The position numbers and the translations under genes are program-made. Below, piece after piece: positions 1-32,000 of a stretch of DNA of 32,000 bases. Positions within the stretch are counted from its first letter, which is position 1. Each line of letters begins with the position of its first letter. The stretch is from Candidatus Saccharimonadota bacterium (GTDB taxonomy: Bacteria; Patescibacteriota; Patescibacteriia; 2-12-FULL-60-25), in contig CP060222.1 of NCBI GenBank assembly GCA_023898425.1, forward strand, positions 60,001 through 92,000. The letters are read 5' to 3'. The notes beneath the pieces were generated by a model. The model did no database searches, had not been told where the DNA came from, and worked only from the letters and a program-made list of their open reading frames with translations.

Positions 1-337
1 TAAAACGCGAAGTCGTAAACGCTTGTCCGAAAAAGACTGTCGCAACAACAACCATAATACCTGCCGTAGATGCAAGAATCACCCGACCCATGGTGCTCCA
101 AAAACGACGAGGTTGAATCGTGTAGAGACCAGCAAGCATAAAGAGCGCCATCCATACACCCACAAAAACAACCGACCAACCAATATAGGTCTCGAGGGAT
201 ATATCGGTAAAGATCGGACGTATATCTGTTACGGCATCAGAGTAACGCAATGCATAAGCAGAGATTGCTGCACCAAATAAGGCGATAGCATCGATAGGCA
301 AAAGAAGGGCGGCAAAAGCAAGGTCCAAGCGGCGCAT
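1..337 (-). CDS. 5' part of a multi-TM membrane protein, probably the N-terminal region of a polyprenyl glycosylphosphotransferase (bacterial sugar transferase); the gene runs off the left edge
   Basis: I translated the minus strand from the ATG at 337: MRRLDLAFAALLLPIDAIALFGAAISAYALRYSDAVTDIRPIF...GLYTIQPRRFWSTMGRVILASTAGIMVVVATVFFGQAFTTSRF. It stays open to position 2. The hydrophobic segments resemble the N-terminal TM region of WbaP/WcaJ-type transferases, but the catalytic domain is outside the window. Track ORF 23..280 (+) is its antisense shadow. Confidence 0.45.
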   Translation of the reverse strand, partial: MRRLDLAFAALLLPIDAIALFGAAISAYALRYSDAVTDIRPIFTDISLETYIGWSVVFVGVWMALFMLAGLYTIQPRRFWSTMGRVILASTAGIMVVVATVFFGQAFTTSRF

Positions 338-499
338 ATAGCCAGTATCATACCATATGAGGCTTTCTCCGGCCTTCGGCAACCTCTTTTACATTCGTGA
401 AAAAGGGGATATCGATTTAATACAGGTTTATTTGAGTAAAGTGATGAGGAGGGAAAAGCCCCACGTGTTTTCTTTTGCGACGCATGTTAAACTAGATAT

Positions 500-1507
500 A
501 TGTCGACTGTCTCAAAACATCTACGCCCTTTTCTGGAGCATTTAGAAATAGAAAAGGGGCGCTCATTATTAACGGTACGTAATTACGAATTCTATCTTCG
601 TCGTTTTATCGAATGGGCAAATGATCCTGATACCGAGGATATTACCGCGTCGATGATTCATAATTATCGTCTCTATCTTAATAGACTTGAAACAGGTGAT
701 GCGCAAAAGACCTTAAAAAAGTCTACACAAAATTATCATCTTATTGCCTTGCGTTCGTATCTTAAGTTTTTAGCAAAGCGTGATATCGCGTCGCTCTCTC
801 CAGAAAAGATTGAGCTCGCAAAACAGGGGAGTCGTGATGTTGCTTTTTTAGAAAGCTCAGATCTACAACGATTATTAGAAGCACCAGAAAAAACAGATAA
901 TGGACCTTTGGTAAAAGCACGTGATAAAGCAATTCTTGAGCTATTCTTTTCTACGGGGATGCGTGTTTCAGAACTCGCTTCGCTCAAAATTACTTCTATT
1001 AATCTAGAGCGTGATGAATTTACGGTACGTGGTAAGGGTGACAAAACACGCGTTGCTTTTTTGTCGCATCAAGCACGAGCTGCGTTAAAGTATTATCTTG
1101 GTTTACGTAAGGATACGGCGCCCTATCTTTTTGTACGACATGATCGCGCGAAAAGTGGTGTAAAAGATATCGGTGCACTAACGCCACGTTCGATAGAGCG
1201 CTTGGTACATTACTATGCGGCCGCAGCAGGTATTCCAAAAAAGGTTTCTCCTCATACATTGAGACATTCTTTTGCAACGGATCTTTTGATTAATGGCGCT
1301 GATTTGCGTAGCGTTCAGGCGATGCTCGGTCATTCGTCTATCACAACAACACAAATTTATACGCATGTAACAAATCAACAATTGCGAGAAGTGCACAAAG
1401 CTTTTCATGGTAAAACGATTGATGAAAAGAATAGCTATGACTTCAACAATCCCTACAGGATGTTTAGAGACAGACTTGCTAATAAAGCAATATCCGCAAG
1501 AACGTGA
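500..1507 (+). CDS. xerC: Tyrosine site-specific recombinase, XerC/XerD family
   Basis: 335-aa ORF. It has an N-terminal core-binding region (LEHLEIEKGRSLLTVRNYEFYLRRF) and catalytic motifs ARDKAILELFFSTGMRVSEL, HTLRHSFATDLL and LGHSSITTTQIYTHV. The last ~28 aa extend beyond the usual family end and overlap the next ORF. Confidence 0.9.
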   Translation: MSTVSKHLRPFLEHLEIEKGRSLLTVRNYEFYLRRFIEWANDPDTEDITASMIHNYRLYLNRLETGDAQKTLKKSTQNYHLIALRSYLKFLAKRDIASLSPEKIELAKQGSRDVAFLESSDLQRLLEAPEKTDNGPLVKARDKAILELFFSTGMRVSELASLKITSINLERDEFTVRGKGDKTRVAFLSHQARAALKYYLGLRKDTAPYLFVRHDRAKSGVKDIGALTPRSIERLVHYYAAAAGIPKKVSPHTLRHSFATDLLINGADLRSVQAMLGHSSITTTQIYTHVTNQQLREVHKAFHGKTIDEKNSYDFNNPYRMFRDRLANKAISART

Positions 1508-1964
1508 TCGTATTTTGCAGCACGCCATTGAAGATCGGCGCCGACGGTTAGCGATGTATACCGAACTTAGATCTCTCATCGGTTTTCATCCAATAGTTTT
1601 TGTAAAAACCATAGTATTTACCGGGGTTATCAGCTTTGTGCTTGTCTTTGTTCTCGCGCAGCTCGCTCAAATAGCACTTTGGTATAAGAAATTAACAGAG
1701 CTATCTATCACTATTCCGATACCGGCACTTGGCGCAAGAACGGTTGATCTTGGCTCTTATGTGCCCACGTCAACAACATTTGAATTGATAGGGCAGCTAC
1801 CCGTTTGGACGGTCCGTGATTGCTTGCTCTTTGCTACGGGAGTCATGCTCGTCGTCCTTATTTCGATGGGAATTCGTATTGCTATACGTTGGCGTGACGC
1901 GAAGCAACTAAAACAAGGAGAAGTACAATTAAAAGAAGAACTCAACTATCTCATCACTCTATGA
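1407..1964 (+). CDS. Hypothetical membrane protein (start uncertain; ATG at 1422 or 1437 is more likely than 1407)
   Basis: ORF with two clear hydrophobic helices (IVFVKTIVFTGVISFVLVFVLAQLAQIAL and LLFATGVMLVVLISMGIRIAI). Its stop overlaps the next start (ATGA at 1961-1964). I recognised no family motif. Confidence 0.5.
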   Translation: MVKRLMKRIAMTSTIPTGCLETDLLIKQYPQERDRILQHAIEDRRRRLAMYTELRSLIGFHPIVFVKTIVFTGVISFVLVFVLAQLAQIALWYKKLTELSITIPIPALGARTVDLGSYVPTSTTFELIGQLPVWTVRDCLLFATGVMLVVLISMGIRIAIRWRDAKQLKQGEVQLKEELNYLITL

Positions 1965-2290
1965 CACTCAATGACTATCAAAACGCTGCAACAAAAACAG
2001 CTCTCTATCCAGAATCGGGAAACAATCTTCTCTATCCGATATTAGGTCTTTGCGGAGAGTCGGGTGAGCTCGCAGAAAAAATGAAAAAAATGATAAGAGA
2101 TGATCAAGGTGTATTAACAGAAGAGCGTCGTCAGTTGATGGTAAAAGAATTGGGCGATGTTCTTTGGTATGTGTCGCAGGTTGCGAGAGAATTAGGGATT
2201 TCGCTAGAAGAGGTCGGACAAATGAATGTTGATAAGCTTGCCTCTCGAATGGATAGGGATGTTTTGCACGGTAACGGTGATTTACGTTAA
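1961..2290 (+). CDS. MazG-like nucleotide pyrophosphohydrolase (small single-domain type)
   Basis: 109 aa. The motifs LGLCGESGELAEKMKK and ELGDVLWYVSQVARELGISLEEV match the EXXE-containing helices of the MazG/all-alpha NTP-PPase fold. Confidence 0.85.
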   Translation: MTLNDYQNAATKTALYPESGNNLLYPILGLCGESGELAEKMKKMIRDDQGVLTEERRQLMVKELGDVLWYVSQVARELGISLEEVGQMNVDKLASRMDRDVLHGNGDLR

Positions 2291-2341
2291 TCTTTCGTGT
2301 TTGACGTTCTGGTGTTTCGGCGGTAGTTTTGCTGCCAACAC

Positions 2342-2418
2342 GTCCTTGTAGCTCAGCTGGATAGAGCAACAGCCTTCTAAGCTGTAGGTCGCTGGTTCGA
2401 ATCCAGCCGGGGACACCA
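2342..2418 (+). tRNA. tRNA-Arg (anticodon TCT)
   Basis: Hand-folded cloverleaf. Acceptor GTCCTTG/CGGGGAC, D arm GCTC..GAGC, anticodon stem ACAGC/GCTGT with loop CTTCTAA, T arm GCTGG TTCGAAT CCAGC, discriminator A and an encoded CCA. Confidence 0.95.
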
Positions 2419-2423
2419 CGTAA

Positions 2424-2449
2424 AAAGCCGCAGTAAGCCTGCGGCTTTT
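2424..2449 (+). terminator. Rho-independent terminator after tRNA-Arg
   Basis: Stem GCCGCAG (2427-2433) pairs with CTGCGGC (2439-2445), loop TAAGC. It is flanked by an A-run and followed by TTTT. Confidence 0.6.
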
Positions 2450-2547
2450 ACTGTGCGACTCACGTGGGGGTGCCTAAACCAATGCTTGACGATCTAGGCA
2501 TTAAGAGTAAAGGTAGAGATATAACTCATTATTGATACAAATCGTTT

Positions 2548-3288
2548 ATGTGGCAGTTTATCTTGTTTGTTCTCTTTATTGTGTACCTCTCTTTCATCCG
2601 CCAAATCAACCAATATCAGCGAGGTGTGAAGTTTACCCTTGGTAAATTTTCAGACATCGTACAACCTGGCTGGCGTGTGATTATTCCGGTATTTCAAAGC
2701 ATGACCAAGGTTGATATTCGTACCAAGGCGGTTGAGGTTCCTTATCAAGATGCCATCACGAAAGATAACGTTTCTTGTAAGATTAACGCTGTTATCTACT
2801 ATCGTGTTGTTGATGCAGCAAAGTCTGTTATCGAAGTTGAAAATGTATGGAATGCTGTTTCTCAGCTCGCGCAAACAACAATGCGTAATGTTGTTGGTGA
2901 GCTTACGCTTGATGAATTACTTTCAGAACGTGACCAAGCCTCTATTCGTATTCGTGAATTGGTGGCAAGTCACTCTGGTAGCTGGGGCATTGAAGTTCAA
3001 AGCGTTGAACTTAAAGATATCTCTCTTCCTGAAGATATGCAGCGTACCATTGCCAAGCAGGCTGAAGCTGAACGTGAACGCCGTGCTGTGATCATTAACT
3101 CCGAAGGTGAAATCGCTGCTGCAGAAAATCTTCGCAAAGCTTCTGAAATTCTTGCAGCAAATCCAGGCGCCCTTCACTTGCGTACATTGAATTCCATCAA
3201 TGATATCTCAAGTGATCAAAGCAATACCGTGATCTTTGCTGTGCCGCTTGAGGTGCTACGCGCTTTTGAGTCGTTCACAAAGAAATAA
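2548..3288 (+). CDS. SPFH/band-7 (stomatin/slipin-like) membrane protein
   Basis: 246 aa with an N-terminal TM helix. SPFH core motifs are present (QYQRGVKFTLGKF, DNVSCKINAVIYYRVVD, LRNVVGELTLDELLSERD, GIEVQSVELKDISLPEDMQRTIAKQAEAERERRA). Confidence 0.9.
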   Translation: MWQFILFVLFIVYLSFIRQINQYQRGVKFTLGKFSDIVQPGWRVIIPVFQSMTKVDIRTKAVEVPYQDAITKDNVSCKINAVIYYRVVDAAKSVIEVENVWNAVSQLAQTTMRNVVGELTLDELLSERDQASIRIRELVASHSGSWGIEVQSVELKDISLPEDMQRTIAKQAEAERERRAVIINSEGEIAAAENLRKASEILAANPGALHLRTLNSINDISSDQSNTVIFAVPLEVLRAFESFTKK

Positions 3289-3309
3289 ACCAAACAGCAT
3301 AATAGAAAG

Positions 3310-3333
3310 AGCCTCCAATAGATATTGGAGGCT
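3310..3333. terminator. Bidirectional hairpin between convergent genes
   Basis: AGCCTCCAATA (3310-3320) pairs with TATTGGAGGCT (3323-3333). It lies between the SPFH stop (3288) and the end of minus ORF 3340..3534, with T-rich flanks on both strands. Confidence 0.55.
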
Positions 3334-3339
3334 TTCTGT

Positions 3340-3534
3340 CTACCGAGAGTTTCCGGTAGCGATGAGAATCAGTCGACGATCGCGATGTCGAGTGACGTTA
3401 TTTAGAGTGTTAAGCCAGAAGTAAAATTCCTCTAGACTCATACCCTTGGCAGTGAGCGCTTCTTCGAGACGGGGGTGATGTCCTTGAGCGAGCGCCAGTT
3501 GGATGATTTGGTTGATTTCTGTTTTTGTTATCAC
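3340..3534 (-). CDS. Small hypothetical protein (64 aa, GTG start)
   Basis: The ORF ends 6 nt before the hairpin at 3310-3333. The sequence looks helical (EINQIIQLALAQGHHPRLEEALTAKGMSLEEFYFWL). I recognised no family. Confidence 0.35.
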   Translation of the reverse strand: MITKTEINQIIQLALAQGHHPRLEEALTAKGMSLEEFYFWLNTLNNVTRHRDRRLILIATGNSR

Positions 3535-3733
3535 GTACGATAGGTTTCACTTTCTGCCTCTATACCATGACGGTTAAAAATAACGAGTCGGTTAGTAAGC
3601 AGCTAAAAGATACCTCTCTAAAGGCGTATTATTTTTGTCAAAACAGAGCTTGTCTATATCTTAGAGGATTATCCTCTTGATTTTCTTTTTAAAAGGGCTA
3701 TTCTGCCACCACCACAGCAAAAACAGTCGCCAT

Positions 3734-3808
3734 GGTGGCCATGGTGTAATGGTTAACACACTGGGTTGTGGTTCCAGTAATACGGGTTCAATTCCGTTGG
3801 CCACCCCA
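3734..3808 (+). tRNA. tRNA-His (anticodon GTG) with encoded G-1 and CCA
   Basis: Eight-bp acceptor including G-1:C73 (GGTGGCCA/TGGCCACC). D stem GTGT/ACAC is perfect. Anticodon stem CTGGG/TCCAG has loop TTGTGGT. As written, the T arm (ACGGG TTCAAT TCCGT) is 1 nt short; reading CCC instead of CC at 3794-3795 would give a canonical ACGGG TTCAATT CCCGT. Confidence 0.9.
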
Positions 3809-3816
3809 TCAAAAAC

Positions 3817-3841
3817 CCTCCGACACGCGTCGGAGGTTTTT
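3817..3841 (+). terminator. Rho-independent terminator after tRNA-His
   Basis: CCTCCGAC (3817-3824) pairs with GTCGGAGG (3829-3836), loop ACGC, followed by TTTTT. Confidence 0.7.
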
Positions 3842-4021
3842 GTTTGGTTGCGTATCAGGTATCTTATGACTCATGAACAATGAACGCCCACAAAAACCAA
3901 TGTCCAGACTAGAGAGTCTCAAGGACACCCTTAGAAGATCGCCAGAAACATTTGGTGACCTTGAGGTATCAATGCTCTTTTGGATGCTGATTATCTTGAT
4001 TTTAAAGATGCGATGAAGCAA

Positions 4022-4291
4022 TTAGGTAAACTTGGGCGAACTTTTACCCTGATCTTTGTTATGGATGATATGGGGAGACAATTGATGACAAAAAAGAGGT
4101 CTAAGACGACTAAAGGCTATGCGCGAGGATAGGTACTTAAAGAATATCATCACAAAATTATCGTTAAAGGGCGGCCAGGCGAACAATCTGTTGAGCCAAA
4201 TGTATTTAGTAGCGACGTCAGATTTGTTGAGCTCGATTAAACTCCATTGAATAGGCTTGATGATGTTTTTATTTAGATTCTCATTGATCAC
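4022..4291 (-). CDS. Hypothetical ORF of doubtful reality (89 aa)
   Basis: This is the longest ORF in the 3850-4300 gap. It is rich in W, C, H and F, has no motif I recognise, and is followed in frame by a stop and a second ORF (3809..4021). The + strand reads more protein-like in pieces (3873..4016, 3965..4132, 4133..4240). I leave the region unresolved. Confidence 0.2.
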   Translation of the reverse strand: MINENLNKNIIKPIQWSLIELNKSDVATKYIWLNRLFAWPPFNDNFVMIFFKYLSSRIAFSRLRPLFCHQLSPHIIHNKDQGKSSPKFT

Positions 4292-4318
4292 TTAGGTGCT
4301 TTGATATAGTCTTTATCT

Positions 4319-4771
4319 ATGACTGAAGAAATTTTGGATTTAGTGGATGAAAATGATCAGATTATCGGCCAGCTTTCACGAGATGAAGTCTACAAACAAG
4401 GTCTACATAACTATCGGGTTGTTCATGGTTTTGTGGTCAATAAAGAAGGAAAAATCTGGATTCCAAAACGCACGCTCACAAAGAAGATTTATCCAGGCGC
4501 ATTAGATTATAGTGTGGCTGGACATGTCGAGGCAGGCGAAACCTACGAAGAGTCATTCATTCGTGAAACAGCCGAAGAACTTAATATAGATCTTAAACAA
4601 ACTCTATGGAAACCACTTGGAAAAATGACGCCAAAAGAAGGTGCTCATTGTTTTCAGATGGTGTATGAAATCCAACTAGAGACAGCGCCTGTGTACAATA
4701 CTTCAGATTATACTGAGGCTTTTTGGATGTCGCTTCAAGAAATCATTGATCGTATTGAAGGGGAGAGCTAG
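4319..4771 (+). CDS. NUDIX hydrolase (IDI-like subfamily by overall pattern)
   Basis: 150 aa with an intact Nudix box, GHVEAGETYEESFIRETAEELNI (G-x5-E-x7-REUxEExGU). Confidence 0.9.
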   Translation: MTEEILDLVDENDQIIGQLSRDEVYKQGLHNYRVVHGFVVNKEGKIWIPKRTLTKKIYPGALDYSVAGHVEAGETYEESFIRETAEELNIDLKQTLWKPLGKMTPKEGAHCFQMVYEIQLETAPVYNTSDYTEAFWMSLQEIIDRIEGES

Positions 4772-4835
4772 CCAAGACGGATATCGTGACTACCGTTAAA
4801 AGATTCTATTTTTAAATCCAGCGTTATCAGTATCT

Positions 4836-5300
4836 ATGAACAATTGCTTCGTTTGTGGGCGTATTGAGCAAATAAAGGATGGGACGAATCCATTTTTGTC
4901 ACTGAACTTAATACGGGTTATGTAGTGCTTGGTGACTTTCAATTCTTTAATGGCTATACAGTTTTTTATCTAAAAATCATTGTACTGAATTACATCAGCT
5001 CTCGTCTACTGAACGAGCGCTTTTTTACAGGAGATGTCTTTGGTTGCGGAGGCGGTTTTTAATGCTTTTAAGCCCGTAAAAATGAATTACGAACTATTGG
5101 GCAATTCGGATAGTCATTTGCACTGGCATCTCTTTCCGCGACACGCGGATGATCCTTTGCCACGTGGACCTGTTTGGTTGATCGATAAAGAATTACGCAA
5201 CGGAGATTCCGCTCGCCCAACGAAGGAAGAGCTCATTGTATTAAGAGATAAGCTGCAGCACGAACTTAGCCGTTTAGAAATTTTATTTAAGTCACTTTGA
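4836..5300 (+). pseudogene. HIT-family (histidine triad) hydrolase, broken as sequenced by three 1-nt frameshifts in T-runs
   Basis: Track ORF 5034..5300 carries the HIT motif HLHWHLFPR. The ATG at 4836 gives MNNCFVCGRIEQIKDGTNPF. Adding one T at each of 4893-4897, 4962-4967 and 5021-5026 yields a continuous 155-aa HIT protein (...FVTELNTGYVVLGDFQFFNGYTVFLSKNHCTELHQLSSTERALFLQEMSLVAEAV...). Confidence 0.85.
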
Positions 5301-5312
5301 TAGAGAAAAGCT

Positions 5313-5828
5313 ATGCAATGGCACACTCATGCAGCGATAGGCGCGAACGCTATCTGGTTAACGGCATTGTTTGGAGATGCTTCTCAGGCACCGATTGTTT
5401 ATTTAACTATTGGTGCTTTTGGCGGGTTATTGCCGGACATTGATGCGGGTGGTGGCAAGAGTTACGGTGCTAAGATTCACTATATCGGTGGTGGTATTTT
5501 TAAGCCTTTTCAAAACGTGTTTCGTCATAGGGGATTCTTTCATTCGTTCATGTGTATTGTTTTAGTTTTCTGCTTGTCGACTCCGCTTGCTTGGTTTATT
5601 GATCCGTTTGTACCAATGGTATTAACGGCTGGGTATGCAAGCCATATCGTTATTGATAATTGGAATTGTGGTTTAGAGTTTTTCTATCCATTGAAAAAGC
5701 GCGTAACCTTTGTTCCGAAATGGATGCAATTTCGCGTTGGTTCAATCGGGGATAATCTTCTCTTTCTTCTTGGTGTTTTTGGTTTAGTGGCGTATATATT
5801 GACGCACTTGTTATATATTGCGACATAA
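5313..5828 (+). CDS. YdjM-like membrane-bound metal-dependent hydrolase (DUF457 type)
   Basis: 171 aa, multi-TM. Motifs are THAAIG at the N-terminus, LLPDIDAGG, HRGFFHSF and ASHIVIDNWN. Confidence 0.75.
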   Translation: MQWHTHAAIGANAIWLTALFGDASQAPIVYLTIGAFGGLLPDIDAGGGKSYGAKIHYIGGGIFKPFQNVFRHRGFFHSFMCIVLVFCLSTPLAWFIDPFVPMVLTAGYASHIVIDNWNCGLEFFYPLKKRVTFVPKWMQFRVGSIGDNLLFLLGVFGLVAYILTHLLYIAT

Positions 5829-5829
5829 A

Positions 5830-5853
5830 GCATCCCGCTAATGAGCGGGATGC
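5830..5853. terminator. Bidirectional terminator between convergent genes
   Basis: GCATCCCGCT (5830-5839) pairs with AGCGGGATGC (5844-5853), loop AATG. A-runs and T-runs flank it on both sides. It sits between the stops at 5828 (+) and 5860 (-). Confidence 0.65.
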
Positions 5854-5859
5854 TTTATG

Positions 5860-6354
5860 TCATTGTTTTTGGTCTTTTGTACGAATAACGATCCAAGAGA
5901 CAAGCAATACAGTTTGCATCCATAACATCAATATATTTAGTCCGTTTGTACTCGGGCTTGTCCAACCAGCAGCAAAATAAAAATTAAGATTCATAAAGAC
6001 TCCTCCAGTGAGTGCTGATATAGCAATACATCGCGCAATATTTTTGTTGATGGACTTCTTGCTAAACCAGTATAGCGTGAGAGCGAAGAGGAGTCCGAGG
6101 CCGGTTAGAATTTCACCCCATTGTACGAGATTGGCAAAGAGTGCCGGGTACTCTTTTGCGCTTTTTAAGACAGAATCGATATACCAATTATGCGGATTAC
6201 CGTTTTCAAATCGGACGAATGATGAATGAATACTCCCAACAAATGTGCCGCCGTAGATTTTGCCCCACCCAGAATGAAGCCATTGATAAGCCAGAATAAG
6301 CTGCATGCTAATAGAGACAAAAGCAGGATGGGTTAATATACGAGGTAATTTCAT
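5860..6354 (-). CDS. DoxX-like integral membrane protein
   Basis: 164 aa with four predicted TM helices. The N-terminal motif LILAYQWLHSGWGKI is typical of the DoxX/DoxD-like family. It is the last gene of the nrd-containing minus-strand string. Confidence 0.5.
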   Translation of the reverse strand: MKLPRILTHPAFVSISMQLILAYQWLHSGWGKIYGGTFVGSIHSSFVRFENGNPHNWYIDSVLKSAKEYPALFANLVQWGEILTGLGLLFALTLYWFSKKSINKNIARCIAISALTGGVFMNLNFYFAAGWTSPSTNGLNILMLWMQTVLLVSWIVIRTKDQKQ

Positions 6355-6372
6355 ATGATGGTGTAAATATTG

Positions 6373-7074
6373 TTAAGTTCGAACTTCTAAATGTAGCTGA
6401 GGTTGTTTTGCGCGGATATTGCGAGCTACGGCATCAAGGTCTATGCGTTCCAATCTAGGAAGGCTTGGGTCTAGTGTTGTGTTATAACGTATCTCTTGTA
6501 AAGCATAGTACTCACCGTCTTTTAGCTGAGCAGCAATTTCTTCTAAGTCTGCTTGAGTATGCAATCCAGAATAGACGGTTGTACGAAATTCATGAGGTAT
6601 AGAGGAATTCTGAATAAGGTGAAAGGTCTCTTGGCAGTTATCGATAACCTTTTTTTGATTGATGCCGATCACTTCACCATAGCGCGCCCATGTATGCTTG
6701 AGATCCATCGCGAAAAAATCGACTAATCGTTCGTTGATCAACTGCTCAATCATACGAGGACTAAGTCCATTAGTATCGAGCTTTACTAGCAATCCTAATG
6801 ATTTGAGCTTCTTGATGAACTCAACAAGATCGGCTTGTACGGTTGGTTCTCCGCCAGTAATACAGACACCCTCCACAATGTGCTTGCGTCGATTGAGGTG
6901 CTCGAGTATATCTTGCTCATTAAATGTTTTGCTAATGTCTTTTGGTTGGGTAGGAATTAGCTCGGGATTGTGACAATAGACGCAACGAAATGGGCATCCT
7001 TGCGTAAAGATGATTGAGCTGATGATACCAGGATAATCAAGGAGACTGAGGGGTTGAAAACCTGAAATCAACAT
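6373..7074 (-). CDS. nrdG: Anaerobic ribonucleoside-triphosphate reductase activating protein (radical SAM)
   Basis: 233 aa with the radical SAM motif GCPFRCVYCHN (CxxxCxxC) and GGEPT. It overlaps the nrdD stop by 7 nt. Confidence 0.9.
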   Translation of the reverse strand: MLISGFQPLSLLDYPGIISSIIFTQGCPFRCVYCHNPELIPTQPKDISKTFNEQDILEHLNRRKHIVEGVCITGGEPTVQADLVEFIKKLKSLGLLVKLDTNGLSPRMIEQLINERLVDFFAMDLKHTWARYGEVIGINQKKVIDNCQETFHLIQNSSIPHEFRTTVYSGLHTQADLEEIAAQLKDGEYYALQEIRYNTTLDPSLPRLERIDLDAVARNIRAKQPQLHLEVRT

Positions 7075-8915
7075 ACTCTTTTACACGCGAGGTCCGGTTG
7101 AGGCTGTGGTGTGTTTTGCTTCTCGATAATGTACTCAGACCGTTCTTTGTATTCACTTTTCTTTCCTTTGTTCCATTGATCAACGGGGCGAAAGTATCCC
7201 ACAACACGCGACCAAACTTCACAGGTAGATGAGCAGCTTGGGCAGGTTTGTACTTCGCCGGTTAAATAGCCATGTTTTGGACAGATACTAAAGGTGGGCG
7301 TGATCGTAAAGTAGGGGAGGTGGTACGACTCAGCTACCTTTTTTACAAGGTTTGCACACGTTTTCCAGTCTGCGACGCGCTCACCTAAAAAGAGGTGGAG
7401 AACTGTGCCGCCGGTGTATTTTGTTTGTAAGTCATCTTGGTGCTCGAGTGCAGAGAGTGGGTCGTCTGTGTAGCCAACGGGGAGATGTGAAGAATTGGTA
7501 TAATACGGCGCATCCGGTGTGCCGGCTTGAATGATATCTGGATAGCGAGCTAAGTCTTCTTTTGCAAATCGGTAGGTGACGCCTTCCGCGGGGGTGGCTT
7601 CAAGGTTATAGAGGATACCTGTTTCATCTTGGTAGGTTACGAGACGGTCTCGCATAAAATCAAGAACCTCATGAGCGAATTGCTTGCCTGCTTCAGAGCC
7701 TAAATTTTCACCCAATAGATTGAGACAGGCTTCATTCATGCCATTAAGTCCAATGGTTGAAAAATGATTACGCAAAGAGGGTAGGTAGCGTTTGGTATAA
7801 GGAAGTAGACCGCGATCAATGCTGTTTTGTACGACCTTTCGTTTGATTTCTAGGGAGTCTTTCGCAATATCCATAAGCTCGCCAAGTTTTTCAAAAAAGG
7901 ATTGTTTTGTTGTTGTGAGGTAGGCGATACGCGGTAGGTTTATGGTTGCAACGCCAACGCTTCCGGTCATTTCTGCTGAGCCAAAGAGACCACCGCCGCG
8001 TGCGCGTAAGACGCGTAAATCGAGTTGCAACCGGCAACACATACTTCGCACATCACTTGGCTTAAGAGATGAGTTCACAAAATTTTGAAAGTACGGAATG
8101 CCATACTTTGACGTCATCTCAAACAATAATTTTGCGTTTTCACTATCCCAAATAAAATCTTTGGTAATGTTGTACGTTGGAATCGGAAAGGTAAAGACAC
8201 GTCCGTTTTGATCTCCCTTTGTCATAACCTCGATAAAGGCTTTATTGATGAGATCCATTTGTTCTTGGCAGTCAGCATAGGTAAAGGCCTGTTCTTTACC
8301 GTCGATAACTGGATGTGTTTCTCTAAGATCTTCGGGTACGACCCAATCAAGAGTGATATTGGTAAAAGGTGTTTGCATCCCCCAACGCGAAGGTACGTTT
8401 AAATTAAAGATGAACTGCTGAATATTTTGATAGATTTGCGCATAGGTGAGCTCGTCATTTCTTACATAGGGTGCAAGCATCGTATCAAACGAAGAAAAAG
8501 CTTGTGCGCCTGCCCATTCGTTTTGGAGCGTTCCAAGAAAATTTACCATTTGCCCTAACGCTGTTTCAAAGTGCTTTGGAGGCGAGGATTCGACTTTTCC
8601 GGCGACTCCGTTAAAGCCTTCGGTGAGGAGTTGACGCAAACTCCAGCCAGCACAATAGCCAGAAAACATCCCAAGATCATGAAGATGTAGATCGCCTTCG
8701 GTATGAGCATTACGTACGGCTTCTGGATAAATAGTATTGAGCCAATAATTAGCTGTGATTTTTCCAGATGTATTTAAGATCATGCCACCAAGCGAATAGC
8801 CTTGGTTTGCATTTTCGTTAACCCGCCAATCTGATTGATTGAGATATTCGGTAATCGTTTTTTCGACGTCGATCATTGCTCCGGCTGATTTGATGTCTGT
8901 GTTACGTGTGGTCAT
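7068..8915 (-). CDS. nrdD: Anaerobic (class III) ribonucleoside-triphosphate reductase
   Basis: The C-terminal zinc site CPKHGYL...CPSCSS.C and glycyl-radical motif SRVVGYFRP are present, as is the conserved core (GGMILN, CCRL, GSVGVATINLPR). I place the start at the ATG at 8915 (MTTRNTDIK...). The track's GTG at 8948 would translate the upstream hairpin and T-run. Confidence 0.95.
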   Translation of the reverse strand: MTTRNTDIKSAGAMIDVEKTITEYLNQSDWRVNENANQGYSLGGMILNTSGKITANYWLNTIYPEAVRNAHTEGDLHLHDLGMFSGYCAGWSLRQLLTEGFNGVAGKVESSPPKHFETALGQMVNFLGTLQNEWAGAQAFSSFDTMLAPYVRNDELTYAQIYQNIQQFIFNLNVPSRWGMQTPFTNITLDWVVPEDLRETHPVIDGKEQAFTYADCQEQMDLINKAFIEVMTKGDQNGRVFTFPIPTYNITKDFIWDSENAKLLFEMTSKYGIPYFQNFVNSSLKPSDVRSMCCRLQLDLRVLRARGGGLFGSAEMTGSVGVATINLPRIAYLTTTKQSFFEKLGELMDIAKDSLEIKRKVVQNSIDRGLLPYTKRYLPSLRNHFSTIGLNGMNEACLNLLGENLGSEAGKQFAHEVLDFMRDRLVTYQDETGILYNLEATPAEGVTYRFAKEDLARYPDIIQAGTPDAPYYTNSSHLPVGYTDDPLSALEHQDDLQTKYTGGTVLHLFLGERVADWKTCANLVKKVAESYHLPYFTITPTFSICPKHGYLTGEVQTCPSCSSTCEVWSRVVGYFRPVDQWNKGKKSEYKERSEYIIEKQNTPQPQPDLACKRVC

Positions 8916-8935
8916 AGAATGGATTTGAGAAAAAT

Positions 8936-8958
8936 AAAAAAAACTCACTGGCAGTGAG
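8936..8958 (-). terminator. Hairpin plus U8 tract 20 nt upstream of the nrdD start (terminator of the leader ORF, or an attenuator)
   Basis: The minus strand reads CTCACTG C CAGTGAG (8958-8944) followed by TTTTTTTT (8943-8936). Confidence 0.5.
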
Positions 8959-9083
8959 CTTCGAGAGCTTCTATGCGTTGAAACGAGACTTAGCTTGATT
9001 CTTTAGCAGAATCCCAACTGATACGATTTGGACATTTTTGATGAGGCATAAAAGCTCATTGAATTGAGAAGCCTGAATGCTAT

Positions 9084-9194
9084 TTATCGTGTGGCAGTTT
9101 TACACTTGACTTCGATGGTGCCCTCGACAAGCATTCCTTTGAAGAATAGCTTGTGGCAATGGTTACATCGATAATCGCTGACACAGTTTGGCAT
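9084..9194 (-). CDS. Com-like zinc-ribbon small ORF in the nrd leader (36 aa as sequenced; 74 aa ending at 8971 if one A is restored)
   Basis: MPNCVSDYRCNHCHKLFFKGMLVEGTIEVKCKTATR* matches the phage Mu Com pattern RCxxCxKLLFK...IEIKCxxC but lacks the last Cys pair. Adding one A to the A4 run (plus-strand T4 at 9098-9101) gives ...IEVKCKNCHTINS..., which restores the CxxC. The rest of track ORF 9084..9407 is AT-rich promoter sequence. Confidence 0.5.
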   Translation of the reverse strand: MPNCVSDYRCNHCHKLFFKGMLVEGTIEVKCKTATR

Positions 9195-9266
9195 AGGCTT
9201 GTCTCTAAGATAGACGTTGAACGACCTTGCGTAAAGGGATGATAGGTAAGCGCTTTTTTGGGTTAT

Positions 9267-9282
9267 CCACAATATGTAGTGG
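9267..9282. promoter_or_regulatory. Candidate NrdR box 1
   Basis: CCACAATATGTAGTGG matches 13 of 16 positions of the published NrdR-box palindrome acaCwAtATaTwGtgt, including all capitalised core positions. Confidence 0.55.
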
Positions 9283-9298
9283 TAAAAAACGAAATAGA

Positions 9299-9314
9299 AC
9301 ACAAGATATAGTAA
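9299..9314. promoter_or_regulatory. Candidate NrdR box 2
   Basis: ACACAAGATATAGTAA matches 13 of 16 consensus positions. It starts 32 bp from box 1, which is the usual tandem spacing for NrdR boxes upstream of nrd operons. Confidence 0.55.
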
Positions 9315-9348
9315 ATGTATGAATATGATGAAAAAATATTCTATAAAG

Positions 9349-9377
9349 AAAAACCTTGCCGCGTGGCAAGGTTTTTT
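9349..9377. terminator. Bidirectional terminator hairpin (ends minus-strand gene 9408..9753)
   Basis: A5, then CCTTGCC (9354-9360), loop GCGT, GGCAAGG (9365-9371), then T6. Confidence 0.65.
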
Positions 9378-9407
9378 ATTACTCTTCTTCAGGATCAAAT
9401 GTCTCAA

Positions 9408-9753
9408 TCACTTTTTATACACAAGATATTCTGGATCACTTTCTTCGTATCCTTCGAGGCCGCCGCTAGCAAATTCGTATAAGACTCCGCGTGAATATTC
9501 ATCGTTGAGATGTTGGGCGATAGGGACGAGTGACTCAAGTAATAGTCCCTCGGCGTCTAAAAAAATCCAGCTAATTCAACGTCATCAAGAGATTCTTCTT
9601 CGATGGCGGATTCGATTTGTTTACGGCTTCTTCAAAATCACCATTTACGATGGCTTGAAGCATGGCGACTTTTTGAGGGTAGTCAGCAACGAGACGCGAG
9701 TTAATATAGGACGCGACTTCGCTTTCGCTGAGCTTTAGTTCAGGTAATGACAT
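9408..9753 (-). pseudogene. Small acidic hypothetical protein (~115 aa), broken as sequenced by two 1-nt homopolymer frameshifts
   Basis: Track ORF 9571..9753 stops at a TAG. Restoring one nt at 9616-9618 and one at the A7 run 9559-9565 gives MSLPELKLSESEVASYINSRLVADYPQKVAMLQAIVNGDFEEAVNKIESAIEEESLDDVELAGFFLDAEGLLLESLVPIAQHLNDEYSRGVLYEFASGGLEGYEESDPEYLVYKK*. That reading ends at 9408, just before the terminator. Confidence 0.5.
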
Positions 9754-10490
9754 AGAATGGAGTATTTTTGGATCATAACGAGCCTTTCTCTATACGTCCA
9801 GTCTATTATGGCCAGCTGATCTCGTAGAGATCGGTGGCGCTCGGTAGCAGTTACGGTAATCGAAGCCTCATCTTTATCAATCTCAAACGCTGTACCTCTT
9901 GGCAGGGGAGTGTCTCGTAGGTTTACAGCGCCATTACCTATTAACAAACATGTTGAGAAATCTTTCTGGCTTGTCCATTGTTCATCTTTTTCTAAACGAA
10001 TATGTCGGATAGTGAGATTTTGATGAATGATCAATGAATTATCACGTTGATCGGGTGAGATCAGTACTGTAGCGGGTGCTAATTGATCAAAGCTTCGTTG
10101 TTCATAAGATGGAGTGAGATGATAGCTATCTGGTTCAACCCAAATCTGAAAAAGTCGAGTTGATTTATCGCTGGCATTTATTTCTGAGTGCGTGATACCG
10201 GTACCTGCGCTCATTCGTTGAACATCACCGACGCGTATAACGCCGTGACCACCAAAGGTATCCGCGTGGTGGAGCTCGCCTTCGAGAATAATGGTAATAA
10301 TCTCCATATTGCTATGCGGATGGGGATCAAAGCCTTTGCCGGCGGCAATAATATCGTGATTTACCACGCGTAATGGTCCAAAACCCATACGACTTGGGTT
10401 ATAGTATTGTCCAAAGCTATAGAGATGTTTTGCCTGTAGCCAATCGATATTCATTTTTCCCCAAAGTTCAGGGGTGATGATGTTGATCAT
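9735..10490 (-). CDS. Pirin-family bicupin protein (YhhW/quercetinase-like)
   Basis: 251 aa. Cupin metal-ligand motifs are present (GFDPHPHSNMEIITIILEGELHHAD and MSAGTGITHSE), with a second cupin half downstream. Confidence 0.9.
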   Translation of the reverse strand: MINIITPELWGKMNIDWLQAKHLYSFGQYYNPSRMGFGPLRVVNHDIIAAGKGFDPHPHSNMEIITIILEGELHHADTFGGHGVIRVGDVQRMSAGTGITHSEINASDKSTRLFQIWVEPDSYHLTPSYEQRSFDQLAPATVLISPDQRDNSLIIHQNLTIRHIRLEKDEQWTSQKDFSTCLLIGNGAVNLRDTPLPRGTAFEIDKDEASITVTATERHRSLRDQLAIIDWTYRERLVMIQKYSILCHYLN

Positions 10491-10562
10491 GGTGTGATGC
10501 TACCTGTAGAGAAAATTTTTTGCCAATGAAAACCCCCGTATTCTGGGGAGGTCAGGGCTTGT

Positions 10563-11128
10563 TTAGGCAATAAGCGTGGTTTTTGTTTTTGACGAAGGAA
10601 AGGGCGATTCTAGGACGGCGTCAAAGCCGATGTCTTCATATTGATTTGGTTCGTCAGCACCAAAACAAATAGCATCAAATGTCCATCCCCAACGAAGAGC
10701 TTGTCGAATAGCGCGGTCACGTCTACGAATCCAGTCTTGGTCTTCGTCCGTATTATTACCGCTACCAATGTAGAGCACGTCAGCAAGTAGGGGCTCACGC
10801 TCGATTGAATAACGGCGAAATACCGATTCCAATACCTGAGTAATGGCACGACTAGCGCCACCGTACTTGCCGAAGACGGGCATACTATCGATCATTTTTA
10901 GGCGTAGATGATCTTCGTGATAGAGTTCAAGATAGTCACCTTGATAGATGGATAACGCCACTTTTGATTGATATGCCGATTGTCCAGCAGAGCTGTTAAC
11001 AGAGCGTCATAGGCTTCTTCAGCATAAGGTTCCATATCTTTAGTATAATCGAGAATGATGACACTAAGACGCGCTTCAGATGGTCGTAATTCGTTAACTT
11101 GAGAGTTTCTTGAAAGAACTTTACTCAC
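10563..11128 (-). pseudogene. vWA-like domain protein (degenerate MIDAS), split as sequenced by one 1-nt frameshift
   Basis: ORFs 10898..11128 and 10563..10961 join if one nt is added at the T4 run 10962-10965. The junction then reads ...LLDNRHINQK-VALSIYQGDYLELYHED.... The beta-alpha pattern RLSVIILDYTKDM...VALSIY...GGASRAITQVLE...DVLYIGSGNNTDE resembles a von Willebrand A fold. This call rests on pattern memory only. Confidence 0.45.
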
Positions 11129-11194
11129 GCAATACTGCTCCTAATTGAAGGGAGCCGTATACTATCAGAAAATGTAAAATAGGGCAAGTAATGC

Positions 11195-12898
11195 TTATTT
11201 TTTGAGAGTTTTCACCATGTAGCTTTCGCGTTCTTCGTAACCGAGCATTTTATAGTATTCGCGAACGCCAATACCAGAGATGACAGAGATATGTTCGTAC
11301 CCTTCGTCTTTCGAAATCTCTTCGGCTTTTTGCATAAGTAAGCGTCCGTAGCCACGGTGTTGGGAGGCGTCTTTATTGTCTTGTGTAAGATTTAACGCGG
11401 TGCCATAGGTATGAAGTTCGCGAACAAAGGCAGTATGTTCGATGATGGGGAAAGCGCTAACAAGCTCATGGGCTTCTTTTGCGAGTCGTTTATCTTCAGA
11501 ATAATCAGGATGAGACAAAAGTGTTTTTAGTGTAGGAGGTAAGCGGAGACGTAAAAAAGCAAAAACAGCCCGTCTTTCGGTGTCTTCGACGGTTAAAAAG
11601 ATTTCTGTACCAGCAGCTGAGTCAAAGCGTTGTTCAAAAACTTGGGTTGTAACATTGCTTGGATCAATTCCTGCTACATGTCCAACCTCTCGACAACGCA
11701 AGCATTCACAAGAAAGTCCACGTGCTTTCATCTCATCTTCTATAACAGTGCGTAGATTGGTGACTTTATTACCGTAAGAAATATCGTTTTCTGGAAAATC
11801 ACGAATAAGACGCGAGACACGGCAATAGCGCGGAATCAGCGTCTGCATGGTGATAAGTGTTTCTTTGAGCTCGTCACCTTCGAGTGGAGTAAAGCGACCA
11901 TCTTTTGCCCATTCGTGGAGCTCAGCCAGAGGCAAAACGACACATGGATAAAGCTTAATCATATCAGGACAATATCTTTGATCGTTAAACAATGTCCGCA
12001 TGTCTTCGATGTCTTTTGCGGGCGTTGATCCAGGTTGTCCAGGTAAGACATGAAAGTCCGTTTTAAAACCCATCATGCGTAATAATGCATTTGCACGAAT
12101 AGTGGCATCAATATGATGACCGCGATTGGTGATATCCAAAACGTCATTCTGGAGTGTTTGTACGCCAAGCTCAACACGGGTACAACCTAGTTCGCGTAAA
12201 CGAATAAGATCTTTTGCTGTAACCCAATCAGGACGAGTTTCAATGGTTAAACCAATGATGCGATATTCGGCTGTCTCATTTGCTTTTTGCGAAGCAGCAA
12301 GTGATCCGTAACGCGTTTTCTTTACTTGACCTAGGTGGTTTGCTGCATCGAAACAACGTTTAATAAACCATTTGCGATAATCCCAACGATACGAAGACCA
12401 TGTGCCTCCTTTGATAATAAGCTCAATCTTTTTTGCTTCGTGGCCATTGTGTTCGAGTGTCGTAACGCGTTGCCATACTTGTTGGTAGGGATCGAACTTT
12501 AGCGATAGCGCGCGTGCTGCTGCAGGCTCACTTGAGATATAGCTTTTTGGCATGCGTGTTTCTGTAGGACAGTAAACACATTTACCTGGGCATGGGTAAG
12601 GCTTTGTGAGAACGGTGATTGGTGCGACACCTGAGTCCGTGCGAATATCTTTTACACGCAAACTTTTTTCGAAGGATTCAGAAGCTTGAATACGCTCTTC
12701 TTTTACGAGCTTGTGATACATTGTCCAGTAATGGTAGAGGGTAGGAAATTGTACGCCAGTACCTTTGAGGAGTTTGCGCGCGGTGGTCGCTAAAAGAGCA
12801 CGGGTCGGGGAATCGTGCGCCAGAGTTTCGATAATCACCTGCTCAAAAAGCTCGTTTTGCGCTTTTTGACTCAGTTTTACTGGACGAGATGTATTCAT
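11195..12898 (-). CDS. elp3: Elp3-family radical SAM / GNAT acetyltransferase (bacterial Elongator protein 3 homolog)
   Basis: The radical SAM cluster motif PYPCPGKCVYCP is present with TIETRPDW and ELGCTRVELGVQT. The C-terminal GNAT motif is QHRGYGRLLMQKAEEISKDEGYEHISVISGIGVREYY. I place the start at the ATG at 12898 (MNTSRPVKL...); the track start at 12949 is less likely. Confidence 0.9.
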   Translation of the reverse strand: MNTSRPVKLSQKAQNELFEQVIIETLAHDSPTRALLATTARKLLKGTGVQFPTLYHYWTMYHKLVKEERIQASESFEKSLRVKDIRTDSGVAPITVLTKPYPCPGKCVYCPTETRMPKSYISSEPAAARALSLKFDPYQQVWQRVTTLEHNGHEAKKIELIIKGGTWSSYRWDYRKWFIKRCFDAANHLGQVKKTRYGSLAASQKANETAEYRIIGLTIETRPDWVTAKDLIRLRELGCTRVELGVQTLQNDVLDITNRGHHIDATIRANALLRMMGFKTDFHVLPGQPGSTPAKDIEDMRTLFNDQRYCPDMIKLYPCVVLPLAELHEWAKDGRFTPLEGDELKETLITMQTLIPRYCRVSRLIRDFPENDISYGNKVTNLRTVIEDEMKARGLSCECLRCREVGHVAGIDPSNVTTQVFEQRFDSAAGTEIFLTVEDTERRAVFAFLRLRLPPTLKTLLSHPDYSEDKRLAKEAHELVSAFPIIEHTAFVRELHTYGTALNLTQDNKDASQHRGYGRLLMQKAEEISKDEGYEHISVISGIGVREYYKMLGYEERESYMVKTLKK

Positions 12899-12917
12899 GT
12901 GATAGTCTGGCCGTAGA

Positions 12918-13649
12918 ATGGCAAACATCGAACAATCCCGCAAGCGCATGCAAGAAGTTTCAACGTTTTACGAAGACTTTGGAGCGCATTTTGCGCGCAC
13001 GCGTTTTGCCTTGTGGCCGTGGATGAAGGAGGTAGCTTATCACGCAAAACCTGGTATGACGGTCATTGATGTCGGCGCTGGTAATGGTCGCTTTTCAGAA
13101 GCCTTTGTTGATGGCGTGCAATATATCGGTATCGAACCATCAAGCGCATTACGTGAAGCAGCGACCGCGAAATTACGCCAAGGATCGGTGATAAAAGAGG
13201 GGAGTTTGCCTCATCTGTCTATTCAATATGCACAAGCGGATATTACGGTTTGTATAGCTGTTTTGCATCATTTGCCAAAAACACAGCACGAAGCTGTATT
13301 TGCAGAGCTTTTTCGTATTACAAAACCAGGGGGTTCTATCTATATTAGCGTTTGGAATGCACGAGGTAAGGGGTTTTTGCGTTATCCTCGAGCTTGGATT
13401 GCGGCATGGCTACGAATACCGTTATGGAAGGGGTTATCTTCGGGCGAGTGTTATGTTCCTTGGAAGTCAGATCAGCAAATAACACAGAGATATGTCTATG
13501 CATGGACCAAGCGTGAACTAAAACGTTTAGGTGCTCGCTACGGAAAAGTGCTCCAATGTGAGTATATAAATGATTCAACAACAACGGTACTAGAGGGTAA
13601 GAATATCCTCCTTTGTGTAAAAAAGCCTGAAAAAGAGCATATTCTTTGA
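12918..13649 (+). CDS. Class I SAM-dependent methyltransferase, Trm9/ALKBH8-MTase-like
   Basis: Several blocks align by eye with yeast Trm9. YEDFGAHFARTRFALWPWMKEV....VIDVGAGNGRF matches YNEIAPHFSQTRYKPWPIV..IDVGCGNGKY. IAVLHHLP matches IAVVHHWS. KPGGSIYISVWN matches RQGGQALIYCWA. YVPW matches FVPW. The start is the ATG at 12918 or 12948. Confidence 0.8.
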   Translation: MANIEQSRKRMQEVSTFYEDFGAHFARTRFALWPWMKEVAYHAKPGMTVIDVGAGNGRFSEAFVDGVQYIGIEPSSALREAATAKLRQGSVIKEGSLPHLSIQYAQADITVCIAVLHHLPKTQHEAVFAELFRITKPGGSIYISVWNARGKGFLRYPRAWIAAWLRIPLWKGLSSGECYVPWKSDQQITQRYVYAWTKRELKRLGARYGKVLQCEYINDSTTTVLEGKNILLCVKKPEKEHIL

Positions 13650-13702
13650 CAATATTGATTATTTCGTCTAGTTTAGAACCCCTATCTATTTGGAGGTGAT
13701 AC

Positions 13703-14293
13703 GTGATCAGGTGTCCTCGAACATTGGTAAGTACGGCAAATGCTCTATTTGTCAGTGAGCGTGACGGCGAAAGAGAAGATCTCGTCAAAAAGAAGGCTGC
13801 GTTCAAAAAACAGCTAAAACCGATCAAAGATCGGCTAGAAGCGAACCCGCTTTCTGTCTATGGCAGAGAGTCTATCGACGCCCTTTATGAGGGGATGAAT
13901 CTTCATGAGCAGTCTATCTCTTGTGAAGAAGTAATGTTTTTTAGTCGTTTGCGAAACTCACGCTTGCATATTGGTAAGAGATTTCGGTTTGGTCAGTTAA
14001 GTGTGCCTCGATCTCTCTTGTACCCTGGTGCGCTTTCTCTTATCTTGCGTGGACTAGACGCGGACCACGCAGACCTCTATGAGGGGATGAAACGATTTAA
14101 TGAAGCTCCGCATAGATTGGGACACGAAGCACTTTATTTTGGAGGATCAAGCAGATCTCTTCACAGAAACGGTAGCAAGACGACACCTATTTTGTGCAGT
14201 GATGCTGGGATAAGACTCCTCTCTACACGACGAGAAGACGTGAATGATCCGCTTCTTGGTGAGCGTTACGCAATCGTTAAGCGCTACATTTAG
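13703..14293 (+). CDS. Hypothetical protein (196 aa, GTG start)
   Basis: A strong SD (GGAGGTGA at 13692-13699) lies 6 nt before the GTG at 13703, and a terminator follows the stop. I recognised no family. The minus ORFs overlapping it look spurious. Confidence 0.5.
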   Translation: MIRCPRTLVSTANALFVSERDGEREDLVKKKAAFKKQLKPIKDRLEANPLSVYGRESIDALYEGMNLHEQSISCEEVMFFSRLRNSRLHIGKRFRFGQLSVPRSLLYPGALSLILRGLDADHADLYEGMKRFNEAPHRLGHEALYFGGSSRSLHRNGSKTTPILCSDAGIRLLSTRREDVNDPLLGERYAIVKRYI

Positions 14294-14301
14294 CAATCTG
14301 A

Positions 14302-14336
14302 ATAGCCCTACACAATGGTGTGCAGGGCTATTTTTC
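14302..14336. terminator. Bidirectional terminator between convergent genes
   Basis: ATAGCCCTACACA (14302-14314) pairs with TGTGCAGGGCTAT (14319-14331) with one mismatch, loop ATGG, followed by TTTTT. Confidence 0.6.
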
Positions 14337-14337
14337 T

Positions 14338-15168
14338 TTACCAAAGAGCGATAATGACACCTGTGCCTATTATGCTAAGAGCATGTGCAATAAGGAGATG
14401 ACCATGATGTGTTTTACGTTCCATTACGTAGAGCAACATCGAAAGTGTTAAGAGCGCGGTAATAAAGATGATGATAAAAGTGATAGCACCTTCGGTTGTT
14501 GATCCGAGTCTCGCAAAGGGGAGTGTTGATCCAAAAAGTTCTTGTGTGCCAGCCGCTTTCACGATCGAACGTCCAGGCAACATATGGAGCATGCCTCGTT
14601 CATCATTTGATGACGTAGAACCAAATAACTGAACAACAACAATAGATCTTTTCTCTTCAAACTGGCCTTGTGCGATACCGATACCAATGTCGGTATAGCG
14701 TTTGTCTAAGATATTTTCGCGATGTGAAGGAGACATCATCCAATGCTTTTCTAGTTCTTCTGCTTCTTGAAAATGAACAGCGAGGTTTTCTCCAGCAACA
14801 GTGTAGGGATAATTTGCTCTATCGATAAAGCTCCAGGGCTGTTGTCCATCAGGTGAGGTATGAGAAAAATACCCACGTAAAAGCATGTCGTTTGCTTTTT
14901 GCTGTGCAGCAATCGTAAGTCGAGCGTCTTCTTTTAGGGGACTTATACGCTCAGCTGATCGACTTTCATTTGTAAGCGCAATGATAGCGGGTGCTGTGAT
15001 TGCTTGTGAGGCTGCATGTTCCTTAGGCCAGATGATCAATGCACCAAAGGCAAGCGTTTTTAAGGCAATAAGTGTTATTCCGGCAAAAGCAAGATGACGA
15101 TGCGCCATCGCATGCGGTCGATGGTTATTGTCTCGATGTGGAAAAAAGTGCAGCCAAAGAGCGTTCAT
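14338..15168 (-). CDS. CAP/SCP (PR-1-like, YkwD-type) domain protein with N- and C-terminal TM segments
   Basis: CAP-domain motifs are present (ANDMLLRGYFSHTSPDG, AGENLA, HWMMSPSHRENILDKRYTDIGIGIAQG). Hydrophobic helices sit at both ends. Confidence 0.8.
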   Translation of the reverse strand: MNALWLHFFPHRDNNHRPHAMAHRHLAFAGITLIALKTLAFGALIIWPKEHAASQAITAPAIIALTNESRSAERISPLKEDARLTIAAQQKANDMLLRGYFSHTSPDGQQPWSFIDRANYPYTVAGENLAVHFQEAEELEKHWMMSPSHRENILDKRYTDIGIGIAQGQFEEKRSIVVVQLFGSTSSNDERGMLHMLPGRSIVKAAGTQELFGSTLPFARLGSTTEGAITFIIIFITALLTLSMLLYVMERKTHHGHLLIAHALSIIGTGVIIALW

Positions 15169-15171
15169 ACC

Positions 15172-15594
15172 TTATGTTGCAAAGACACCAAGAAACCATT
15201 TACTCCAGCGGTGTTCAAAATCAGTTATCGTCATGATGCGGATACCTCTCTCGCTAAGAGGATCCATACAAAAGATTTTTGTCTTACCGATTTGATAGAC
15301 GATAACGTATTGATGTGGCTCGTTTAACTCCACTAAGCAAGCCATATCTTGCTCAGTGAGCATGCGTAAATCATCTATTTCTCCATCTGGACTTGTAGAT
15401 AGGTTTGCGCGTTCTTTTTTTGCGGCCTCTACGAGCTGTTCGCGAGTTGGTTCTTTTTCTTCGACGCTAATACCAAGATCAGCGGCAAGGTCTAATTCGA
15501 TAACGTCTATTTTTGCCTCTTCAAGAACCATCTTTAAGCAAGCGAGACCAGATTTGCCCTCGATGGGCGACAGATAAGGTGTTAGGGGTTTCAT
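15172..15594 (-). CDS. Peptidase C39-like (papain-fold) domain protein, standalone
   Basis: I place the start at the ATG at 15594 (MKPLTPYL...), because the track start at 15825 would overlap the upstream gene. A Cys motif GKSGLACLKMVL and a His/Asp region PHQYVIVYQIGKTKIFCMDP match the C39 pattern. Confidence 0.55.
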   Translation of the reverse strand: MKPLTPYLSPIEGKSGLACLKMVLEEAKIDVIELDLAADLGISVEEKEPTREQLVEAAKKERANLSTSPDGEIDDLRMLTEQDMACLVELNEPHQYVIVYQIGKTKIFCMDPLSERGIRIMTITDFEHRWSKWFLGVFAT

Positions 15595-15622
15595 AGATGT
15601 AGCATAACAAAAACGCCCTCTC

Positions 15623-16234
15623 TCAAGAAGGGCGTGATGTTGATGGGTGATGCTCAGGGGTATCGGTTTGCGGAAACGAGAAATCTTGCACGGCTTCATC
15701 AAGTTGAGATCGTCGATCAAGTTCTGAGAGCTCAGTGACAGATTTTGAGATTCTGATGGGATTTGGAATGTCTTCAAAGGAGATAATGAGCTTTTCACCA
15801 GCTGTTTGCACATCGAGTTTTCCATAATTAAACATGGTTGCCCAAAATCCCTTTACTGAAGATGTAACATCTTGAATGCGGTGTAAGCGTACTTCTGATA
15901 CAACGCGGGCAAAAAGACCAATTTGTTCAATATTGAGAATACGCTTTGTTGTTACGATCCACACATCTAAATAGTAATCGAGAAAGCTCAAAAACAGCAT
16001 GAGCCATCCAATAAAAAACACCGCACTAACACCAAGAATAATAAGCGGCTGATACAGTGAGCTTAGATAAAGCGTAGGTTCAAAGATATTGAGATACCAC
16101 GCGACGACAAAAGGAAACGCGATAATCACCGCATAACCAATAAGGGTAGAAAGTATGGTGATTGGATGTCGGCGTAGAATATGAACAACCTTTTCTTTTG
16201 GGATCTCATTTGGGAGATGTTTTAAGTGAAGCAT
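15623..16234 (-). CDS. Membrane protein with a bacterial PH (YdbS/YdbT-like) domain
   Basis: Two or three TM helices are followed by WIVTTKRILNIEQIGLFARVVSEVRLHRIQDVTSSVKGFWATMFNYGKLDVQTAG, which is typical of bPH_2-type domains. Confidence 0.65.
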   Translation of the reverse strand: MLHLKHLPNEIPKEKVVHILRRHPITILSTLIGYAVIIAFPFVVAWYLNIFEPTLYLSSLYQPLIILGVSAVFFIGWLMLFLSFLDYYLDVWIVTTKRILNIEQIGLFARVVSEVRLHRIQDVTSSVKGFWATMFNYGKLDVQTAGEKLIISFEDIPNPIRISKSVTELSELDRRSQLDEAVQDFSFPQTDTPEHHPSTSRPS

Positions 16235-16235
16235 A

Positions 16236-16484
16236 TCAGTAGAGGGTGGTAGTTCCGACGCTAAAGAGCGTAATAGTTTGTGACCAGTCTACACCGTAGG
16301 CATATTGTATCGTTGCAAGAATCAGGGCGGCCGGGAGTCCTAAAAAGAAGATCGTAATCACAACGGTGCGACTTCCTGCAAGACCAAAGCGCATGATCAT
16401 ATAGGCTGAGATAATTGCGACAACACTCAAGATCGACATGATGCCGATCCAGAGATAAAGAAAGATCCAAAGTGGAATGGTCAT
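16236..16484 (-). CDS. Small integral membrane protein (82 aa, three predicted TM helices)
   Basis: The protein is hydrophobic throughout. Its start overlaps the ruvB stop (ATGA at 16481-16484), and it ends 1 nt before the next gene. Confidence 0.55.
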
Positions 16485-17527
16485 AGAAGCGTTGGTTCTA
16501 TTGTATCGGTACTCGCCGGTATTGGAAAGCCAAGATGTTGATACGCGACTGTACTTGCTACGCGTCCTCGTGGCGTGCGAGTGATAAGTCCTTGTTGTAA
16601 CAAGAAAGGTTCAATTACGTCTTCGAGGGTATCCATCTCTTCGGATGTGGCAGCGGATAATGTACTTAAGCCAACAGGACCGCCGTTAAACGTTTCGATG
16701 ATCGACAAAAGAACGCGACGATCTGCTTGGTCAAGCCCTAGTGTATCTATCTCAAGCGCAAGGAGCGCTTTGTCGACGATAGGCTCGGTCATAGTGCCAT
16801 CGGCCATCACTTGAGCATAATCACGAACGCGTCTTAAGAGACGATTTGCGATACGAGGCGTGCGACGTGATCGTTTTGCGATAAGTCGTAAAGCCGCGTC
16901 TTCGTTTGGCACATTAAGTAACTGAGAGCTACGTGCCAAGATCGCATGCATTTCGTCTTCGCCGTAAAAATCTAGGTGAATATGTGAACCAAAACGGTCA
17001 CGTAAAGGCGCAGAAAGCATCGAGAGACGCGTTGTTGCGCCAATGATCGTAAAGCGTTTGAGATCGAGTCTAAGTGTGCGTGCCGTTGGACCTTTGCCCA
17101 TCACGATATCAAGCGCATAGTCTTCCATCGCCGGATATAGCACTTCTTCGATCGAGCGATTCATACGATGGATTTCATCAATAAACAAAATGTCGCCGTC
17201 TTCGAGATTGGTGAGGATGGCAGCAAGATCACCCACACGTTCTAGCGCAGGACCGCTTGTGACACGAATATTTGCCCCCATCTCATTTGCAATTACATGT
17301 GCAAGCGTTGTCTTACCAAGTCCTGGTGGGCCATAGAGTAATACGTGGTCACAAGGTTCTTGGCGCTTTTTTGCTGCTTCGAGAAAAATACGTAGGTTTT
17401 CTTTAATGGTTGGTTGACCGATAAACTCCTCTAAGCTTTTAGGACGTAATGCTGTATCAAAACTTACCTCCATTGTTTGAAGTTCTGGTGATACCTCGCG
17501 CGGTTCAAGTTCGCCCCATTGTTCCAT
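16481..17527 (-). CDS. ruvB: Holliday junction branch migration DNA helicase RuvB
   Basis: Walker A (GPPGLGKTT), Walker B (ILFIDEIHR), sensor motifs and the C-terminal winged helix ([17 protein letters not shown]) are present. I place the start at the ATG at 17527 (MEQWGEL...); the track's TTG at 17575 is less likely. Confidence 0.95.
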
Positions 17528-17600
17528 AGTGTTCGTGATTTGTTCGATAGTAACAAGGCGGCTTTGGCGAATCAAGCGCCATCAAGTAAGATGCGGCGAT

Positions 17601-18287
17601 ATGATCTTACTAGAGCACGTTATCGCGATTTGTCAGGCGGTTATCTATTCTATCTTGCACGTGGATAGAATGCTCGGTGGTTTAATCGCTCAGTATCCAA
17701 CGGGTGTTTATAGTATTTTGTTTTTGATTATTTTTGTTGAGACGGGGCTTGTTATTATGCCCTTTTTACCGGGGGATTCATTGTTATTCGCCACGGGTTC
17801 TTTTGCGGCATTAGGTGTTATTGATATTAATCTCGCTTTACCGTTGCTTATACTCGCCGCCATTACAGGGGATACTGTGAATTATTGGATCGGACGTGAG
17901 GGTGGCACGAGGCTATTAAAACATAAACATCTTTCTAAACTCATTAATGATGAGCATTTGGCAAAGGCGCAGAGATTTTATGAGAAACATGCTTTTTTGT
18001 CGGTTGTTTTGGCAAGATTCATGCCTATTATCCGCACCTTTGCGCCATTTGTTGCTGGTATGACAAAAATGCATTATCGCCAATTTATGGCGTATAACGC
18101 GCTTGGCGGGATCGCTTGGGTTTCGTTATTTACCTTGCTTGGGTATTGGTTTGGTAATCTGCCGATTGTGCAAGAATATTTTGGTATTGTTATTATAGCG
18201 ATTATTATTCTCTCGTTTATGCCTTTGGTTTATGAATTTGCATTGGACCAAAAGGCAAAACGTCTCAATCAAACAAAGAAACGATAG
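17601..18287 (+). CDS. dedA: DedA-family membrane protein
   Basis: ILHVDRMLGGLIAQYPTGVYSILFLIIFVETGLVIMPFLPGDSLLFATG aligns with the E. coli DedA N-terminus. I place the start at the ATG at 17601. Confidence 0.9.
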   Translation: MILLEHVIAICQAVIYSILHVDRMLGGLIAQYPTGVYSILFLIIFVETGLVIMPFLPGDSLLFATGSFAALGVIDINLALPLLILAAITGDTVNYWIGREGGTRLLKHKHLSKLINDEHLAKAQRFYEKHAFLSVVLARFMPIIRTFAPFVAGMTKMHYRQFMAYNALGGIAWVSLFTLLGYWFGNLPIVQEYFGIVIIAIIILSFMPLVYEFALDQKAKRLNQTKKR

Positions 18288-18316
18288 GACCGGCTTTCAA
18301 ATTTTCACAGAAAAAA

Positions 18317-18342
18317 CACTCTCGTGGTTGAGAGTGTTTTTT
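18317..18342 (+). terminator. Rho-independent terminator after dedA
   Basis: CACTCTC (18317-18323) pairs with GAGAGTG (18330-18336), followed by T6. Confidence 0.7.
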
Positions 18343-18377
18343 CGTGTTTATCCTATAGAGAATATTGTAAGTAGCCG

Positions 18378-18386
18378 TGCTATAAT
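18378..18386 (+). promoter_or_regulatory. Candidate extended -10 promoter element (TGCTATAAT) for the first giant gene
   Basis: A perfect TATAAT at 18381-18386 is preceded by TGn, 18 nt upstream of the ATG at 18404. There is no good -35, which would imply a very short leader. Confidence 0.3.
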
Positions 18387-18403
18387 ACCCAGGAATAAAA
18401 CAT

Positions 18404-23794
<5,391 letters not shown>

Positions 23795-23798
23795 GTTA

Positions 23799-23840
23799 AA
23801 CAATATCGCATAGGCAAAAGCTTATGCGATATTGTTTTAC
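23799..23840 (+). terminator. Strong rho-independent terminator after giant gene 1
   Basis: A 14-bp stem, AACAATATCGCATA (23799-23812) pairing with TATGCGATATTGTT (23823-23836), followed by TT and a further T-run. Confidence 0.75.
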
Positions 23841-23927
23841 AAGTTTTTTCGGCTAAAAAGCAAAACGTGACAACCATTTGAAAAAATGATTGAATGTCGC
23901 ACAAGCGTGTAGAGATATGCGCATAGA

Positions 23928-24014
23928 GCCCGGGTGGCGAAATGGTATACGCAAGGGACTTAAAATCCCTGGTCTGAAAATGGCGTGCGGGTTCGAGTCC
24001 CGCCCTGGGCACCA
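23928..24014 (+). tRNA. tRNA-Leu (anticodon TAA), class II with a long variable arm
   Basis: Acceptor GCCCGGG/CCTGGGC, anticodon stem AGGGA/TCCCT with loop CTTAAAA, a 16-nt variable arm, T arm GCGGG TTCGAGT CCCGC, discriminator A and an encoded CCA. Confidence 0.95.
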
Positions 24015-24018
24015 CACA

Positions 24019-24045
24019 AATACCTCCGAAGATATCGGAGGTATT
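24019..24045 (+). terminator. Terminator-like hairpin after tRNA-Leu
   Basis: AATACCTCCGA (24019-24029) pairs with TCGGAGGTATT (24035-24045), loop AGATA. The downstream T-tract is weak (TGTATT). Confidence 0.5.
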
Positions 24046-26372
24046 TGTATTCAAGAGAGTATGTTCCAAATATGGTATGCTGTGCCTAATTATCTATGTT
24101 TTTTATGAAATACAAGAAGCACCTTTTCGCCATGGCAATTGGATTGGTTGGTTTAGCTATCGCAGGTACCTTTTTTACGCGAAAATCTGCTGAGTCAGCC
24201 GTAACCTATAATATCAGCGTTGGTTCATTTCCGCAGTACACGGCTAAAATTGGGCAGAACGTTTATACGGCAAATCGGTTTGGATCAAGCGTTTCAGTTA
24301 TTGATGCAACGACTAGAACGGCGGGTTCAAATATTTCTGTAGGCACAACTCCTGTACAGCCTATTGAGGTTGGAACAGATCTCTATGTCACGAATTCAGG
24401 TGCGGGCACAGTCTCTGTTATTAATTCCTTAACAAATACCGTTTCAAATACGATCACGATTGGTGCGACGTGGCAGCCATGGGGTGGTATTCTTGTTGGG
24501 ACAGATTTGTACATAGGAAACAATGCTTCTAGCTCGGTTTCTATCATTGATACTGTTACAAAAACGGTATCTGGGCATATCAGCGTTCCTGCAAGTGGCA
24601 GTATAAGATCGTTTGGCTTGGTCGGAACGAAGCTCTATGTAACGAATTACAATAGTAATAGTGTTACGGTTATTGATACGATAACAAAAACAGTGATTAC
24701 AACGATTCCTGTAGGAACAAGACCTTTTACGATCGTTGTGGCTGGAACCTCTGTCTATGTTGCTAACCAAAATAGCGCCAATGTTAGCGTTATCGATTCG
24801 ACGCTAGACGTGTTGGATACTACGATCCCTGTTGCTTCAGGGGCATATGAGCTTGCTTTAGTCGGAACAGACCTCTATGTGTCAACCTTTGGTAGTACGA
24901 ATATCGCCGTTATAGACACTCTCACAAATACGGTTGCCGACACGATACCTGTTGCAGGCAATGTTCTTAAAATAATTATCGTTGGCACAAATGCGTACGC
25001 TTTGCTTTATACAATGGATTCGGTTGCTGTGATTGATACATTAACAAAAACCGTTACGACAACAGTTGCTGTTGGCGATTTACCTTATGATGCCGAGTTT
25101 GTTGGTGATTTGCTATTTATTTCAAATGCGAATTCGAATAATGTGAGTGTGCTCGACATGAATACGAATACCCTTGTCGAAGTTGGTAAGCCATTGAGAG
25201 TAAGTGCCTCTATTAGCAATACAGAGCTAACCATTGTTTTTGATGAGCCTCTTGATCCTGCTTCAGTTCCAGATCCTAGTCAGTTTACCGTACGCTATAC
25301 GGGTATTATTGGGCCCGCGATACCTGTTAATTCAGTTTCCGTTATCGGTTCAAACGTTGTTTTGGAAATGGCGAGCGCACCTAGTGTTTTGAGCGATGTT
25401 CGTGTTGGGTATACACATCCTGTAACAAATCCCCTTCAGGACTTATCGCAGAACACGGTTACAACCTTTACGAACTATACGGCCAGCGTTATAAGCTGTG
25501 CTGCTGTCGCTGTCGGTTATAGTCCACGGTTCTCTCTTGCTGTTGGTGGTGATTTATATGTATTGAACGATGGTTCAGGTAGTGTTTCTGTTGTTGATAT
25601 TGGCACAAGTGCTGTCATAGATACGATCGCCGTTGGTTCTCAGCCAAGGTATGCTGTTTTGGCGGGGACGAGTCTCTATATCATCCATAAGGATTCTGAC
25701 GAGGTCATGGTTATCGATACATTAACGAATCTCGTTACCGATACTATTACTATCGACTATGGCTCATCCTTTGGCGTTCTAGTAGGTTCTGATCTTTATG
25801 TGATAACCGGAGAATCGAGCAGCGTTTCAGTTATTGATACGCTCACGAATACCGTTACTGATACGATCGCGGTTGGAGATAGCTCGCGTCGTGCTGCCTT
25901 AGTTGGGACTCAGCTTTATATCACCAATCAAGATACGAATGATGTCTCGGTTATTGATACGCTGACGAATACCGTTACGGATACGATTGCTGTCGACGAT
26001 GGTCCTCATGATATTCATGTCGTTGGCACCGATCTTTTTGTTGTTAATGAGTACCTTGATTCAGTGTCGGTCATTGATACGCTCACCAACACTGTTACTG
26101 ACACGATCGTTGTCGGAGACAGTCCAACTCGCTCTATATTAGTTGGCACCGATCTCTATATTTACATCGGTGATACCTCGGAGATGGCAATTATCAATAC
26201 TGGAACAAAAACCGTGACCAAAACGTTTGCTATAGGATCAGCGCCAGCGTCGCTTACTCTCGTTGGGAGCACGCTCTACACAGCTCAATCTCCTGACGTT
26301 ATCCGTCTCATTGATACCGTTGCTCAAGATATTCTTTCTTGTGCTCCTACCTATACCCTCACCTACTCCGCC

Positions 26373-29300
26373 GGCCCCAACGGCTCCATCACCGGCACAG
26401 CTCTTCAAATCGTCGCCGACGGAGCCGATGGCACCGCTGTCACGGCTGTCCCAAACTCCGGATACAAGTTCGCTAATTGGTCAGATGCCTCAACCGCAAA
26501 TCCAAGAACGGACATAGCCGTTACAAGCAATATCACCGTCACAGCTAACTTCACCAAGATCCCAAGTCTCGGTGGTGCTGGTGCAGACCCAGGTTGTGTT
26601 GGTGTCGGTTGTGGCACAACAACACTCTCTTCAACATCAACAACACCTGCCCCTGTTCTTGTTGGTCCTGATATCACCAATATTCGTGTTACTGAACTCT
26701 CCACATCCACTGCCAGAGTCTCTTGGGATACAAGTGTACCCGCTACAACCGCCTTCTACTTTGGCCTCAGTGATCTATACGGAAGCGGTTTCCGAGGGGA
26801 TGCAACTCTTGTCACTTCTCACTCGGTATTACTCAATACGCTGACAGAAGGAGAAACGTATCACTTCCGTATCCAAGCAGCAGACAGTATGGGCAAGACA
26901 AGAGCTCTCGAAGATGACACCTTCAAGACCCTTACGTATGCAGATTTAGCCAAAGACCCTAAAATCTACGAAGTACAGGTCTCGTATCTCACCGATACAA
27001 CTGCCGTTGTATCTTGGAAGACAAATGTCCCGCTACAAAGTCTCGTGACATATGGTGAGACCAGTGACTATGGCATGACAGCAGAGAGCACCACCCTTAC
27101 GATGTCGCATCTCGTGAACCTAAGTGGTCTCACACCAAGTACGCTATATCACATGAAGCTCACTTCTAGTGATGCCGACGTCACAACTTCTACAGAAGAC
27201 ATCACCTTCTTTACTCAAGTAGACAGCGCCCCTCCAGCAAACCCACTTAACTTCAGTGCCAAGAGCGGTCTCGAACAAAATACCTTGTCTTGGGTGAATC
27301 CAACGAATGACCATTTTGCTCAAGTACGCATTTTAGCAAGAACAGACAGATATCCTCAAAACCCAATTGATGGTGCTTTTGTGTATCAAGGGGATGGGCA
27401 GCAAGTTGTTCATACGGGTCTTGTATCAGGCAAAACATATTTCTATACGAACTTTGCCTACAATACCCAAAACAATTATTCATCCGGGGCTCTCGCCCAA
27501 GCCGTACCAACAGGTGTATTACCAGAACCAGAAAAAGAACCTGTACCAGAAGTACCACCTGCTCCAGAACCAGAGGTACCACCAGCACAAGAGGTGAATA
27601 CACCATCCGGCCAAGGTGATACGACCGGCTCTTCCGAATCCTCCGGAAGCACCCCTACAGAACCTCCTTCGGTACCACCAGCTCCCGAACCTACCAATCC
27701 AGAGCAACCCTCAGGTATCCCAATGCCTCCAGAAGTTCCAGCTGAAGAGCCATCTATCATTTCTTTGAGTACAGCTCCTGTGCGTACCATGGCGCTTAAC
27801 CCTGAATACACCATGGGCAATGGCTCGGTGCCATTAACCGCAAATCAAAACAATCAAATCGCTATCACACCTGGACCAAAGGTATCGATGCGTATTAAAG
27901 CGGCTCAAGTTGAAGGATCACCAACCATCGCTATCTTAACCTTTGATGACAATCGTCAATTACTTGAATTGCAATCAAATGGAGACTGGACAGCGACCTT
28001 TATGCCAACACGCATTGGTCAGCAGAATGCTCAGATTGATTTTGGCTATGAAGATGGTACCGTGGCACGCGTCACCACGATCTTTGATGTACGTGTACCT
28101 GGTCGTGTCATCGAAAGAGATATCCCTCTTGTTGGAGAAGTACGTCTTGTCGAAGGTGCTCGCGTCACTCTCGAGACAAAAACAAATGGACAATGGCAGA
28201 CCTGGTCAGGGCGCTTAACCAATCAACTCAATCCACAGACAACAAAAGAGGATGGCTCATGGGGTTTCTCTGTCCCAAGTGGTACCTATCGTATCCGTGT
28301 TGAGAAAGATGGCTATGACACTATCGAACGTATCTATACCGTCACCAATACGATCTTAGGCTCAGATATCGAGCTCCAAAAACCCTTCCTGTTCAACCTG
28401 ATGCTATCGGTATTGTCGCTACCGCTGTTACCTTGGCAAATATCGCCACGGTCGCAAGTCTCTTTAACTTCCTTTGGTATCTCTTAACACAACCACTCAT
28501 GTTCATTGGTGCACGCAAGCGCAACAAGTGGGGTGTGGTCTACAACTCCATCACCAAACAAGGAACAAATCTTGCGGCTGTTCGTTTGATGGATGCACAA
28601 ACAGGACGCGTGCTTCAAACACGTATCACAGATGAAAACGGTCGTTACTTCTTTCACGTCAAACCAGGTGACTATCGCATCGAAGCCGTGAAAGCAGGAC
28701 ATGTCTTCCCAAGTCTCGTCGCCAAGGATCTCACCGAAGACAACGAATACCTCGATGTCTATCACGGCACTCCGGTACACGTTGAAAATGAGACGGATCT
28801 CACCTTAAATATCCCTCTTGATCCAAATCATCCAAAAGAACTCACGCAAAAGTTCTTCGCAAGCGCTTTACACAAAAAGCAAAAACGTCATTAGTCTTCT
28901 CTCCTTTGCGGTGACCCTCGGTGCTCTTGCTCTACGCCCAAGTATGTTGCTTCTTGGTCTTGCTGCTCTTCAATTAGCTACCTATCTCATCTTCAGAAAA
29001 CTCATTGCTGTACGCAAACCAAAGAACTGGGGATTGTGACTGAAGCAGATTCTCACAAACCTATCGGCAGCACGGTGGTTCGTATCTTCGACAAGAAATA
29101 CAACAAACTTCTTGAGACACAAGTAACCGACGCCAAAGGACGCTATGGATTCTTAGCCAACAAAAACCTCTACTTTGTGACCGCAGACAAAAAGGGCTAT
29201 GAACGCTTTATCTCCGAAGACATCGACCTTACCCATGCCGAAGCTCAAACCATTGAGCGACCTATTACCTTAAAGAAGGTGGGGGATACGCCTACGCCTA

Positions 29301-29380
29301 CGCCTACGCCTACGCCTACGCCTACGCCTACGCCTACGCCTACGCCTACGCCTACGCCTACGCCCAATCCATTTACTGAT
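26373..29380 (+). repeat. Copy 2 of the ~3 kb direct repeat
   Basis: The offset to copy 1 is 5566 nt before the diverged patch and 5605 nt after it. It then falls to 5604, 5603, 5602 and 5601 across the four homopolymer differences. These offsets agree with the duplicated antisense ORFs in the track. Confidence 0.95.
29288..29365 (+). repeat. Hexanucleotide array (ACGCCT)x12 + ACGCCC encoding (Thr-Pro)13
   Basis: I counted it directly. It has the same length and peptide as 23687-23764, but both third-codon positions differ in every unit. Confidence 0.95.
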
Positions 29381-29411
29381 TAGAACGATAGTAGAATCCC
29401 TTAGCAAAGAT

Positions 29412-29450
29412 AAAATAAAATGCACGAGATATACTCGTGCATTTTATTTT
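29412..29450. terminator. Bidirectional terminator between giant gene 2 and fba
   Basis: A 17-bp stem, AAAATAAAATGCACGAG (29412-29428) pairing with CTCGTGCATTTTATTTT (29434-29450), loop ATATA. Confidence 0.7.
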
Positions 29451-29453
29451 GGT

Positions 29454-30371
29454 TTAAGCTTTTCCTTTACTCCCAAAAATCATTATCTTACGTTTCGCGA
29501 CTTCCTTAATTAATAGATTCGATGGTTCGAGGAGTTTGCGTGGGTCAATGACCTTTGGTAGGTCATTTACGGCTTCGCGTATACCTGCGGTAAACGCTAG
29601 ACGTAGGTCGGTATCGATATTAATTTTTGCGATACCATGTTTGATGGCTTGTTTGATGTCTTGATCCATGACACCGCGTGCTTCGCCGAGTTTCGCGCCA
29701 TAATGTTCGGCCATAGCTTTGACGTCTTCGAGGACACCTGAGGCGCCGTGGAGAACGAGTGGTTTTTTTACGAGGGCGGCAATGTGTTTAAGTCGATCAA
29801 TATCAAGATGTGTTTTGCCTTTAAACTTGTAGGCGCCGTGTGCGGTACCTATAGCAATCGCGAGTGAGTCGCAACCCGTTTCTTTTGAGAAGGCGAGCGC
29901 TTGCTTTGGATCAGTGAGAGCGGCATCACGAGCTTCGACGCTTACAAAATCTTCGATGCCAGCAAGAACGCCAATTTCTGCTTCTACGCTAACGCCTTTC
30001 TTTTTTGCCCAGGCTACTACTTGTTTTGTTGATTGTACGTTCTTTCTATAAGGGAGCGATGAGCCATCAAACATCACGCTTGTATAGCCACTGTCTATTG
30101 CTAGTTTAATGGTTTTTAAATTTTTACCATGATCTAAGTGCAGTACAACAGGGATTTTGGCCTTTGCTGCTACGCGAACCATAGCAATAAGGTAATCCAT
30201 GCCAGCGTATTCAATAGCGCCTTCTGATGTTTGTACAATAATAGGGGACTTGAGCTCAGTAGCGGCCTCGATAACAGCTTTGAGGATTTCAAGATTGTTA
30301 ATGTTAAAAGCAGGAACGGCATATTTACCGGCGCGTGCTTTTTTTAAGATAGGGAGTGCGGCAACGAGCAT
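29454..30371 (-). CDS. fba: Class II fructose/ketose-bisphosphate aldolase
   Basis: 305 aa. Motifs are YAVPAFNINNLE, PVVLHLDHG, SVMFDGS, VEAEIG, AIAIGTAHGAYK and LVLHGASG (class II zinc aldolase signature residues). Confidence 0.9.
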   Translation of the reverse strand: MLVAALPILKKARAGKYAVPAFNINNLEILKAVIEAATELKSPIIVQTSEGAIEYAGMDYLIAMVRVAAKAKIPVVLHLDHGKNLKTIKLAIDSGYTSVMFDGSSLPYRKNVQSTKQVVAWAKKKGVSVEAEIGVLAGIEDFVSVEARDAALTDPKQALAFSKETGCDSLAIAIGTAHGAYKFKGKTHLDIDRLKHIAALVKKPLVLHGASGVLEDVKAMAEHYGAKLGEARGVMDQDIKQAIKHGIAKINIDTDLRLAFTAGIREAVNDLPKVIDPRKLLEPSNLLIKEVAKRKIMIFGSKGKA

Positions 30372-30373
30372 AG

Positions 30374-31384
30374 TTAGTCTTTAAGGAGTTCAGCCTTTGT
30401 CGAGGCAAATGTTTTAAGGGTTGCTTTCATTTGAGTCTTTGTAAGTAAGCCCTTTTGTGGACCGATATATTTTACAACGCTCCACGAATTGGCTGTACCG
30501 TAGCGCAACGCTTCCGGTATTTCATGCCCGGTAGCTAAGGCATATGAAAAGCCTGTACCAAAGGCGTCACCTGCGCCAGTGCGTTCGTAGGCATCGCCTT
30601 TAAAAATAGGCTGATGCCAAAAAGTAGTTCCATCTGTTGCATAGGATCCTTTAAGCCCATCGGTGATAACAGCAATCTTTACACCAAGGTCGATAAAAGA
30701 TTGTAACAATGTACGCATGGTAGCTTCTTTTGTTTGAAGTAAATACTCAGCCTCTTCTTTATTAACAATAAATACCGTTACGAGTTTGATGATAGGGAGT
30801 AATGATTTTAAGCCTCGGCGCAATTGGTGCGTGCCAGGATTAAAGCTTACCGGTGTTTGTGGGTGTTGTTTTAAATGAGCGATGAGTTGTTTCTCAAGTT
30901 TTTCGTGTCCCGCGCCAATGGACGTGTAGTAAATCCAGCTTGCCGATGGTAGCTTAGAAAGCTCGTATTTACGTGGCTCATGATAGACAAGGATCGTACG
31001 CTCTCCCTCTTTAAATAAGATGGTAGAATAGCTTGTTGGACGTTTTTTGTCCGTCACTACAAATGGCATTGCGACATGCTCGTTCTTCCAGTTTTGACGA
31101 ATTTCTTTTGCGGCTTGATCATTGCCGATAACACTATAGACGGCAGAGCTTAGCCCGAGCCTTGATGATCCAACGGCCACATTTGAAGCATTACCGGCTC
31201 CAGGAACACGAGTCACTGCGGTAACGGGGATCTTTTCGCCAAAATCAAAACAGATTTGGCATTCTTCTTTTTTTACTTGGCAAGCCACGGTTGCCTCATC
31301 AACCTCTAGAAAAACATCTAAAACCGCCTCTCCTATAGCGATCATGTCGTACTTTGGTTTCTTTTGTGTAGATTTCTTTAACAT
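30374..31384 (-). CDS. PfkB/ribokinase-family carbohydrate kinase
   Basis: 336 aa with an N-terminal GG-type motif (PGAGNASNVAVG) and the C-terminal anion-hole motif TGAGDAFGTGFSYAL. It ends 2 nt before the fba start. The start is the ATG at 31384 or 31345. Confidence 0.85.
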   Translation of the reverse strand: MLKKSTQKKPKYDMIAIGEAVLDVFLEVDEATVACQVKKEECQICFDFGEKIPVTAVTRVPGAGNASNVAVGSSRLGLSSAVYSVIGNDQAAKEIRQNWKNEHVAMPFVVTDKKRPTSYSTILFKEGERTILVYHEPRKYELSKLPSASWIYYTSIGAGHEKLEKQLIAHLKQHPQTPVSFNPGTHQLRRGLKSLLPIIKLVTVFIVNKEEAEYLLQTKEATMRTLLQSFIDLGVKIAVITDGLKGSYATDGTTFWHQPIFKGDAYERTGAGDAFGTGFSYALATGHEIPEALRYGTANSWSVVKYIGPQKGLLTKTQMKATLKTFASTKAELLKD

Positions 31385-31462
31385 ATGGCTTTTATCATAG
31401 CACTGTTGCTAATTATGCGGGAGCGCTATACTTACAGGGTAATTATTAATCATACACTTACT

Positions 31463-31867
31463 ATGGCTCAACAAAAACCATCCTCCCATCTAGGAGCGGG
31501 ACTTGCTGCCGGTGCTGTTATTGGCCTCGCAACAGGATTTTTTCTTAATTCACGTAAAGGCAAGGTTCTCGTAGCCGATGCGCAAAAGAAGTCTAAGCTC
31601 TTGCAAAAGCAGGTCATGAAGATGCTCGCAGATGCAGGCACGCTTTCTGAACAAAAATACGAAGAGATTGTCGACAAGGTTGTCGCATACTATGCCTCTT
31701 CAAAAGAGATCGCAGTAAAAGAAATTCCAGAAGTTCGTAAATACCTCATGTCACAATGGAAAGGTATCGAATCACAGCTTGAGAACGTTGGCGAAGATGC
31801 TGTAAAGACAGTAAAAACAGTGCAAAAGAAAGCAGCTAAGGCTGTCAAAAAAGTAACGAAAAAATAG
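31463..31867 (+). CDS. YtxH-like protein (N-terminal TM helix plus Lys-rich helical region)
   Basis: I place the start at the ATG at 31463 (MAQQKPSSHLGAGLAAGAVIGLATGFFLNSRKGK...), which fits the YtxH pattern. The track start at 31385 adds an implausible leader. Confidence 0.6.
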   Translation: MAQQKPSSHLGAGLAAGAVIGLATGFFLNSRKGKVLVADAQKKSKLLQKQVMKMLADAGTLSEQKYEEIVDKVVAYYASSKEIAVKEIPEVRKYLMSQWKGIESQLENVGEDAVKTVKTVQKKAAKAVKKVTKK

Positions 31868-31869
31868 TC

Positions 31870-32000
31870 ATGAAAAAGGTCCATCGTTTTTTTGCGGACC
31901 TCTCTTGGCAAGGCAAACAGGGAGAGATCCTTGATCACGAGACAGTCCATCAGCTGTCTCGTGTTTTGCGTATCAAACCAGGAGAAGAGCTTGTTATTCT
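31870..32000 (+). CDS. rsmE: 16S rRNA (uracil1498-N3)-methyltransferase RsmE, N-terminal fragment (continues past the right edge)
   Basis: My translation from the ATG at 31870 is MKKVHRFFADLSWQGKQGEILDHETVHQLSRVLRIKPGEELVI. This matches the RsmE PUA-like N-terminus (RFF...H.L..VLR.K.GE.L.I). Confidence 0.65.
   Translation, partial: MKKVHRFFADLSWQGKQGEILDHETVHQLSRVLRIKPGEELVI

Follow-up and report, generated by a model that had tools for sequence, protein, structure and literature searches.

Head-to-head genes for Elp3 and a Trm9-like methyltransferase in Patescibacteria and Chloroflexota: a candidate bacterial route to mcm5U34

In the window, the whole 32,000-nucleotide stretch of DNA analysed here, a gene for Elp3 and a gene for a Trm9-like methyltransferase stand head to head. 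The same divergent pair is found in Patescibacteria and Chloroflexota (Anaerolineae and Dehalococcoidia, including Dehalococcoides mccartyi). The two enzymes probably constitute a two-step module of the eukaryotic and archaeal style, in which U34 of tRNA would be converted to cm5U34 and then to mcm5U34. By the textbook division, xcm5U34 chemistry (Elp3 and Trm9) belongs to eukaryotes and archaea, and bacteria make xnm5U34 with MnmEG. Up to now, mcm5U34 itself is documented in eukaryotes and archaea alone. Since the candidate module is conserved in at least three bacterial lineages, the pair, present in more than 100 bacterial loci, predicts that mcm5U34 also occurs in bacterial tRNA.

A full-length Elp3 with intact motifs

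The longest open reading frame of the Elp3 gene covers 11195-12949 on the minus strand (584 aa). It matches the NCBIfam model TIGR01211 'Elp3' with 499.1 bits against a cutoff of 350, over model positions 42-522 of 522, as well as the Pfam families Radical_SAM, Radical_SAM_C and GNAT. Against the PDB, the protein matches the crystallised Elp3 of D. mccartyi (DmcElp3, 5l7j) with E = 1e-108 and MinElp3 with E = 3e-114. The sequence-only reading had named this gene an Elp3 homologue combining radical SAM and GNAT domains, and the family model, the Pfam domains and the structural matches all bear it out. The gene and its motifs are arranged as follows:

11195..12898, minus strand: Elp3 gene (radical-SAM plus GNAT, tRNA U34 carboxymethylating family), 567 aa from the conserved start
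12569..12592, minus strand: radical-SAM [4Fe-4S] motif CPGKCVYC (three Cys), aligned with CPGKCIYC of DmcElp3
12020-12592, minus strand: Radical_SAM domain (Pfam, aa 120-310)
11687..11710, minus strand: linker Cys motif CECLRCRE, zinc site, aligned with CRCIRCRE in DmcElp3 and MinElp3
11237..11365, minus strand: GNAT/KAT domain core (Pfam Acetyltransf_1, aa 529-571, 22.5 bits against a cutoff of 20.7)
11342-11362, minus strand: acetyl-CoA motif QHRGYGR, aligned with QHRGLGR (DmcElp3) and QHMGYGR (MinElp3)

Zinc-binding Cys residues in the linker between the two domains are a feature of bacterial/archaeal-type Elp3 (PMC6367351). Judged by these matches, the window protein is a full-length member of the Elp3 family, and the motifs predicted to catalyse the tRNA reaction are all preserved. 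It is homologous to DmcElp3 (PDB 5L7J), the reference bacterial Elp3, and has all motifs in common with it. Unlike DmcElp3, it carries an N-terminal extension of about 80 residues, with 13 Lys/Arg against 9 Asp/Glu. This extension resembles that of archaeal and eukaryotic Elp3, which published work has tied to tRNA binding (PMC6367351, PMC7663514).

Arrangement of the two genes

The longest open reading frames of the two genes overlap by 32 bp. Similarity of the Elp3 frame to its closest relative (locus L001) starts only at the third Met, MNTSRP, with the ATG at 12898, and the methyltransferase has a conserved N-terminus, MANI(E/D)Q, beginning at 12918. The likely start codons therefore lie 19 bp apart (12899-12917). 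The starts had earlier been placed 20-50 bp apart on opposite strands; the orientation holds, and the likely spacing is 19 bp, the low edge of that range.

12899..12917, no strand: spacer of 19 bp between the divergent start codons, read from the sequence
12918..13649, plus strand: Trm9-like class I SAM methyltransferase, 243 aa (Pfam Methyltransf_11, 56 bits)

With a spacer of 19 bp, promoters, if any, would lie inside the coding sequence of the partner gene. A scan of 12600-13200 found neither a sigma-70-like site nor a terminator. The head-to-head layout with its very short spacer would permit joint expression of both genes. The window also encodes the tRNA-Arg(UCU) noticed previously, at 2342-2418, and its tie to the gene pair is no more than co-location within the 32-kb window.

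Family assignment of the methyltransferase

The methyltransferase carries the glycine-rich motif I as DVGAGNG, and its AlphaFold2 model (pLDDT 92) has a Rossmann fold. A Foldseek search of this model against the PDB placed Trm9 on top (5cm2_Z, target-normalised TM-score 0.82), followed by dozens of other class I enzymes less than one order of magnitude behind, a model-based ranking that is not discriminating among enzymes of this class.

The assignment is carried by profile comparisons with Trm9 and other class I methyltransferases, among which Trm9 came out nearest. The best PDB match of the Patescibacteria (CPR) family profile is 5cm2_Z, the Trm9 of Yarrowia, with 64.5 bits and 8e-17 over profile positions 25-223, and the runner-up reaches 49 bits. 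Alignment of the CPR family with fungal Trm9 by hhalign extends over the full length (99.9%, E = 4.8e-31, 209 columns), and the Dehalococcoidia family aligns with Trm9 at 2e-30; the matches to UbiE-like neighbours are also highly significant, but they cover only the 138-column Rossmann core. The proposal that the conserved blocks of the protein align with those of yeast Trm9, first made by eye, is thus upheld, and the key residues kept include those outside the SAM-binding core.

Other comparisons are less clear-cut. With the Dehalococcoidia profile, Trm9 is tied with an uncharacterised Pyrococcus methyltransferase (1ve3) in the PDB. The window protein is about 20% identical to Trm9, which ranks fourth in its single-sequence PDB search (UbiG is best) and eighth in that of the D. 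mccartyi protein (seven generic methyltransferases stand above it); among these single-sequence matches, Trm9 alone aligns past the SAM core. A fungal Trm9 HMM gives 93-111 bits for archaeal members, 58-84 for Dehalococcoidia, 42-71 for CPR, 33-62 for Anaerolineae and 7-40 for a UbiE-like outgroup. This outgroup was made up of the nearest non-family matches to the window protein, so it scores CPR members about as well as fungal Trm9 does and is a biased control. In a neighbour-joining tree (200 bootstraps), all Elp3-linked groups join fungal Trm9, apart from six UbiE-like outgroups, with 44% support, the outgroups being few and biased and the deep nodes poorly resolved. NCBIfam models rejected CmoM, UbiG, UbiE, BioC and ArsM as identities, all scoring far below their cutoffs (CmoM 15.7 bits against 366). 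Taken together, sequence comparison supports Trm9 as the probable nearest characterised relative of the window methyltransferase, more than a generic class I enzyme.

Active-site residues

Mutagenesis of the Saccharomyces enzyme (ScTrm9) identified R29, H115, H116, W145, W168, R241, Y243 and N271 as important; H116 is crucial for activity, and the alanine mutant of Tyr243 is strongly impaired (PMC4678810). The window protein keeps seven of these eight residues (as R29, H117, H118, W146, W182, R191 and N229), and Tyr243 is replaced by Val:

13002..13004, plus strand: Arg29, counterpart of ScTrm9 R29; its motif FARTR..WP pairs with TRYKPWP of Trm9, and the residue is also invariant in the CPR family alignment
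13266..13271, plus strand: His117-His118 of the AVLHH motif, matching ScTrm9 H115/H116; invariant in the alignments
13353..13355, plus strand: Trp146, equivalent to ScTrm9 W145; invariant in the alignments
13461..13463, plus strand: Trp182 of the VPW motif, matching ScTrm9 W168; invariant, and missing from the UbiE-like outgroup
13488..13496, plus strand: Arg191-Tyr192-Val193, equivalent to ScTrm9 R241-Y242-Y243; Arg kept, Tyr243 replaced by Val
13602..13604, plus strand: Asn229, where the last beta-strand begins, the likely counterpart of ScTrm9 N271; unchanged throughout the CPR family

The assignment of Asn229 is the least certain, because the alignment block, shared with DNWW of Trm9, is gappy. 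The equivalents of R29, H115, H116, W145, W168 and R241 are invariant in a 21-sequence alignment of CPR, Anaerolineae and archaeal proteins, and these six residues are present in all five groups aligned. UbiE-like proteins do not have the Trm9-type residues outside the SAM core. At the position of Tyr243, CPR and Anaerolineae carry V, A or I, giving RY(V/A/I), and Dehalococcoidia, archaeal and fungal members carry Tyr. The Dehalococcoidia motif, RYY(H/Y)LF, is exactly that of Trm9, and the two sampled archaeal members read RYYH or RFYH.

Conservation of the divergent pair

The pairing was followed in two sets of loci selected from opposite sides. In the first, 80 loci selected by the methyltransferase from a one-genome-per-species collection, Elp3 lies upstream in 66, on the opposite strand in every one of them and with a gap of at most about 420 bp in 59. 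These 66 loci come from Patescibacteria, Anaerolineae and one acidobacterial MAG. In the second, 80 Dehalococcoidia-like metagenome loci selected by Elp3, the methyltransferase lies upstream in 55, again always on the opposite strand. One of these (L081) encodes an Elp3 that is 100% identical to crystallised DmcElp3, with a divergent Trm9-like methyltransferase across a 43-bp spacer; this neighbour of the D. mccartyi Elp3 (WP_010936386.1 / AAW40081.1) is annotated merely as a generic methyltransferase.

Because the head-to-head adjacency recurs in 66/80 and 55/80 independently selected loci, it is not a product of chance. Across phyla, the paired proteins diverge to about 25% identity (methyltransferase) and 36% (Elp3), and both adjacency and orientation persist. 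Clustering of neighbouring ORFs in both locus sets found no third gene comparably conserved beside the pair. The divergent arrangement first noticed in this stretch is therefore conserved in CPR, Anaerolineae and Dehalococcoidia. As a genomic association, this conservation points to functional coupling of the methyltransferase to Elp3. In the three archaeal loci with upstream sequence, no Elp3 is adjacent.

Trm112, MnmE and MnmG

Eukaryotic Trm9 requires Trm112. The archaeal enzyme likewise requires it in vivo (PMC6144793). No Trm112-like ORF was found in six frames of the 32-kb window, by motif search and by phmmer with an approximate E. coli YcaR query, and no Trm112-like gene is conserved near the pair in the 160 loci. 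A zinc-ribbon ORF (72 aa) adjoins the methyltransferase in 20 Dehalococcoidia loci; examined as a Trm112 candidate, it gave no Pfam Trm112p match and no PDB Trm112 match. In the known Trm9-Trm112 complex the contact is a beta-zipper with strand beta3 of the methyltransferase. Neither MnmE nor MnmG is encoded within the 32-kb window, and a literature search found no report on their status in Dehalococcoides or Patescibacteria.

Proposed pathway and competing explanations

The pathway would proceed in two steps. Elp3, using its radical-SAM centre and GNAT-bound acetyl-CoA, would place a carboxymethyl group on C5 of U34 to give cm5U34, a step suggested by homology to MinElp3 and DmcElp3, both characterised biochemically in published work. 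The Trm9-like protein, acting as a carboxyl O-methyltransferase, would then methyl-esterify the carboxyl group with SAM as donor. The product would be mcm5U34, or mcm5s2U34 if a 2-thiolase is active as well; Trm9 homology, the retained active-site residues and the conservation of the gene pair suggest this step. A wider proposal, which we hold only tentatively and think somewhat doubtful, is that Patescibacteria and Chloroflexota acquired an archaeal-type Elp3 together with a Trm112-independent Trm9 and make mcm5(s2)U34, either instead of the MnmEG products or in addition to them. In HMM cross-scoring, each bacterial group scores the two sampled archaeal sequences above the other bacterial groups, so that these two score best against every bacterial subgroup HMM. 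We infer from this pattern that an archaeal origin with spread by gene transfer would fit.

Weighing against the pathway are the Tyr243 to Val replacement, the lack of a nearby Trm112, the rank of Trm9 in single-sequence searches, where it is not first, the tie in the Dehalococcoidia profile search, the undiscriminating Foldseek ranking and the 44% bootstrap value. A 2020 review points to a lack of direct evidence that bacteria with Elp3 contain xcm5U34 (PMC7663514).

Several of these observations would also suit a methyltransferase that works with Elp3 on tRNA and yields something other than mcm5U, by methylating another atom or an Elp3-dependent intermediate into a new xcm5U derivative. The Val of the window protein, the replacement of Tyr243 across CPR and Anaerolineae, the low identity to Trm9 and the missing Trm112 partner agree with such a product, as does the unidentified cm5U isomer-like species seen even in H. 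volcanii (PMC6144793). However, the other seven functional residues of Trm9 are kept, including the His pair and the Arg proposed to position the carboxylate, and Dehalococcoidia retain the Trm9 form of the motif around Tyr243, which leaves this explanation unlikely.

It is more improbable that the methyltransferase is a generic UbiE/UbiG-like enzyme acting on a small molecule or protein, with no tRNA role and placed beside Elp3 by inherited synteny or shared regulation. Its public names, the UbiG entries that lead the single-sequence PDB matches, the highly significant core alignment with UbiE-like proteins and the poorly resolved deep phylogeny speak in that direction. On the other side stand a divergent adjacency that outlasts the sequence divergence across phyla with no other neighbour conserved, Trm9-type residues outside the SAM core that UbiE-like proteins lack, and UbiG, UbiE and CmoM models that score far below cutoff. 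That the pair acts on no tRNA wobble base at all, with Elp3 as an acetyltransferase of proteins or other substrates and the methyltransferase on the same non-tRNA target, is highly improbable: in the past Elp3 carried the annotation histone acetyltransferase, a name that PDB entries still use, but the window protein retains every catalytic motif of the tRNA reaction.

Relation to known systems

The preferred reading, sequential formation of cm5U34 and mcm5U34, has its closest counterparts outside bacteria. Eukaryotic Elongator (Elp3) and Trm9-Trm112, which make mcm5U34 and mcm5s2U34, draw on the same pair of enzyme families, predicted to act in the same order here, and fungal Trm9 aligns with the window methyltransferase over the full length, with R29, H115, H116, W145, W168, R241 and N271 in common. 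In contrast to the eukaryotic pathway, the window Elp3 has no Elp1, 2, 4, 5 or 6 subunits, as in archaea; the genes are paired head to head, Tyr243 is Val, no Trm112 was detected nearby, and the host is a bacterium. MnmE/MnmG(/MnmC) and CmoM modify the same tRNA position, and their chemistry and enzymes differ from those of the window pair. CmoM, which forms the methyl ester of cmo5U, is a precedent in bacteria for an enzyme that uses SAM to methyl-esterify a carboxyl group of a U34 side chain. The textbook bacterial route is MnmEG chemistry (PMC5372719).

The archaeal system, Elp3 with Trm9-Trm112 (Haloferax volcanii HVO_1032), likewise combines a stand-alone Elp3 with a short Trm9, and its Trm9-Trm112 complex makes mcm5U; that complex was assayed on total tRNA of yeast trm9-delta and elp1-delta strains (PMC6144793). 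The two sampled archaeal members differ from the window protein in keeping Tyr243, and the three loci with upstream sequence in having no Elp3 alongside. An Elp3-Trm9 gene cluster in Sulfolobus solfataricus was noted in 2008, as cited in PMC6144793, so the pairing is not new in principle.

Novelty and implications

Literature up to 2020 regarded bacterial Elp3 as confined to Dehalococcoides (PMC7663514), and a 2017 review stated that no bacterial homologues of Trm112-dependent methyltransferases were detectable (PMC5372719). The adjoining methyltransferase goes unmentioned in the DmcElp3 literature covered, with Glatt et al. 2016 outside its scope. A literature search found no paper on a bacterial Elp3-Trm9 pair, in line with the sequence-only reading, which knew of none.

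If the wider proposal is true, a wobble modification considered exclusive to eukaryotes and archaea would occur regularly across entire bacterial lineages, D. mccartyi among them. That species offers an accessible test system, since production and crystallisation of DmcElp3 are already established and the candidate second enzyme is encoded next to it. Should the bacterial Trm9 work alone, it would represent a naturally Trm112-independent form of an enzyme that studies so far have examined as a heterodimer only. Many database entries would also need renaming, as public annotation of the family currently reads 'class I SAM-dependent methyltransferase' or 'UbiE'; JGI already labels many Anaerolineae-type members 'tRNA (uracil-5-)-methyltransferase TRM9'.

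A Head-to-Head Elp3 and Methyltransferase Gene Pair

The two genes under study lie on opposite strands, and their longest open reading frames (ORFs) overlap by 32 bp:

11195-12949, minus strand: Elp3; longest ORF, 584 aa, likely start ATG at 12898
12918-13649, plus strand: class I SAM methyltransferase; ORF of 243 aa

Because conservation with the nearest relative begins at the third Met of the Elp3 ORF (ATG 12898), and that of the methyltransferase N-terminus at 12918, the start codons are most likely 19 bp apart, which confirms the closely spaced, opposite-strand starts described in the sequence-only reading. Such a spacer would be too short to hold a promoter for each gene, and none was found by scanning the region around the divergent starts for a sigma-70 consensus.

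The minus-strand product, initially recognized as a radical SAM plus GNAT Elp3 homolog, is borne out as such by a score of 499 bits against NCBIfam TIGR01211 (Elp3; curated cutoff 350), by Pfam matches to Radical_SAM, Radical_SAM_C, and GNAT, and by matches to the solved structures from Methanocaldococcus infernus (MinElp3, E = 3e-114) and Dehalococcoides mccartyi (DmcElp3, PDB 5l7j, E = 1e-108). Its Fe-S motif (CPGKCVYC), linker cysteines (CECLRCRE), and acetyl-CoA motif (QHRGYGR) align residue for residue with both solved enzymes. The N-terminal ~80 residues, with 13 Lys/Arg vs. 9 Asp/Glu, precede the DmcElp3-aligned region. Since a short N-terminus has been held partly responsible for the weak activity of DmcElp3 (PMC7663514), Patescibacteria Elp3 enzymes, with these extra residues, may be better tRNA binders, a speculative proposal.

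At the linker/GNAT junction, the window Elp3 also carries an extra segment of ~30 residues, PTLKTLLSHPDYSEDKRLAKEAHELVSAFPIIEH (residues ~438-468, with Met at 12898 as 1), which is mostly without counterpart in DmcElp3 (21-residue gap) and unaligned in MinElp3. In five loci (L007, L010, L014, L015, and L018), Elp3 matches span ~2.0-2.1 kb, in two HSPs each. Judging from such alignments, some Patescibacteria Elp3 genes seem to contain an insertion of ~120-200 aa beyond the site that corresponds to window residue 427-458; it may represent an insertion domain or resemble an intein.

Relationship of the Methyltransferase to Trm9

The plus-strand ORF matches Pfam Methyltransf_11. Neither Pfam nor NCBIfam holds a Trm9-specific model, and other matches were generic or far below threshold (UbiG, 30 bits vs. 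103; CmoM, 16 bits vs. 366). In a single-sequence search of all PDB sequences, UbiG ranked first and Yarrowia Trm9 (5cm2_Z) fourth, the latter being the sole match to cover nearly the whole protein (residues 26-220). A profile built from 15 Patescibacteria homologues (A1) placed Trm9 as the clear top PDB match (64.5 bits, E = 8e-17, profile positions 25-223; runner-up 49 bits). In profile-profile comparison, A1 aligned end to end with eleven fungal Trm9 over 209 columns (99.9% probability, E = 4.8e-31), vs. only 138 columns, comprising the N-terminal part and Rossmann core, for the nearest non-family (UbiE-like) proteins. Profile searches support the Trm9 relationship first proposed from a by-eye alignment with the yeast protein.

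Three further comparisons are weaker or neutral. Trm9 was the top Foldseek match of the AlphaFold2 model (pLDDT 92), not separated from other class I methyltransferases, and a Dehalococcoidia-only profile gave a near tie between Trm9 (71.8 bits) and an uncharacterised Pyrococcus methyltransferase (73.3 bits). In a neighbour-joining tree, every Elp3-linked group joins fungal Trm9, apart from the UbiE-like outgroup, with a bootstrap of only 44%. By these sequence comparisons, the window protein is a member of a Trm9-related family.

Most of the predicted Trm9 active site is retained, one substitution standing out. In the yeast enzyme, mutagenesis showed H116, W145, W168, and Y243 to be important, and R29, R241, N271, and H115 less so (PMC4678810). 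The aligned positions in the window protein are R29, H117, H118, W146, W182, R191, and N229, of which all except N229 are invariant in 21 sequences from Patescibacteria, Anaerolineae, and archaea; these six are found together in all five groups and not as a whole set in six UbiE-like outgroup proteins. The Y243 equivalent is valine in the window protein, and members from Patescibacteria and Anaerolineae have V, A, or I there, while RYY is kept by Dehalococcoidia, archaeal, and fungal members. This substitution could alter substrate handling.

Conservation of the Divergent Pair

Whether the pairing extends across CPR and other bacteria, a question left by the sequence-only reading, was answered affirmatively from both sides. 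Scanning one genome per prokaryotic species for the methyltransferase returned 80 loci; Elp3 lies upstream in 66 (tblastn, window Elp3 query), always on the opposite strand. The two alignments end within ~420 bp of each other in 59 of these 66 (median ~200 bp), and the other seven have gaps of 1.1-2.3 kb. Among the 14 loci without Elp3, the sequence upstream is shorter than 900 bp in five, and three of the other nine are archaeal. Judged by record title, paired loci occur in Uhrbacteria, Magasanikbacteria, Peregrinibacteria, and other Patescibacteria, as well as in many Anaerolineae, other Chloroflexota, and one Thermoanaerobaculia MAG; the label 'uncultured Gammaproteobacteria' on some co-assembly MAGs with the pair is not trusted.

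From the Elp3 side, metagenome contigs were scanned with the DmcElp3 sequence rebuilt from its PDB alignment, yielding 80 loci at 63-100% identity. A family HMM located the methyltransferase upstream, on the opposite strand, in 55 and found none in 10 that extend 1 kb or more upstream; the remaining 15 were too short to judge. One locus (L081) encodes an Elp3 identical to the crystallised DmcElp3:

L081, 4271-4945, minus strand: methyltransferase, 43 bp from Elp3
L081, 4989-6368, plus strand: Elp3, 100% identical to DmcElp3

In NCBI, this D. mccartyi methyltransferase is named 'class I SAM-dependent methyltransferase' or 'UbiE' (e.g., AAW40081.1, WP_010936386.1). The pairing persists down to identities of ~36% for Elp3 and ~25% for the methyltransferase. 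Since no third gene is comparably conserved beside the pair in the sampled loci, it constitutes a two-gene head-to-head module.

The ten unpaired, Dehalococcoidia-like loci (L087, L095, L098, L101, L104, L108, L112, L119, L130, and L137) may represent a subclade with a separated pair or a lost methyltransferase; several share related sample series (Ga0182010/21/27, Ga0326727/28). The closest relatives are Patescibacteria MAGs, with L001 at 85% identity for Elp3 and 67% for the methyltransferase.

Proposed Pathway and Possible Partners

Archaeal Elp3 carboxymethylation chemistry is established, as is tRNA-triggered acetyl-CoA hydrolysis by DmcElp3 (PMC6367351); methyl esterification of cm5U34 to mcm5U34 is the activity of Trm9-Trm112 in yeast (PMC4678810) and Haloferax volcanii (PMC6144793). 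By homology and gene linkage, the bacterial Elp3 would carboxymethylate C5 of U34, generating cm5U34, whose carboxyl group the Trm9-like enzyme would methyl-esterify to give mcm5U34. This in silico support favors the pathway originally suggested, and we regard the cm5U-to-mcm5U model as probable for the bacterial pair.

Trm112 is the required partner of eukaryotic and archaeal Trm9. No Trm112-like ORF was found within the 32-kb window or conserved beside the pair in sampled loci. In 20 Dehalococcoidia-like loci (L081, 3411-3638, minus strand, and 19 others among L082-L153), the Trm9-like gene is closely followed, on its own strand, by the gene for a conserved zinc-ribbon protein of ~72 aa; the two are ~635 bp apart in D. 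mccartyi and 11-90 bp apart in many of the loci. It displays CPxC, 18 residues, C(W/Y)KC, and a basic helical tail; in length and in the spacing of its cysteines it is reminiscent of the short Trm112 signature of archaea (PMC5372719). Searches against Pfam and PDB sequences gave no match to Trm112, and neither the window nor L001-L080 contain the ORF.

Neither MnmE nor MnmG is encoded within the 32-kb window, and no literature on their status in Dehalococcoides or Patescibacteria was found. The window encodes two tRNAs:

2342-2418, plus strand: tRNA-Arg(UCU)
23928-24014: tRNA-Leu(UAA)

The tRNA-Arg(UCU) had been correctly recognized, and its link to the pair is only co-location within 32 kb.

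Novelty and Significance

Eukaryotes are well known to use the two-enzyme Elp3 and Trm9 pathway, which has also been demonstrated in a single archaeon; in Sulfolobus, the Elp3 and Trm9 genes were noted to cluster (PMC6144793). The D. mccartyi Elp3 was called 'a rare example', and in 2020 bacterial Elp3 was deemed confined to Dehalococcoides (PMC6367351, PMC7663514), with evidence lacking for xcm5U derivatives in Elp3-bearing members (PMC7663514); a 2026 paper mentions 'numerous bacteria' in connection with Elp3. A 2017 review reported that bacterial genes similar to Trm112-dependent methyltransferases were not detectable (PMC5372719). Our full-text search found no description of a bacterial Trm9 homologue or of its pairing with Elp3, and the sequence-only reading likewise knew of no described pair.

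The JGI pipeline labels many Anaerolineae-type members 'tRNA (uracil-5-)-methyltransferase TRM9', which NCBI names 'class I SAM-dependent methyltransferase'. Because automated annotation already names some members TRM9, the novelty is the bacterial occurrence of a known system, not a new type of system. Its value lies in the breadth and strictness of conservation, and in a partner gene adjoining the reference bacterial Elp3 of D. mccartyi, which makes direct experiments possible.

Other Features of the Window

A direct repeat of ~3 kb (20798-23727 and 26364-29328; 96-100% identity) sits within two giant surface-protein ORFs, 18404-23794 (1796 aa) and 24096-28487 (1463 aa), with InlB B-repeat, fn3, SdrD_B, and PEGA domains; tRNA-Leu(UAA) lies between these genes. 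Towards its end, the second copy is broken into 28433-28894 and 29036-29383, which points either to frameshifts in a recent duplication or to an assembly problem. A tyrosine recombinase/integrase gene (500-1507, plus strand) lies ~0.8 kb upstream of tRNA-Arg(UCU). Two further genes indicate an anaerobic lifestyle:

6373-7074, minus strand: NrdD radical-SAM activase
7068-8948, minus strand: anaerobic ribonucleotide reductase NrdD
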